A DNA stretch of 63,946 bases, filler included, from Sandaracinaceae bacterium (lineage in GTDB: Bacteria; Myxococcota_A; Polyangia; Polyangiales; JADJQN01), in the NCBI GenBank assembly GCA_947483975.1. It is 7 parts of 7 records of this genome, joined end to end, with 100 filler letters (N's around TTAATTAATTAA, not from the genome) between each part and the next. Parts side by side here need not be neighbours in the genome. Positions count along the whole stretch, not along the records: positions 29,466 to 39,108 come from CANKOL010000196.1; 6 more parts are not named here. The stretch is one strand, 5' to 3'. Of this stretch, positions 1 to 63,946 are shown one piece after another (position 1 is the first letter of the stretch; the number at the start of each line of letters is the position of its first letter). The translations under genes were made by a program, and so were the position numbers. Under the pieces are notes generated by a model. That model was not told the origin of the DNA, ran no database searches, and saw only the letters and a list, made by a program, of their open reading frames with translations.

Positions 1-5
1 ACTGC

Positions 6-212
6 TCAGCCCGGCGGGTCTTCGTCCTCGATGATCGGCGGCATATCGCGCAGCGAGCCGACGACGCCGTGGCAGCTGCGGAGCGACTGGTCCGTGCGCG
101 CGCAGCCCGGGCAGATGCTCAGGTGCACACGGAGCAGAATGCGCTTCCACCACGGCAAGACGCCGTCGATGGAGTCGCTCAGAACGTCATGTGCTCGCCT
201 GCAGTCCAGCAT
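6..212 (-). CDS. Zinc-finger (ZAS/zf-HC2-type) anti-sigma factor, 68 aa
   Basis: Start re-assigned to ATG at 212 (MLDCRRAHDVLSDSIDG). Contains Cys...HLSICPGC (HxxxCxxC) and overlaps the 3' end of the upstream ECF sigma gene. Confidence 0.8.
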   Translation of the reverse strand: MLDCRRAHDVLSDSIDGVLPWWKRILLRVHLSICPGCARTDQSLRSCHGVVGSLRDMPPIIEDEDPPG

Positions 213-771
213 CTTCGAGGGCCTTACGGAGCTTGTGACGGCCACGATGGAGTAGCACGCGCAGGTGTGTCGGCTGTACGCCCATCGCGTTACCAGCCTC
301 TTCACGTTCCATTTGCTCGATGTCCACGAGCAGCACGGCCATGCGCTCGAGCTCGGTGAGCTTGCCGAGCGACTTCTCGACGACGCGCATCGCGAGCGCG
401 GGGTCGAGGCGCGCGTCGGGAGCGCGCGTCGTCGCCGGCGCGAAGGTGCCGAGCGGGTCCGGCTCGGGCGGGATGTCCATCAGGACCTCGCGCCGCGTGC
501 GCCGATAGAAGTCGATGATCTTGCGAGACAAGATGCCGACCATCCACGTCCGCAAGGTCGAGCGCCCGGCGAAGGAGGCCTTCGCCTCGAGCGCCGCGAT
601 GTACGTCTCCTGCACGAGGTCGCGCGCGACGTCCTCGCGACGGACGGCGCGGTACGCGAAGCCCATCAGCACGGGCTCCACCTGCCGGATGGCCGCGTCG
701 TCGATGACCGCGCCCTGTGGCGCCGACGCAGGCTCCGTCGCGGGCACGGACGTGGTGGCGATGAGCGTCAT
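187..771 (-). CDS. ECF-family RNA polymerase sigma factor
   Basis: C-terminal 194 aa of ORF 187..1632, from ATG at 771. Region 2 motif DLVQETY...FAGRSTLRTWMVGILSRKIIDFYR and region 4 motif LTELERMAVLL...RVLLHRGRHKLR. Confidence 0.9.
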   Translation of the reverse strand: MTLIATTSVPATEPASAPQGAVIDDAAIRQVEPVLMGFAYRAVRREDVARDLVQETYIAALEAKASFAGRSTLRTWMVGILSRKIIDFYRRTRREVLMDIPPEPDPLGTFAPATTRAPDARLDPALAMRVVEKSLGKLTELERMAVLLVDIEQMEREEAGNAMGVQPTHLRVLLHRGRHKLRKALEDAGLQAST

Positions 772-842
772 GCGGAGCCCCTGGTGTGAAGCCCAGCCGC
801 CTCTGCGGTCAAGGAGCGGCGCGTGAAGAAATGTGCCGACCC

Positions 843-2006
843 CTACCGCTTGCGGACGAAGACCGTGCCCGCCGAGTAGCCCGCGCCGAACGAGCAGATC
901 AGCCCGGTGTCGCCCGCGACGAGGTCGTCCTGCCGCAGGTGGAACGCGATGATCGAGCCCGCCGACGAGGTGTTGGCGTAGGTGTCGATGACGACGACGT
1001 TCTCCTCGGGGGTCGGCTCGCGGCCGAGCACGCGCCGCCCGATCAGCTCGTTCATGTTGATGTTGGCCTGGTGCAGCCACATCCGCCGGAGCGCCGCGCG
1101 GTCGAGGCCGAGCTCCGTCGCGTGGTCGACGATCATGTCGGCGACCATCGGCACGACGTCCTTGAAGACCTTGCGGCCCTGCTGAACGAAGAGCTTGTCC
1201 GGCTTGCCGATGCCCTCCGGCGCGGCGTTGTTGAGGAAGCCGAAGTTGTTGCGGATGTTGCTCGAGAAGACCGTGCGCAGGCGCGTGCCGAGGATGTCCC
1301 AGCCGCCGGGGCCCGCCTGGTCGGCGGCCTCGACGATCACCGCCGTCGCGACGTCGCCGAAGATGAAGTGGCTGTCGCGGTCCCTGAAATTGAGGTGCGC
1401 CGAGCAGACCTCGGGGTTGACCATCAGCACGGCCTTGACCGAGCCCGACGCGATGAAGTCCGCGGCGGTCTTCAGGCCGAAGGTCGCGGAGGAGCACGCG
1501 ACGTTCATGTCGAAGCCGAAGCCCTCGATGCCGAGCGCGTGCTGGATCTCGACGGCCATCGCGGGGTAGGCGCGCTGCATGTTCGAGCAGGCGCAGAGCA
1601 CGGCGCCTAGCTCGCTGACGGGCTTGCCCCAAGCCTCGATCGCCTGACGGGCGGCCGCGACGGCCATCTCGGCGAGGACGGAAAGTTCCTCGTTGGGCCG
1701 CTCCGGCAGCACCGGCCGCATCAGCGTCGGGTCGAGGATGCCCGACTTGTTCATCACGAACCGCGACTTGATGCCGGACGCCTTCTGCACGAACTCGGGC
1801 GAGGAGGGCAGCAGCGCCTGGACCTCCCCGGCGGCGATGGCGGCGGCGTGCTCCGCGTTGAAGGTCGCGACGTAGGTATTGAAGGTGTCGACGAGCTCTT
1901 CGTTCGAGATGGCGTGGGGCGGCGTGTACAGCCCGGTTGCGGCGATCACTGCGCGTTGCACGGTCGGAGCCTCTTGGACGGGGGAAAGGGAGGCCGTGCC
2001 TAGCAC
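843..2006 (-). CDS. Beta-ketoacyl-ACP synthase III family (FabH-like, long PA3286-type)
   Basis: Catalytic triad motifs DMNVACSS, WLHQAN, YANTSS; C-terminal SFGAG. True start may be GTG at 1961 (VQRAVIAATG). Confidence 0.9.
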   Translation of the reverse strand: MLGTASLSPVQEAPTVQRAVIAATGLYTPPHAISNEELVDTFNTYVATFNAEHAAAIAAGEVQALLPSSPEFVQKASGIKSRFVMNKSGILDPTLMRPVLPERPNEELSVLAEMAVAAARQAIEAWGKPVSELGAVLCACSNMQRAYPAMAVEIQHALGIEGFGFDMNVACSSATFGLKTAADFIASGSVKAVLMVNPEVCSAHLNFRDRDSHFIFGDVATAVIVEAADQAGPGGWDILGTRLRTVFSSNIRNNFGFLNNAAPEGIGKPDKLFVQQGRKVFKDVVPMVADMIVDHATELGLDRAALRRMWLHQANINMNELIGRRVLGREPTPEENVVVIDTYANTSSAGSIIAFHLRQDDLVAGDTGLICSFGAGYSAGTVFVRKR

Positions 2007-2079
2007 GGTCCCGAGCGAGTGTCGGCGATGCGACGCGTCACCCGCGGCGCGGCAATGCCCGGCGGGGGCCGCAGCTTGA

Positions 2080-3240
<1,161 letters not shown>

Positions 3241-3268
3241 CGCCCGCTGACCCTTCCTCGGAGGGATC

Positions 3269-3293
3269 GTAGGGGCGGGTTTGAAACCCGCCC
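3269..3293 (+). repeat. REP-like palindrome with GTAG foot
   Basis: GTAG followed by perfect inverted repeat GGGCGGGTTT-G-AAACCCGCCC in the mreB-mreC spacer. Confidence 0.65.
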
Positions 3294-3326
3294 GCTCGGG
3301 CGCAGCGACTCCAGGAAACGGCCTGA

Positions 3327-4223
3327 GTGAACTTCTTCCGCCGATTCCGAGACGCAGTCCTCGTCGCGGCCCTGCTCGCGATTCCGTTCTTCTTCTTGAA
3401 CGCGAATCTCAAGGACCCCGCCAAGACGAACGGCGTGGACCGCGTCGTGCTGCAGATCAGCGCCCCGCTGCAGTGGGTCGCGACGCAGGCGGCGCGCGGC
3501 ATCTCGGCCGTGATCGAGGAGTACGTCTACCTCGTCGACGTCGGCCGCGAGAACGACCGCCTCCGCTACGAGAACGCGCGCCTCTCGCAGGAAAACCTGC
3601 GCCTGCAGAGCGAAGGTCAAGAGAACCGGCGCCTCCGGGATCTCCTGCAGATGCGCGAGCAGCTCGGCGGCGAGCAGCTCTCGGCGCAGGTGATCGGCAA
3701 AGAGGTGAGCGCGAACTTCCGCGTCGTGCGCGTGCGCCTCGACCGCGGCGAGCGCGACCGCGTGAAGCCCGGGATGCCCGTCGTCGCGCCGGATGGGCTC
3801 GTCGGGCAGGTGCGCCGGACCTGGGGGCGCTACTCGGATGTGCTGCTGACCGTCGACCGCACGAGCGCGATCGACGTCGTGCTCGAGCGCAACGGCGCGC
3901 GCGGGATGCTGCGCGGGACGGGCGAGAGCGACCGCTACCTCTGCCGCATTCAGTATCTGCTGCGCGCAGACGAGGTGCGCGTCGGCGATCAGGTGTTCAC
4001 GTCGGGGCTCGGGCACAGCTTCCCGGCGAACATCCTCGTCGGGCGCGTGACGAACGTGGTGCGCCGCGACTTCGGCCTCTATCAGGAGGCGGAGGTGACG
4101 CCGGCGGCGAATTTCTCGACGCTCGAGGCGGTGTCGATCCTGACGATGGGCTCGCGCGAGGCGGGCTCGCAGGATGGCGCGGGCGTGCGCGGCGACCTCG
4201 CCGATCCGGCGCCGGAGCTCTGA
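3327..4223 (+). CDS. mreC: Rod shape-determining protein MreC
   Basis: N-terminal TM, coiled coil ENDRLRYENARL...ENRRLRDLL, GLVGQV and TSGLG..FP motifs; synteny. Confidence 0.95.
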   Translation: MNFFRRFRDAVLVAALLAIPFFFLNANLKDPAKTNGVDRVVLQISAPLQWVATQAARGISAVIEEYVYLVDVGRENDRLRYENARLSQENLRLQSEGQENRRLRDLLQMREQLGGEQLSAQVIGKEVSANFRVVRVRLDRGERDRVKPGMPVVAPDGLVGQVRRTWGRYSDVLLTVDRTSAIDVVLERNGARGMLRGTGESDRYLCRIQYLLRADEVRVGDQVFTSGLGHSFPANILVGRVTNVVRRDFGLYQEAEVTPAANFSTLEAVSILTMGSREAGSQDGAGVRGDLADPAPEL

Positions 4224-4229
4224 CGCGCG

Positions 4230-4784
4230 GTGCAGAACGCCGTCCTACTGCTGCTCGGCTTCGTGCTGCTCGTGCTGCAGGCGTCGGCGTCGGCGCTGGT
4301 CAACGTGCACCCTTTCTCGCCGAATTTGCTGCTGCCGGTGGTGATCTACCTCGGCGTCTCGCACGACGTCGGGCTCGTGCGCGGCGGGATGCTCTCGTTC
4401 GTGCTCGGCTATCTGCTCGACTCGTTCACGGGTAGCCCGATGGGGCTGCATACGTTCGTGCTCGTCGCGACGTACATGCTCGCGCGCGGCGCGGGGCTCT
4501 CGCTGTTCCTGCGCGGGCCGCTCTTTCAGATCGGGCTGACCTTCGCGGTGAGCGTGATCGCGGGAGGCACCATCCTCGCCCTCCGCGCGATCTTCGAGCG
4601 ACCGGCGGCGTTCGACGCGGGCACGGTCTTCGACACGGTGCTCACGCTCGTCGCGCCTGCGCTGACGACGGCCGCGCTCGCGCCGCTCGTGTTCATCGCC
4701 GTCCGCCGCGTCGATCAGCTCGCGCTCCGACGCGCGACGCGCACGACGGCGCCGGGCGCGGGCGAAGGGCCGAGCGCGCCATGA
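4230..4784 (+). CDS. mreD: Rod shape-determining membrane protein MreD
   Basis: Highly hydrophobic 184 aa with GYLLDSFTG motif, between mreC and PBP2. Confidence 0.85.
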   Translation: MQNAVLLLLGFVLLVLQASASALVNVHPFSPNLLLPVVIYLGVSHDVGLVRGGMLSFVLGYLLDSFTGSPMGLHTFVLVATYMLARGAGLSLFLRGPLFQIGLTFAVSVIAGGTILALRAIFERPAAFDAGTVFDTVLTLVAPALTTAALAPLVFIAVRRVDQLALRRATRTTAPGAGEGPSAP

Positions 4785-6721
4785 ACCTGCTCTCTCCGCG
4801 CCGCGAGGTCGGCGAGTTCAAGAAGCACTACAAGTGGATGGCGCTCGCCGCCGTCATCGCGTTCGCCGGGCTGTTCTTGCGCGCGGCGAACATGGAGCTG
4901 CTCGACTACGAGCGCTGGCAGAAGATCGCCACCGAGAACATCACCAAGACGATCACGCTGCCGGCGACGCGCGGGCTGCTCCGCGACACGGCGGGGCGCA
5001 TCGTCGCGACGAACCGCCCGGCGTACAACGTCTACCTCACGCCGCAGCTGCTCGATCCCGTGAAGGATGTGCCGCGTCTGGCGGAGCTGATGAGCCTCGA
5101 CGGGCGGCAGAAGGCCGAGCTCGAGGCGCGGCTCGCGGCGATCCCGCTCCACCGGCGCACGCATCAGGTCGAGATGTTCCGCGACATCACGCGCGATCAG
5201 CTCGCGTCGCTCGAGCAGCACGAGGCGGAGCTGAAGGGCGTCGACGTCGTCGCGGAGCCGGTGCGCATGTATCCGTTCGGGCCGCTCGCGGCGCACGCCA
5301 TCGGGTACCTCAACGAGGTCAACGCCGAGGACCTCGAGCGCGCGCCGGATCAGGGCTATCGCGCGGGCGACACCGTCGGCCGCAGCGGCATCGAGCGCGC
5401 CTGGGAGAGCTACGTGCGCGGGCGGCGCGGCGTGCGGCGCGTGATCGTCGAGGCGCGCGGGCAGCGCACGGACGAGGAGCACACCGAGCGGCCGCACGAG
5501 ACGCGCCGCGAGCCGGTGCCGGGCCGAGATCTGACGCTCACGCTCGACATGGAGCTGATGCGCATCACGGAGCGCGCGTTCCGCGGGCATCCATCGGGCG
5601 GCGCCGTCGTCGTCGACGTGCGCACGGGGCGCGTGCGCGCGCTCTTCTCGAAGCCGAGCTACGACCTCAACGAGCTGGCGGGGCGCCTCTCGCATGATCG
5701 CGCGCGCGAGATCATCGACAATCCGCTGCGCCCGCTGATCGACAAGACGATCTACGAGTCGTACTTCCCGGGCTCGACGTTCAAGGTGATCAGCGCGCTC
5801 GCGGCGCTCGGCGGCGGCATCCTCGACGCGAACAGCCACGTCGACTGCCCGGGCTACTACGAGTACGGCGGGCGTCGGTTCCGCTGCCTGCAGCAGCACG
5901 GCGACGTCGACATGCACCAGGCGATCGTGCGCTCGTGCAACACGTTCTTCTACGACCTCGCGCGGCAGGTCGGCATGGACAGGCTCGCGCACATGGCGCG
6001 CGAGTTCGGCCTCGGCGAGCGCACGGGCATCGGCATCAACACCGAGACGAGCGGCTTCATCCCGACGGTCAACTGGTACCAAGAGCACTACCCGCACGGC
6101 TTCCGCGGCGGGTTCACGCTCAACGAGGCCATCGGGCAGGGCAACACCAAGGTCACGCTGATGCAGCTCGCGATGGCGTACGCGGCGATCGCCAACGGCG
6201 GCACGCTCTACGTCCCGCAGCTGATCGAGCGCGTCAGCGGGCCGGACGGCACGCTGATCGAGGAGTTTCAGCCGCGCGTGAGGCGTCGCGTGGACGTGTC
6301 GCGCGAGAACCTCACCTACGTCATCGACGGGCTCTACGGGGTCGTCAACGACCGCACGGGAACGGCGTACGCGGCGCACGTCGAGGGCGGCGTGCCGATC
6401 GCGGGCAAGACGGGCACGGCGCAGGTCTCCGGGCGCGCCGCGCGCGATGACGAGGACCCCCGGCAGACCTGGTACTACAACCGCTCGCACGCGTGGTTCG
6501 CGGGCTTCGCGCCGGCGGGAAATCCCGAGCTCGTGGTCGTCGTGCTGATCGAGCACGGCGGCGGCGGCGGCAAGAACGCAGCGCCGATCGGGATCCAGAT
6601 CCTCCAGGAGTATCTCGGCCCGCGCTATGCGGCGCAGCAGCAGGCTGCGGCGGCGGAGGCGGCAGCGGCAGCGGCGTTGGCGAACGCGCCGCGCGGACGC
6701 GGGCACGCGGGAGCCCACTGA
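4781..6721 (+). CDS. mrdA: Penicillin-binding protein 2 (class B transpeptidase)
   Basis: RGLLRD dimerisation motif; transpeptidase motifs STFK, SCN, KTG; synteny. Confidence 0.96.
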   Translation: MNLLSPRREVGEFKKHYKWMALAAVIAFAGLFLRAANMELLDYERWQKIATENITKTITLPATRGLLRDTAGRIVATNRPAYNVYLTPQLLDPVKDVPRLAELMSLDGRQKAELEARLAAIPLHRRTHQVEMFRDITRDQLASLEQHEAELKGVDVVAEPVRMYPFGPLAAHAIGYLNEVNAEDLERAPDQGYRAGDTVGRSGIERAWESYVRGRRGVRRVIVEARGQRTDEEHTERPHETRREPVPGRDLTLTLDMELMRITERAFRGHPSGGAVVVDVRTGRVRALFSKPSYDLNELAGRLSHDRAREIIDNPLRPLIDKTIYESYFPGSTFKVISALAALGGGILDANSHVDCPGYYEYGGRRFRCLQQHGDVDMHQAIVRSCNTFFYDLARQVGMDRLAHMAREFGLGERTGIGINTETSGFIPTVNWYQEHYPHGFRGGFTLNEAIGQGNTKVTLMQLAMAYAAIANGGTLYVPQLIERVSGPDGTLIEEFQPRVRRRVDVSRENLTYVIDGLYGVVNDRTGTAYAAHVEGGVPIAGKTGTAQVSGRAARDDEDPRQTWYYNRSHAWFAGFAPAGNPELVVVVLIEHGGGGGKNAAPIGIQILQEYLGPRYAAQQQAAAAEAAAAAALANAPRGRGHAGAH

Positions 6722-7842
6722 TGGCCAACCTCAGCAAGGGGCTGCGCGCGCACTTCGACTGGCCGCTCTTCGTGACCGTCGCCGCGATCGCCGTCGTCGG
6801 CGTGACGAACCTGTACAGCGCGACGAGCGCTCCGGGCGCGCGCGCGGACATGTACATCCAGCAGATCTATTGGCTGACGCTCGGCTCCGCCGTCGCCGCG
6901 CTCGTCGTCGCCATCGACACTCGACACCTCGAGCGACACGGCTGGACGCTCTACGGCATCGGCATCGTGCTCCTGCTGCTGGTGTTCCTGCTCGCGCGCA
7001 CGATCCGCGGCAGTCAGAGATGGATTCCGATAGGCGCGTTCTCGCTGCAGCCGAGCGAGCTGATGAAGATCTTTCTCATCATCGCGCTCGCCAAATACCT
7101 GCACAACGACCCGAAGACCGAGGGGCGCACGCTCAAGGATTTGATCATCCCGGCGGCGATCCTCGCGCTGCCGATGGCGCTCGTGCTCAAGCAACCCGAC
7201 CTCGGCACGGGCATGATCCTCGCGTCGATCTTCGGCACGATCATGGTGCTGACGAACCTCAAGCTTCGCTCGCTCTTCACGCTCGCGGCGGCGTTCATCG
7301 CCAGCGCGCCGCTGACGTGGACCTATCTGCTGAAGGACTATCAGCAGGAGCGCTTCACCTCCTTCTGGCAGCAGCTGACCGGCGAGGCGTCGAAGGCGCA
7401 CATCCTCGACGCGGGCTGGCACGCGCATCAGTCGCAGGTGGCGATCGGCTCGGGCGGGCTGTTCGGCAAAGGGTTCATGCAGGGGACACAGAACCAACAT
7501 CGGTTCTTGCCGGATCAGCACTCGGACTTCCCGTTCGCGGTGTGGGCGGAGGAGCAGGGCTTTCTCGGAGTCGTGCTGCTGCTCGGGCTCTATCTGTTTC
7601 TCGTCGTCTGGGGGCTGAAGGTCGCGTCGCAGGCGAAGGACCGCTTCAGCGCGGTGCTCGCCGTCGGCGTGAGCGCGATGTTCTTCTGGCAGTCCACGAT
7701 CAACATCGCGATGGTGATGGGCGTGCTGCCCGTCGTCGGCGTCACGCTGCCGCTCTTCAGCTACGGCGGCTCGAGCGTGCTGACCGTCATGCTCGGCGTC
7801 GGCCTGCTGATGAACGTCAGCGTGCGGCGATTCAGCTTCTAG
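6721..7842 (+). CDS. rodA: SEDS peptidoglycan glycosyltransferase RodA
   Basis: ATG at 6721 overlaps the mrdA stop. Motifs QPSELMK, QPDLGT, HSDFPFAVWAEE, LPLFSYGGSS. Confidence 0.96.
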   Translation: MANLSKGLRAHFDWPLFVTVAAIAVVGVTNLYSATSAPGARADMYIQQIYWLTLGSAVAALVVAIDTRHLERHGWTLYGIGIVLLLLVFLLARTIRGSQRWIPIGAFSLQPSELMKIFLIIALAKYLHNDPKTEGRTLKDLIIPAAILALPMALVLKQPDLGTGMILASIFGTIMVLTNLKLRSLFTLAAAFIASAPLTWTYLLKDYQQERFTSFWQQLTGEASKAHILDAGWHAHQSQVAIGSGGLFGKGFMQGTQNQHRFLPDQHSDFPFAVWAEEQGFLGVVLLLGLYLFLVVWGLKVASQAKDRFSAVLAVGVSAMFFWQSTINIAMVMGVLPVVGVTLPLFSYGGSSVLTVMLGVGLLMNVSVRRFSF

Positions 7843-7924
7843 CCCGCGCGACGATGCGGAGCTTTGGCTCCGCCCGCGCGACGATGCGGAGCTTTGGCTC
7901 CGCCCGCGGCGATTCAGCTTCTAG
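7824..7924. repeat. Two tandem 30-bp hairpin units flanked by 19-bp direct repeats
   Basis: GCGGCGATTCAGCTTCTAG at 7824-7842 and 7906-7924. Unit GCCCGCGCGACGATGCGGAGCTTTGGCTCC at 7842-7871 and 7872-7901. Confidence 0.9.
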
Positions 7925-8442
7925 ACAGGCTCGCGCGGGTCTTGTTGCGCGGCGAGCGTCGCCGCCTGTGCGGCGCGGTACTTCACGAGCGCCTCGCGCA
8001 GGTGCGGGTATTTGTTCCCGAGGAACGCGACGGCGAGGAGCGCCGCGTTCGTCGCGCCCGCCTTGCCGATCGCGAGCGTGCCGACGGGAATTCCCGCGGG
8101 CATCTGCACGATCGAGAGCAGCGAGTCCATGCCGCGGAGCGCCTGCGACTCCATCGGCACGCCGAGCACCGGGAGGACCGTGAGCGCGGCGATCACGCCG
8201 GGCAGGTGCGCGGCGCCGCCTGCGCCGCCGATCAGCACCTCGAGGCCGCGCTCGATCGCCGTGCCGACGTAGTCGAAGAGCAGCTGCGGCGTGCGATGCG
8301 CGGAGATCACGCGCACCTCGTGAGGGACGCCGAGGCCCTCGAGCGTGCTCACGGTGTGCCGCATCGTCTCCCAGTCGGAGCGAGAGCCCATGAGGATGCC
8401 GACCAGAGGTGTCGCGGAGAGGGAATCAGGGGCTGTGGCCAC
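7921..8442 (-). CDS. purE: N5-CAIR mutase PurE
   Basis: [36 protein letters not shown] motifs. Confidence 0.97.
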
Positions 8443-8482
8443 GGGCCGTTTATAGCATGGCAGTCCGTGCTATCTGGCGAGG

Positions 8483-9307
8483 ATGCCCACCTCGCGCCGG
8501 ACCAAGGTCGCCGTGCTGCAGATGAACTCCGGCCCCGACCTCGCGGCGAACCTCGCCGTCGTCGACTGGCTCGTGAAGGCGGCCGCGGAGGATCACGCGG
8601 AGCTGATCGTGCTGCCCGAGTGCTTCGCGCTGCTCGGACCCGAGGACGCGAAGCTGGGCATCGCGGAGGCGCTCCCCGCGGGCGGTCCGGTGCTCGCGCG
8701 GTGCGCGGCGCTCGCGCGGGAGACGCACACCGAGCTGATCCTCGGCGGCTTCTGGGAGACGGCGAGCGACGCGCGGCATGTGCGCAACAGCTGCGTGCAC
8801 CTGAGCGCGGACGGCGAGGTGCGCGCGGTGTATCGCAAGATTCACCTCTTCGACGTGGACCTGCCGGACGGCACGAAGCTGACGGAGAGCGAGAGCGTCG
8901 AGCCGGGGACCGAGGTGGTCACGACCGACACGGCGTTCGGCAAGCTCGGGCTGAGCGTCTGCTACGACCTGCGCTTCCCGGAGCTCTATCGGCGGCTCGT
9001 CGATCAAGGCGCGATCGCGCTCGCGGTGCCCGCCGCGTTCACGCTGACGACTGGCAAAGATCACTGGCATGTGTTGCTGCGCGCGCGCGCGGTCGAGTCG
9101 CAGTCGTATGTGCTCGCCGCGGCGCAGACGGGCACGCACTTCGGCAGCCGCGCGAGCTACGGGCACGCGCTGATCGTCGACCCGTGGGGCACGGTGCTCG
9201 CCGAGTGCGGCGAGGGCGAAGGCTTCGCGACGGCGTGGCTCGATCCCGAGGTCGTCAAGCGCGTGCGCGGGAGCTTGCCGTCGCTCGCGCACCGACGACT
9301 GCGCTGA
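8483..9307 (+). CDS. Carbon-nitrogen hydrolase (Nit1/deaminated glutathione amidase-like)
   Basis: E-K-C triad motifs LPECF, YRKIHLFD, VCYDLRFPE; also HWHVLLRARAVE and DPWG. Confidence 0.92.
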   Translation: MPTSRRTKVAVLQMNSGPDLAANLAVVDWLVKAAAEDHAELIVLPECFALLGPEDAKLGIAEALPAGGPVLARCAALARETHTELILGGFWETASDARHVRNSCVHLSADGEVRAVYRKIHLFDVDLPDGTKLTESESVEPGTEVVTTDTAFGKLGLSVCYDLRFPELYRRLVDQGAIALAVPAAFTLTTGKDHWHVLLRARAVESQSYVLAAAQTGTHFGSRASYGHALIVDPWGTVLAECGEGEGFATAWLDPEVVKRVRGSLPSLAHRRLR

Positions 9308-9342
9308 GGGCGCGGCGTCGGCGAGGGCGTGGCGGCGCGGCT

Positions 9343-9770
9343 TCAGCGCACGAGCGAGAGCACGGCGGCGGGCGCGAAGGCGCGGAGATGGCCGCTCTCT
9401 TCGGCCACGTAGAGCCAGCCGCGCTCGTCGACGCGGAGCACGTCGGGGATGAGGTCGCACTCGACCGCGGGGCCGAGGCTCGCGCCGTCGGAGGGCTTGA
9501 GCACGTGGACCTGGGCGGCGGGGACGAAGAGGCCGCCGTTGCGCAGGACCGGCTCGAGGCGACGCGGGACATCGTCGGTCGCGGGGTTGGCGAGCTCGCG
9601 CTCCCAGCGGACGGCGCCGCTGTCGAGGTCGAGCGCGGTGACGCGACCGCCGGGGGCGTTGACGACCAGCGAGCGGTCGACGGCGAGGGCGGAGCCGCCG
9701 CGGCCGAGGCCGGGGTCGGCGGTCATCCAGCGGAGGGAGCCGTCGCGCGGCTCGACGCCGACGAGGGTCG
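9343..9770 (-). CDS. PQQ-like beta-propeller protein, C-terminal fragment (5' end lost at contig edge)
   Basis: Repeats such as VTALDLDSGAVRW; frame is open to the N gap. Confidence 0.6.
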
Positions 9771-9870
9771 NNNNNNNNNNNNNNNNNNNNNNNNNNNNNN
9801 NNNNNNNNNNNNNNTTAATTAATTAANNNNNNNNNNNNNNNNNNNNNNNNNNNNNNNNNNNNNNNNNNNN
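9771..9870. other. Artificial contig linker
   Basis: 44 N + TTAATTAATTAA (stops in all six frames) + 44 N; identical at six positions. Confidence 0.99.
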
Positions 9871-9925
9871 ACCATCGTCGTCGGCGGTGACCCCGAGGCG
9901 GGCGCACCGTGAGTCGTCGGCGTCC

Positions 9926-10222
9926 ATGAGCCCCCGCGGCGAGGAGGTCAGCGCGCGCGTGTTCCGCGTGCTCGAGGCCGCGGGCATGCTCGCGGCCGAG
10001 CGCCGCTGTCTTGGCTCGTTCTTCGCGCCGCTCGCCAGCGTCGTCGGCGCTCGCGAGGTCGATCGGACCGGCGTCAGCGGCTGCCGCTCGGCGCAGTTCA
10101 CGCACCTGCAGGCTCGTTCTCGCGACCTGCTCGATGCGCGCCTCGGGGTGGTGAACGAGGTCCCTCCGACGCACCCCGGCGCGAGCCACGACGCGCTGCA
10201 CGCCGCCGAGCGGGGACTCTGA
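9926..10222 (+). pseudogene. Probable detached N-terminal part of the downstream histidine kinase
   Basis: Codons end mostly in G/C. Same frame as 10223..11737 and separated from it only by TGA at 10220-10222. Confidence 0.5.
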
Positions 10223-11737
10223 GTGGCGCTCGACGCGAGCGAGCGGACGGATCGCGCGCTCGAGCGCGTGCTGCCGGATCTCGTGCTGCGGCTCTCGGCG
10301 GACGGTCGCCTGCTCGACTATCGCGCGGGTCGGAGCCTCCAGAACACGCACCTCCTCGCGCCGTTCCTCGGGGCTTCCTTGGCCGACTTGGGCGGCGCCA
10401 TTCCGGGGTTCGATCCGGCGGTGATCTCGAACGGCTTGGCGGCGCTCCGCAGCGTGCTCGAGACCGGCGCGGAGGCGACGTTCGCGATCCGCTCGCCGAG
10501 CGGCAAAGACCTCGAGGTGCGGCTCTTTCCGACCGACGACGCACAGGAGATCGTCGCGTTGGTGCGCGACGTCAGCGCCGAGCGGCGCCTCGAGCGGCGG
10601 CTCGCGGTCTCCGAGCGCATGGCGACGGTCGGCACGGTCGCGGCGGGCGTCGCGCACGAGATCAACAACCCGCTGACCTATGTCCTCGCGAACGCTGGGC
10701 TCGCGCTCGAGGAGCTCGCGGCGGTCGACTCGGGCAAGCCGCTCGACACGCACGAGCTGCGCGCGATGTTGAGCGATGTGCTCGATGGCGCGCGCCGCGT
10801 GCAGCGGATCGTCGGCGATCTGCGGGTGTTCTCGCGCGTCGGCGAGACCGAGCAGCGGCGGAGCCTCGACGTCCGCGAGATCGTCGACTCGGCCGTTCAG
10901 CTGACGATCACGGAGCTCCGACACCGCGCGGTGCTCGAGCGCGACTATCGTCGGAGCGTGTTGGTCGTGGCGGACCCGAGCCGGCTCGCGCAGGTCTTCG
11001 TCAACCTGCTCGTCAACGCGACGCAGGCGCTCCCGGGCGAGGGGCCCGTGAAGCACCGGGTGCGCGTGACGGTGGACCTCGACGAGCAGGGCTGGCAGTG
11101 CGTCGAGGTCTCGGACACCGGGCCCGGCATCGCGGCAGAGACGCTCTCTCGGGTGTTCGAGCCGTTCTACACGACGCGAGCCGAGCGCGGCGGGACGGGG
11201 CTCGGCCTCTCGATCTGTCAGCGCATCGTCGTGGAGCACGGCGGCTTCCTCGAGGTCGAGAGCGTCGTCGGTGAGGGCGCGACGTTCCGCGTGCGCCTGC
11301 CGCCCGCCCCGGTGCGGCACTCGACGACGCCGCCCGCCGGGCCGCCCCATCACGCGCCGCTCCGCGGGCGAATCCTCATCGTCGACGACGAGGTGCAGGT
11401 CGCTCGCGCCCTCGCGCGCACGCTCTCGCCGCACGGCGTCCTCTGCGTGCACTCCGCCGACGAGGCGCTCGCCGCGCTCGAGCGCAGCCCCTTCGACCTC
11501 GTGCTCTGCGACCTGATGATGCCGGACAAGAGCGGCGCGGAGCTCTTCGAGGAGGCCATCGCGCGCTGGCCTCAGCTCGAGGCGCGCTTCGTGTTTCTGA
11601 CGGGCGGCGCGCTCAGCCCAGCGACCGCGAGCCTGCTCGCCGCGCGACCCGAGCAGTGGCTCGCCAAGCCGCTGCTGCCGAAGCTGCTGCGCGAGCGTGT
11701 CGCCGCCGAGCTCGCGCAGCACGGCCCTCTCCGCTGA
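10223..11737 (+). CDS. Hybrid sensor histidine kinase (PAS-like, HisKA, HATPase, receiver)
   Basis: H-box AHEINNPL, N-box QVFVNLLVNA, DTGPGI, FEPFYTT, GTGLGL; receiver ILIVDDE, CDLMMP, FLTG, KP. Confidence 0.93.
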   Translation: MALDASERTDRALERVLPDLVLRLSADGRLLDYRAGRSLQNTHLLAPFLGASLADLGGAIPGFDPAVISNGLAALRSVLETGAEATFAIRSPSGKDLEVRLFPTDDAQEIVALVRDVSAERRLERRLAVSERMATVGTVAAGVAHEINNPLTYVLANAGLALEELAAVDSGKPLDTHELRAMLSDVLDGARRVQRIVGDLRVFSRVGETEQRRSLDVREIVDSAVQLTITELRHRAVLERDYRRSVLVVADPSRLAQVFVNLLVNATQALPGEGPVKHRVRVTVDLDEQGWQCVEVSDTGPGIAAETLSRVFEPFYTTRAERGGTGLGLSICQRIVVEHGGFLEVESVVGEGATFRVRLPPAPVRHSTTPPAGPPHHAPLRGRILIVDDEVQVARALARTLSPHGVLCVHSADEALAALERSPFDLVLCDLMMPDKSGAELFEEAIARWPQLEARFVFLTGGALSPATASLLAARPEQWLAKPLLPKLLRERVAAELAQHGPLR

Positions 11738-12606
11738 TGGGCGCGCCGACGAAGTCCCCTGAAACGCCCGCTGCGCGGCTCGTGCGCGCGGACGGCGGGA
11801 GCGAGCCGACCTCGCAGAACGTGCGCTACGTCGTCGCGCTCGCCGACGGCGCCGAGGTCGAGGCGGTGCTCTACCGCGGCGACACGCTCTGTGTCTCCTC
11901 GCAGGTCGGCTGCGCCGTGCGCTGTCCGTTCTGCGCGTCGGGCGCGAACGGGCTCGGGCGACACCTGACGCACGCGGAGCTCCTCGCGCAGGTCGACCTC
12001 GTGCGGGCGCGTCCAGAGGGCGCCGCGCTCGCGCGGGTCACGGTCAGCGGCGTCGGCGAGCCGCTGCACAACCTCGACGCCGTCGAGGCGCTCGTGCACA
12101 CGCTGCGCGCGCAGCGCATCGCGCCGAGCCTGACGACCTCCGGCGGCAGCGCCGAGCGGCTGACGCGCGCGCTCGGGCTCCCGCACAACGGGCTGACGCT
12201 CTCCGTGCACGCGGGCACTGACGCCGCGCGGGCGCGGCTCGTGCCGCACGCGCCCTCGCTCGAGGTGCTGTTCGAGACGCTGCACGCCGCGCTGCCGAGC
12301 CTCTCGCGCTCGAGGCGCCGCAAGGTCGCGCTCGCGTACCTGCTGATCGCGGGCGAGAACGACGCGGACGCCGAGCTCGACGCCTTCCTCGCGCGGGCCC
12401 TCCCGCTCGCGCTGCCGGTGCATCTCTTCGCGTACAACCCCGTGCCGACGAGCGCTGCGCGGCCCGTCTCTCGCGCGCAATTCGACGCGGCGTACGCGCG
12501 GCTCCGCGAGGCGGGGCTCGTCGTCCGCATGAGCTCGACGGCGCGCGTCGAGGCGAACGGCGGCTGCGGCACGCTCGTCGCCGTGCGCGCAGCCCGCGCC
12601 GTCTGA
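11737..12606 (+). CDS. RlmN/Cfr-like radical SAM methyltransferase, short form
   Basis: TLCVSSQVGCAVRCPFC, SGVGEPLHN and C-terminal GGCGTL; ATG at 11737 overlaps the kinase stop. Confidence 0.85.
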   Translation: MGAPTKSPETPAARLVRADGGSEPTSQNVRYVVALADGAEVEAVLYRGDTLCVSSQVGCAVRCPFCASGANGLGRHLTHAELLAQVDLVRARPEGAALARVTVSGVGEPLHNLDAVEALVHTLRAQRIAPSLTTSGGSAERLTRALGLPHNGLTLSVHAGTDAARARLVPHAPSLEVLFETLHAALPSLSRSRRRKVALAYLLIAGENDADAELDAFLARALPLALPVHLFAYNPVPTSAARPVSRAQFDAAYARLREAGLVVRMSSTARVEANGGCGTLVAVRAARAV

Positions 12607-12725
12607 AGGGGCGCGCGCGCTCGGTCGCCAATGCCTGCGATGGCACGATCCGTGTTTGTATGTGCTCCAACGGTCGTCTCGCCCGCGCTGGGTGAGGTCG
12701 GCCGTCCCCGCACGAGGAGCGCGTC

Positions 12726-14669
12726 ATGTCCCGAACTTCCCTTCGCCTCTCGCCTCCCGCCTGGGTCTTCGCGCTCGCGCTCGCCGTCACGCCGGGCTGC
12801 GACTGCGGCGGCGGTACGCTCGTCCGGGGACCGCTGACCTGCACCTCCGGCGACACCTGTCCCTCAGGCTCCTGCGTCGATGGACACTGCGCGCCCGTCT
12901 CGGCGAGCTGCCTCGATCACGACGGTGACGGCTACGGGAGAGGCTGCCCGCGCGGTCCCGACTGCGACGACACCGACCGCACGCAGACGGGCGTCGAGGT
13001 CTGCGACGGCGCGGACAACGACTGCGATGGGACCATCGACGAGGACGTGATGTCCGCGTGCGGCGACTGCGACCCTTCGTGCGTGAGCGCCGGCGTCGGC
13101 GTCGGCACCGGCTCGCGCTTCGCGCCCGACGGCGCGACGGGCGACACCGCGGACGGCGTCGGGCTCGACGCGGACGGCGCGCTCGTCCTCGACTCGCGCG
13201 CGGTCAACACGCACATCATCTGGGTCGCGAACACCGAGCAGGGCACCGTGTCGAAGATCGACACGGACACCTTCGCGGAGCTGGCGCGCTACATCACCGG
13301 GCCCGACGGCGCGGGCAACGATCCCTCGCGCACGACGGTCAATTCGCTCGGCGATGTGTACGTCGCGAACCGCGCGGGGCGCTCCGTGTCGAAGATCTCC
13401 GTGCTCGGCGCGGGCTGCCCCGACGCGAACGGGGACGGCGTCGTCAACACCTCGACGGGCCCGAGCGACGTGAAGGAGTGGGGCACCGATGAGTGCGTCC
13501 TCTGGAGCACGCGGCTCGACGGCGCGGATCTGCTGCGCTCGGCTGCCGCGCAGGACGACACCGGACCCGACGGCGAGGTCATCCCGTATGTGTGGATCGG
13601 CTCGTGGAATCGCCTGCTCTGGAAGCTCGATGGTACGACCGGCGCGCAGATCCTGCAGACCGAGTCGCCGACCAACAATTACGGCTTCGCGCTCGATGGG
13701 ACCGGCAACCTCTGGATCTCCGGGCGCGGCAGCCCGCAGGCGCTCGGGCGCATCGACACGCGGCGCTGCCTCGACGCCGCGAGCTGTGCTGCGGCGACCT
13801 GCGAAGGGCAGGGCCCCGGCTTCGACGACTGCGTGAAGCAGCGAATCCCGGCGCCGGGCGAGACCTACGGGATCACCGTCGACTTCATGCAGCGCGTGTG
13901 GATCGCGGGGTACGGCGGCGGGGATCGCATCATGCGCTACGACCCGAGCGCGGCCGCGGGCGCGCGCTTTCAGTCGGTGACGCCGGGCTTCGAGATGTCG
14001 GGCATCGCGGCCGACGGCGTGGGCTGGATCTGGGCGGCGGGGCACGGCCACGGGGTCGTGCGGGTCAACGCCGACACGCTCGAGTATCAGATCGTCGCGG
14101 GCACGCCCGGCCCGTACGCGAAGGGCATGGCGATCGACCAGACCGGCAAGATCTGGGCGATCAACCAGAACGGCGCGAACGACGCGACCGTGATCACGCC
14201 GGGCCCCGGCATCGGCGACGCGACCGTCGCCCTCGGCATCTCGCCCGGGCCGTCGATGCGCTACACGTACTCGGATATGACGGGCCAGCAGCTGCGGCTC
14301 GCGACCAACCCGTTCGGCTACTACCGGCACGTCTTCGAGGGCTGCACGGACTCGACGACGACGACCGAGTGGCGCGACCTCGCGTGGACGGCGAGCGTGC
14401 CGCCGGGGACGACGCTCCGCTTCCGCGTGCGCACCGCCGCGACCCGCACCGCGCTCGACGCGGCCGAGTGGGTGATCGTCGCGAACGTCCCGCCCGACGC
14501 GTCGCCCGCGGACGTCCTCTCGGCGCTCGGCGTCGCGGGCATCGCGCCGGGGCGCTTCCTCGAGCTCGAGGTGCGGCTCGAGAGCGAGCGGACCTCGGGC
14601 ACGGCGGTGATCACGCCGCGCGTGTCCACGATGGACGTCGCGCACGTCTGCGTACCGATCCTCGGCTGA
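12726..14669 (+). CDS. Secreted Cys-rich lipoprotein with CDGxDNDCD motif and beta-propeller (paralogue 1)
   Basis: Signal peptide ending PGC; DHDGDGY...DCDD...EVCDGADNDCDG; WVAN/WIS/WIA/WAI propeller repeats. Confidence 0.8.
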   Translation: MSRTSLRLSPPAWVFALALAVTPGCDCGGGTLVRGPLTCTSGDTCPSGSCVDGHCAPVSASCLDHDGDGYGRGCPRGPDCDDTDRTQTGVEVCDGADNDCDGTIDEDVMSACGDCDPSCVSAGVGVGTGSRFAPDGATGDTADGVGLDADGALVLDSRAVNTHIIWVANTEQGTVSKIDTDTFAELARYITGPDGAGNDPSRTTVNSLGDVYVANRAGRSVSKISVLGAGCPDANGDGVVNTSTGPSDVKEWGTDECVLWSTRLDGADLLRSAAAQDDTGPDGEVIPYVWIGSWNRLLWKLDGTTGAQILQTESPTNNYGFALDGTGNLWISGRGSPQALGRIDTRRCLDAASCAAATCEGQGPGFDDCVKQRIPAPGETYGITVDFMQRVWIAGYGGGDRIMRYDPSAAAGARFQSVTPGFEMSGIAADGVGWIWAAGHGHGVVRVNADTLEYQIVAGTPGPYAKGMAIDQTGKIWAINQNGANDATVITPGPGIGDATVALGISPGPSMRYTYSDMTGQQLRLATNPFGYYRHVFEGCTDSTTTTEWRDLAWTASVPPGTTLRFRVRTAATRTALDAAEWVIVANVPPDASPADVLSALGVAGIAPGRFLELEVRLESERTSGTAVITPRVSTMDVAHVCVPILG

Positions 14670-14840
14670 GCGCGCCCCTGACCGACCGCTGCCTGACCGC
14701 TGCCCGTCGTGTCGGCCAGCAGCGCCTTCGGCGCACGCTCACCGCGCGGTTCTCAAGTCGGGCCTGATCCGGCATACTGGGCGCTCGCTTGCCTCGTCCG
14801 CCGTGAGTGAGGTCCGTCGTACCCGACCGAGGAGAGCTCC

Positions 14841-16883
14841 ATGTCTCGACCGTCTTTCCAGCTTCGCTTCGGATTCCTCGCGGTCTGTCTCTTCGCGACC
14901 GCCCTCGCGGTCACGCCCGGCTGCGACTGCGGCGGGGCCAAGCTCGTCGCCGGGGCCTGCACCTCGAGCACGATGTGCCCCGCCGGGCTCTGCGTCGACG
15001 GGCGCTGCGTCGGTGATCCCGCCGCCTGCACCTCGGGCTCCACGTGTCCCTCCGGCACCTGCCTCGACGGACACTGCACGGCGGTCCCGCCAGGCTGCGT
15101 CGACCATGACGCCGATGGCTACGGCGAGGGCTGCCCGCGCGGCCCGGACTGCGACGACAACGATCATGCGCAGACGGGCACCGAGATCTGCGACGGCGCG
15201 GACAACGACTGCGACACGCTGATCGACGAGGAGGTGCTCACGGCGTGCGGGGACTGCGACCCCTCGTGCACGAGCTCCGGCATCGGCATCGGCGCGGGCG
15301 CGGCCTTCGTGCCCGACGGCTCGACGGGCGACACGGCGGAGGGCGTCGGCGTCGACGCGATGGGCGCGCTCGTGCTCGACTCGCGCGCGATCAACACGCA
15401 CGTGATCTGGATCGCGAACACCTCGGACGGCTCCGTGTCGAAGGTCGACACGGACACCTACCTGGAGCTCGCGCGCTACATCACGGGGCCCGATGGCGCG
15501 AGCAACGACCCCTCGCGCACCAGCGTGAACTCGCTCGGCGACGTCTACGTCGGCAACCGCGGCGGGCGCTCGGTGACCAAGATCTCCGTGCTCGGCGCCG
15601 AGTGCGCGGACGTCAACGGCGACGGCGTCGTCAACACCTCGACGGGGCCGGGCGACGTGAAGGCTTGGGGCACGGACGAGTGCGTGCTCTGGAACACGCG
15701 CTTCGCCAACGCCGACCTCATCCGCGCGGTCGCCGCGCAGGACGTCATCGGGCCCGACGGCGAGGTCATCCCGTACGTCTGGATCGGCTCGTACAGCGAG
15801 AGCGCGACGGGCAGCGGTGCCGACTACGGCTTCGTCTGGAAGCTCGACGGCGCGACGGGCACGGTCATCCTCGAGACCGACTCGCCCACCTTCGACTACG
15901 GCTTCGCGCTCGACGCCGCGGGCAACCTCTGGATCTCCGGGCTCGGCAATCAGTCGCTCGGTCGGCTCGACACCACGCGCTGCCTCGACGCCGCGAGCTG
16001 CTCGGCGGCGACGTGCACTGGCGAGGGCGCGGGCTTCGACGACTGCGTGAAGCAGCGCATCCCGCTGCCGAGCGGCTCGTACGGGATCACGGTCGACTTC
16101 GCGCAGCGCGTCTGGCTCGCCGGCTATCAGGGCTCCAACTACATCATGCGGTACGACCCGCGCGCCGCGGCGGGCTCGCGCGTCGCGAGCATCGCGCCCG
16201 GCTTCATCACCGGCGGCATCACGGCGGACGCGGTCGGCTGGATCTGGGCCGCCGGCTACGAGCAGGGCGTCGTGCGCATCAACGCCGACGACATGAGCTG
16301 GCAGATCGTCGCCGGCACGCCGGGCCCGACGGCCAAGGGCATGGCGATCGATCAGACCGGCAAGATCTGGGTGATCAACCAGAACGGCTCCAACGACGCG
16401 ACGGTGATCACGCCGGGCCCCGGCATCGGTGACGCGACGCTGGCGTCTGGAATCTCGCCTGGGCCGTCGATGCGCTACACGTACTCGGACATGACGGGCC
16501 AGCAATTGCGGCTCGCGACCAACCCGTTCGGCTACTACCGGCACATCTTCGAGGGCTGCACCGACTCGACGACGACGACCGAGTGGCGCGACCTCGCGTG
16601 GACCGCGGACACCCCCGCCGGCACGACGGCGCGTTTCCGCGTGCGCACCGCCGCGACGCGCGCGGCGCTCGACGCCGCCGTCTGGGTGATCGTCGCGAAC
16701 GTGCCGCCGGACGCTTCCCCAGCGGACATCCGCGCGGGGCTGATGGGCGCGGGCATCGAGCAGGCGCGCTTCCTCGAGCTCGAGGTGCGCCTCGAGAGCA
16801 CGCGTACCTCCGGCACCGCGGTCGTGACGCCGCGCGTGTCGGCGATGGACGTCGCGCACGTCTGCGTGCCGATCATCGGCTGA
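14841..16883 (+). CDS. Secreted Cys-rich lipoprotein with CDGxDNDCD motif and beta-propeller (paralogue 2)
   Basis: Collinear with 12726..14669, with long identical peptide blocks and one extra N-terminal four-Cys repeat. Confidence 0.8.
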   Translation: MSRPSFQLRFGFLAVCLFATALAVTPGCDCGGAKLVAGACTSSTMCPAGLCVDGRCVGDPAACTSGSTCPSGTCLDGHCTAVPPGCVDHDADGYGEGCPRGPDCDDNDHAQTGTEICDGADNDCDTLIDEEVLTACGDCDPSCTSSGIGIGAGAAFVPDGSTGDTAEGVGVDAMGALVLDSRAINTHVIWIANTSDGSVSKVDTDTYLELARYITGPDGASNDPSRTSVNSLGDVYVGNRGGRSVTKISVLGAECADVNGDGVVNTSTGPGDVKAWGTDECVLWNTRFANADLIRAVAAQDVIGPDGEVIPYVWIGSYSESATGSGADYGFVWKLDGATGTVILETDSPTFDYGFALDAAGNLWISGLGNQSLGRLDTTRCLDAASCSAATCTGEGAGFDDCVKQRIPLPSGSYGITVDFAQRVWLAGYQGSNYIMRYDPRAAAGSRVASIAPGFITGGITADAVGWIWAAGYEQGVVRINADDMSWQIVAGTPGPTAKGMAIDQTGKIWVINQNGSNDATVITPGPGIGDATLASGISPGPSMRYTYSDMTGQQLRLATNPFGYYRHIFEGCTDSTTTTEWRDLAWTADTPAGTTARFRVRTAATRAALDAAVWVIVANVPPDASPADIRAGLMGAGIEQARFLELEVRLESTRTSGTAVVTPRVSAMDVAHVCVPIIG

Positions 16884-16953
16884 GCGATCCGAGCAGAGGT
16901 GGCCGCGGTCGGCCGCCTTTGACTCGCTCTCGCGGTTCCTGCAGCCTCGCCCG

Positions 16954-18252
16954 GTGCTCCCGATTTTTCGCGCCTTCGGCCTCTTCGGCGCCTGCTGCTT
17001 TGTGGCGCTGCTGACGGCGCCGCGCGTCGCGGCGGCGGGCTTCGCCGTGATCGACGACGGCGGCGCAGAGCGCGCGGACGCGCGTTTTCCGCGGGAGTCT
17101 TCGCTCGTGTTGACGCGCTCGCGCATCGCGGTGCGCTGCTCTTCGGAGCACGAGGGGGTGCTCTGTCGCGTCGTCGAGCGGGCGACGGTCGAGAATCCGT
17201 CCGACGCGCGCGTGACGGTGCTGGTCGGGACGCACGGGACGCTCACCGTCGACGGACTCGCCGCGGCGGCGCTCACGCTCGCGCTGGTCGATCGGCGGGC
17301 GCTCGCCTGCGCCGTGGACGCGCTCGAGCACCGGCACGGCGTCGGCGCTTGCCCGCCCGACGCGGAGTGGACCGAGCGAACGGCGCGCGTCGAGGTGCCG
17401 GCGCACGGGCGCGTGGAGCTCGTCGAGCGCTGGCAGGACGCGGAGCCGGGCGAGCGTCCCGAGGGGCTGCACGCGCTCGAGGGCGGCTACGACGCGCTCT
17501 CGGTGCGGCACGCGTGGCTCGCCATCGGCTTCGACGAGCCGGAGTATCTGCGCGTCGCGCTCCGCACGGCGCCCGGGCGCACGCTGCGCGGCGTGCCGGA
17601 GAGCGAGGTCGTCGCGTCGATGCCGCGCGCGTGGGCGGCGGGCTCGATGTTCACGCCGCTCGACTCGGTGCGCGAGGGGGACCGGCGCGTCGTGAGGTTT
17701 CAGCTGAGCCGCGAGGGCGAGGCGGCGCGCTGCCTCGCCGCGCTGCCGACGTCGATGGAGGGCATCGACCCGAGCGAGTTCTCGAGCCGCCTCGAGGTGC
17801 TCGAGGAGCAGTGCCATGAGCGGCCGATCGACGTCGCTCGCCCGTCGTCGGGGCTGCTCGCGCACGGCGGGCCGTACGTGGCGCTCGGCGCGCGCGCGGA
17901 GCACGACGTCGAGTCTCGCGTGCGCCTCCGCGCGGGCTACGAGTTCGCGATGTTCTTCAGCGGGCTGCTCGGCTCGCTCGCCGCCGACCTCGACTTCGAT
18001 GGGCGGCTCTCGGTGTCGCCCGCGGTCGAGCTTGCCGCGCCGTTCGTGCCCGCGGCGCTGCTGATGCCGAGCTTCTCCGTCGGCGTCGGCGCGGTGCTGA
18101 ACCTGCTGCCAGAGGCGCGCGCGGGGCTGCGCTTGCTCTTCGGCGCGCACTATCCGCTGCTCGGCGTCGTCGTCGCGTGGGATCTGTTCCCGGCGACGGC
18201 CGACCTGCCCGCCGACACGCAGTGGACGGTGCTCGCGCGCGTCAGCTTGTGA
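16954..18252 (+). CDS. Hypothetical exported protein with beta-strand-rich C-terminus
   Basis: 432-aa ORF with GC-ending codons and a signal-like N-terminus; no family recognised. Confidence 0.6.
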   Translation: MLPIFRAFGLFGACCFVALLTAPRVAAAGFAVIDDGGAERADARFPRESSLVLTRSRIAVRCSSEHEGVLCRVVERATVENPSDARVTVLVGTHGTLTVDGLAAAALTLALVDRRALACAVDALEHRHGVGACPPDAEWTERTARVEVPAHGRVELVERWQDAEPGERPEGLHALEGGYDALSVRHAWLAIGFDEPEYLRVALRTAPGRTLRGVPESEVVASMPRAWAAGSMFTPLDSVREGDRRVVRFQLSREGEAARCLAALPTSMEGIDPSEFSSRLEVLEEQCHERPIDVARPSSGLLAHGGPYVALGARAEHDVESRVRLRAGYEFAMFFSGLLGSLAADLDFDGRLSVSPAVELAAPFVPAALLMPSFSVGVGAVLNLLPEARAGLRLLFGAHYPLLGVVVAWDLFPATADLPADTQWTVLARVSL

Positions 18253-19021
18253 GGCGGTCGAGCGCCTCGCGGAACGCCGCCGGGTCGCTCAGGCGCAGCG
18301 AGCCCGCGACGGCGATGCGGTGCAGGCGACGCTCGGCTTGCTCGGCGCGCGCGAAGGCTGCGTTCGCGGCCTCGCGCTGACTGCGCCGAACGGCGTGCGT
18401 GAAGGCGAACGCGGCGCCTTGCGCGGTGAAGGCGATGAACGCGCCGGCGAGCAGCAGCCCGGCTTTGCCCGCCGCGTGCTCTGCGCCGAAGAGCCCGCCG
18501 AGCCCGGCGACGACCGTCAGCCCGAGCCCCGCGAGCACGCCGAGCCCCGCGGCGACGTAGCCCGCGCGGTCGGCGATGACGCTGCGCGCGAGGGAGCGCA
18601 GCCCGACGCGGCGCCAGAAGTCGCTCTCTGCCGCGAGGCGCGTAGAGAGCGCGAGCAGCGGATCGGCGCCGAGCAGCTCTGGGGACGGCGCCGTCGGCAA
18701 CAGCGACTCGAGCGTCTCGGCGTTCGACCGCGCGAGCGAGCGCGACGCGGCGAGGACGCCTGAGCCGAGCGCGTCCGCGAGCTGCGTGGCGCTCCGCTGC
18801 AGCGCGTCGCTGACGTCGGGCGCGTGCGTCGCCGGCTTGCCGTTGGTGGCTGGCTTCGTGGCGACGACCGGGGGCGCTTCCGCCGCGGGGACTGGCGCGC
18901 TCGTCGCCGAGGCGTCGGCTACGGGCGCATCGGGGACCGGCGCGTCGGCGAGGGGCGCGGCGACGGGAGGCGAGGCGGGAGCGAGCGCGGCGGCGGGCGT
19001 CGTGGCGGGGACCGTGGACAT
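18242..19021 (-). CDS. Hypothetical membrane protein
   Basis: Ala/Pro-rich N-terminus and two hydrophobic helices near the C-terminus. Confidence 0.65.
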   Translation of the reverse strand: MSTVPATTPAAALAPASPPVAAPLADAPVPDAPVADASATSAPVPAAEAPPVVATKPATNGKPATHAPDVSDALQRSATQLADALGSGVLAASRSLARSNAETLESLLPTAPSPELLGADPLLALSTRLAAESDFWRRVGLRSLARSVIADRAGYVAAGLGVLAGLGLTVVAGLGGLFGAEHAAGKAGLLLAGAFIAFTAQGAAFAFTHAVRRSQREAANAAFARAEQAERRLHRIAVAGSLRLSDPAAFREALDRLTS

Positions 19022-19092
19022 GGCCCGATGCTACGCCGCGGTCGCGCCGCCGTGCGAACGTTCTGTGTCCGCGCTCGCGCAGCGCGGCTGCG

Positions 19093-19323
19093 TTATTCGG
19101 CCGTCGCGGCGAACCAGGCTTCGCCGATGGCGTAGAGCGTGTCTTCGCTCGTCGTGTCGCCCTCGGGCACGCCGTTGGCGGCGCCGAAGGTGAAGACGAT
19201 GCGGCCGACGGGGATACCCTCGACGAGGACCGTGAACGAGTCCTCCCCGAGCGCTTGGATCTTGTAGGTGATGCCTTCGAGTTCGACGGTCTTGTTGGCG
19301 ACGTCGACGGTGGGGGTGCTCAT
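19093..19323 (-). CDS. Small acidic hypothetical protein (76 aa)
   Basis: ATG at 19323; globular composition and host-like codon bias. Confidence 0.7.
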   Translation of the reverse strand: MSTPTVDVANKTVELEGITYKIQALGEDSFTVLVEGIPVGRIVFTFGAANGVPEGDTTSEDTLYAIGEAWFAATAE

Positions 19324-19379
19324 GGGCGCGCTTCGTAGCATGGCCGGGCGGGTCCCGGCGATAGCTAGCGTGCGAGTGC

Positions 19380-19604
19380 TCAGCGGCCCGTCGCCGCGCG
19401 CTCGAGCAGGTCCTGCGGGCGGGGCGCGAGCGTCAGCGTGCGCGGGGGCAACACGGTGAGTCGGTCGGGGCGGCTCGCCTCGTACGCGACGAGCCCGAAG
19501 CCCGTCGTGCGCCCGCGCGCGGCCCAGCGGATGGCGAGCGGCAGGGTGCGGCGCTCGCCTGCGCGCAGGGAGGAGAGGTGCACGCGGAGGAGACCGCGCG
19601 CGTC
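19380..19604 (-). CDS. C-terminal fragment of an unknown protein (truncated by contig edge)
   Basis: Frame is open from the N gap to the stop at 19380. Confidence 0.45.
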   Translation of the reverse strand, partial: DARGLLRVHLSSLRAGERRTLPLAIRWAARGRTTGFGLVAYEASRPDRLTVLPPRTLTLAPRPQDLLERAATGR

Positions 19605-19704
19605 NNNNNNNNNNNNNNNNNNNNNNNNNNNNNNNNNNNNNNNNNNNNTTAATTAATTAANNNNNNNNNNNNNNNNNNNNNNNNNNNNNNNNNNNNNNNN
19701 NNNN
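19605..19704. other. Artificial contig linker
   Basis: 44 N + TTAATTAATTAA + 44 N. Confidence 0.99.
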
Positions 19705-19864
19705 ACGCGGCGCGGCTCGACGGGATGATCGTAGTCAAACCGCATTCTGCAGCGCCGACGCCCCCCGATAGGGACGTTGCCTTTGTGCTGACAGTAAAAT
19801 TCTTGGGGGAGTCCGCGCGCTCGCTTGTGACTTCCTGGGACGCGAGGCACGCTCCCAAAGGGCG

Positions 19865-21655
19865 ATGGCGATTGTCGACAAACGTGAGGCGATGCGGCGG
19901 GCTCAGGCGGCGCTCGACGCGGGCAAGCCCGAGGACGCGCTCCTCCAGCTCTGGCCGCTGATCGACCGGCCGCACGTGCTCGAGGAGGAGCTGCGGGCGT
20001 ACCTGCGGCTGATGTTGGCGGCGTACACGGCGCTGCGGCGCGGGCGCGCGGTGACGACGATCGCGCTCTTTCTCGGCGATCTCGACTCGGCGGAGCGCTT
20101 CGCGGCGGGCTCGCCGCTCGACCTCGCGCGCGTGCACATCGCGCGGGGTCAGCCGCGCGAGGCGGCGCGCGCGTTTCAAGCGGCGAAGTGGCTCGGGCAC
20201 GCGGCGATTCAGCTCGAGGAGGCGGGCGATGATCGCGGGGCGCGGCTGCTCTGGGAGCAGCTCGCCGAGGACCCACGCCTGCGCGAGGACCTCTACACGC
20301 AGTCGCTCGTGCGCTTCAACCTGGGGCGCGCGTGCGGGCGGCTGAAGGACGACGTCGCGTCGCGGAAGGCGATCGTGCAGAGCATGCACCTGCTCGAGGC
20401 GGCGGCGGACGGCTTCGAGACGCGCGGGCTACGCGAGCGCGCGTTCGACTGCTTTCAGGTGCTGCTGACGCTCGGGCGAGACGGCGCGTTCGAGAACCTC
20501 GCGGAGGGCTACCTCAACTGCATCCGCATCCTGCAGGAGGACCACCTCAAGTACTACGTGCTCCAGTACTACGAGGACTTCCAGAAGCTCGCGCTCGAGC
20601 GCAAGGAGCTGGTCGCGGCGGCGACGCTGTTCCGCGAGGCGGCGGAGTTCGCGCGGCGGCATGGGCTGCCCTACGCGCGCTACTACAAGCAGCGGGCGGC
20701 CGAGACGCACCTCGCGGCGGCCAAGCGCGGCGAGGCGTCGGGCGCGCCCGTCGAGATGACCGAGAACGCCTACGCCGCCGCCATCGACGCGTGGAGCGAC
20801 CTCGGCGCGTACTCGAAGGTGCGCGAGACGTACGGCGTGCTCGCGATGCTCGCGCTGCCTGAGAAGCGCCGCGCGCGGTACACGCGCCTCTACGAGCGGC
20901 TCGCGGGGGTGCCGGACGAGAGCGGCGCGCGCTCGGGGATGCCGGACTATCTGCGCATGGAGACCGCGTATCCGGAGATCTGGCGGCTCGACGTGATCGA
21001 GTGGGAGCAAGGGGGGGACGCCGCGGAGACGATGGGCGAGGTGCTGCTCGACGCGAAGTTCCACGACTTCACGCGGCGGCGCGCGCTGCTCTGTCGGCTG
21101 CGGCAGGTTGGCGACGGCGCGGCGCGGCCGGGTCCGGAGCTGCTCGCGGAGCTCGCGACGCAGCTCGGGCGCGCGGAGGTGTACTCGGCGCTGGCGCCGC
21201 TCGAGCGGCTCTATCAGCACCCGGACGCGCGCGTGCGCGCCGCGTGTCTGCGGGCGCTCCGGCAGCTCTACTTCAAGCGCTCGTTCGTGCTCGTGCAGCA
21301 AGGGCTGCGGGACCCCGACGCCACGGTGCGCGCGGAGGCGCTCGCGGCCGTCGCGCAGCTACACTTCGGGCACGCGCTCGACCCGCTCGCGCGGATCTAC
21401 CGCGAGGCGACGGACCCGAAGGTGCGACGCACGGCGCTCGCCTCGATCGGCAAGGTGCCGAGCGTCGAGGCGCTCGAGCTGCTCGTCGACGCGCTCCGGC
21501 ACGGGGACCCGGAGGAGCGACGCCTCGCGCGGGAGCTACTGACGCGGAGCGATCACGCGGAGGCTGTCGCGGTGCTGAAGAACGCCGAGGCCGCCGAGAG
21601 CGGCGCGGCGCAAGCGGAGCTCAGCGGCGTGCTCCGAGCGCGCAACGTCGCTTAG
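19865..21655 (+). CDS. Alpha-solenoid protein with C-terminal HEAT repeats
   Basis: HPDARVRAACLRAL, DPDATVRAEALAAV, DPKVRRTALASIG repeats; N-terminal TPR/SNAP-like helices. Confidence 0.8.
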   Translation: MAIVDKREAMRRAQAALDAGKPEDALLQLWPLIDRPHVLEEELRAYLRLMLAAYTALRRGRAVTTIALFLGDLDSAERFAAGSPLDLARVHIARGQPREAARAFQAAKWLGHAAIQLEEAGDDRGARLLWEQLAEDPRLREDLYTQSLVRFNLGRACGRLKDDVASRKAIVQSMHLLEAAADGFETRGLRERAFDCFQVLLTLGRDGAFENLAEGYLNCIRILQEDHLKYYVLQYYEDFQKLALERKELVAAATLFREAAEFARRHGLPYARYYKQRAAETHLAAAKRGEASGAPVEMTENAYAAAIDAWSDLGAYSKVRETYGVLAMLALPEKRRARYTRLYERLAGVPDESGARSGMPDYLRMETAYPEIWRLDVIEWEQGGDAAETMGEVLLDAKFHDFTRRRALLCRLRQVGDGAARPGPELLAELATQLGRAEVYSALAPLERLYQHPDARVRAACLRALRQLYFKRSFVLVQQGLRDPDATVRAEALAAVAQLHFGHALDPLARIYREATDPKVRRTALASIGKVPSVEALELLVDALRHGDPEERRLARELLTRSDHAEAVAVLKNAEAAESGAAQAELSGVLRARNVA

Positions 21656-21716
21656 GCGGGGCGGCGCGCAACGTCGCGTGAGGCGGGTCGGCGCGCAACG
21701 TCGCTTAGGCGGGGCG
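21638..21716. repeat. Triple tandem 26-27-bp repeat of the HEAT gene 3' end
   Basis: GCGCGCAACGTCGCTTAGGCGGGGCG at 21638 and 21691, with a variant copy at 21664. Confidence 0.9.
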
Positions 21717-21721
21717 GCGGC

Positions 21722-22282
21722 TCACTCGCTGAGCTGGCGCTCGCGCTCTTCGCGCTCGACGAGGGCGCGGATCTCGGCCTCGGTCCGCTGCTGCGCGGGC
21801 GCCGGAGGTAGCTCGTAGATGTTGACCTGCACGACCCCCTCGCCCGCCGGCACGATGGAGACGTCGAGCCTGACGACCGCGCCCGTCGCGCCGCGCGGCG
21901 TCGCGCCTCGGAAGGTGGCGCCTTCGCCGACGCGCGCGACGTTGCCGGTCTGCAGGCGCGGCCCGAAGTAGCGCTGCACCTTCGCGAGCGGCACGCGGGT
22001 CTCGTAGACGTGCTGACGGTCGAGGTCGAGCTTCTTCTCGAGCCCGCGGGGCAGGCGCAGGCCCGCGACGACCTGATCGCTCTCGCGCAGATCGCCCGCC
22101 GCGTCGTAGATGCTCGCGCGCTCCGGACCGCTCTCCGGGGCCGCGACGGGCGTGGTCGGCGGGTCGAACACCGGCTCCCCGACGGGCTCCGGGGAGCCGC
22201 ACGCAGAGAAGCCGAGCGCGACGCCCGCGGTGAGCGCGGCGAGGAGCCCGGGGGAGAGCCCCCCGAGCGCAGAGGTGATCAG
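21722..22282 (-). CDS. Hypothetical lipoprotein downstream of pilY1 (start uncertain)
   Basis: C-terminal part of ORF 21722..22810; hydrophobic stretch then FSAC lipobox-like motif; no canonical start codon found. Confidence 0.6.
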   Translation of the reverse strand: MITSALGGLSPGLLAALTAGVALGFSACGSPEPVGEPVFDPPTTPVAAPESGPERASIYDAAGDLRESDQVVAGLRLPRGLEKKLDLDRQHVYETRVPLAKVQRYFGPRLQTGNVARVGEGATFRGATPRGATGAVVRLDVSIVPAGEGVVQVNIYELPPAPAQQRTEAEIRALVEREERERQLSE

Positions 22283-25200
22283 TCGATGCTGCCGGTCCAC
22301 GACTGGATACTCGTCAGCGCGGTCGGCGGCGTCAACGTCCGTGTGATCGTGGTGACCGTGCCGAGCGTCGCGCCCGTGCCGCCACCGGCGCTCGCCTGCG
22401 CGACGAGCTCGAAGTCTCCGCCGCCTGCCGCTGCGTGCCGGTAGCGAGTGCCGCCCGAGTACGCGTCGGTCTCCGTGAGCCCGCTGAAGCAGGTGGGGCG
22501 CTGCGTGACGCCGACGCCCATGATGATCGCGTTGGCGACGTCGGGCAGGCGCTGGACGTAGACGCCGGAGGCCGCGGGGTACTCGATGCCGCCAGCCGGG
22601 TACGGGGTCGTCTGCGTGAGGACCGTCGTGTTCTTCAGGTACTCGACGCCCCAGAGGCGGCTCGCACCGAGCGCACACGCGTTGGTCGGATCGTTCGCGG
22701 ACGAGAACGTCGCGAAGTAGACCTTGCCGTCGAAGAGCTGCAGCGGGCCGGTGACCTGCTCGCCAGCCGCGAGGCGAGCCTCCCAGTTGAGCGTCGACGT
22801 CCACGTGCACGTCGCACCCGAGCAGGTCGTGGCCTCGGTGACCGAGGCGATGCGGTTCGCCGCGGAGCCGTCGAGCGCGTCGATGTCGCCGCTCGCCTGG
22901 ATGACCACGGGGTTACCCGAGATATCCGTGGAGACGATCGGCGCCTCGAAGGAGGGCTGCCCGGAGTCGGCGGTGCCGCCGATGAACAGGTCGTAGAAGG
23001 ACGCCGCGGGCCAGGTGTCGAACGCGGGGTTCGAGAGGTCGATGCGCCAGACCACGCCGTCTTGGTCGGTGACGAACGCGCGGGTCGCCACGGTGCCGAC
23101 GTCACCGGGGAAGAGCGAGACTCCGCCGACGATCGGCGCGCCGAACGTGCGGCCGTCGATGCGGGTCAGGATCTCTCCCGTGGAGAAGTCGATGAAGGCG
23201 AGGCTGCGACCGTTCGTGCCCCAGCAGCGGTGCAGCGCGCGCGACGCCTGACCGTTGGTGGTCGTCGGGGCCTTGTTGATGCCGGTCGCCGTGCAGCCCG
23301 TGGGGCTGAGCGCGCGGAGGGCGGGGTCCTCCGAGCCGAGACCGCCAGGCAGGACCGCGACAGCGCGCTCCTCGAGCGAGCCGGAGCTCGTCGTGATCAG
23401 GACCTGCCCGATGCCGGGCCGCCCGTAGCTCGGGCCCATGCCGGCGTAGGTGAACTGCCAGAGGAAGCCGGGCGCGAGCGGATCGGTGATGTCGAGCGCG
23501 ATGTAGGTGCCGATGCCGCGGAGCGGAACGACCATCACCGTGCGGTAGATCGAGCCGCTCGCCGTCTGCCCGGGGATGCGACGCAGGAAGATGTCCTTGA
23601 CGATGGGCGTGCCGTCGACGAGCGGCGCGTGCGCCGAGGTCGCGGAGTTGAGCAGCGGCAGGATGGCCGGCGGCACGAAGCCCCAGAGCTCGGTGCCCGC
23701 GGTGAGCGTGCGACCACCGTAGGTCGGGTGCGTCGCCGGCACGACGAAGTCCTCGGCGACGAACGCGTGCAGCACGCCGTCGTTCGAGCCGACGTAGACG
23801 ACCGTCGGGCGGTTGGAGACGACCGGGTTCTGGCGGAAGAGGTTGTACGACTCGTCCGCGAGGTCCTGGCGCAGCGGCCCGACGACGACCGGCGACGAGT
23901 GATAGATGTCGCCCATGTTCGGGCGCCCGGCGCCGTGGACCCAGTTAATCAGCTCGGCGCGCCGAACGGTGTCCGTGGCGGCGAGGCCGAAGTACGCCGG
24001 CGTGAGCGAGGCGTTCGAGGTCGCGAAGGGGGTGAGCCCGAGCCCGCGCTGAGCCGGCGCCCAAGCCGTCGCCGTCGTGGAGGCGACCGTGTAGCCCAGG
24101 TCGGCGCCGGTCAGGTACTGCGTGGCGCGCGCCGCCGTCGACGGGACGACGGTCAGGAGATTGCGGGCCGAGTTCGCCTCGAGCAGGAGGTGGAAGCGAT
24201 CCGAGGCGGCGAGCGACTGCAGCTCGGGCTGGAGCGTCGCGGTGTTGCAGACGTAGCGCCGACGATCGAGGACGCCGGACCACGGCGTGGTCGCGGTGCC
24301 GACCGAGAAGCCGGTCGAGAACTGAAGCTGCGTGCCCGAGCCCGACGAGGCCGCGAACGCGGGCACCGTGCGGGTCGTGACGCCCGTCGCCGCCTGATCG
24401 AGCGCGGCCGCGAGGCTCGCGAGCAGCGTGGCGCGGTCGCTCGCGAGGAGCGCCGTGCCCGTGCCGCCGCGCTGGGCGATCAGGTTGAGGCGCGCGACGT
24501 TCGCCGGGTCGCTGACGCTGAGGCCGACGACGAAGACACCGTCGACGAGGCGCGAGGCGCCCGCGCACTTGCCGGTCGTCGCGCTCACCTGACAGAGCTC
24601 ATCGGCGAGGTCCTCGGCGCGCGCATACGGACAGGTGCCGCCCACCTGCTCGCAGTTGACCGTGCCGGTGCGCTTGTCGCTGTCCGGGTAGCCGTCCGTC
24701 AGGAGCAGCAGGTAGCGCGGCCGACACTGGTAGAGCGGGTCCCCTCCGCCGACGCGGACCGGATCGGCGACGTCCGGATCAGTTCGCAGCCAGTACTTCG
24801 CGTCGTCGAGCATGCCGGCGATCGGCGTGCCGCCGTAGGGACGCGCCGCGAGGAGGCGGGTCTGAATCTGCGCGTTGATGCCGCGGAAGTCAGCGGTGTC
24901 GTTGCCGACGCTGACGAGGCCGCCGGCGAGCGTGTCCTTGCTGCGCGCGCCGTTGTTCATCCTGTAAGTCGTCGCGCAGCCTGGGAACGAATACGGCACC
25001 TCGTTGCCGTAGGAGTACATCCCGTCCGCGGTGTCCATACGGGCGCGCGCCGAGACGTAGTCCGCCGTGCTGACGTCTGCGCCGAGGTACGGCACCGCCG
25101 TCGGCACGAGGCCGCCCGCGCCGTCGAACGTCATCAGACCGAACTTCACGCGGTCGATGTAGTTGTCGAGGATGCCGTCCTGAAGCTGCAGGCCATTCGG

Positions 25201-25635
25201 CTGGTGGTATGGGACCTGCGCGCGGTAGTCGTACTGACCGACGAACATCGGCGTCGTGCGATAGCCCGTCAGGTCTGCCTGCTTCGTGCAGCTGAACGAC
25301 GAGAACGTGCCCGTGAGCGCCTCGAGCGTCGTGGTCCAGCGGTTCCGCTGATCGGCCACGCCGCCCACGCAGACCGGGCACGCGCCCACCGCGGAGCAAC
25401 CGCGCGAGGCGCCGGACGGGATGTAGCTCGGCATGTACTCCATCGATAGCGAGGTATCGACGAGCAGCATGACGGTCGGGCGGATGGACCGGATATCCGG
25501 GTCCACGGCGTGCGCCGTGCCGACGAAGGGTCCTGCAGCGAACGCGAGCGCGAGCGCTAGCGCCGCGAGGAGGCCGTTCTTGGAGCGCGAGCTGAGCGTG
25601 GGTTCTTGGCGCTTGAGCATAAAGACTCCCATCAC
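22279..25635 (-). CDS. pilY1: Type IV pilus tip adhesin PilY1-like (vWA + beta-propeller)
   Basis: Signal peptide; MIDAS-like VDTSLS, GGTP, LLLTDG; MGDIYHSSP, VYVGSNDGVLHAF, ELWGFVP, ALDITDP motifs. Confidence 0.9.
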   Translation of the reverse strand: MMGVFMLKRQEPTLSSRSKNGLLAALALALAFAAGPFVGTAHAVDPDIRSIRPTVMLLVDTSLSMEYMPSYIPSGASRGCSAVGACPVCVGGVADQRNRWTTTLEALTGTFSSFSCTKQADLTGYRTTPMFVGQYDYRAQVPYHQPNGLQLQDGILDNYIDRVKFGLMTFDGAGGLVPTAVPYLGADVSTADYVSARARMDTADGMYSYGNEVPYSFPGCATTYRMNNGARSKDTLAGGLVSVGNDTADFRGINAQIQTRLLAARPYGGTPIAGMLDDAKYWLRTDPDVADPVRVGGGDPLYQCRPRYLLLLTDGYPDSDKRTGTVNCEQVGGTCPYARAEDLADELCQVSATTGKCAGASRLVDGVFVVGLSVSDPANVARLNLIAQRGGTGTALLASDRATLLASLAAALDQAATGVTTRTVPAFAASSGSGTQLQFSTGFSVGTATTPWSGVLDRRRYVCNTATLQPELQSLAASDRFHLLLEANSARNLLTVVPSTAARATQYLTGADLGYTVASTTATAWAPAQRGLGLTPFATSNASLTPAYFGLAATDTVRRAELINWVHGAGRPNMGDIYHSSPVVVGPLRQDLADESYNLFRQNPVVSNRPTVVYVGSNDGVLHAFVAEDFVVPATHPTYGGRTLTAGTELWGFVPPAILPLLNSATSAHAPLVDGTPIVKDIFLRRIPGQTASGSIYRTVMVVPLRGIGTYIALDITDPLAPGFLWQFTYAGMGPSYGRPGIGQVLITTSSGSLEERAVAVLPGGLGSEDPALRALSPTGCTATGINKAPTTTNGQASRALHRCWGTNGRSLAFIDFSTGEILTRIDGRTFGAPIVGGVSLFPGDVGTVATRAFVTDQDGVVWRIDLSNPAFDTWPAASFYDLFIGGTADSGQPSFEAPIVSTDISGNPVVIQASGDIDALDGSAANRIASVTEATTCSGATCTWTSTLNWEARLAAGEQVTGPLQLFDGKVYFATFSSANDPTNACALGASRLWGVEYLKNTTVLTQTTPYPAGGIEYPAASGVYVQRLPDVANAIIMGVGVTQRPTCFSGLTETDAYSGGTRYRHAAAGGGDFELVAQASAGGGTGATLGTVTTITRTLTPPTALTSIQSWTGSID

Positions 25636-26324
25636 CGGCCGTAGGGTCCGAGCACGACGTAGGCGCGCGCGTCTGCCGCGCCCTCGAGATAAGGGCGGGT
25701 GTCGCCCGTGGAGCGCGGCACATCGGTGCCGACCGTGATCGGCACTCGCGTGCGACCGCGCGAGGTGTACGTCGCGGCCATGAAGTGCAGCGTGCCCCCG
25801 CCGTCCGCGCGATGACCCGGGATCGGCATCGTGTAGCCGATGTCGTCGTTGATATCGACGATGAACCAGGGCGCGAGCGCAGCGCGCCCGAGCGAGGCGC
25901 CGCGGAGGGCGTCCGTCTCGATCGGGAAGCCCGCCGTCGGGCTCGTCGTCATGTCGCTGAGGTAGAGGCGGTAGTTGTGCTTGCCCGCGAGCAGCTCCGG
26001 CTCGAAGAACTGCCCCATGTAGCCCGCGCCCGGCAGCGTCGTGCGCTGCAGCGCGAGCTCCACGCCCGCCGGCTCGATGATGTCGCTGTAGGCGATTGCC
26101 GCAATCAGGCCGGACTCGGCCACGTACTGCGTCTGCAGCGCCTGCCGAGCGGCGCCCGCCGCGCGAATCTCCGACGTCGTCGTGTGCACGGCGAAGACGG
26201 CGACTCCCGTCGTCATCAGCAGCACGAGCATGACGACGAACATCGCCGCTCCCTCACGCTTGGGCGCGGGGGAATGCGGAGCGGGGCTCGTCGGGGTTCG
26301 GAGTTGTGGGTTGGGCGTTCGCAC
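25632..26324 (-). CDS. pilX: PilX-like minor pilin
   Basis: KREG/AAMFVVMLVLL class III signal lacking Glu+5; YVAESG motif; position just upstream of pilY1. Confidence 0.75.
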   Translation of the reverse strand: MRTPNPQLRTPTSPAPHSPAPKREGAAMFVVMLVLLMTTGVAVFAVHTTTSEIRAAGAARQALQTQYVAESGLIAAIAYSDIIEPAGVELALQRTTLPGAGYMGQFFEPELLAGKHNYRLYLSDMTTSPTAGFPIETDALRGASLGRAALAPWFIVDINDDIGYTMPIPGHRADGGGTLHFMAATYTSRGRTRVPITVGTDVPRSTGDTRPYLEGAADARAYVVLGPYGR

Positions 26325-26328
26325 GGTC

Positions 26329-27525
26329 TCACCTCAAGTTCGACAGCAGGACTTCGCTCGTGAGCGAACGAACACGCGCGGCGCCCGGATAGGCGGCGTT
26401 GACCGTGACCTTGAAGCGCGTGAGCGGATCGCCCGCCGCACGCACGATGTACGGGAACGTCGGGTCCTGATCGGCCGTGCGCCCGGAGAGCGTGACGATC
26501 GCGCTGCGCACCCGCTGCGGAGCCGCACCGACCGCGCCCGCAGCCACGCTGCCGAGCAGCGGCGCGGCGGCGAGCCCCGTCAGACGCTGCAGGCTCGGCG
26601 GGAGCGTGCGATTCGTCTCCTGATCGAGGACGAAGTCGAGGTTGAAGTCGACGACGTTCTCGAGCACGACGCTCTCGCTGTTCGCGACCGCGAGCCCTGC
26701 GAACGTCAGCTCGCGACGCACCAGAAACGAGCGCGTGCCCTCGACGAATTCCCCGCCCGCGGGGTTGATCGACGCCGAGTTGAAGCCGGTGCCGTTGTCG
26801 ACCCGGTACTCGATGCGCGAGAGCACGGAGACCGTCGCGCCGTCCGCGAGTCCGCCGACGCAGAGCCCACCGACGCCGATCCCCGGAGCGAAGGTGACCG
26901 CCGCCGTCGCGGGGCTCGCCGAGGTGATCGTCGTGTAGAAGACGTTGCCCGACTGCGTGCGGATGCGCAGCACGCGCCCCGGCGCGAACACCGAGGCGAA
27001 CGGGCCCGTCGCCGTCGCGTCGATGGGCGCCGCGCCGAACGTGCGGCGAAACGCCTGCCACGAGGTCTGCAGCGTGAGGCTGTCACCGGCGGCGTTGAGC
27101 CCCGTCGCGAAGTACGCGTCGTTCGAGGCGTAGCTCCCGACGAGCGTGAGCCGGTCCGCCGAGACGCCGTTGAGCCCGGCGTTCGGGATCATCGCGTTGT
27201 CGACGTCGTTCTGGAACTGGACCGCCTGCAGCTCGAAGGCCGGAGCGCGGCAGCGCTGGTCGGTCGCGGAGTTCGCCGTCCCGAGATAGCCCGCACGCGC
27301 GAGGTCGCGCTGCACCATGTCCATCGCGAGGCGGACGGCCGTCTGCGTCTGGCCGATGCGCTGCTGCTCCTGGAAGTGCCGCGACGACGCCGCGCCGATG
27401 AAGTACGTGCTGGAGATGACGAGGGCGCCCGCCGTGAGCGCGATCATCAGCTCGACGAGCGAGTAGCCCGCGCGCCGACGAAGCGAGCGCGCCTGCGCCG
27501 CAGCGCTGAGGTGCGGGCGGCTCAT
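26329..27525 (-). CDS. pilW: PilW-like minor pilin
   Basis: ATG at 27525; prepilin site RAG/YSLVELMIAL; DLARAGY motif. Confidence 0.8.
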   Translation of the reverse strand: MSRPHLSAAAQARSLRRRAGYSLVELMIALTAGALVISSTYFIGAASSRHFQEQQRIGQTQTAVRLAMDMVQRDLARAGYLGTANSATDQRCRAPAFELQAVQFQNDVDNAMIPNAGLNGVSADRLTLVGSYASNDAYFATGLNAAGDSLTLQTSWQAFRRTFGAAPIDATATGPFASVFAPGRVLRIRTQSGNVFYTTITSASPATAAVTFAPGIGVGGLCVGGLADGATVSVLSRIEYRVDNGTGFNSASINPAGGEFVEGTRSFLVRRELTFAGLAVANSESVVLENVVDFNLDFVLDQETNRTLPPSLQRLTGLAAAPLLGSVAAGAVGAAPQRVRSAIVTLSGRTADQDPTFPYIVRAAGDPLTRFKVTVNAAYPGAARVRSLTSEVLLSNLR

Positions 27526-28139
27526 CGCGGCACCCAGCGGATGACGGTCGACGCGCTGACCGAGCGAATCCGGATGTCGTTGCCGATGGCCGTCTCGGCG
27601 CCGACGCCGCAATTCGGATAGAGGTTGGCCGCCGCGGCGCCCACGTTGCCCCGGCGATGCCACCAGACCCGCACGTCCGCGCGCATCGCCTGCCCAGCGT
27701 TGACCCACTCGAGGCGATACTGCGCGCAGTAACGGACATCGCCGCCGAGCGCGATCTCGCGGCCGTAGTGGTCGTAGCTGGCGCGCGAGTCGGCGAAGAC
27801 CGCCGGCGTCATCCACGTCGGCGAGGTGCCGACGGCAGGCACGTTGAGCAGATAGCGAGTGCGCGCGAGGGGGAGCGCGGTCGCGATTGCGCCGCCGGTG
27901 TTCCAGTTGAGCGCGTCGCGCTTGAGGCGCTCGAGCCAGGTGCGGGTGACCGTCGTCGCGATCGACATCTGCCGCGCCTCGGCGTTGCCGTTGATGGCCG
28001 CCTGCTGCAGCGCGAAGATGCCCGCGGCGCCCGCGGTCAGCAGCGCGATGGCCATCATCACCTCGACCATCGTGTAGCCGCCGAGCGCGCTACGCGACCG
28101 CCGAAGTGCCCGCCCCTGCCTCGCCGTTCGCGGGCTCAT
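27522..28139 (-). CDS. pilV: PilV-like minor pilin
   Basis: Prepilin site GG/YTMVEVMMAI; synteny. Confidence 0.75.
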   Translation of the reverse strand: MSPRTARQGRALRRSRSALGGYTMVEVMMAIALLTAGAAGIFALQQAAINGNAEARQMSIATTVTRTWLERLKRDALNWNTGGAIATALPLARTRYLLNVPAVGTSPTWMTPAVFADSRASYDHYGREIALGGDVRYCAQYRLEWVNAGQAMRADVRVWWHRRGNVGAAAANLYPNCGVGAETAIGNDIRIRSVSASTVIRWVPR

Positions 28140-28783
28140 CGCAGCACCCTCGCGGTTCCGCCGAGCGGGAACACCACCCGACGCGTCGCGCCGTCGGCGG
28201 CGCCGGACACCTGCCGGACGACGGTGAAGACGAAGCCGCCGCCGATGGCGGCCGAGTTGTTCGACGAGAAGCGCGTGATCGCGCCGTTCGTGCTGTACAT
28301 CGTCGTGCCGTTCGGCTGGAAGCAGAGGTCGATCGCCGGGAACGCGGCGGGCGGGCTGAGCAGCACATCGCTGCCGCCGAGCCGGTACCGCGAGGAGCTC
28401 GCGTCGAGCTCATCCACGCAGGTCGAGGCGGCCGTCCCGCAGACGGCGCCCGCGGCGAAGATCGGCGCCCAGGTGTTGGTGTTGCAGCCGCTCGCGATGC
28501 CGCGGAAGAGCTGCACCCGCCCGAACGCGCCAGCGGCGCCCGTCGCCGTGTAGCGCAGCACCTCGGCGCGCCCGTAGGCCATGGCGTCCGCGCGGGCCGC
28601 CCGCCCGAGCCGGACGAGGTCGAGCGCGACCTGACCGGCGCGCTTCTCCGCGAGGGTCGTCGTCAGGGTCGGGGCCGCGAGCGCCATCGCGACCATGATG
28701 ATCACCAGGACGGCCATCAGCTCATAGAGCGTGAAGCCGGCGCGGCGAGGATCGGGGCGGTGACGAGAAGACAGCATGGCCAC
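28136..28783 (-). CDS. fimU: FimU/FimT (GspH)-like minor pilin
   Basis: RAG/FTLYELMAVL, ARADA motif, LCFQPNG; start may be ATG at 28777 behind GGAGG. Confidence 0.75.
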   Translation of the reverse strand: MAMLSSRHRPDPRRAGFTLYELMAVLVIIMVAMALAAPTLTTTLAEKRAGQVALDLVRLGRAARADAMAYGRAEVLRYTATGAAGAFGRVQLFRGIASGCNTNTWAPIFAAGAVCGTAASTCVDELDASSSRYRLGGSDVLLSPPAAFPAIDLCFQPNGTTMYSTNGAITRFSSNNSAAIGGGFVFTVVRQVSGAADGATRRVVFPLGGTARVLR

Positions 28784-28937
28784 CCTCCGCTCTGCAATGG
28801 CCGTACCTCTCGGGTCGGCGGGTCCAAGAGCCCGTTCTCACGCTGGAAACGGGCGACGCCCCAGCTGGAGCACTCCGCATCGAATGCGGTGACTGGAAAA
28901 GTTTGCGCGGCACGGAGGGTCGCGGCAGTCGTCAACC

Positions 28938-28966
28938 TTGACAGGTGGGCGCCGCCAACGTATCCC
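28938..28966 (+). promoter_or_regulatory. Putative sigma70-type promoter of tRNA-Leu
   Basis: TTGACA-N17-TATCCC, ending 26 bp before the tRNA; the -10 element is imperfect. Confidence 0.5.
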
Positions 28967-28992
28967 ACGCCCCGTTGCCCTCCGGGGATCAT

Positions 28993-29076
28993 GCGAAAGT
29001 GGCGGAATTGGCAGACGCGCTGGATTCAGGTTCCAGTGGGGTAACTCCCGTGCAGGTTCAATTCCTGTCTTTCGCA
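28993..29076 (+). tRNA. tRNA-Leu(CAG)
   Basis: Acceptor GCGAAAG/CTTTCGC-A, D-loop GGAATTGGCAGAC, anticodon arm CTGGA-TTCAGGT-TCCAG, long variable arm, T-loop GGTTCAATTCC; CCA is not encoded. Confidence 0.95.
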
Positions 29077-29216
29077 CAACTGATTGGTTTCAGGTAGTTA
29101 GGTGGGGTTTCGGGGGTCGGCTGAGGGCAGCGTTTTGAGCCGATTCTGGGCACGCGGTGCCCAGATGGTGCCCAGAATTCTGTATCAAGGCGGATGCACG
29201 GTGCGGCCGGGCGGGC

Positions 29217-29365
29217 CTAGGTGCGTGTCGGGCAAATAGTCGCGCCGGGGATCGACATCTGGATCGCGGGCCGTATTTGATAGCGCATGGCGAAGGGCTA
29301 CCTGCCGTACGACATCGATCAGCGACTGCTTCTGCCGCCTGACCTGCGTGAGTGGCTGCCGGAGG
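29217..29365 (+). mobile_element. Left end of an IS1182-family insertion sequence (transposase 5' fragment from 29287)
   Basis: MAKGYLPYDIDQRLLLPPDLREWLPE resembles the IS1182 transposase N-terminus; the contig breaks inside it. Left boundary guessed at CTAG 29217-29220. Confidence 0.75.
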
Positions 29366-29465
29366 NNNNNNNNNNNNNNNNNNNNNNNNNNNNNNNNNNN
29401 NNNNNNNNNTTAATTAATTAANNNNNNNNNNNNNNNNNNNNNNNNNNNNNNNNNNNNNNNNNNNN
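29366..29465. other. Artificial contig linker
   Basis: 44 N + TTAATTAATTAA + 44 N. Confidence 0.99.
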
Positions 29466-29835
29466 CCCATGACCTGCCCAGCATTAAGCTGCGCAGCACT
29501 CGCCCCGGCCGAGACCGGAACGATGGGACCCGTTCACATTGCCCTGCGTCCTGCGTTTGACCGCAAGAGACAGAGCTTTAGATGGAACTCCGATTCAGTT
29601 TTCAGAAGCCGAGCTGATCTTCAGAAGCTTGACGCTCCCGAGGAACATCCGGGAAGAGGAGGCTCTTCTGTCACCGCCCTCTCGGGCAGCGTCCCCTTCC
29701 GCTGCGACCTGCGTCGGTCGCCGAGTTCGGAGGAGGGCCTTCTACGGTCGGCCGCTGCTGCTGCCGCCCTTCGAAGGGACGCGGATACTAGCGCTTCGGG
29801 CCGCCGCGTCAAGAACTTTTTGGTCTTTTTCATTC
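29466..29835 (-). promoter_or_regulatory. Probable rRNA-operon promoter and 5' leader (16S would lie beyond the contig end)
   Basis: Minus strand: A-tract UP element, TTGACG (29812-29807), 16-bp spacer, TAGTAT (29790-29785), GC-rich discriminator; GCTTCTGAAAACTGAAT at 29609-29593; lower GC, no credible ORF. Confidence 0.65.
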
Positions 29836-30185
29836 GGCGGCTTCTGACTCAGCGTACCGCTGCCGAAGCTCACCTGGACCCGTCGAAGCAGCATTCTGCC
29901 TGACGTCGCTAGGGTTTTCGTACTGCTTCCCTGGCGCCCCGCAGCGCTCTTCAGCACCGCGGAGGGCGCTAACTATCATGGCCGTGGAGGCTGTCAATCG
30001 TGATCCGTCGATCCTCATTCGCAATTCGCACGGGGGGTAGGCCAACGGGAGCCCGGAAACGCAGCCAAGCGACCGGAATCAAAGGGGAATGGCCGTCTTC
30101 GAGGGGGGTCGATGGGATCTGCGGTGCCGGGGCGGCGACGCTGAGGCGCGATCTCGCGGACGCCCTCGGGGCGGTCCGGAGGGGC

Positions 30186-31226
30186 TCAATCGAGGGGAAG
30201 GATCCAGGCCTCGTCGCCGGCTACGAGGCCGAGGTGCGCGGCGGTCTCCGGCGGAATGATGGCGCTTTCCTCGTGGCGACTAGGGTGAACCTCGGTCAGG
30301 GGCGACGCGACGGCGACGAAGTAGGGAGGTCCGTCGTGCTCGCGGGCGACGAGGGCGCGGGTGCCGGGCGGGACCTCGCCAATCGCGATGGGGACCCGGC
30401 GGGCGCGGGTGACGAGCGAGACCTCGTCGGTCGGCGCCACGAAATGGGGGCCGCCGTCGAAGGGGTCGACGCGCTCGGCATAGCGGAAGCCGATGCGGCG
30501 CAGGAGCTTCTCGACGCCCTTGGTCTGCGGGCCGACCTTGCCGATGATGTCCTGGGCCTGGGGGGAGAGGAGCGACGCGTAGATGTCGCCCTCGGGCCAG
30601 AGGCCGCGGATGAACTCCTTGTTCTTCTTGGAGAGGCGGTCGGCCTCTCGGTAGGAGAGCCCCGTGAAGTGGCGGCCGACGGCCTCCCAGAGGTGCGAGG
30701 TGCCGTCCGACTCGAGGGGCGGGAGGAGCTCGGCGAGCAGCTCGTCCTGCATCTCCTGGCGATGCATCTTGATCCACAGGAAGCGCACGTAGCTGATCAG
30801 CATGCCGAGGCGCTCGGGCGCGCGGCGGGAGTCCGGGTGCATCACGAGGCCGCCGATCTCCGTCGGGCCGTTGAACGAGTAGCCGATCGACAGGACCTTG
30901 TGGATGAAGTGCTTGTCGAGGGTGACGCTGTATTTCTCCTCGCTCATCACGTCGACGTAGATGTACGGGGCGTCGCGGCGGCCTAGCTGGCCGATGATCA
31001 TCGAGGTGCCGACGGCGCGCTGCTCGAGGAGGTCGCGCAGGACGAAGACGTACTCGCGGCGGCGCGGGTCACCGAGGTTCGCCGAGAACGAGCGCTCCGA
31101 CATGTCGAGAAGCTCGGTGACGGCGGTGGAGTCGTGCGGGAGGTTGACCGAGTCGAGGAACTTCGCGAGGTGCAGGAGGTCGTCGTGGTCTCGGCGGGTG
31201 GCTGCGCGGATCTCGTAGCGAATCAT
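30186..31226 (-). CDS. astA: Arginine N-succinyltransferase
   Basis: NLP, YVFVL, VGTSMI, TEIGGL, LISYVRFL, LLAEL, GPQT, GFRY..RVDPFDGGP motifs. Confidence 0.88.
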   Translation of the reverse strand: MIRYEIRAATRRDHDDLLHLAKFLDSVNLPHDSTAVTELLDMSERSFSANLGDPRRREYVFVLRDLLEQRAVGTSMIIGQLGRRDAPYIYVDVMSEEKYSVTLDKHFIHKVLSIGYSFNGPTEIGGLVMHPDSRRAPERLGMLISYVRFLWIKMHRQEMQDELLAELLPPLESDGTSHLWEAVGRHFTGLSYREADRLSKKNKEFIRGLWPEGDIYASLLSPQAQDIIGKVGPQTKGVEKLLRRIGFRYAERVDPFDGGPHFVAPTDEVSLVTRARRVPIAIGEVPPGTRALVAREHDGPPYFVAVASPLTEVHPSRHEESAIIPPETAAHLGLVAGDEAWILPLD

Positions 31227-31253
31227 GGTTCCCCGTGCTTGAAGCGCTCGGCT

Positions 31254-31730
31254 TCAGAAGAGCTTCTTGGTGTCGATGAGGATGGTGATCGGCCCATCGA
31301 CCTCGGCGCTCACGCGCATCATGGCGCGGAACCGGCCGGTGGCGACCGGCAGTCCGCGGGCGCGGAGCGCTGTGCAAACGGCCTCGTAGAGCGGCTCGGC
31401 GAGGGCGGGGGGCGCGGCTGTGGTGAAGGACGGGCGGCGCCCGCCGCGGACGTCGCCGAAGAGGGTGAACTGCGAGACGACGAGCACGGCGCCGGCAACG
31501 TCGGTCACGCTGCGGGAGAGCTTGCCGGCGTCGTCCTCGAAGATGCGCAGGGTCGCGAGCTTGTCGGCCATCGCGGCAACGTCGGTCGGGGTGTCGTCGG
31601 CGCCGACGCCTAGGTAGACGAGCAGGCCGTGGGCGATGGCGCCTGTCGTGACCGCGTCGGCGGGGTCGGCGCTGGTGGGGTCCGGGACGACGACGGCTGC
31701 GCGGGTGACGCGCTGGGCGACGGCTCGCAT
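31254..31730 (-). CDS. dtd: D-aminoacyl-tRNA deacylase
   Basis: ATG at 31730 (MRAVAQRV); LRIFED, VSQFTL, GRRPSF, DGPITI motifs. Confidence 0.95.
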   Translation of the reverse strand: MRAVAQRVTRAAVVVPDPTSADPADAVTTGAIAHGLLVYLGVGADDTPTDVAAMADKLATLRIFEDDAGKLSRSVTDVAGAVLVVSQFTLFGDVRGGRRPSFTTAAPPALAEPLYEAVCTALRARGLPVATGRFRAMMRVSAEVDGPITILIDTKKLF

Positions 31731-31780
31731 ATGGGAGAGCGGGCTAACACGGGTGACGGGCGGGGAGCAATCGGGGCGCG

Positions 31781-32050
31781 CATTGCGGCCAATGCGCCGG
31801 GCACCCGCGCGGGAGGCGCGGACAATGCTGGCAATGCGCGCGGGAGCACGCCGGGCCGCGCGACCGATGCTGGCATTCCGCGAGGCACGGGCGCCGCGCC
31901 GCGCCGTCGATGCTGGCAATGCGTGACCGCCCTACCCGCAGGCCCGGGGGGATTGCCGGCATTGGCCGCGCGGCGCGCCGAGGCGCCGTCTGGGATTCAC
32001 AGCATTCAGGGGAGCGGCGGCGGCTCTTGGGCGCGCAATCGGGGCATTCC
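31781..32050. repeat. Phased array of seven degenerate 15-bp motifs with 42-43-bp period
   Basis: Motif starts at 31781, 31823, 31865, 31908, 31951, 31994, 32036; majority consensus SRWTGCNGGCAWTSC; unrelated 27-28-bp GC-rich spacers. Confidence 0.85.
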
Positions 32051-32181
32051 GGCGGGCACAGCGAGGGGCGCGAGCCGAGGAGCGGCGATTTTTTGCGGGG
32101 ACGCAACTCGCGGCGAGCTGGGCCGAAACCTGACGCGTACCTCGGGATGGTCCCGGGGCACACCACTCGAGGAGACGCACC

Positions 32182-33075
32182 ATGACCGACCCGAAGCCCA
32201 CGCACGTTCAGCCCCGCCCCACCCTGCAGCCCGCGCCGACCTTCACTCGTTGGGCCGACGCCTACGACGCCTACAAGGACCTGATCGCCGCGGTCAGCGA
32301 CGACACGCTGCTGCACATCAACGTCGACATCGCGTCGGTCGTGACGATGATCTGCGGTGCGTGGCCGCAGATCGAGGTGCTGCGCCCGCAGCTCGCCACG
32401 CTGCCGGCGTTCGACCCGGTGATGTTCGAGCGCGTCGAGGGGCTGGCGCTCGCGCTGGCGCACACCCAAGCGATGTACCTGAGCGCGAGCACGCCCGTGG
32501 GGACGCTGCCGGCGCTGGCGGCGGACGGGAGCAGGCTGCGCGAATGGCTGCTCGATGAGGTGAGGCTGCTCGCGAAGCGCGGGCTGGTGGACGCGGGGTT
32601 CACTGCGTCGTTCCGCGGCGGGAGCGGCTACAAGGTGATCGCGTTCGAGCTCGCGGCGCTCGTGAACTGTGTTCGGATGCTGTCGCCGACGGTCCGGGCG
32701 CGCTTGCACGTGACGGCCGAGGAGCTGACGGCGGCGGACGACCTCGAGCGCGCGATCACGCTGGAGCTTGGGCGGCGGGAGCAGGCCCCCGTCGTGGCGG
32801 CGGCCGTGTCTCGCACGCGCTCGCAGGCGTTCACGCTCGTCGCCGGGGCGTACGACGAGGTGCGGCGGGGCGTCTTGTACGTCCGCTGGCACGAAGGGGA
32901 CGGGGAGGCGCTCGCGCCGTCGCTCTATGCCGGTCGCGGCGGCCGACGGGGCGCGGAGAGCGAGGACGTCGCGGGTGGCTCGGCGGTAGCGCCCCCGGGG
33001 GCGGCGGCGACGACGCCCAAGCCGCGCATCGAGCCCGGGATGCCGGGGTCGAGCCCGTTCATCGACGAGCCCTGA
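32182..33075 (+). CDS. Hypothetical mostly helical protein (297 aa)
   Basis: GAGGAG RBS before the ATG, host-like codon bias, own terminator; no domain recognised. Confidence 0.85.
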   Translation: MTDPKPTHVQPRPTLQPAPTFTRWADAYDAYKDLIAAVSDDTLLHINVDIASVVTMICGAWPQIEVLRPQLATLPAFDPVMFERVEGLALALAHTQAMYLSASTPVGTLPALAADGSRLREWLLDEVRLLAKRGLVDAGFTASFRGGSGYKVIAFELAALVNCVRMLSPTVRARLHVTAEELTAADDLERAITLELGRREQAPVVAAAVSRTRSQAFTLVAGAYDEVRRGVLYVRWHEGDGEALAPSLYAGRGGRRGAESEDVAGGSAVAPPGAAATTPKPRIEPGMPGSSPFIDEP

Positions 33076-33160
33076 CGGGGCCGAAGCTGAGGGAGGCTCG
33101 AGGACGGCGGCGAGCGTGCAGGGACACGCGCTCGCAGGTGCGTGCGGAGGCCGACCGAGG

Positions 33161-33196
33161 GGGCGCGCCGGAATGGTCCGGCGCGCCCTTTTTTTT
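33161..33196 (+). terminator. Rho-independent terminator
   Basis: 12-bp stem GGGCGCGCCGGA-ATGG-TCCGGCGCGCCC followed by T8. Confidence 0.9.
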
Positions 33197-33363
33197 CGCC
33201 GCACCGAGGCCGGCTCGCGGCTCACGCGGGGGCGGCGGACGCGCGGGAGCCGACGATCCGGGATCTTCAGGATGTAAGCATCCATCTCGGCGCGAGTCCG
33301 GGGTTTCCACGGATTCGTCGTCGTGGTTCCCTCGGGCGCGGGTCCGGCTTACCATTCGGCGCG

Positions 33364-35064
33364 ATGACGAGTCACGAGGACCGCGCGGAGCTTGGTGCCT
33401 CCGGTCGAGCCGCCCCCGACGTGGGCAGCTCGAGCGGGACCTCGCTGACGTCGGGCGCCTCGGACACCGGGCTGCCGCAGGTCGCCGACACGATGCGGGC
33501 GGACAGCGACTCCAACCCCGAGGGGCGTTCGCGTCTGTCGAGCCCGGAGCTGCTCGAGGGCGATGTCCTCGACAACGCCTACCGCGTCATACGGCGTATC
33601 GGCGGGGGCGCGATGGGCACCGTCTACCTCGTCGAGCACACGCACCTCGGGCGGCGCTTCGCCGCGAAGGTCGTCGCCTCCGCGCACTGCACCGACGCCC
33701 AAGTGGTCGCTCGGTTGCGGAACGAGGCGCGCGTCGCGAGCTCGATTCAGCACGAGAACCTCGTCGACGTGACGCACCTCGGGCAGACCGCGGAGGGCGC
33801 GCTCTTCATCGTGATGGAGCTGCTCGAGGGCGACGATCTGCGCCATCGCTTGACGGCGCAGGAGGCCAACCTGGCTGCCCCGTGGCTGCCCGACGCGGAG
33901 ACGCAGCGCATCGCGCGCGAGGTGCTCGCTGGCCTCTACGCGGCGCACGAGGCGGGCGTCGTCCATCGCGATCTCAAGCCGGACAACATCTTCCTCTCGA
34001 CGAACGGCGGCGTCGCGCGAGCGAAGATCGTCGACTTCGGGCTGTCGAAGCTCTCGGGCGGCACGGACGAGATGCGCCTGACCCGCACGGGCCAGATCAT
34101 GGGCACGCCGCTCTACATGGCGCCCGAGCAGACGCGCGGCTCGGCTGGGATCGACCACCGCGCGGACCTCTACGCGATGGGCGTCATCCTTTACGAGCTG
34201 GTGACGGGCCGACTGCCCTTCGAGGCGCAGACGATCTACGACCTCATCGTCAAGCACGCGACTGAGCAGCCGCCCGGGCCGCGCACGCACCGCCCGGACC
34301 TCCCTGAGGCGGTCGAGGCCGTCATCATGCGCTGCCTCGAGAAGAAGCCGGACGCCCGCTTTCAGAGCGCGCGCGAGCTGCTCGAGGCCTGGGAGGGCGC
34401 GTGGAGCGGGACGTTCCCGACCGAGGCGCCGGCGGCTGCAGGCACGTCGGGAACGGCTCAGGCGGTCGCGCTGCCCGGTCCTGCGGTGGGCGTCGGAGCG
34501 AGCTCCGGGCCCGCACTCGAGTCCAGCCCGGACGCGGGTCGTGGGTCGAGGCCCGAGGTGAGCTCCAGCGCGGGGCCGAGCGCTGCCCCTGTGGGGCAGC
34601 CGCGCGGGAAGCTGTGGGCCGGCGTCGCGGCGCTCGCCGTGCTCGCGGGCGTCGGTGGCGTCGTGTGGGCGACGATCGGCGGCTCGGGCTCAGAGCAGGC
34701 GCCCGCGCCGACGAGCGCCATCGCGCCTCCGGCGGCAGAGCCACCGCCCGCTCCGCACGTGCAGCCCGTGCCCGACGCGCCTGCGAGGCCGCCTCAGACC
34801 GTCGCCGCGTCGGCGGATGTTCGCCGCATCGTGGCGAGCAGCCCGCCCGGTGCCACCGTCGAGCGAGGAGGGACGACCCTCGGGACCGCTCCCGTCGAGG
34901 TCGTGCTCGTCGGCGGCGCGTCGGTCGAGGTCACCCTCCGCGCCGCCGGACGCCGCCCGGTCACTCGGGTCATCACGGCTTCCGACCCACCGACGGTGAC
35001 GGTCGCGCTCGAGCACGCTGCCAGGCGGAGCGACCCGGCGCTGCCGACGCTCGCGCCGCGCTGA
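33364..35064 (+). CDS. Hanks-type Ser/Thr protein kinase with TM helix and C-terminal PEGA-like domain
   Basis: GGGAMG, AAK, HRDLKPDN, DFG, GTPLYMAPE; TM LWAGVAALAVLAGVGGVVW; SSPPGATV...LGTAP. Start set at ATG 33364. Confidence 0.92.
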   Translation: MTSHEDRAELGASGRAAPDVGSSSGTSLTSGASDTGLPQVADTMRADSDSNPEGRSRLSSPELLEGDVLDNAYRVIRRIGGGAMGTVYLVEHTHLGRRFAAKVVASAHCTDAQVVARLRNEARVASSIQHENLVDVTHLGQTAEGALFIVMELLEGDDLRHRLTAQEANLAAPWLPDAETQRIAREVLAGLYAAHEAGVVHRDLKPDNIFLSTNGGVARAKIVDFGLSKLSGGTDEMRLTRTGQIMGTPLYMAPEQTRGSAGIDHRADLYAMGVILYELVTGRLPFEAQTIYDLIVKHATEQPPGPRTHRPDLPEAVEAVIMRCLEKKPDARFQSARELLEAWEGAWSGTFPTEAPAAAGTSGTAQAVALPGPAVGVGASSGPALESSPDAGRGSRPEVSSSAGPSAAPVGQPRGKLWAGVAALAVLAGVGGVVWATIGGSGSEQAPAPTSAIAPPAAEPPPAPHVQPVPDAPARPPQTVAASADVRRIVASSPPGATVERGGTTLGTAPVEVVLVGGASVEVTLRAAGRRPVTRVITASDPPTVTVALEHAARRSDPALPTLAPR

Positions 35065-35076
35065 GTCGGCGGCCGC

Positions 35077-36084
35077 TCACCGAGCCCGGATCAGCGTCAC
35101 CGCGACGAAGGCGGTGCGACCTTCGACGACGCTGACCGCCGCGGTCCACTCGAGGTAGCCCTCGGCGGAGACGGCGACCTGATGGGTCCCGACGGGGATG
35201 CCCTCGAGCCGCGCGGGCGCTTCAGCCACGGCGCGCCCATCGACCCGCACCCGCGCCCGCACCTCGCCGGTCGTGACGAGGAGTCGCCCCGTCCGCGCGG
35301 GCAGCGGCTCGAGCACGAGGGCCCGGTGATCGTCGGCGTCCCGCACGAGGCGCACCTCGACCGACGCGTCGCGGTACCCCGGGGCGCTCGCGCTCACCGA
35401 GTACGTCCCGACGGGTAGCGTCACGGCTTGCCCGGGCGGCGTCGGCGTCTCGGCGTCACCGCGATGAGCCAGCACCGTCGCGGTCGCGGGCGTGACGTCC
35501 ACCGTCAGCCGTCCCCGATGCGGGGGCAGCGTGGCGTGGACCTCGCTGGGTACGCCGACGACGGCGGTCACGGCGACGGTCGTGCTGGTGTGGTCGGCGA
35601 GGACGAACTCCAGCTGATGCGTCCCGGGCGACAGACCGAGCGTGCGCGGCGCACGCCCAAACGAGCCGAGGTCTCGGCGGTCGACGTAGAGCTCCGCGCC
35701 GGGCGGGTCCGACTCGACTCGCACGAGCGCGAGGCGGGCGGCGAGGGTTGTGTGTCGGGCCGTCGCGTCGGCGCGCAGGGACTGGTCGGCGTCGGGGCTG
35801 GCGAGGAATTCGTCGAAGTACGCGAAGGCCATCGCCTCGCGGTGGGCAAGCTGCGCGCAGACGCCGATGTTGTAGAGGCTGCTGGAGCTCGGAGCGGCGC
35901 GGTACGCGCGCAGAAACGCCTCGAGCGCCTCGGCCCAATGCCCGCGCTCGAACGCCGCGCGCGCGACGCCGTCGAAGAAGCGCGACTCGGTCGCGTCGTC
36001 GGCGCGCACCGGGGCGGCGGTGAGCGTGCCGCCCGCGAGCGTCGTGCCGACGACCGTGAGGACGGTGAGGGCTCGGAGCAGCAT
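35077..36084 (-). CDS. Secreted TPR + multi-PEGA domain protein
   Basis: Signal peptide (..VRA-DD), TPR-like helices with LYNIG, ESDPPGAELYVD PEGA repeats; start at ATG 36084. Confidence 0.85.
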   Translation of the reverse strand: MLLRALTVLTVVGTTLAGGTLTAAPVRADDATESRFFDGVARAAFERGHWAEALEAFLRAYRAAPSSSSLYNIGVCAQLAHREAMAFAYFDEFLASPDADQSLRADATARHTTLAARLALVRVESDPPGAELYVDRRDLGSFGRAPRTLGLSPGTHQLEFVLADHTSTTVAVTAVVGVPSEVHATLPPHRGRLTVDVTPATATVLAHRGDAETPTPPGQAVTLPVGTYSVSASAPGYRDASVEVRLVRDADDHRALVLEPLPARTGRLLVTTGEVRARVRVDGRAVAEAPARLEGIPVGTHQVAVSAEGYLEWTAAVSVVEGRTAFVAVTLIRAR

Positions 36085-36190
36085 CGGGAGCGTGCGGCGC
36101 ACGGCGCGAGCTTCGTTGGTTTCCGCTGCGCGGAGCAAGCGGATTCCAGCGTCCTTGTGCGAGCGGGGCCACCAGGCGATGCTCGGGTCC

Positions 36191-37501
36191 ATGCGTTCCG
36201 CGGGTTCTGCTTTCGCGCTGATCTGCCTCGTCCTGGCTGGGGCTCCGGTGGCGCGCGCGGATGACGCGGAGGAGTCGCGCTTTCACGACGACCTCGGACG
36301 CCAGCACTATCAGGCCCACCGCTTCGAGCCGGCGCTGCGCGAGTTCTTCGACGCGGCTCGCCTCGCGCCGAGCCCCTCGATCACGTTCAACATCGCGGTC
36401 TGCTTCGACCTGCTCCATCGCGCGGACGACGCGTACCTCTTCTTCCGCGAGTACGTCGCGAGCGACGACGCCGACGCCGAGCGACGCCGCTTCGCGACCG
36501 CGGCGATCGCTCGCCTCGAGGTCGCCGTCGCGCGCCTCGCGGTGACGAGCGAGCCCCCGGGCGCGAACATCTACGTAGACCAGCGCGAGCACGGCGGCTA
36601 CGGCAGCACGCCGCGGGTCCTCGCGCTCCCGCCGGGCGCGCACACGATCACGCTCGAGCGACCTGGCTACCGCCCGGTGACGATGCAGGTGGAGGCGCGC
36701 GAGGGCGCGGAGGTCGCGGCGGCGGGCGCGCTGGTGCGGATCATCGGGACCCTGCACGTTGCGGCGACGAGTCAGGCGGCCGTCGAGGTGCGTGAGGCCG
36801 GGGGTCCGATCGTGGCGCAGGGGGAGAGCCCGCTCGAGGTGAGTGTCCCGCCGGGGCTCTATCAGCTCGAGGTGCGCGCGCCTGGGTTCCGTCCGTTCAC
36901 CACGATGTCCCGCGTCGAACCCGATGGGCGCACCGAGGTGCAGGCCGCGCTCGAGGCGCTCCCGCCTCCGACGGGCGATCTGACGATCACCTCGAGCGCG
37001 GCCGGAGCGCTCATCCAGCTCGACGGCGAGCGGACGGGCTTCGCGCCGACGCTGCTGCAAGGGCTTTCGCTCGGAGAGCACCGGGTTCGCGTCGAACACG
37101 CGGGGCTCGCGCCGTACGAGGGCACGGTCTCCATCGAGGAGAACTCCCGCGGGTGGCTGACGGTGGCGCTCGAGGAGCCGCCGGTCACGCAGCGCTCGCC
37201 GGTGACCTGGGCGGTCGGCGGGGTCGGGATCGCGGCGCTCGTCGCGGGGGCTGTGGTCGGCGGGCTCGCCGTCGCCAATCACTCGGCGTTCCTCGACGCG
37301 CGGGCGCAGGTCGCGGCTGGTAGCGCGGCGGCGCGGTCTCCGAGCGCGCTCCGCGACACGGGCGAGTCGCTCAACCTGACGACCGATGTGCTGCTCGGCG
37401 TGGGCGTGGTCGCGGCGGCCACCGCCGTCATCCTGTACTTCGCCACCGAGTACACGGACGTGCGCCAATCCCGCGCGGCGTTCAGCGCCGGCGAGCGCTG
37501 A
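36191..37501 (+). CDS. Secreted TPR + multi-PEGA protein with C-terminal hydrophobic hairpin
   Basis: Signal peptide (..ARA-DD), TFNIA TPR-like helix, SEPPGANIYVD, three PEGA-like repeats, two Gly-rich hydrophobic segments. Confidence 0.85.
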   Translation: MRSAGSAFALICLVLAGAPVARADDAEESRFHDDLGRQHYQAHRFEPALREFFDAARLAPSPSITFNIAVCFDLLHRADDAYLFFREYVASDDADAERRRFATAAIARLEVAVARLAVTSEPPGANIYVDQREHGGYGSTPRVLALPPGAHTITLERPGYRPVTMQVEAREGAEVAAAGALVRIIGTLHVAATSQAAVEVREAGGPIVAQGESPLEVSVPPGLYQLEVRAPGFRPFTTMSRVEPDGRTEVQAALEALPPPTGDLTITSSAAGALIQLDGERTGFAPTLLQGLSLGEHRVRVEHAGLAPYEGTVSIEENSRGWLTVALEEPPVTQRSPVTWAVGGVGIAALVAGAVVGGLAVANHSAFLDARAQVAAGSAAARSPSALRDTGESLNLTTDVLLGVGVVAAATAVILYFATEYTDVRQSRAAFSAGER

Positions 37502-37560
37502 GGCGCGCCGGTCCCGCCGCCGCGATGTAAATCCGCGCGCTTCTGTGGTACGCGGACAGG

Positions 37561-38217
37561 GTGAGCGTGGTCGTGGGCCTGACGGGCGGGATCGCATCGG
37601 GAAAGAGCACCGTGGCGCGCCTATTCGGCGGGCTCGGGGTGCCCGTCGTGGACGCGGACGAGGTGGCGCGGGAGGTCGTCGCGCCCGGCAGCGAGGGGCT
37701 GCGCGAGGTCGTCGCGGCGTTCGGCGCCGGGGTGCTGACGAGCGAGGGCGCGCTCGACCGGCAGGCGCTCGGGGCGATCGTGTTCGGCGACGCCGCGGCG
37801 CGGGCGAAGCTCGAGGGGCTCACGCACCCGCGCATCGCGCTCGAGAGCGGCAAGCGCCTCGCGGCCGCGGGCGCGGGCGGCGCGCCGTATGTGCTCTACG
37901 AGGCGGCGCTCCTCGTGGAGAACGGCGCCTATCGGATGTTCCCCGCGCTCGTCGTGGTGACGGCGCCCGAGCACGTGCAGCGGGCGCGGCTCGCGGCGCG
38001 AGACGGGCTCGACGAGGCGCAGGTGGGCGCGCGCATCGCGGCGCAGGCGCCCGTCGCCGCGAAGGTCGCAGTGGCCGACTGGGTGATCGACAACGGCGGG
38101 GACCTCGCGACGCTCGAGGCGCGGGTGCGGGAGGTCCACGAGGCGATCCTCGACAAAGTCGGGCTCAGGAGCCCTGCTGGGCGCGCAAGCGTGGACGGGA
38201 GAGGCGACGCGACATGA
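37561..38217 (+). CDS. coaE: Dephospho-CoA kinase
   Basis: GLTGGIASGKST P-loop, DAD, LDR, THP, DN motifs. Confidence 0.95.
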   Translation: MSVVVGLTGGIASGKSTVARLFGGLGVPVVDADEVAREVVAPGSEGLREVVAAFGAGVLTSEGALDRQALGAIVFGDAAARAKLEGLTHPRIALESGKRLAAAGAGGAPYVLYEAALLVENGAYRMFPALVVVTAPEHVQRARLAARDGLDEAQVGARIAAQAPVAAKVAVADWVIDNGGDLATLEARVREVHEAILDKVGLRSPAGRASVDGRGDAT

Positions 38218-39108
38218 AGCCTGGACGAACGCTGGTCACGGGCTTCCCGTCGAGCTTCTTGGCGCGGCGGGTGGTGCGGAAGCTGCTGACGACCGAGCCG
38301 GAGGGGCTGGTCACCTGCGTCGTGCAGGCGAAGTTCGGCGCGCGCGCGGAGGAGGCGCTCCGCGAGCTCGACGCGTCCGAGCGGGCGCGCATCCAGCTGA
38401 TCGAGGGGGACATCGCCTCGATGGACCTCGGGCTCTCGGGCAAGGAATTCCGGGAGCTCGCGCGCGAGGTCGAGATCATCCACCACTGCGCGGCGATCAC
38501 GTACCTCGGCGCCGACAAGCGCACGGCGGAGCACGTCAACGTCGGCGGCACGCGCGAGGTCGTGGAGCTCGCGGAGGCGGCGACGCAGCTCTCGCGGCTG
38601 GTGCTCTGGTCGACGGCGCTCGTGTCGGGCGCGCGGCGCGGCTACGTGCTCGAGGATGAGCTCACGGCGCAGTCGGGCTTCCGCAACTGCGTGGAGGAGA
38701 CGCGCTTCCGTGCAGAGCGCATCGTGCGCGAGGCGAGCGCGCGCGTACCGGCGACCGTGCTCCGCCCGGCGACGATCGTCGGCGACTCACGGACTGGCGA
38801 GATCGACCGCTTCGAGGGGCCGTACTTGCTGGTGCAGCTGCTGCTGAGCGCGCCGAGCGATCTGCGCATCCCGCTGCCTGGGCGCGGCGATGTGCCGCTC
38901 AACCTCGTGCCGGTGGACTTCGTGGTGGACGCGGGCTGCGCGATCGCCCGCGATCCGCGCTCGATCGGGCGCACTTTTCACCTCGTAGACCCGCACCCGC
39001 TGACGACGCGCGGCGTGTTCGAGCGCATCGCGCACGAGGCTGGGCGGCCGACGCCGCGCGGCTCGGTGCCGACGCGTATGGCGGCGGCGCTGCTGCGGGC
39101 GCCGGGGC
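38214..39108 (+). CDS. Extended SDR / NAD-binding oxidoreductase, 3'-truncated
   Basis: LVTGF, EGDI, HCAA, NVGGT, LRPATIVGDS, NLVPVDFV; ATG at 38214 overlaps the coaE stop. Confidence 0.85.
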
Positions 39109-39208
39109 NNNNNNNNNNNNNNNNNNNNNNNNNNNNNNNNNNNNNNNNNNNNTTAATTAATTAANNNNNNNNNNNNNNNNNNNNNNNNNNNNNNNNNNNN
39201 NNNNNNNN
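39109..39208. other. Artificial contig linker
   Basis: 44 N + TTAATTAATTAA + 44 N. Confidence 0.99.
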
Positions 39209-40838
39209 CGCTCAGCCGCGCGGCGGTCGGGCGCGCGATGCGCTGCAGGTCGGAGATGTCCCGCTGCACCGTCACGTCGTCGGGCATCGGCAGCCGCTCC
39301 GCCATGATCAGCGCCTCGATCTCGGCGACTCTCCGGCGGAGCGCGTCGTCGGCGGGATTCCCGTCGGCGAGCATCCTGTAGAGCTCCAGCGCGCGAATCG
39401 CGAAGCCCTGCTTCAGCAGCAACTCTGCCTCCACCGCGGGCGTCACGGTGTTGGTCTCGTCGTCGTCCCAGCTCGGCGTGGCCGACGACGCGCCCTTCGC
39501 TGACGCGTAGCCCGCCGTCGCCCCGAAGCCGCCCGAAGGACCGGCGCTCTTCTTCGAGAGCACGGGCGCAGTCGAGGGCACTCCCGGCGGGAGCTCGGCG
39601 CGCACTGCCGTCACGACCCGAGCGATATCGCTCGGCGAAACCCGGCGCGTGACGTCGGCCGGATTCGTCACCCGCTCCTCGCTCGGCGCGGCGTTCGGGT
39701 CGGCGGCGCGCACGCCCGCGATCTCGGTATAGAGCCTGGCGAGCTCCTCCGGACCGTCCTCCTCTGTGGACTCCCCGTCGTCGTAGGCGACGATGGCGAG
39801 CGGCACCGTCGGCCGGATGCCGATCTCCGCAGCCGCGACGTCGAGGGGGCGGCTCGCCGCGCGAGGCGTCACCGGGGCGCTCGGTGCGGTGAGGAAGCGC
39901 GTCACCGCCTGCACGTCGTCGAGCATCGCGCGCAGCTCGAGATTCTCAGGCTGGTTGACCACCACGCGCCGATAGAGCCGCTCGGCCTCGGCGACGTTGC
40001 CCATGCGCAGGTGCAGCTCCGCGACCTTCTGCGGTCCCATCGGCAGGGTGCGCGTGTCGATCACGTCCGGCATCCCGTCGCGCGTCTCGAGCACGTGCAG
40101 GATCCGCTCGAGCGCCTCGGCACCGATCGCTGCAGAGATGTCGTCCGGCGAGGTCGCACAGTGCGCGCGCAGCTGAGCCACCGCGCCGCGAAGATCGCGC
40201 TCCGCGATGAGGCGGGCGATCTCCCGGGCGAGCTCGCTCGGCTCGGCACCCGGCGCTTGCGGTTCGGGTGCCTCCTGGCTTCCCGGCGCGGTCGCTGCCT
40301 GCGCCACGCTCGCGGCGCTCTCGAGGGCGTGATCGAGGAGCAGCGCGCGGAGCACCGTGCGCCGCCGCGCCGCCCACGGCGGGAGCGCCTGCCCGCGCTG
40401 CACATGCTCTTCCACGAGCGACAGCGAGAGCGACGCGCCCCCGGTCATCAGGTGGCGAAAGGCTTGAAGCAGCTCCGGCTCCGCGTCGTCCGGGAGCGGA
40501 GCGAGCAGCTCATCGAGCACCCGCGCATGATCCGCGCCCGGCGGGACGCGATCGAGGCCCGCGCCGCTGAGCACCGCGCGCGCCTCGAGGAACATCCCCC
40601 GCGCGACGTAGTCCTCCGCGAGCGACAGATCGAGCTCGACCTCTGGGCCTGAGACCGCCGCGTCGGGCCTCGCCTCGAGCGCCTTGAGGAGCGCGGCGCA
40701 GGCGCGCTCGCCGGGGTCGCGTCGAGTCGCCGCGCGCAGGAGCAGCATGGCCGGATCGCGGGCGCCTCGCTTGAGGAGCTCACGCGCGACGTGGTCGGTC
40801 GGCGGCAGAAAGGCGCGAGGTGGAGAGGATCGCGACAT
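39209..40838 (-). CDS. Hypothetical TPR-containing protein, 3'-truncated
   Basis: TPR-like AELHLRMGNVAEAERLY and AELLLKQGFAIRALELY separated by low-complexity linkers. Confidence 0.7.
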
Positions 40839-40898
40839 GGGAGCGAGCCGCGGCGACCTTAGCGCGGATCGCCGCCGCGCCGCTACGACCTTCGACGC

Positions 40899-41705
40899 TC
40901 AGCCAGCGGTCCGCTGCACCGGGCGAAACCACCGAACGATCAGCCCGAGGTTGACGGCGACGAACACCAGGCACAGCCCGGCGAGCACGAGCGCCCAACC
41001 ATACGAGCCCGGCGGCTCGTCCGCGAGCAAGACATACGAATCGCGCGTCACCGGCACGCCGACCTGCTCCCGCAGATACGAACGCACGCCTGCGAGCCGC
41101 CCGCCAAGCTGCCCGAAGGTCACCAGCCGACCGCTCCACTCCCGCCGCGCGATCCGCGCCTCGTCGCCGAGGCTCTCGCTCGGCACCGACACGAAGACCG
41201 TGCGCTGCCCCGCGAGCGGGAAGATCGCGTACGTCCCGGCGCCCATCACCCGCTGGTAATGCACCGTGCCCGACGCCATCGGCGTCCCGCGGACGCGGAC
41301 GAAGCTGTTCGAAGCGAGCGTGCCGACGTCGAGGGCGGTCACCTCGCCGAGATCGACCGCCGTCTCGCTCGCGAAAAAATAGCCGAGGTCCGTGCGGAGC
41401 GTCCCGAGCAGCCCGAGCGCGGCGACGATCGTCGCGAGCATCAAGGAGCCGGACACCATTCGCCGAGTCCCGGGCGGCGCTGGGAGCGCGAGCAGCTCCG
41501 GATCGAGCGTCGCGGCCGCCCCAGACGGTTCCCCGCCCGGCCGTGGCTGGCCTGTCCCGCCCGGTCTCGAGGTGCCCCCCAGGAGCCCGTCCTCGACCCC
41601 AGAATCCACCGCAGACGCGAGTATTTCCGCGGACTTCGCCACGTGTACCACCTGAGCGCTGGCCGCCGACCCGGCGGACGCCATTCCTGCGAGAGCCTGA
41701 CGCAC
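40899..41705 (-). CDS. Hypothetical two-TM membrane protein (start uncertain)
   Basis: Two hydrophobic helices flanking a soluble domain; DPELLALPAPP motif. Confidence 0.7.
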   Translation of the reverse strand: MRQALAGMASAGSAASAQVVHVAKSAEILASAVDSGVEDGLLGGTSRPGGTGQPRPGGEPSGAAATLDPELLALPAPPGTRRMVSGSLMLATIVAALGLLGTLRTDLGYFFASETAVDLGEVTALDVGTLASNSFVRVRGTPMASGTVHYQRVMGAGTYAIFPLAGQRTVFVSVPSESLGDEARIARREWSGRLVTFGQLGGRLAGVRSYLREQVGVPVTRDSYVLLADEPPGSYGWALVLAGLCLVFVAVNLGLIVRWFRPVQRTAG

Positions 41706-41836
41706 GACCGTTTCGACAACGGACGATGCGAAAGGTTCGCTCGGTGTAGCACGGGAGCAAGAAACAACGGCGCGAGACCTGCTCGGAGGCCCCGCGACGT
41801 GCGCGAGGCCGACCTGCAGATCTCGCGCGGCCGTGC

Positions 41837-42310
41837 TCAGCCCTTCTTCGAGGTCTTCTTGACCGGCGCGTTGCGCGCGGCGGCCTTCTTGACCGGCGCG
41901 GCCTTGGCGACGACCTTCACGGCCGCCTTCTTGGCGACGGGCGCGACCTTCGCCTTGCCCTTGGGCGCGGCGGCGGCCTTCGCGCGCTTGACCGTCGCGC
42001 GCTGCGCGTCGAGCAGGCGCGGCGTCGAATACTTCTCGAGACGAGCCTTGTAGCCCTCGTCCTTCGAGCGAGCTTCGGCCGTGAGGATGGCGGTGATGAG
42101 GCCGGCGCGAGAGCCGAACTCCTTCTTCACCGTGCTGAGCGTATCGTGGAGCTTCACGAGCTTCGCATTCGACACGTGCGCCAGACCCTTGTCAGCGTTC
42201 GTGCGATCGATCCAGAGGTCGCCAGACGCGAGCCCCTCGACGGCCTTCAGCAGGCCGGCCTTGTCCGTGAAGCGCTCCTTCATCTGAGCGAGCGGCGACT
42301 TCTTCGTCAT
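41837..42310 (-). CDS. Basic protein with histone H1-like Lys/Ala tail
   Basis: GGAGGA RBS and ATG at 42310; C-terminus KKAAVKVVAKAAPVKKAAARNAPVKKTSKKG. Confidence 0.8.
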   Translation of the reverse strand: MTKKSPLAQMKERFTDKAGLLKAVEGLASGDLWIDRTNADKGLAHVSNAKLVKLHDTLSTVKKEFGSRAGLITAILTAEARSKDEGYKARLEKYSTPRLLDAQRATVKRAKAAAAPKGKAKVAPVAKKAAVKVVAKAAPVKKAAARNAPVKKTSKKG

Positions 42311-42437
42311 TGGGTCCTCCCGAAAGGGCGCGGCTCTTAGCATCCGGTCCGCCGAGGCGCAACGCTTCGTGCCACGACCGACGCATGATCGAGGGTGAGC
42401 CTTTACACCGGGAGGGCCGACCAGTAGAGCGGTGCCG

Positions 42438-45400
42438 ATGGCTGAGTTCGTCCACCTGCACGTCCACTCGCAGTACTCGATGCTCGACTCGTCGATCCGG
42501 CTGAAGTCGCTCGTCGAGCGGGTGAAGTCGTTCGGCATGCCCGCGGTCGCGCTCACGGATCACGGCAACATGTTCGGCGCCGTGCAGCTCGTGAAGTACT
42601 GCAAAGAGGCCGGGATCAAGCCGATCCTCGGCTCCGAGGTGAACGTCGTGCCGGGGCGCCGCGACGACCCAGCGCAGCGCAATCACTTCCACCTCGTGCT
42701 CCTCGCCAAGAGCCAAGAGGGCTACCAGAACCTCGTGCGCATCGTGTCGCGCGGCTGGGTCGAGGGGCTCGTGCTCGGCACCCCGCGCGTCGACTTCGAG
42801 CTGCTGCGCGAGCACCACAAAGGAATCGTCGCGCTGACCGGCTGCATGGGCGGATATCTCGCCCAAGAGGTGCTGCTCAAGGGGCCGCGCGCGGGGCGCG
42901 AGGCGCTCGGAAGGCTCCGCGACACCTTCGAGCCGGGCGCGCTCTTCGTGGAGCTTCAAGACCACGGCTTTCACGAGCAGAAGCCGCTCAACACGATCCT
43001 CGTCGAGCTCGCGCGGGAGCTCGAGGTGCCGGTCGTCGCGTCGAACGACTGCCACTACCTCGAGCAAAAAGACGCGCGCGCGCAGATGATCCTGTCGTGC
43101 ATCGCGGCCGGCCGCATGGTCGCGGAGGTCGAGAACGCGCACCACGGCTCGGATCAGATCCACGTGCGCTCGCCCGGCGAGATGGAGGCGCTCTTCAGCC
43201 ACGTCGACGGCGCGCTCTCGAATTCGCTGCTGATCGCCGAGATGTGCGGAGGCCAGGCGACGCCGAACCGCAAGCCTTCCCTGCCGCGCTTCCCGATGCC
43301 CGCGGCGACCGCGGACGTCCCCGCGATGACCGAAGAGGAGCTCTTCCGAAAGCTCGCGAAGGCCGGCCTCGAGCGCCGCTTCGACGACTTCGCCGCCATC
43401 GGCAAGACCGTCGACGAGGAGGCGTATCGCGCGCGCCTCGCGTGGGAGGCCGACGTCATCGTGCAGATGGGGTTTCCGGGCTACTTCCTGATCGTCCAGG
43501 ACTTCATCAACTGGGCGAAGGAGCACGACTGTCCGGTCGGCCCGGGCCGCGGCTCGGGCGCAGGCTCGATCGCCGCCTACGCGCTGCGCATCACGGACAT
43601 CGACCCCATCCCGTATGGCCTGCTCTTCGAGCGCTTCCTCAACCCAGAGCGCGTGTCGATGCCGGACTTCGACATCGACTTCTGCATGGACAACCGCGAC
43701 CGCGTGATCGAGTACGTGCGCGGGAAATATGGCCGCACCTCGGTCGGGCAGATTGCCACTTTCCACCTGCTGAAGAGCAAGAGCGTCGTGCGCGACGTCG
43801 GCCGCGTCATGAAGATGACGCCGCTCGACACGGGCAAGATCGCGGCGATGATCCCCGAACCCGTACAGGGCAAGATCGTCACGATCAAAGACGCGATGGC
43901 GCAGGAACCGAAGCTCAAGGCGAGCTACGAAGAGTATCCGCACATCAAGGATCTGCTCGACACGGCGATGCGCCTCGAGGACCTGACGCGGCACGCGGGT
44001 ATGCACGCGGCCGGCATCGTGATCAGCGAAGGTCCGCTCTGGGACAGCGTCCCGGTGTTCTGCCCTGAGCCGGACAACTACGTCACTCAGTTCCACAAGG
44101 ACGACGTCGAGTCTGCGGGCTTGGTGAAGTTCGACTTCCTCGGTCTCAAGACGCTCACGGTCATCGACCTCGCGGTCAAGCTGGTCAATCGGCGCCCCGA
44201 CCGGCAAGACAAGCCCTTCGTGCTCGAGCACATCTCGCTCGACGACAAGGCGACTTATGCGCTCCTCACCTCGGGTGAGACGAAGAACGTCTTTCAGCTC
44301 GAGTCGTCCGGAATGCAGAGCTTGTTTCAGAAGCTCAAGCCGGACCGCTTCGAGGACGTGATCGCGGCCGTCGCGCTCTATCGTCCCGGCCCGCTCGGCT
44401 CGGGCATGGTGGACGACTTCGTCCAGCGCAAGCACGGGCGCGTGAAGGTCGTGTATCCGCACAAGTGTCTCGAGAAGGTCCTCAAGCCGACCTACGGCGT
44501 CATCGTCTATCAAGAGCAGGTGATGCAAGCCGCGCAGGAGATGGCGGGCTACTCGCTCGGCAGCGCCGACATCCTGCGGCGCGCGATGAGCAAGAAGAAG
44601 GCGGAGGAGATGGCCGAACAGCGCGCCACCTTCATCGCGGGGGCGCAGGCGAAGGGCTACGACGGCGCCGACGCGGACACCGTCTTCTCGCTGATCGATC
44701 ACTTCTCGGGCTACGGCTTCAACAAATCCCACTCTGCCGCGTATGCGCTCATCTGCTATCAGACTGCCTATCTGAAGGCGCACTTTCCTGCCGAGTTCGT
44801 GTGCGCGACGCTGAGCGCCGACAAAGACAAGATCGACAAGGTCGTCCGCACGGTCACGGAAGCGCGGGATATGGGCATCATGGTGCTCCCGCCGGACGTC
44901 AACGAGAGCGACCTCGACTTCACCGTCGTCTACGATCCCGAGGGCGCTGCGGCGAGCGCGACCGCGGGCGGCAAGGCGCCGAAGAAGCGCCGAGCCAACG
45001 AACCCGTCGCGCTCGATGGCGTCGTGCGGGACGCGCTCGGGCCACGCATTCGCTTCGGGCTCGGCGGGCTCAAGGGCGTCGGACAGAGCGCGCTCGAGGC
45101 GATCTTCGAGGCGCGGCGAGGCGGCGACGGCAAGCCGGGCGCGGACAAGACGGAGGAGCCTTTCGCGGACCTCTTCGACTTCTGCGCGCGCGTCGACGTG
45201 CGCCGTGTGAACAAGAACGTCTGCGAGGCGCTCGTACAGTCCGGCGGCTTCGACACGCTGCACAAGCCCCTCAGCATCGGGCGGGCGCAGAGCTTCGACG
45301 CGATCGAGGCGGCGCTCGAGCGCGGCAAGCGGATGAGCGCAGAGCGCGCGAGCGGACAGACGAGCCTGTTCGGGCTGCTCGGCGGTGCGGTAGCGGGCCC

Positions 45401-46142
45401 GACGACGGGCAGCAAGCCGCGCGCGCAGGACTATCCGAGCACCGAGCCTTGGGATGTGCGCGAGACGCTCGCGCGGGAGAAGGCGACGCTCGGCTTCTAC
45501 GTCAGCGGGCACCCGCTCGACCGCTATGCGAGCGAGCTCAAGCGCTTCTGCAACGCGACGACCGAGTCGATGGCGTCGCTGCCCGAGGGCGCGCGCATCA
45601 CGATCGGCGGCTCGATCGAGGGCTATCGAGTCCGCCCGACGAAGACCGGCGGGAAGATCGCGTTCTTCTCGCTGGAGGACTCGCTCGGCCGCATCGAGGT
45701 CGTCGTCCGCCCGAAGATCCTCGATCAGGAGGGGATCGCGGAGATCCTCGCCGCGGGTGAGCCCGTCGTCATCACGGGCGACGTGCAGTACGAGCGCGAG
45801 CGAGGCGGGCGAGGCGGCGAAGAAGAGGAGGCGCCGAGCGATGTGCCGAGCGAGGCGAAGCTGCTCCTCGACGAGGTCACGCCCCTCGCGCAGGCGCTCC
45901 GCGCGCGGACGAAGGCGGTCAAGATCCGGCTCTTCGTCGAGCGCTGTGATCAGCAGAAGCTGAAGGCGATGCGCGACGCGCTCGAGAAGCATCCGGGACC
46001 GTGCCCGGTGATCCTCGAGCTCGCGTCGAGCGAGCGCTGGGCGGTCTCGTTCGGCACGACGGGCCTCAGCGTCGAGCCGAGCGAAGCGCTGCTATCTCAG
46101 CTCGAGCGGCTCTTCGGCGAGAAGGTCACCGAGCTGAGATAG
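42438..46142 (+). CDS. dnaE: DNA polymerase III alpha subunit
   Basis: PHP HLHVHSQYS, GPGRGSGAGS, FERFLNPERVSMPDFDIDF, KFDFLGL, YGFNKSH, OB fold. Confidence 0.98.
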   Translation: MAEFVHLHVHSQYSMLDSSIRLKSLVERVKSFGMPAVALTDHGNMFGAVQLVKYCKEAGIKPILGSEVNVVPGRRDDPAQRNHFHLVLLAKSQEGYQNLVRIVSRGWVEGLVLGTPRVDFELLREHHKGIVALTGCMGGYLAQEVLLKGPRAGREALGRLRDTFEPGALFVELQDHGFHEQKPLNTILVELARELEVPVVASNDCHYLEQKDARAQMILSCIAAGRMVAEVENAHHGSDQIHVRSPGEMEALFSHVDGALSNSLLIAEMCGGQATPNRKPSLPRFPMPAATADVPAMTEEELFRKLAKAGLERRFDDFAAIGKTVDEEAYRARLAWEADVIVQMGFPGYFLIVQDFINWAKEHDCPVGPGRGSGAGSIAAYALRITDIDPIPYGLLFERFLNPERVSMPDFDIDFCMDNRDRVIEYVRGKYGRTSVGQIATFHLLKSKSVVRDVGRVMKMTPLDTGKIAAMIPEPVQGKIVTIKDAMAQEPKLKASYEEYPHIKDLLDTAMRLEDLTRHAGMHAAGIVISEGPLWDSVPVFCPEPDNYVTQFHKDDVESAGLVKFDFLGLKTLTVIDLAVKLVNRRPDRQDKPFVLEHISLDDKATYALLTSGETKNVFQLESSGMQSLFQKLKPDRFEDVIAAVALYRPGPLGSGMVDDFVQRKHGRVKVVYPHKCLEKVLKPTYGVIVYQEQVMQAAQEMAGYSLGSADILRRAMSKKKAEEMAEQRATFIAGAQAKGYDGADADTVFSLIDHFSGYGFNKSHSAAYALICYQTAYLKAHFPAEFVCATLSADKDKIDKVVRTVTEARDMGIMVLPPDVNESDLDFTVVYDPEGAAASATAGGKAPKKRRANEPVALDGVVRDALGPRIRFGLGGLKGVGQSALEAIFEARRGGDGKPGADKTEEPFADLFDFCARVDVRRVNKNVCEALVQSGGFDTLHKPLSIGRAQSFDAIEAALERGKRMSAERASGQTSLFGLLGGAVAGPTTGSKPRAQDYPSTEPWDVRETLAREKATLGFYVSGHPLDRYASELKRFCNATTESMASLPEGARITIGGSIEGYRVRPTKTGGKIAFFSLEDSLGRIEVVVRPKILDQEGIAEILAAGEPVVITGDVQYERERGGRGGEEEEAPSDVPSEAKLLLDEVTPLAQALRARTKAVKIRLFVERCDQQKLKAMRDALEKHPGPCPVILELASSERWAVSFGTTGLSVEPSEALLSQLERLFGEKVTELR

Positions 46143-46166
46143 GCGCGGACGCTTCGCCCGGAGGCG

Positions 46167-47171
46167 CTACGGGCAAGCGATGAAGTGGTCCGAGGGCGCA
46201 GGAACGCCCTGCGCACCGAGGAAGATCCCCTTCAGCTCGTCCTCGCCGTCGAGGCGGAGACGGAAGCGCACGCAGGCGTTGTTCTCGGCGCGGAAGTCGA
46301 GCCCGTCGAAGCCGCCCTGCGCGGTGAGGTCGAAGTGGACCGCGCGCCCCCGCTGCACGACGCGGTCCGCAAGCTCGGCGCGAGTGACCGCGACGAGCTG
46401 AACTACCGCGCCGCCGTCGCCGACGATCCGCCCTTGGAAGCGGGCGTCGCGGCCCCCCGTCGGCATACGCAGATGCCACACGCCATCCGGCGTGACCCAG
46501 ATCCAATAGGCTGCGTGCCGACCGCGCTCGAAGTGCGCCGGCTGACCGCGCGCGTCGCCGATGCCCGCGCGCACCGGGGGCGTGCGCACCTCTGCGTACT
46601 CCTCGACGGGGCCGTACGGCGGCGCAGGCTGGACGACCACGGGCGGTGGCGGCGCGGGCTGAACGAGGACGGGCGGTGGCGGCCGCACGGGGACCACGGT
46701 GATCGGCGGGGGCTGCACGACGACCTCCGTCCCCGGCGCGACCCACTGCCCCTCGACGAAGACCCAGACGCCGTTCTGCAGGGTCCACTGCGGCGCCTGC
46801 CAGACCCAGCCGACCTGCTGCGGACGCTGCCAGCGGCCCGCGCCCCACACGTGGCGCTGCCCGTTCCAGCGCCAGTAGCCCGGCGTCCACACCTGTCCCT
46901 GACGCGGAGGGCGCCCGTGCACCTCCACGCGCCCCGGCGGTGGCGCGACGATCGGCGGCGGCATCGGCTGCGGCGGCCTGATCGACGGCCGACCCTGCGG
47001 CGGCGGGCGACGACCGCGCACGCGCACGAGCGGCGCCCCGACCTGCACGCCGACCGTGGGCCCCCGGCCCTCGACTCGAACGTGCTGCGCCTCGACTCCC
47101 GTGGCCCCGCAGCAAACGACGGCCACCATCAGAAACGCGCCGCCCGCCCCCCCCTTCCATCGCTTGGTCAT
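46167..47171 (-). CDS. Secreted Pro-rich YXWGXW-repeat protein
   Basis: ATG at 47171, signal peptide, VWTPGYWRW...VWGAGRW...WVFVEGQW repeats, globular C-terminal domain. Confidence 0.75.
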   Translation of the reverse strand: MTKRWKGGAGGAFLMVAVVCCGATGVEAQHVRVEGRGPTVGVQVGAPLVRVRGRRPPPQGRPSIRPPQPMPPPIVAPPPGRVEVHGRPPRQGQVWTPGYWRWNGQRHVWGAGRWQRPQQVGWVWQAPQWTLQNGVWVFVEGQWVAPGTEVVVQPPPITVVPVRPPPPVLVQPAPPPPVVVQPAPPYGPVEEYAEVRTPPVRAGIGDARGQPAHFERGRHAAYWIWVTPDGVWHLRMPTGGRDARFQGRIVGDGGAVVQLVAVTRAELADRVVQRGRAVHFDLTAQGGFDGLDFRAENNACVRFRLRLDGEDELKGIFLGAQGVPAPSDHFIACP

Positions 47172-47265
47172 GGTGTTCCCCCCGAATCGTCCAAGGCGCG
47201 CCCGCGTCGAGCCATCAGGCGCGAGGCTGAGCGCGCGTTCCCCCAGAATCCCAACGCCCCCGCGG

Positions 47266-47988
47266 ATGTTGCAGACGTTGCGTGTGCACCACCCCGAGAG
47301 GCACCCTCCGCCCGTGCAGAGCCCACGCAGCGAAGCCGAGCTTCTCGGACGTACGCGCGCTTTCGCGGGGTGCACGCTCGCGGAGGTCGCAGCGTCTGCG
47401 GGCGTCGCGCTGCCCGCCGAGCCCGCGCGCGCGAAGGGCTTCGTCGGGACGCTCGTCGAGCGCGCGCTCTTCGTCTGCCCGAAGCCCGGCGCGGCGGGCC
47501 CCGATCTCGCGGAGCTCGGCATCGAGATCAAGACGATCCCGCTCGCGGCAGGCGGGCAACCGCGTGAGAGCACGTTCGTGTGCACGCTCCCGCTCGGCCG
47601 CCTCGAGCACGACACCTGGGAGACGAGCGCCGTCCGCAAGAAGCTGGCGCGCGTGCTCTGGGTCCCGGTCGAGCACGATCGCGCTCTCGCCTTCGGCGCG
47701 CGGAGGCTCGGCGCCGCGTGGCTCTGGTCGCCGAGCGAGGCCGAGGACGCGACGCTGCGGGCCGACTGGGACGCCGTGCAGCGGCTCGTGCTGCGCGGCG
47801 CCGTGGAGACGCTCGACGCGCGCCTCGGCACCGCCCTGCAGGTGAGGCCGAAGGCGCGGCACGGCGGAATGCGCGTCCGCGCGCCGGGCGAGGGCGAAGT
47901 CCCGACCTCGACGATGCCCCGCGGCTTCTATCTGCGGGCGACGTTCACGGCCGCGATCGTGCGGGCGTGCTATCCGAGCGCGCAGTGA
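47266..47988 (+). CDS. mutH: MutH-like endonuclease (MutH/Sau3AI family, single domain)
   Basis: PRSEAELL, KGFVGTLVE, PD..LGIEIKTIP, ESTFVC, LWVPVE, WSP, LQVRPK, RGFYLR, collinear with enterobacterial MutH; start uncertain (47266-47314). Confidence 0.85.
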   Translation: MLQTLRVHHPERHPPPVQSPRSEAELLGRTRAFAGCTLAEVAASAGVALPAEPARAKGFVGTLVERALFVCPKPGAAGPDLAELGIEIKTIPLAAGGQPRESTFVCTLPLGRLEHDTWETSAVRKKLARVLWVPVEHDRALAFGARRLGAAWLWSPSEAEDATLRADWDAVQRLVLRGAVETLDARLGTALQVRPKARHGGMRVRAPGEGEVPTSTMPRGFYLRATFTAAIVRACYPSAQ

Positions 47989-48846
47989 GCGACACGACCG
48001 CCGAGCACGAGCAAGACGCCCTCCTCCGCTGGGGCTGGGACGCCGGCTGGCAGGACGTGCTCACCGCAGAGTCGAACAGCGCCTCGCCGAGCCCGGCCTC
48101 GCCCGACGATCTGGCGCGCGTGATCGTGGGGCACCGCGGCGAGGTCGACGTCGCCCGCGGCGAGCTGGTCGAGCGCGCTGCGCTCTCGCCCGCGCTGCGC
48201 AAGGTCGCGACGCCGATCGTCGGCGACTTCGTGCGCCTCGGCGGACGCGGTGCGCGTGGGCTGCGCGAGGTCGTGCAGGTGCTGCCGCGCCGCACGACGC
48301 TGGTTCGCAAGGCCGCCGGACGCGCGACCGGCGCGCAGGCGATCGGCGCGAACGTGGACGCCGTGATGCTCGCGACGGCGCTGATCTTCGACCTCAACGT
48401 GCGCCGCCTCGAGCGCTTCCTCGCGCTCGTCGCAGAGAGCGGCGCGCGCCCCGTCGTCGTGCTGACCAAAGCCGATCTCGTCACGCCCGAGAGCGCCGAG
48501 CTGACCGCGCAGCAGGTGCGCTCGGTACTCGGCGAGGCCGTGCCCGTGCACGTCACGAGCGCGCGCTCAGGCAGCGGCCTCGACGCGCTCGAGCCGTACT
48601 TCGAGCACCAACGGACCGTCGCGCTGCTCGGCTCCTCGGGCGTCGGCAAGTCCACGCTGCTCAACGCCTGGCTCGCGGAGGACGACGCGCACGCGGTCGG
48701 CGGGCTGCGCGGCGACGGCCGCGGCAGGCACACGACGACGCGCCGCGAGCTCGTCGTGCGGCCCCGCGGCGGCCTCGTGCTCGACACTCCCGGCGTCCGC
48801 GAAGTGGGCCTCTGGCTCGACCGCGACGAGAGCGCGCTCGACGACA
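47985..48846 (+). CDS. rsgA: Ribosome small subunit-dependent GTPase RsgA, 3'-truncated
   Basis: VGD, ANVD, LTKAD, GSSGVGKST, GRHTTT, DTPG (circularly permuted GTPase); GTG at 47985. Confidence 0.93.
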
Positions 48847-48946
48847 NNNNNNNNNNNNNNNNNNNNNNNNNNNNNNNNNNNNNNNNNNNNTTAATTAATT
48901 AANNNNNNNNNNNNNNNNNNNNNNNNNNNNNNNNNNNNNNNNNNNN
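48847..48946. other. Artificial contig linker
   Basis: 44 N + TTAATTAATTAA + 44 N. Confidence 0.99.
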
Positions 48947-48993
48947 CGCTGCGCCTGGGGACGCGGTCGCGCGGCGACGTGGGGGCTGCTCGC

Positions 48994-50379
48994 TCAAGGG
49001 GCGCTCCGTGCGGTGAGCGCCGCGAGCAGCTCGGGCGCGGTGCGCGTGATGTCGCCGGCGCCGAGCGTGAGCACGATGTCGCCCGGGCGGACGCGGGCGA
49101 GGAGCGCCGCCGTCAGGTCAGTGCGCGCGGGGACGTGCGCGACGTCGCGATGCCCATGGCTGCGGATCGCCCGCACGAGGCTCGCGGAGTCCGCGCCCGC
49201 GATCGGCTGCTCGCCCGCCGCGTAGACGTCGCTGACGAGCAGCACATCCGCCCGATTGAACGCGCGCACGAGGTCGTCGAAGCAGGTCTGCGTGCGCGTG
49301 TAGCGATGCGGCTGAAACGCGACGACGATGCGCCGACCGTACGCGCGCACGGCCGCCTCCAGCGTCGCCTGCACCTCGGCGGGGTGATGCGCGTAGTCGT
49401 CCACGATGGTCACGCCCGCGTGCTCGCCGACGACCGTGAAGCGCCGCTGCACGCCGGCGAACGTCGCGAGCGCCTCGCGCACGACGTCGTGCGAGACGCC
49501 GAGCTCGTCGCACACGACGAGCACCGAGAGCGCGTTGAGGACGTTGTGCATACCCGGCATACGCACGGTGAATTCGCCGAGCTCTTCGCCGCGGCGCACG
49601 ACGTCGAAGCGCGTCGAGAGCCCCTCCATGCGCGGGTTCTTCGCGCGGTAGTCGGCCTGCGCCGCGAGCCCATAGGTCAGCGTGCGCTTCTCGATCTTCG
49701 GCAGGATGTCCTGCACGTGCGGGTGGTCGAGGCAGGCGACGACGAGCCCGTAGAACGGCACGCGGTTCGCGAAGTCGACGAACGCGCGCTTGACGTTCTC
49801 GTGCGTGCCGTAGTGATCGAGGTGCTCTGGATCGATGTTCGTGATGACCGCGATGGCGGGCGTCAGGTGGAGGAACGAGCCGTCCGACTCGTCCGCCTCG
49901 GCGACGAGCAGCGTGCCCTCGCCGCGCTTCGCGTTCGAGCCGAGCGCGTTGAGCTTGCCGCCGATGATCACCGTCGGATCGAGCCCAGCGTGGTGGAGCA
50001 CCGTCGCGACGAGCGAGGTCGTCGTCGTCTTGCCGTGCGAGCCCGCGATCGCGACGCCCTCCTTGAGGCGCATCAGCTCCGCGAGCATCTCGGCGCGCGG
50101 GATGACGGGCACCGCTCGCTCGCGCGCGCGGACCAGCTCTGGGTTGTCCTTGGCGACGGCGGACGAGAACACGACGACGTCCGCGTCCCCGAGGTTCTCG
50201 GCGCGATGCCCGACCTCTACGCGCGCGCCGAGCTCCACGAGCCGGCGCGTCGTGTCGCTCGCCTTCGCGTCAGAGCCGCTGACGCCGAAGCCCGTCGCGA
50301 GCAGCACCTCGGCGATGCCGCTCATGCCGATGCCGCCGATGCCGACGAAGTGAATGGAGCGGACGCGTCCTCTGAACAT
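48994..50379 (-). CDS. murC: UDP-N-acetylmuramate--L-alanine ligase
   Basis: [38 protein letters not shown]. Confidence 0.98.
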
Positions 50380-50490
50380 GCGCAGACCTCGGCCGTAGGT
50401 AGCATCGAGGGCGCTTCAACGCGCAAAAATCGGCGGGCGGCGTGCCCCCGGGCTGCGCTCGAGCGGGCTGCGCTCGGGCGAGCGCCGCGC

Positions 50491-51849
50491 TCACTCCCAG
50501 GTGCCGGTCGCGCCGAGCGGAACGACGGCCGGCAGCCGCGAACGAACGCTGCGCTTTCTGCGGCGGGCGGCGTGCTGGTCGAGCGCCGGAGGGATCGTCG
50601 CGGTCTGCACGGTGCGCGTCGCAGAGTCGGCGTCGCGCGCCTCTTCGCGGGCGTCGGCGTCCTCAGCGGTCGAGTCGGCCGACTCTTCGTCGTGCGACGC
50701 GGACGGCTCCGCGTCGCCGCCGGCGCCGTCGTCGTTGCCCGCGATCTGGGCGCCGCCGAGCCACGCCGTCAGGTCGTCGACGATCGCAGCGGCGGCGTCC
50801 GGGTGACCGCGGCCACGCGCGGCGGCTGCCATCGCCATGCGACGCGCGTCGTCGTGGAGCAGCGCGCGGACCTCGGTGGCGAGGCGCTCCGGCGTGAGCT
50901 CCGACTGGGGCAGCAGGATCGCTGCGCCGTCCTTGGCGAGCGAGGCGGCGTTCTTCGTCTGGTGATCGTCGGCGGCGTGCGGGAACGGTACGAGCACCGA
51001 GGCTCGCCCGACCGCGCAGATCTCGGCCAGCGTGGTCGCTCCTGCGCGCGCGACGACGAGCGCGGCCGACGCATACGCCCGCGCCATGTCGTCGAGGAAC
51101 GGCACGACGGTCGCCTCGACGCCGAGCGCCGCATAGCGCGCCTTGACGGCGTCGACGCTCGCCGCGCTCGCCTGATGCACGATCTGCAGCCCGAGCCCCG
51201 TCACGCCCGCCTGCGCGAGCGCCGCGGGCACGCTCTCATCGAGCGCCTTCGCGCCCTGCGAGCCACCGAGCACGAGCACGCGCCGCGCGCGCGCCTCGAA
51301 GCCCTCTGGGTCGGTGAGCGCGAGCCGCGCGGTCTCGACGAAGGCGCGCCGGACCGGGTTGCCGAGCGTGCGCGCGCGCTTCTCGCCGAAGAGCGCCTCG
51401 GTCTCGTCGAAGCTGAGATAGGCGCGCCCGACGAAGCGCGCGAGCAAGCGATTCGTGAGGCCGACGTAGGCGTTCTGTTCGAGCACCGCAGTCGGTACTC
51501 CGAGCAGGACGGCGGCAGCGAGCACGGGCCCCGACGCATAGCCGCCGACGCCGAGCACGACGTCGGGCTTCAGCCGTCGCACGAGCGACATCGCGCCGAG
51601 CGCGGCGGCAGGCAAACGCCCGACGCTCTTGACGAGCTCGACCGGCGAGCGCCCCTTCAGCGGCGTGACCTCGAGCGCCTCGAAGCGCAGCCCCTTCTGC
51701 GGCACGACGCGCGCTTCGATCCCGCGCATGGTGCCGACCCACGTGACCTCGAGCCCCGGCGCGCGGCGCGCGAGCTCCTCGATGACGGCGAGCCCCGGAA
51801 ACAGGTGCCCGCCCGTGCCTCCCCCGGCCACGACGATGCGCTGGATCAT
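50491..51849 (-). CDS. murG: Lipid II GlcNAc transferase MurG
   Basis: GGGTGGH, GGYAS, EQN, GNPVR, GGSQGA, HQTKNA. Confidence 0.97.
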   Translation of the reverse strand: MIQRIVVAGGGTGGHLFPGLAVIEELARRAPGLEVTWVGTMRGIEARVVPQKGLRFEALEVTPLKGRSPVELVKSVGRLPAAALGAMSLVRRLKPDVVLGVGGYASGPVLAAAVLLGVPTAVLEQNAYVGLTNRLLARFVGRAYLSFDETEALFGEKRARTLGNPVRRAFVETARLALTDPEGFEARARRVLVLGGSQGAKALDESVPAALAQAGVTGLGLQIVHQASAASVDAVKARYAALGVEATVVPFLDDMARAYASAALVVARAGATTLAEICAVGRASVLVPFPHAADDHQTKNAASLAKDGAAILLPQSELTPERLATEVRALLHDDARRMAMAAAARGRGHPDAAAAIVDDLTAWLGGAQIAGNDDGAGGDAEPSASHDEESADSTAEDADAREEARDADSATRTVQTATIPPALDQHAARRRKRSVRSRLPAVVPLGATGTWE

Positions 51850-53132
51850 GATGTCCCCCCCACGGCAGCCGACGGTCGTCGCGAGCCTGTGCGCGGCGCT
51901 ACGTCACGTTTCTCGTCGCCATCCGTCGCCTGAGTGGTCACAGCCACGCTCGGTCGAGCGCGACTCACGTTGAGCAAGACGCCTATCGCGGCGCAGTTCA
52001 CGAGCAGCGAAGAGCCGCCGAAGCTGAGGAAGGGGAGCGCGAGGCCCTTGGTCGGCAAGAGGCCCATCGTCACGGCGAGGTTCGTGAACGCCTGAATCCC
52101 GATGAAGAGCGTGATGCCGACGGCGAGATAAGTGCCGTAGTCGTCGGCGGCGCGGAACGCCGCGCGCAGCCCGCGCACGATGATGATCGAGAACGCGATC
52201 ATCAGCGCGAGGATGCCGATGAAGCCGAGTTCCTCGCCGACGATGGCGCTGATGAAATCGGTGTGCGCCTCGGGCAAGAAGAAGAGCTTCTGACGGCTGT
52301 CGCCGATGCCGACGCCCCAGAGTCCGCCGGAGCCGAAGCTCATCAGCGACTCCGAGATCTGGTAGCCGACGTCGAAGCGGTGCGCGAACGGGTCGAGGTA
52401 CGCCTGCATACGCCGCATGCGGTACTCGGAGCGCGTCACGAGCACGTACGCGATCGGCGCGAACAGCAGCGCTGCGCCGAGGATGTAGCCAGTGCGCGCG
52501 CCCGCGGTGAAGAGGAGCACGAACGTCAGCAGCGCGATCATGACGGCGCTGCCGAAGTCGGGCTGTCGCAGACAGAGGAGCATCACGAAGCCGGCGACGA
52601 GCGCGTGCGGCAGAAAGCCAACCGAGAACGAGCGGATTCGGTCCGCCTTCTTCGAGAGGCTGTAGGCGAGCCAGAAGATCATCGCGACCTTCGCGATCTC
52701 GGCAGGCTGCACGTGAATCGGACCGACCGAGATCCACCGCGCCGCGCCGCCCGCCGAGTGACCAAAGCCCACCGCGATGTAGAGCAGCAAGAGCACGGAG
52801 CCGCCGAGCATCGGATACGCGAGCGGCCGAAGCAGGTGGTAGTCGAGGCGCGCGAGCGAGACGACGAGCAGCAGTCCGACCACCGCGTACATCGTCTGGC
52901 GCACGAGAAAGTGCTGCCCGTCGTGGAAGGTCTGCGCGGCGAAGACGGCGCTCGCGCTGTAGACCATGACGACGCCGAACGCGACGAGCGCGAGCACGGT
53001 GGCCATCAGCAGCGGGTCCGCGGGGCCGAGCACGGGCGCGCGCGGACCGACGGGCGCAGCGCTCGCCTCCGCAGGCGGTCGGCGCAGGACGCGGTCACGC
53101 ATGGCCCGCAGACCGTCGAACAAGCGGCTCAT
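51846..53132 (-). CDS. ftsW: Cell division SEDS protein FtsW
   Basis: MVYSAS, QPAEIAK, QPDFG, LPEAHTDFI, PTKGLALPFLSFGGSS. Confidence 0.97.
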   Translation of the reverse strand: MSRLFDGLRAMRDRVLRRPPAEASAAPVGPRAPVLGPADPLLMATVLALVAFGVVMVYSASAVFAAQTFHDGQHFLVRQTMYAVVGLLLVVSLARLDYHLLRPLAYPMLGGSVLLLLYIAVGFGHSAGGAARWISVGPIHVQPAEIAKVAMIFWLAYSLSKKADRIRSFSVGFLPHALVAGFVMLLCLRQPDFGSAVMIALLTFVLLFTAGARTGYILGAALLFAPIAYVLVTRSEYRMRRMQAYLDPFAHRFDVGYQISESLMSFGSGGLWGVGIGDSRQKLFFLPEAHTDFISAIVGEELGFIGILALMIAFSIIIVRGLRAAFRAADDYGTYLAVGITLFIGIQAFTNLAVTMGLLPTKGLALPFLSFGGSSLLVNCAAIGVLLNVSRARPSVAVTTQATDGDEKRDVAPRTGSRRPSAAVGGTS

Positions 53133-54541
53133 CGCGGTGCCTCCCCAGCTCCGGCCGGCGCTGACTCCGCGGGCGTGAGGGCTCGCGCGGCGCGGGCGAA
53201 CTCGTCACCGCGGTGCTCGTAGTTGCGGAACATGTCGAGGCTCGAGCACGCCGGCGCGAGGAGCACGGCGTCGCCCGGTTGAGCGAGCGCCGCGGCCCGC
53301 ACGACCGCCTGCTCGAGCGAGTCGGCGCGCTCGACCGGGAGCGCCGTCCCCGCGAGCGCGCGCTCGATCAGCGGGGCCGCCGTGCCGATCAGCACCGCCG
53401 CGCGGCCGAAGCTCGAGAGGCGCTCGACCATCGGCGCGTAGCTGCCGCCTTTGTCGAGGCCGCCCGCGATCAGCACGATCCGCGGGTGCGCGTCGCGCAG
53501 GCCGTCGAGGGCAGCGACGGTCGCGCCGACGTTCGTCGCCTTGGAGTCGTCGTAGAAGGTGACGCCGTCGCGCTCGCGCACCCACACCATGCGGTGCGCG
53601 AGGCCCGCGAAGCTGCGCAGCACGTGCGCGATGTCGGCGGCGGAGACGCCCGCGAGGCGCGCCGCGAGCGCCGCCGCGCAGGCGTTCGACGCGTTGTGCG
53701 CGCCGCGAATTCTCAGCTCGACGAGCGGCACACGGAGCCCGCTGACGACATCGACGAGCGCGCCGTCGACGACGCGCACCTCGCCGTCGGCGCCGCCGAA
53801 CGTGTGCACGGTGCTCGCGGCCGCGCGCGCGAGCGCACCGACGACGGCATCGCCCGCGGGCACGATCGCGTGGTCGCCCGCGCGCTGCCCGTGAAAGACG
53901 CGCGCCTTGGCTGCCGCGTACGCCGCGAGCGAGCCGTGGCGATCGAGGTGATCGTCGGTGATGTTCAGCAGCACCGCGACGTGCGCCCGGAAGCGCTCGA
54001 CGCGCTCGAGCTGATAGCTCGAGAGCTCGACGACGACGGCCCCGCCCGCGCGCGCCGCGTCGCTGCCGACGACGTCGACGAGCGGCGTGCCGAGGTTGCC
54101 GCCGACGAACGTGGGGCGACCGCTGCGGGCGAGCATCTCGCCGACGAGCGTCGTCACCGTGCTCTTGCCGTTGGTGCCGGTGATCCCGACGACGACGTCG
54201 GACGCGACGAACCAAGAGGCGAGCTCGATCTCGCCTGCGATGGGGATGCCCGCCGCCATCGCGGCCTCGAGCGCGGGGAGCGCCGGAACGCCGGGCGAGA
54301 CGACGATGCGGTCGACGCTCGTGAACAGCGCCGCGTCGTGCTGCCCGAGCGCGAGCTCGCAGCCCGCGTCGCGGAGCGCGCGCACGGTCTCGGCGCCGAG
54401 CGTCGCCTCGTCGTGGAGGTCGTTGGCGACGACGTGCGCGCCCTGCGCGGCGCAGAGGCGCGCCGCGGCGACGCCGCTCTTGGCGAGGCCGACGACGAGC
54501 ACGCGCTTTCCGTGAAGGTCCGGGGCAGTCATGCGCGTCAC
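53129..54541 (-). CDS. murD: UDP-MurNAc-L-Ala--D-glutamate ligase
   Basis: GLAKSG, SPG, GTNGKST, ELSSYQL, DDSKATN, RGDEF. Confidence 0.97.
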   Translation of the reverse strand: MTRMTAPDLHGKRVLVVGLAKSGVAAARLCAAQGAHVVANDLHDEATLGAETVRALRDAGCELALGQHDAALFTSVDRIVVSPGVPALPALEAAMAAGIPIAGEIELASWFVASDVVVGITGTNGKSTVTTLVGEMLARSGRPTFVGGNLGTPLVDVVGSDAARAGGAVVVELSSYQLERVERFRAHVAVLLNITDDHLDRHGSLAAYAAAKARVFHGQRAGDHAIVPAGDAVVGALARAAASTVHTFGGADGEVRVVDGALVDVVSGLRVPLVELRIRGAHNASNACAAALAARLAGVSAADIAHVLRSFAGLAHRMVWVRERDGVTFYDDSKATNVGATVAALDGLRDAHPRIVLIAGGLDKGGSYAPMVERLSSFGRAAVLIGTAAPLIERALAGTALPVERADSLEQAVVRAAALAQPGDAVLLAPACSSLDMFRNYEHRGDEFARAARALTPAESAPAGAGEAPR

Positions 54542-55659
54542 CGCAACTTCAGCGTCGCGAGGGTCGCGAGCGCGAGCATGATGGAGATGATCCAGAAGCG
54601 GACGATGACCTTCGGCTCAGGCCAGCCCTTCTTCTCGAAGTGATGGTGGATCGGCGCCATCAGGAAGATGCGCTTCTTGAAGAGCTTGAAGCTCGCGACC
54701 TGCCCGATGACGCTGACGGCCTCGACGAAGAAGATGCCGCCGAGGAGGATCGAGAGGACCTCGTTCTTCGTCACGACGGCGAGCGAGCCGAGCCCGCCGC
54801 CGAGCGCGAGAGAGCCGACGTCGCCCATGAAGACTTGGGCCGGATAGGTGTTGAACCAGAGGAAGCCGAAGCCCGCGCCGATCATCGCGCCGCAGTAGAT
54901 CGCGAGCTCACCCGACTGCGGGAACGACGGGATGCGCAGGTAGTGCGCCATGTCGTAGCCAAAGAACGTCACGCCCGCGAGGTACGCGAGGATCATGTAC
55001 GTGCCCGCGTTGACCATCACCGGCCCGATGGCGAGGCCGTCGAGTCCGTCGGTGAGGTTGACCGCGTTGGAGGTGCCGGCGATCACGAACGACGCGAAGG
55101 CGACGTACGCCCAAGGCGGCAGCGTGATCACGAGCCGGTCGAAGGCGACGAAGGGCAGCGCGACCCGCCCGCGCTGCACGAGCCACTCGTGCGGGAGGCC
55201 AGCGTTGCCGTACCAGAGGTAGCTGCAGACGCTGATCGCGATCGCGAACTGAAGCAGGAGCTTCCAGCGACCCGAGAGCCCGCCGGAGGACTTCTTGCGG
55301 ATCTTGCGGGCGTCGTCGACCCAGCCGATCACGCCGTAAGACGCGGTGATCGCGGTGACGACCCAGACCATGATGTTCTGTGGGTCAGCCCACAGAACCG
55401 TGGAGATCACCAGCGCGAAGAGGATGAGCGCGCCGCCCATCGTCGGCGTGCCCGCCTTCGAGAAGTGCGACTCGGGGCCGTCCTTGCGGATCACCTGCCC
55501 GACCTGCTTGCTCTGCAGGCGGCGGATGAACCACGGGTAGAGCCCGAACGAGAGCAGCATCGCCGTCATCGTCGCGGCGAGCACGCGGAACGGCACGTAG
55601 CGCAGGACGTTGAGCGCGTTGATCTGCGAGCGCAGCGGGAAGAGGAAGTAGTAGATCAC
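54538..55659 (-). CDS. mraY: Phospho-MurNAc-pentapeptide transferase
   Basis: GTG at 55659; KAGTPTMGG, NLTDGLDGL, FMGDVGS, MAPIHHHFE. Confidence 0.97.
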   Translation of the reverse strand: MIYYFLFPLRSQINALNVLRYVPFRVLAATMTAMLLSFGLYPWFIRRLQSKQVGQVIRKDGPESHFSKAGTPTMGGALILFALVISTVLWADPQNIMVWVVTAITASYGVIGWVDDARKIRKKSSGGLSGRWKLLLQFAIAISVCSYLWYGNAGLPHEWLVQRGRVALPFVAFDRLVITLPPWAYVAFASFVIAGTSNAVNLTDGLDGLAIGPVMVNAGTYMILAYLAGVTFFGYDMAHYLRIPSFPQSGELAIYCGAMIGAGFGFLWFNTYPAQVFMGDVGSLALGGGLGSLAVVTKNEVLSILLGGIFFVEAVSVIGQVASFKLFKKRIFLMAPIHHHFEKKGWPEPKVIVRFWIISIMLALATLATLKLR

Positions 55660-57104
55660 TGCGCGCCTCCGCCAGCGGCGAGCGCGGCGACGATCCGCTC
55701 CATCGCCATCGAGCGCGAGCCCTTCACGAGCACGACATCGCCCGCCTCGAGCAGGCTCTTGACGACCGAGATGGCGTCGAGCGGCTCGGCCACGTGCATC
55801 ACCTGCGTCGGGAACGTCGCGAAGCGGCCCGACGCCTCCCACGCGGCGGCGGCGGTCGCCGCGACCATCTCGCGCCCGCAGCCGACGAGCACGGAGACGC
55901 CCGCCTTCACTGCGTGACGGCCGATCTGCTCGTGATAGCGGCGCGACTCGGGGCCGAGCTCCTTCATGTCGCCGAGGACCGCGATGGCGCGCGCGCCGCC
56001 GAGCCGCGCGAGCTCGACGACGGTGTCGAGCGCGGCGAGGACGCTGTGCGGGTTGGCGTTGTAGGTGTCGTCGATGACGAGCGTGCCGACGATGCCGGGC
56101 ACGGGCACGAGGCGTCCCGCGGCGGGTCGGGCGAGCGAGAGACCGCGCGCGGCGCCGTCGAGGGCTTCTGGGCCACAGAGCACGAGGACCGCGCAGAGCG
56201 CAGCGCCTGCGTCGAGCGCAGCGACCTCGCCGAGGAGGGGCAGCGTGACCTCGAGCGTGCGCTCGCCGATGCGATAGGTCGCGCGGCTGCCGCTCGTGTG
56301 ATCGAGCGCGCGCGCGATGAGCTGCACGGAGGCGCCGTTCGCCTTGCCGAAGGTGAGCGAGGCAGCGCCGGGCGCGGTCGGCACCCGCGCGGCGATGGGC
56401 GGGTCGTCCGCGTTGCCGATGGCGCGCCCCGACGGCCCGAGCCCGCGCCACACGGCGGTCTCCTCGTCGGCGACCGCCTCGAGCGTGCCGAGCCCGTCGA
56501 GGTGCTCTGCGGACGCGAGGGTGACGATGGCGACGTCCGGCGTCGCGATGGCGGCGAGGCGCGCGACCTCGCCGGGCGCGCTCGTGCCGAGCTCGATCAC
56601 GGCGACCTCGTGCTCGTCGGTGAGCTCGAGGAGCGTCATCGGCGCGCCGACGAGGTTGTTGAGGTTGCCGGCGGTCTTGTGGACGCGCAGCCCCGCGCCA
56701 GAGAGCGCGGCGGCCGTCAGCTCCTTCGTCGTCGTCTTGCCCGCCGAGCCACAGACGCCGACGATCCGGCGCCCCCAGCGAACGCGGTGGAGCGCGGCGA
56801 TCGCGCCGAGCGCTACGGTCGTGTCGTCGACCTCGAGCACGGCGACGTCGAGCGGGACCTCGCGCCCGCGCTCGACGAGCAAGGCGGCGGCGCCCTGTGC
56901 GACTGCGGCGGCGAGGTACGCGTGACCGTCGAGGCGCTCACCACGGAGCGCGACGAAGAGCGTCCCGGGCTGCACGGCGCGCGAGTCGATGACGACGCCG
57001 CGCACCGACGCGTCGGCCGCGGCCGCGCGGAGCGCTCCGCCGGTCGCGCGCGCGAGCTCGTCGAGCGTGAACTGAGCTGAATTGGTCGGGATCGGCGTCG
57101 CCAT
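55656..57104 (-). CDS. murF: UDP-MurNAc-tripeptide--D-Ala-D-Ala ligase
   Basis: IDSR, GSAGKTTTKE, NLNN, DDTYNANP, GDMKELG, KGSR. Confidence 0.97.
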   Translation of the reverse strand: MATPIPTNSAQFTLDELARATGGALRAAAADASVRGVVIDSRAVQPGTLFVALRGERLDGHAYLAAAVAQGAAALLVERGREVPLDVAVLEVDDTTVALGAIAALHRVRWGRRIVGVCGSAGKTTTKELTAAALSGAGLRVHKTAGNLNNLVGAPMTLLELTDEHEVAVIELGTSAPGEVARLAAIATPDVAIVTLASAEHLDGLGTLEAVADEETAVWRGLGPSGRAIGNADDPPIAARVPTAPGAASLTFGKANGASVQLIARALDHTSGSRATYRIGERTLEVTLPLLGEVAALDAGAALCAVLVLCGPEALDGAARGLSLARPAAGRLVPVPGIVGTLVIDDTYNANPHSVLAALDTVVELARLGGARAIAVLGDMKELGPESRRYHEQIGRHAVKAGVSVLVGCGREMVAATAAAAWEASGRFATFPTQVMHVAEPLDAISVVKSLLEAGDVVLVKGSRSMAMERIVAALAAGGGAQ

Positions 57105-58580
57105 CAGGCGTCCCTCTCGCACGCCGCGCTCGACGCCGCGGCGATGGCCTCGCGCGCGATGAGCCGGTCGTCGAACGGATGCTTCGTCGTGCCGAGGATC
57201 TGGTAGTCCTCATGCCCCTTGCCCGCGATGAGCACGGTGTCCCCCGCGTGCGCGGCTGCGATGGCGGCGCGGATCGCCTGCCGCCGATCGACGAGCAGCG
57301 CATAGCCGCGCGCGCAGTCCGCGAGCGCGGCGACGTCGACGAGCGGCTGCCCGCTGCGGACGACGCCCGGCGCGATCTCGGCGAGGATCGCCGCGGGCTC
57401 TTCGGTGCGCGGGTTGTCGCTCGTGACGAGCGCGACGTCCGCGCCGCGTCCCGCCGCCTCGCCCATCAGCGGACGCTTGCCGCGATCACGGTCCCCGCCG
57501 CAGCCGAACACGCAGAGGAGCCGCCCCGGCGTCACCGGACGCAGCGCCGCGAGCACGCGCTCGAGCGCGTCCGGCGTGTGCGCGTAGTCGACGAGCACGG
57601 CGACGCCGCGCGGATCTTCCACGCGCTCGAGACGCCCCGGCGCGCCAGGCGCCACGGACAACGCCGCGGCGAGCGCGTGCAGCTCGAGCCCGAGCGCGAG
57701 CCCGCACGCGAGCGCGACGAGCAGGTTCTCGACGTTGTGCGCGCCGAGGAGCGGGCTGCGCAGCGTGACCTCGCCGCGCGGCGTCGCGACCTCCGCGACG
57801 AGCCCCGACGCGTCCATGCTCCAGCGGAGCGCGCGCACCTCGGCGTCCGTCTCCGCGCGGCGCGAGCAACGCCAGAGGTTGCGCCCGTGCAGCTTCGAGG
57901 CGAGCGCGGCGCCGTGCGGATCGTCGACGTTGACGACCGACGCGCCCGGCCCGAGCTCGAGGAAGAGTCGGTCCTTCGCGTCGGCGTACGACGCCATCGT
58001 CTCGTGGAAGTCGAGGTGATCCTGCGTGAGGTTCGTGAAGGCCGCGACGCGGAAGCGCACTGCGTCGACGCGGTGCTGCGCGAGCGCGTGGCTCGACACC
58101 TCCATGACGAGGTGCGTCGCGCCGAGGTCGAGCACCTCGCGAGCGAAGCGCGCGATCTCGTCGCCCTCGGGCGTCGTGTGCTGCGTCGAGCGCGAGAACC
58201 CCGGGCCGCGCATCTCCACGGTGCCGAGGACCGCGGGCTTGGCGCTCGGCGACGCCGCGAGCGCCTGCTCGACGAGGTACGCCGTCGTGGTCTTGCCGTT
58301 CGTCCCCGTGATGCCGACGACGTCGAGCGCGAAGGTCGGATGCCGATAGACGACCGACGCCGCGAGGCCGAGCGCGCGGCGCGCATCGGCGACGACGAGC
58401 TGCGGCACGGGCACGTCGGCGAGCGCCTCCTGCGTGAGCACGGCGACCGCGCCGCGGGCGAGCGCGTCGCGCACGAAGCGCGCGCCGTCCGACGCGCGCC
58501 CTGGGATGGCGACGAAGAGGTCCCCCGGGCACACCTCGCGCGAGTCGTGGTGCACGCCGCTGAGCGCGGTGCGCGGCTCC
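57104..58580 (-). CDS. murE: UDP-MurNAc-dipeptide--meso-DAP ligase, 5'-truncated
   Basis: DSR, GTNGKTT, MEVSSH, DYAHTPD, DNPR (DAP-type), AGKGHE. Confidence 0.96.
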
Positions 58581-58680
58581 NNNNNNNNNNNNNNNNNNNN
58601 NNNNNNNNNNNNNNNNNNNNNNNNTTAATTAATTAANNNNNNNNNNNNNNNNNNNNNNNNNNNNNNNNNNNNNNNNNNNN
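58581..58680. other. Artificial contig linker
   Basis: 44 N + TTAATTAATTAA + 44 N. Confidence 0.99.
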
Positions 58681-59772
58681 CCCGATGAACGGCGCCTCCG
58701 GCGGGACGACGAACTGCGGCGTCCGCGGCGGGGTCAGCGCGCCCGGCGCGAGGCCGAGCCCTTCGCCCGGCGGGTTGAAGAGCGGCAGCGGCGGCCGCGT
58801 CGACTCCGGCGCCGGGCCGTCCTCCGAGAAGACCGTCTCGTAATACGCGCGCACGCGCGACGACGCGAACGGCAGCAGCGCCCGTCCGAGCGCGTCGAGC
58901 GGCACGAAGCGCCGCTCCGGCTCGCGGGCCATCGCGCGGATCATCACCTCGGCAAGCTCCGGGCTCAGCTCCGGGCGCACCGCGCAGGGGTGCTCGTAGA
59001 CGCCGCTGACGATCGCGTTCATCTGGTCGAGCAGCCCGGCGTGATGGAACGGCAGTTGCCCCGTCGCGCACTCGTAGAGCACGACGCCGAGCGCGTACTC
59101 GTCCGAGCGCCAGTCGACGTTCGCGCCGCCGCGCGCGGCCTCCGGCGACATATAGAGCGGCGTGCCGAGCATCGCGCCGCCCGACGTCAGCGCCAGCGAC
59201 TGCGGCGTGCCCTCGACCTTGCTGATGCCGAAGTCGAGCAGCTTCGGGCGCAGCTCGCCCTTGCCGTCGCGCGCGAGGAAGATGTTCTCCGGCTTGAGAT
59301 CGCGGTGCACGACGCCCGCCGCGTGCGCCGCGCCGAGCCCGTCGATCAGCGGCAGCATCAGGTTCGCGATGCGGCGCTCGTCGAGGTGGCGCTCGCGCGT
59401 CAGCAGCGTGTAGAGGGTCTCGCCCTCGAGGAACTCCATCACGAGGAACGTCAGCCCGTCGTGCACGCCGACGTCGCTGATGTCGACGACGTTGGGGTGA
59501 CGGATCCGCGCGAGCGTCTCGCCCTCGCGCAGAAACCGCGCGCGGAAGTCGAAGTGCGAGGTCAGCTGCGGGTGCAGCGTCTTGACGGCGACGCGCTTGC
59601 GCAGGAGCGTGTGCGTCGCCTCGTAGACGCTCCCCATGCCGCCCGTGCCGACGCAGCGCACGATCTCGTACTTGCCGAACACGGTGCCCGGCGCGAGCGA
59701 CGCGAGCTCTTCGGCCCCCCCACCCGGCGCAGGGCGCGTGGTGTGACCGCCCTCCGTGGGTCCGGCGTTCAT
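58681..59772 (-). CDS. Hanks-type Ser/Thr protein kinase, 3'-truncated
   Basis: GTGGMG, AVK, HRDLKPEN, DFG, GTPLYMSPE. Confidence 0.93.
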
Positions 59773-59841
59773 CCTGAAATCTCCCCAGGGACTGTATGTT
59801 CCGGCACCTTGTCTGCCGTCAAGCCATTCTCTCTCGGGTCT

Positions 59842-62814
59842 CTAGAATGAGGCGTCCAGGCTTGCGACGAACGAGCGCCCCTGCTGCGGCATCCGCGCGT
59901 TCGCGAAGGTGTTCGTCACGGGGGCGTCGTAGCGCCAGTCGAAGAGGTTGTAGACCCCGAGCGCCCAGCGCACGCCGTACTCGCGGACGCGCCCGGAGAG
60001 CACGAGATCCGCGACGACCGCCCAGCCCGTCTCGGAGTCGTCCTCGAGCCCGATGCGGCGCGGCGCCTCGAGCGAGAGCCGCGTCGCGAGCTGCCCGGCG
60101 AGGAGCGCGACGGGGATGACCGCGCGCGCCGAGCCGAAGTGCCGCGGCACGTTGGGCACGCGGGTGCTCGTCGAGCCGGCGCCGTCGGGCGCGTGCGCGT
60201 AGCGCGCCTCGAGCAGCCCGTAGTTCGCCGAGAGCATGAAGCCGCCGCGCAGCTCGCGGCGCACCTCGAGGTCGCCGCCGACGGTGTAGAAGTCCGAGGA
60301 GCCGTTGGCGTAGTAGACGGGCGTGACGCCGTCCGTCGGGTCCGGGTCGCACGGACCGGAGACGCACTCCGCGGGCGCGTCGAAGGTCTCGATGAACGCC
60401 GCCGCGTACTGCACGTGCGTCGAGGCGAGCGCGACCCAGTCGCGCGAGAGGCGCCGCTGATACTCGAGCTCTCCCGACCAGACGCTCTCCGCGTCGAGGG
60501 CGCGCCCGACGTCCGCCGTCGCGACCTGCGTGCTGCCCTGGTCGCCGTACTCGCGCTCGTAGGCGCTCGGGGCGCGGAACGCGCGGCCCGCCATCAGCTT
60601 GAAGACGTCGCGCGTCGTCGGCTTGAGCACCAGCGCGACGCGCGGGTTCACGTTGACGCCGAAGGTGCTCCAGCCGTCGATGCGCGCGCCGGCCGAGAGC
60701 CGCACCGCGCGCGTCGGGCGCCACTCGACGAGCGCGTAGCCCGCGTACACCTGAAACGGCGCGTGCGCGTTCAGGTAGTACGAGCCGACCGCCGGGCGCG
60801 GCGCGTCGTAGCCCTGCAGCGTCACCTGCGGGCTCGCCTGCACCTCGCCGCCGATGGTCAAGCGCAGCGGGTCCACGGGCTCGAGCACGACGCGAGCCTC
60901 CCCGCCGAACCAGGTGCCGCGATACTCCTCGGTCGTGAAGCTCGTCTCGGCCGCCGTCGCGCCGTCGTACGCGTAGTCGCCGTCGAAGCGGTAGTGGTTG
61001 GCGAAGACGCGCGTGAAGAGCCGCGCGCGGCTCGAGAGCGTCGGCTCGAAGCGCAGCTCGAGGAGGCCGCGCGAGTCCTTCCAGCGCGTGCGCGCGTCGC
61101 CGAAGCGCGTGCCGAACGCGCCGGTCGGGATGCGCTGATCGCGGTGCGTGACGAACCACTGCAGGGTCAGCGCCTTCCACCACGCGCGGCCGTTGAGCGT
61201 CGCCGCCTCGAAGGTGTTGAAGCCGCTCGTCGTGCCGACGTCGGCGATCGTCACGTCGCGCCCGCCCGAGCGCGCGACCGCGAGGCTCGTCCACACGCCA
61301 CGGTCCCGGCCGAGGTTGAGCGTGAAGCCCCCGCGCGCGCGGGCGACCGAGTCTTCATACGTCGAGAGCCCCACCCAGCCGCTCGTCGGCTCGTCGCGCG
61401 AGCGCGTGATCAGGTTGACGACGCCGCTGACCGCGCCCGTGCCGTAGAGCACCGAGCCCGGGCCGCGCACGACCTCGATGCGCTCGACGTCGCCGAGGTC
61501 GACGCGCCCGTCGTAGCCCGTGTAGGACTGATAGAGGATGTTGTCGTTGAGCACGGCGCCGTCCTGCAAGATCAGCAGGCGATTGCCGTAGTCGTTCGGC
61601 TGCCCGAGCCCGCGCACCGAGATGGAGCCGTAGGCCGAGTCGAACGTCAGCGACATCCCGCGCGTGCCGCGGAGCGCCTCGGCGATGGTCGGATAGCGAA
61701 ACGCCTCGAGCTCCTGCGCGGTGAGCACGCTGAGCGAGGACGGCGCGTCCTCGAGCGTCTCCGGCAAGCGCGAGGCGGTCGTCACCTCGCGGAGCGGCAC
61801 GAGCTGGAGCCCGCGCAGATCCGCCTGCGCGCCCTCGCGCACCTCGACCGTGCGCTCGATGGGCTCGTAGCCGCGCAGCGTCACGCGCACGACGCGCGCG
61901 CCGACCGGCACCGTCGGCACGACGACCGGCGTGAAGCCGACGGGCTCGCCGTCGATCTCGACGAGCGCGTCAGGCTCGTCGGCCTCGATCACCGCTGAGC
62001 CGGTGACGGCGCTCGCCGTCGCGCGCACGACGAAGGTGTCGTTCGCGCGCACGCTCACCTGCCGCGGCGCGAGGCGGAAGCCGTCTCGTCGGAAGAAGAG
62101 CAGGTGCGCGCCCGGGCGCAGCGAGAGCTCGCAAGGCGCCGTGCACGCGGCCTCTGCGCGCTCGTCGTCGACGTGCACGGTCGTCGGTCCGTCGGCCTCG
62201 ATGTGCACCGTGCCGACGATCGGCCGGAGCACGAGCCGCACGTGCGCCTCCTGCCCGACGTGCGCGACCGTCGGCTCGCTCGACGCGTCGATGTAGCCGT
62301 CGAGCGACGCGAGGATGCGGTAGGTGCCCTCCGCCAGCGCGAGCTTGCGCGGCGCCCGCGCGACCGAGCCGAGGTCCCGCCGCTCGACGTAGAGCGTCGC
62401 GCCGGGCGGCTCCGTCTCGACCGCGAGCAGCGCGACCTGCGGCGCGATGCGCACGAGCGCGGCGTCGATGTCCGCGACGATGCCCGCGTCCGTCTCGCCG
62501 TCGCGCGCGTCGGTGTACCAGCGATAGGCGTCCGCGAAGCGCGAGAGGTGCTCGAAGGTGCGCGCGATGTTGAACACCACGTTGCGGTTCCCGACGAGGC
62601 GGTTCGACAGCATGAAGTGCTGCAGCGCCTGCCGAAAATCCCCCGCGCGGTAGTAGTCCGCGCCGATCTGGAAGTTCAGCTCTGCCTCGTCCGCGAGCCC
62701 GTCGGCGCGCGCCGTCGAGGGCGCCCCGAGCGTGAGCCGGGCGAGGAGCAGCGTCGCCGCGACAGCAGCGGCGAGCACGCGGACGCGGGGGTGGCGGCGC
62801 TCGACAAAGGGCAT
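59842..62814 (-). CDS. TonB-dependent receptor with N-terminal TPR and PEGA domains
   Basis: Signal peptide, TPR-like helices, TEPPGATLYV PEGA repeats, plug motif ERIEVVRGPGSVLYG, barrel end YNLFD...GRSF, terminal Phe; start at ATG 62814. Confidence 0.92.
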   Translation of the reverse strand: MPFVERRHPRVRVLAAAVAATLLLARLTLGAPSTARADGLADEAELNFQIGADYYRAGDFRQALQHFMLSNRLVGNRNVVFNIARTFEHLSRFADAYRWYTDARDGETDAGIVADIDAALVRIAPQVALLAVETEPPGATLYVERRDLGSVARAPRKLALAEGTYRILASLDGYIDASSEPTVAHVGQEAHVRLVLRPIVGTVHIEADGPTTVHVDDERAEAACTAPCELSLRPGAHLLFFRRDGFRLAPRQVSVRANDTFVVRATASAVTGSAVIEADEPDALVEIDGEPVGFTPVVVPTVPVGARVVRVTLRGYEPIERTVEVREGAQADLRGLQLVPLREVTTASRLPETLEDAPSSLSVLTAQELEAFRYPTIAEALRGTRGMSLTFDSAYGSISVRGLGQPNDYGNRLLILQDGAVLNDNILYQSYTGYDGRVDLGDVERIEVVRGPGSVLYGTGAVSGVVNLITRSRDEPTSGWVGLSTYEDSVARARGGFTLNLGRDRGVWTSLAVARSGGRDVTIADVGTTSGFNTFEAATLNGRAWWKALTLQWFVTHRDQRIPTGAFGTRFGDARTRWKDSRGLLELRFEPTLSSRARLFTRVFANHYRFDGDYAYDGATAAETSFTTEEYRGTWFGGEARVVLEPVDPLRLTIGGEVQASPQVTLQGYDAPRPAVGSYYLNAHAPFQVYAGYALVEWRPTRAVRLSAGARIDGWSTFGVNVNPRVALVLKPTTRDVFKLMAGRAFRAPSAYEREYGDQGSTQVATADVGRALDAESVWSGELEYQRRLSRDWVALASTHVQYAAAFIETFDAPAECVSGPCDPDPTDGVTPVYYANGSSDFYTVGGDLEVRRELRGGFMLSANYGLLEARYAHAPDGAGSTSTRVPNVPRHFGSARAVIPVALLAGQLATRLSLEAPRRIGLEDDSETGWAVVADLVLSGRVREYGVRWALGVYNLFDWRYDAPVTNTFANARMPQQGRSFVASLDASF

Positions 62815-62884
62815 CGTATTGTGTGCCAGCCTACACGATGCCCGGCCGATGGTGGAGGGCCCCCGGCGGCGTATGCTGCGCGCC

Positions 62885-63673
62885 ATGGCGAGCGACTTCC
62901 TACATACGACCCCGGTGGCGCTCGGCAAGCGCGTGCACCGCCTCGGCTTGGCGACGAACTACGGCATCGACGAGGCGGGCGTGCGCCGCGCGATGGACCG
63001 CGGCGTCAACGCGTTCCTCGTCACGGGGCGCGGCAAGAAGTCCCTCGGACCGCCGCTGCGCGAGGTGTTCAAGAAGGACCGCGACGCGCAGGTCGTGATG
63101 GGCTTCGCGACGATCGGCTTCGCCGGCTGGGGCGTGAAGCGCGCCGCGGACGCGCTCCGCAAGGACCTCGGCACCGACTACCTCGACGTGCTCCTGCTCG
63201 GCTGGCTCGGCGTCGGCAGCGCGTGGACCGAGGGCACCGTGGACGCGCTGAAAGAGCTCCGCGCGAGCGGCGTGATCCGGGCGTTTGGCGCGAGCATCCA
63301 CGACCGCCCGCGCGCCGGGAAGCTCGCCGAGGAGCGCGCCGTGGACCTCTTGATGATCCGCTACAACGCCGCGCACCCGGGCGCCGAGCGCGACGTCTTC
63401 CCGCACGTGCGCGAGCGCAGCCCGTCCGTGCTCGCCTACACCGCGACGGCGTGGCGCAAGCTGCTGAAGCGCCCGAAGGGCTGGGACGGCCCCGTGATGA
63501 GCGCGGGCGACTGCTACCGCTTTCAGCTCTCGAGTCCGCACGTCGACTTCGCGCTGACGGGCCCGAAGACGACCGCCGAGCTCGACGCGAACCTCGACGC
63601 CGTCGAGAAGGGCGCGCTCGACGAGGACGAGGCGAAGTGGATGCGCGCGTTCGGCCAAGCCGCGCACGGCTGA
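62885..63673 (+). CDS. Aldo/keto reductase family protein
   Basis: RLGLA, LGTDYLDVLLL, GVIRAFGASIH, MIRYNAAH, ELDANL. Confidence 0.8.
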   Translation: MASDFLHTTPVALGKRVHRLGLATNYGIDEAGVRRAMDRGVNAFLVTGRGKKSLGPPLREVFKKDRDAQVVMGFATIGFAGWGVKRAADALRKDLGTDYLDVLLLGWLGVGSAWTEGTVDALKELRASGVIRAFGASIHDRPRAGKLAEERAVDLLMIRYNAAHPGAERDVFPHVRERSPSVLAYTATAWRKLLKRPKGWDGPVMSAGDCYRFQLSSPHVDFALTGPKTTAELDANLDAVEKGALDEDEAKWMRAFGQAAHG

Positions 63674-63741
63674 GCGCGTCTCAACGCGGTGTCTCTCCAC
63701 GGTCACTCTCTGCGCCCGCTCCTGCTAGAACCGAGGCCCTC

Positions 63742-63946
63742 ATGACCCCGCGCCGCCTGCTCGTGCTCCTCTCTGCGCTCCTCGTCTTGGTCGCGGCCTG
63801 CGGCAGCGCGCAGCCCGTCGCGGACCCGCCCGCGAACGGCGGCGACGACACGATCCACTACACTCAGCCGCCCACGCCCGACGAGCCCGCGGACCTCGTC
63901 GCGCCCGTCGTCGCGCCGCCGTCCGAGGCCGTCGCCGACGGTCAGC
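63742..63946 (+). CDS. Lipoprotein, N-terminal fragment (runs off the window)
   Basis: MTPRRLLVLLSALLVLVAAC lipobox; GAGG RBS. Confidence 0.7.
   Translation, partial: MTPRRLLVLLSALLVLVAACGSAQPVADPPANGGDDTIHYTQPPTPDEPADLVAPVVAPPSEAVADGQ

Follow-up and report, generated by a model that had tools for sequence, protein, structure and literature searches.

Phased quasi-palindromic DNA units as candidate binding sites upstream of a large myxobacterial gene family

Introduction

In front of a 297-aa ORF, here called X, a Sandaracinaceae MAG carries seven short, similar DNA units about four helical turns apart. The question that this locus raises is what such an array does there, i.e. whether it acts as double-stranded DNA, as RNA or not at all, and whether it belongs to the gene that follows it. 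A first-pass annotation made from the sequence had proposed that array and protein form a system, the units being a cooperative binding, wrapping or centromere-like platform or, alternatively, a repeat-spacer RNA. The window analysed here is the whole stretch of 63,946 nucleotides, in which contigs of the MAG are chained through N blocks; the array and X both lie within one 9643-bp contig (window 29466-39108).

Results and Discussion

Organization of the locus

The features of the locus are collected in Table 1. The flanks are as first described, with dtd on the minus strand, a GAGGAG before the ORF, a hairpin with a U8 tail behind it and a kinase gene next.

Table 1. Features of the array-X locus (positions in the window).
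Feature	Position	Strand	Basis
dtd (D-aminoacyl-tRNA deacylase), divergent neighbour	31254..31730	-	Pfam Tyr_Deacylase, E 2e-48
GCAATCGGGGC, first of two copies; out-of-phase extra half-site just 5' of unit 1	31767..31777	+	string search
Array of seven 15-bp quasi-palindromic units	31781..32050	.	string positions, TRF, motif scan, autocorrelation
TTTTTT T-run, ~one period past unit 7 and 8 bp 5' of the -35-like element	32089..32094	+	sequence reading
Promoter-like GCAAC-N16-CGAAAC (ECF-sigma-like -35 / -10)	32103..32129	+	motif match
Shine-Dalgarno GAGGAG, 9 nt 5' of the X ATG	32167..32172	+	sequence
X, 297-aa ORF	32182..33075	+	no family match; AlphaFold2 model; alignment; relatives
Intrinsic terminator of X, G+C-rich stem then T8	33157..33196	+	-37.3 kcal/mol, z -3.2
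Ser/Thr protein kinase with PEGA domain, 3' neighbour of X	33364..35064	+	Pfam

The centre of unit 1 lies only ~58 bp from the dtd start codon, and the dtd promoter must therefore overlap the array. By Pfam, the genes of the contig are AstA, Dtd, kinase, PEGA proteins, CoaE and a reductase; 8 of the 9 called genes were covered, the first ORF, cut at the contig start, being excluded, and neither ParA or ParB nor cas genes are present among these 8. The Ser/Thr kinase gene is a neighbour that stands outside the recurring module described below, and the neighbours vary across loci.

X itself matches nothing in Pfam (E up to 0.01), NCBIfam, PADLOC or PHROGs. Its AlphaFold2 model (pLDDT 88.9) has an all-alpha core at residues ~24-245, and the C-terminal part is a disordered Pro/Ala-rich tail that ends in a conserved tip, GMPGSSPF; the family alignment contains the conserved stretch YLRW.EGD..IAPSLYAGRGGR. 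The protein is acidic (pI 5.5 for the whole protein, 5.4 for the core) and no DNA-binding fold is recognisable in it. A Foldseek search against the PDB gave no significant relative (best E 0.15), and the best hit of a VIA-align structural search (Z 8.1) is within the noise for helical bundles. The family is large (4563 representative proteins), its relatives in the ESM Atlas are unnamed Myxococcota clusters only, and its longer forms are tandem X-X proteins, a fused Pfam domain being found in none of the 8 that were tested. No relatives were found in IMG/VR, nor by tblastn in the 72,556 plasmids of PLSDB, and a mobile-element origin of X was rejected on these grounds. A close orthologue is absent from a genome of the same genus, and a metagenome scan for X returned two loci only, which share just the C-terminal tip.

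Anatomy of the array and evidence for selection

The units start at 31781, 31823, 31865, 31908, 31951, 31994 and 32036, and each 15-bp string occurs once in the window. String positions confirm the intervals that had been claimed (42, 42, 43, 43, 43 and 42 bp), and the strings bear out that W3, T4, C10, A11, W12 and T13 are invariant across all seven units. The fitted period of 42.6 bp corresponds to about 4 turns of B-DNA, as had been argued from a spacing of ~42.5 bp. The units are paired GCAWTGC-like half-sites, 9 bp apart, and because each unit has two of these, a scan with the motif hits either strand, the two matches being offset by 1 nt. Unit 1 is surrounded by the inverted repeat CGCATTG-N4-CAATGCG (7-bp arms) that the first-pass annotation had noticed; the other units are quasi-palindromic. 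GCAATCGGGGC is likewise present at both of the positions given for it, 31767 and 32035.

The spacers of 27-28 bp have a G+C content of 87%, as opposed to 56% for the motifs. They are indeed mutually unrelated (mean pairwise identity 0.385 vs 0.394 expected), whereas the mean pairwise identity of the motifs is 0.63 vs 0.25 expected by composition. The A/T autocorrelation across 31767-32060 peaks at lags 42, 43 and 85, and the periodicity is significant, since 2000 first-order Markov shuffles gave no value as high as this one, whether the lags considered were 41-44 or the whole range of 10-89. Tandem Repeats Finder (TRF) detects only the best-kept part (31790-31923, period 42, 3.2 copies, 71% matches). 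In contigs from two other lake samples that span the whole region (97.5% and 95.3% identical) the copy number is unchanged, the comparison comprising two strains as assembled contigs; two in-motif substitutions are among the strain differences listed, and both fall at positions that vary among the units. Motif and register are under selection: the motifs are kept, the spacers are random and the spacing is held at 42-43 bp. A genome scan with a weight matrix of the motif, an approach suggested at first pass, did not find a second cluster of the focal motif, and single sites are not enriched either (13 real sites, as opposed to 28 after Markov shuffling of 1.65 Mb).

Association of arrays with X-family genes

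The first-pass annotation had expected that, in a coupled system, a similar period would recur upstream of homologues, and this proved to be the case: arrays of 41-43 bp are repeatedly found just upstream of X-family genes. In this genome 6 of the 10 X paralogues have such an array, ending 125-201 bp 5' of the start codon, and a seventh has an array with a 21-bp period. A search of relatives in 41 genomes found an array at 5 of 12 X-family loci in other genomes. A scan of public genomes of other Polyangiales found one at 32 of 72 testable loci (30 by TRF and 2 by lag scan; those contributed by kin genomes do not count as independent), with only 9 arrays in 393 kb elsewhere within those loci, while 40 of the 72, including the conserved Sorangium orthologue group L060-L076, have none. 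Arrays are enriched ~20-fold or more 5' of X-family genes. The reverse test, from array pattern to gene, was done in two Sorangium genomes, where 3 of 4 arrays lie upstream of X-family genes, one of them new. The coupled arrays are alike in period, and their unit sequences are unrelated between arrays. The class spans the Polyangiales lineage (Sorangium, Labilithrix, many MAGs), and the recurring module consists, in this order, of 2-12 units of 41-43 bp, a T-run, GCAAC-N16/17-CGA and an X-family gene.

Arrays of this period are not confined to X-family genes. About 49 non-coding arrays were found in this genome, among ~4389 genes called with a purpose-made GC3-based caller; X-family members are neighbours of 6 of them and the other 43 lie elsewhere. 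The proposal of an array plus protein system is accordingly upheld as regards the recurring couple in Polyangiales loci, and it is narrowed in that the arrays are not exclusive to the X family. In a census of non-coding arrays with at least 2.5 copies, periods of 41, 42 and 43 bp were represented by 8, 21 and 3 arrays, respectively, vs at most 2 for any period of 33-40 or 44-72 bp. Several unit families comprise one X-linked array and further, unlinked arrays in the genome. The arrays occur in every intergenic context, and 13 of them are flanked by convergent gene ends, a setting in which one does not expect a promoter, so a purely promoter-linked role cannot explain the whole class.

The promoter-like motif

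The T-run downstream of the array is reminiscent of an UP element, and the paralogues likewise have one in front of the -35-like element; a terminator scan found no terminator at the T-run. By eye, the promoter-like motif can be seen upstream of each of the 7 paralogues inspected, and in related loci it was found on the sense strand in 22 of 73 vs 1 of 73 on the antisense strand. An AAC -35 element with such spacing agrees with the Streptomyces sigma-E targets (PMC6767563), and the -10-like element at X is CGA, vs a CGT-like element in ECF promoters. Taken together, the T-run and the GCAAC-N16/17-CGA motif look like an ECF-sigma promoter of the X family.

The arrays stop 16-180 bp 5' of the -35-like GCAAC, and the first promoter-like match falls inside the array itself in 3 of the 22 motif-bearing loci. 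Measured from the -35-like AAC of the focal locus, the centres of the three nearest units are at 63, 105 and 148 bp (6.0, 10.0 and 14.1 turns); over 18 loci the helical phase of the array palindromes relative to the -35-like AAC is not constant (Rayleigh p ~0.3, by a crude method). One RNA library, available as assembled contigs only, contains a 151-nt contig on 32197-32347, inside X, and none on the array, in a data set where absence of cover is not evidence.

A platform of phased binding sites

Short dyad symmetries are enriched among the units of the class. Dyads with arms of at least 6 and loops of 0-4 nt were detected in 14 of 49 array units of this genome (29%) vs 7.5% of shuffled units; in other genomes the figures are 16 of 29 units (55%) vs 8.6% of shuffled ones. 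The loops are often only 0-2 nt. Moreover, the orientation of array to gene is reversed at one related locus (39 of 43 matches for the reverse complement vs 26 of 43 for the same orientation), and the RNA fold of the focal array is no better than that of shuffles (z -0.62). This evidence favours a function of the array as double-stranded DNA.

The explanation that we prefer, with a probability of about one half, is that the locus carries a selected double-stranded-DNA array of phased, putative protein-binding sites upstream of a promoter-like motif. Seven dyad-symmetric sites, about four turns apart, would run up to an ECF-sigma-like promoter driving X, and the array would also overlap the promoter region of the divergent dtd. 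A dimeric, sequence-specific protein would occupy the units; the spacing of about four turns would align the bound dimers on one face of the helix; and the resulting cooperative nucleoprotein platform might govern one or both neighbouring promoters, whether by activating, silencing or insulating them. X is a candidate for the binder, though an unlikely one, being acidic and without a DNA-binding hallmark. The recurrent pairing of array and gene in myxobacteria suggests an as yet undescribed platform for control or assembly at the DNA level.

The phased tandem sites of enhancer-binding proteins offer a natural comparison, since there several dyad sites, usually 2-4, lie upstream of a promoter. 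Both have dyad-symmetric sites in helical register 5' of a promoter or promoter-like motif. The arrays described here differ in as much as they have 7-12 sites at a fixed 42-bp period, and their promoter-like motif is of the ECF type, not sigma-54.

If the binding-site reading holds, the arrays would be an undescribed class of cis-elements in Polyangiales, with tens of arrays per genome, a four-turn period and freely varying sites, and the protein family coupled to them would be very large, with 4563 representative clusters, no Pfam or NCBIfam model and no known fold relative. With a HerA/FtsK-type ATPase in a quarter of the loci (see below), this would mean a new DNA-protein machine that is testable in culturable Sorangium and Labilithrix. 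Sorangium and its relatives are major producers of natural products. A printed description of such arrays was not found in the open-access literature searched on myxobacterial, tandem-repeat and HerA topics.

Alternative explanations

The arrays could also be functionless minisatellites, i.e. selfish or slippage-made 42-bp repeats of the MIRU-VNTR or REP/BIME kind that favour X upstream regions, the focal array being an old, decaying copy. We consider this unlikely, even though several properties of the genome-wide class fit it. Firstly, the periods peak at 41-43 bp and the arrays turn up in every intergenic context, the 13 convergent gene pairs included. Secondly, the units are 90-97% identical within many arrays, which implies recent expansion. 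Thirdly, some arrays share flanks or adjoin a dispersed hairpin element of ~150 nt. Finally, 11 of the 49 arrays are within 300 bp of a contig end, which also means that short-read assemblies are broken by them. On the other hand, neutral decay should erase motif and spacer alike, whereas at the focal locus the spacers are random and the motifs and the 42-43-bp spacing are kept. The copy number is unchanged in the two strain contigs, which are 2.5-5% apart, a fixed period of 41-43 bp over unrelated unit sequences needs a constraint or a ruler, and the arrays are enriched ~20-fold or more upstream of one gene family. The known elements, MIRU-VNTR and REP/BIME, are genome-wide intergenic tandem or palindromic units, roughly 40-100 bp long, and they resemble the present class as an intergenic family of repeat units in a high-G+C bacterium. 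The differences are the fixed period, the unrelated units between arrays, the conservation of a 15-bp core only in the focal array, the constant copy number in the two strain contigs and the coupling to one protein family. The variant in which REP/BIME elements are associated with a RAYT was rejected, since X is no Y1 (IS200/IS605-like) transposase: its model is all-alpha, and Pfam gives no match with E up to 0.01.

The second alternative takes the arrays out of transcription control altogether. Here X proteins would bind their cognate arrays and recruit an ATPase, Y, by the C-terminal tip, with the arrays as loading or centromere-like sites. Y is a HerA/FtsK-superfamily P-loop ATPase that is encoded directly 3' of X in 3 of 10 paralogues and in 20 of 80 related loci, and it is the only conserved neighbour of X across loci. 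There is also a 276-aa protein that is encoded between two 43-bp arrays and a Y gene: its core is unrelated to that of X, but it has the same Pro/Ala tail and the tip GMPGSDPF (hhalign E 3e-6 against X, for the tip only). The unit families with one X-linked and further unlinked arrays also fit. We speculate that the X family might be a new class of sequence-specific adaptors, each on its own array of 42-bp period and recruiting the HerA/FtsK-like ATPase through the GMPGSSPF tip, and we hold both this and the system as a whole to be rather improbable. Were it true, this would be a chromosomal module of a novel type, acting as a centromere or loading site and combining adaptor, motor and site, present up to ~ten-fold per Polyangiales genome and with ~50 arrays as landing pads. 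Y is, however, absent at the focal locus, where the kinase gene follows X, and X is acidic and without a DNA-binding fold. Neither ParA nor ParB is present among the contig genes scanned, ten paralogues on one chromosome are unlike replicon segregation, and the genome scan revealed no further cluster of the focal motif. A centromere-like platform in the plasmid sense, as first suggested, is not sustained, given the ordinary chromosomal neighbours, the lack of ParA and ParB and the absence of the family from the plasmid and viral collections searched.

Three kinds of known DNA-site systems are nevertheless similar in part. The sopC site of the F plasmid is made up of 12 direct 43-bp repeats, and SopB binds a 16-bp inverted repeat within each of them (PMC3177203). 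The anatomy of this type Ia partition system (SopB/SopA) is like that of the arrays, with direct repeats of ~43 bp, an inverted repeat in each, and a site followed by unconstrained filler. Of the sopC-type properties the focal locus has the repeats (seven units, 42-43 bp), but it has neither ParA/ParB genes nor signs of plasmid carriage, the latter judged from the 9.6-kb contig with its housekeeping neighbours. Moreover, X arrays are chromosomal, of a family not found on plasmids, many per genome and of many motifs, and they lie upstream of a promoter-like motif, whereas sopC is downstream of its operon. In parC-parMR (R1) and tubC-tubRZ the repeat array is directly upstream of the operon that it serves and overlaps the promoter; the repeats are 11-12 bp and abutting, the binders are RHH or winged-HTH proteins and the motors are actin- or tubulin-like. 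X arrays are likewise directly 5' of their genes and, where Y is present, the order of array, small adaptor gene and NTPase gene mirrors tubC-tubR-tubZ. They differ in their 42-bp units, in the acidic, all-alpha X and in a HerA/FtsK-like Y that the focal locus lacks. Finally, the clt loci of Streptomyces plasmids are 8-bp repeats bound by the winged-helix domain of the FtsK-like TraB in a conjugative-plasmid context. Both clt and the arrays are cis-acting clusters of short repeats next to a gene of an FtsK/HerA-superfamily ATPase, but in the present class the ATPase gene comes after that of a separate protein, X, and is missing from the focal locus. An iteron-type origin (17-22-bp iterons, a rep gene, an A+T-rich region) was rejected in view of the 42.6-bp period, the spacers of 87% G+C and the lack of a Rep family.

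It is very improbable that the array works as RNA, either transcribed and cut into ~42-nt units (CRISPR-like or another repeat RNA) or as a structured leader. The regular repeat-spacer look and the T-run after the array speak for this idea, but it did not stand up: besides the fold of z -0.62, the short loops and the orientation to X that can flip, the repeats are only 15 bp and degenerate, the array is upstream of the promoter-like motif, and the T-run precedes the -35-like element instead of following a strong hairpin. Rfam finds nothing on 31000-33500 apart from a sub-threshold CsrC-like match at 33158-33191 (17 bits vs a gathering score of 61), which is the X terminator hairpin. A CRISPR array in particular was rejected, since a 15-bp core with 6 invariant positions contrasts with the near-identical repeats of ~23-50 bp, and cas genes are absent from the scanned contig genes. 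A decayed coding tandem repeat, which the first-pass annotation had named as a result that would speak against its reading, or mere chance, has a negligible probability: long open frames do run through the array region on either strand, which is normal for DNA of 74% G+C, but third-position G+C calls no gene in the array, no reading frame is kept because the period alternates between 42 and 43, and the shuffles never reproduced the periodicity.

Anatomy of the array and its setting

Seven 15-bp motifs at intervals of 42-43 bp, with mutually unrelated, GC-rich spacers of conserved length, had been described in the first-pass annotation in front of a reading frame of 297 aa (X), and this description holds. 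All seven strings were found, spaced by 42, 42, 43, 43, 43 and 42 bp (fitted period 42.6 bp). Each unit is made of two GCAWTGC-like half-sites that lie 9 bp apart, so the motif can be read on both strands. The A+T content is 44% in the motifs versus 13% in the spacers, and pairs of motifs have an identity of 0.63, where 0.25 is expected, and pairs of spacers one of 0.385, where 0.394 is expected. The A/T autocorrelation has peaks at lags 42, 43 and 85 that were reached in 0 of 2000 Markov shuffles, i.e. the period stands out against shuffled sequence, a point which the annotation had left to be checked. TRF by itself detects only 3.2 copies.

As judged from the sequence, this pattern is the signature of selection on the sites and on their spacing, rather than of a duplication that is young or decays neutrally, because the spacers have lost all likeness while the 15-bp core and the 42-43-bp register were kept. 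That the array belongs to a minisatellite class and has no function here seems unlikely to us, since a repeat that decays neutrally would lose core and spacers alike. Two further lake-water samples provided contigs (97.5% and 95.3% identical) that run across the region, with no unit gained or lost. Near the array, the strain differences listed include one indel, of one base, behind 32053. Within the array, at least nine of the listed differences fall in spacers and at least two in motifs, at 31787 and 31794, where the units themselves differ from one another; this is no more than suggestive.

A single 9643-bp contig (window 29466-39108) holds the array and X in full. It belongs to G000, a metagenome-assembled genome of 5.29 Mb in 524 contigs, with 71% G+C and a completeness of 81%. 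A Pfam scan of eight of the nine genes called on this contig gives the order AstA (-), dtd (-), X, Ser/Thr kinase with PEGA, two PEGA proteins, CoaE and an NAD-binding reductase, all of them ordinary chromosomal genes. The dtd start codon is about 58 bp from unit 1, so the dtd promoter must overlap the array. Three PEGA-domain genes are clustered directly behind X: the kinase, whose PEGA domain is C-terminal, a TPR+PEGA protein (-) and a three-PEGA protein. The window joins seven separate contigs of this genome, and contigs side by side in it are not thereby neighbours in the genome.

Features of the window and of related loci (C, contigs of G000; L, extracted loci)
Feature	Position or contig	Remark
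Seven 15-bp units	31781, 31823, 31865, 31908, 31951, 31994, 32036	starts, string positions
T-run	32089-32094	
GCAAC	32103-32107	-35-like
CGAAAC	32124-32129	-10-like
PEGA cluster	33364-37501	
N blocks	9771-9870, 19605-19704, 29366-29465, 39109-39208, 48847-48946, 58581-58680	
X paralogues with 41-43-bp array	C196, C123, C206, C131, C304, C51	2.3 to 8.8 copies
X paralogue	C103	21-bp array
X paralogue	C102	42-bp array ~1 kb upstream
X paralogue	C398	upstream sequence on contig too short
Partial X match	C474	at contig end, no array
Example arrays	C147:3044-3348, C218:1961-2349, C41:18132-18435, C8:17815-18084	
Unit families, X-linked with unlinked	C304 with C38, C208, C171; C123 with C147, C218, C302, C451; C51 with C56	
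C304 array (L019)	C304:3585-3716	X-linked
C38 and C208 arrays	C38:10663-10784, C208:4279-4394	unit in common with C304
Tandem X-family genes	L032:3058-6551, L056:479-2162	
276-aa ORF of C47 (L103)	L103:1786-2616	
Y of C47 (L103)	L103:2613-4025	
Dispersed hairpin element	L107:680-930 (C175:3683-3922), L108:380-600, L109:580-770, L110:250-430, L111:920-1150	

A promoter-like motif behind the array

All seven paralogue upstream regions inspected by eye contain a T-run, GCAAC (ACAAC in one), 16 nt (17 in one) and CGA, placed between array and start codon about 60-100 nt before the ATG. A regular expression for this motif matches the sense strand of 22 of 73 related loci between -300 and +60 of X, as opposed to 1 of 73 on the antisense strand; in three of the 22 the first match lies inside the array. 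A stricter expression gave 12 intergenic matches upstream of same-strand genes in G000, five of which are X paralogues. Streptomyces sigma-E targets have ECF-sigma promoters with AAC at -35, a CG-initial -10 and matching spacing, according to the excerpt of PMC6767563. We call the motif only a putative ECF-like promoter, since it is a sequence match whose -10-like element reads CGA. From the end of the array to the -35-like element downstream there are 16-180 bp. At the focal locus the centres of the last three units are 6.0, 10.0 and 14.1 helical turns from AAC; over 18 loci the helical phase between array and AAC, estimated by a crude method, is not constant.

The reading that we prefer, with a probability of roughly one half, is that the array is a selected set of phased, dyad-symmetric putative sites for protein binding to double-stranded DNA, and that just in front of an ECF-like promoter they would carry a cooperative platform that sets its activity. 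A dimeric sequence-specific protein would occupy the units cooperatively; with units about four turns apart the bound sites would lie on one face of the helix, and the resulting platform would set how active the promoter of X is and, at this locus, probably that of dtd too. X itself is a candidate binder, at which one motif per paralogue in G000 hints. However, X is acidic (pI 5.5 overall, 5.4 for the core), no DNA-binding fold was found in it, and the unit motif is common to several Sorangium paralogue arrays.

Distribution of the arrays

Whether the period of about 42-43 bp recurs upstream of X homologues had been suggested as a check, and arrays are indeed present in G000, in its relatives and in public genomes. 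A 41-43-bp array precedes six of the ten X-family members of G000 and stops 125-201 bp short of the start codon; most arrays have unit sequences unrelated to those of the others. A search of 41 genomes of relatives gave 12 loci in other genomes, with an array upstream in five, just downstream of the match in one and none in six. The public set holds 80 loci (Polyangiaceae MAGs, many Sorangium strains, Labilithrix, Paraliomyxa and one Sandaracinaceae MAG), 72 of them testable, i.e. with at least 400 bp of upstream sequence. TRF found an array within 800 bp upstream in 30 of the 72, a lag-identity scan added two (L033, L095), and the two methods found none in the other 40, including the conserved Sorangium orthologue group L060-L076. 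The periods are 41 (6 loci), 41.5 (1), 42 (9) and 43 bp (14), with 1.9 to 11.8 copies (median 5). The remainder of the same loci has nine arrays in 393 kb, one of which (L032) precedes a second X gene. These counts describe a pattern and are not a test, as loci of related genomes are not independent. A search with the Sorangium unit pattern in two complete Sorangium genomes returned four arrays, three upstream of X-family genes and one with no such gene within 1.5 kb; the X-family gene of L112 (E 3e-97) was first found via the array pattern. Most likely, the focal array belongs to a Polyangiales-wide module of array, promoter, X and sometimes Y, a HerA/FtsK-like ATPase gene directly behind some X genes.

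Non-coding arrays of at least 2.5 copies (TRF) in G000 number 8, 21 and 3 at periods 41, 42 and 43, and at most two at any period from 33 to 40 or 44 to 72. With at least two copies and periods of 40-44 bp there are 61 arrays, 49 of them non-coding by the GC3-based gene calls made in this analysis, and 27 of the 49 are exactly 42 bp. The idea of a coupled array and protein system is borne out by the recurrence upstream of X homologues, but only in part, as the start of an X-family gene is faced by just six of these 49 arrays; the rest occupy every intergenic context, 13 between convergent gene ends. Eleven of the 49 lie within 300 bp of a contig end. Several unit families comprise one X-linked array together with unlinked ones. 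In the C38 and C208 arrays about 110-140 bp of downstream, promoter-side flank are 85-90% identical to C304, with no X gene behind; in C171 an array of the C304 type precedes a CDP-alcohol phosphatidyltransferase gene, which in C304 stands behind X.

Short inverted repeats, with loops of 0-4 nt, are over-represented in the units. Arms of at least 5, 6 and 7 occur in 32, 14 and 9 of the 49 G000 units (65%, 29%, 18%) versus 24%, 7.5% and 2.2% of shuffled units, and upstream of X homologues elsewhere arms of at least 6 occur in 16 of 29 units versus 8.6%.

Protein X, its partner Y and known systems

X has no match in Pfam, NCBIfam, PADLOC or PHROGs. A profile search gave 4563 representative proteins at E up to 1e-3 and 1816 at 1e-30 or lower, nearly all of about 300 aa with a few tandem X-X forms, and named 'hypothetical protein' in their sources (e.g. 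two Labilithrix luteola proteins). In an even sample of the phylum the family is present in 11 of 201 genomes, seven of the 11 in the same order, and several are multi-copy (10, 11 and 6 matches). AlphaFold2 predicts an all-alpha structure (pLDDT 88.9) that includes one helix of 56 residues and is followed by a disordered Pro/Ala-rich tail; fold comparison gave nothing above noise for helical proteins. The family alignment has a conserved stretch YLRW.EGD..IAPSLYAGRGGR and a conserved C-terminal tip GMPGSSPF. Two X-family genes stand in tandem in L032 (order X, Y, 42-bp array, second X) and L056, and fused X-X forms of about 600 aa occur among the public proteins.

Y lies directly behind X in three of the ten paralogues in G000 and in 20 of the 80 related loci; the focal locus is without it. 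It is a P-loop ATPase of 460-510 aa of the HerA/FtsK superfamily, with Pfam HerA_C and DUF87 matches at the Walker A region. It also matches, weakly, models of CedB, TraD and HerA as well as solved chains of HerA and YjgR. Mean column identity is 68% for Y as opposed to 34% for X. C47 has two 43-bp arrays, next a 276-aa ORF and behind it Y, whose start overlaps the stop of that ORF. The ORF has a core unrelated to X but agrees with X in the Pro/Ala tail and in the tip, here GMPGSDPF (hhalign E 3e-6, 16 residues); two metagenome loci with 21/42-bp arrays upstream likewise have only the tip in common with X. Since the tip occurs in these loci without the X core, it is, on alignment evidence, a modular motif found beyond the X family, and we speculate that it is plausibly a docking site for Y.

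It is useful to compare the array with plasmid partition sites. parC and tubC are operator-centromeres upstream of their operons, and the focal array resembles them in position. The closest anatomy is that of sopC of plasmid F, where, in the excerpt of PMC3177203, SopB binds a 16-bp inverted repeat within each of 12 direct repeats of 43 bp. Membership in the sopC/parC/tubC type was rejected, as neither the defining genes nor the replicon context agree, and the centromere-like platform proposed at first is not supported in this plasmid form. An adaptor-motor-site system built on X, Y and arrays, centromere- or loading-site-like, seems doubtful at best. Judged by the array and the scanned genes of its contig, it is not a CRISPR, an iteron origin or a REP/RAYT element either. 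By analogy we would place it in an already known kind, that of phased binding-site arrays linked to the gene behind them. Neither the X family nor the class of arrays found across the genome appears to have been described; the open-access full texts searched gave no account of 42-bp myxobacterial arrays or of the X family.

DNA or RNA

The alternative of a repeat-spacer RNA with units of about 42 nt had also been raised, and we regard an RNA element as very improbable. The focal array folds no better than shuffles and has no match in Rfam, and many unit palindromes have loops of 0-2 nt. The orientation of the unit can flip as well: the L047 unit is the reverse complement of the L044 unit (39/43 matches versus 26/43 in the same orientation), with both arrays upstream of X on the same strand. 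Together with the position upstream of the promoter-like motif, these observations favour a role on double-stranded DNA. A coding relic or a chance arrangement has a negligible probability.

A further element is dispersed in G000 (about 150-165 nt, some 15 copies, 70-86% identity). It folds into one long imperfect hairpin of 44 pairs, and when five copies are aligned, five of these pairs show compensatory changes. Rfam has no match for this element, which looks similar to a REPIN or MITE and lies 40-80 bp from several 42-bp arrays.
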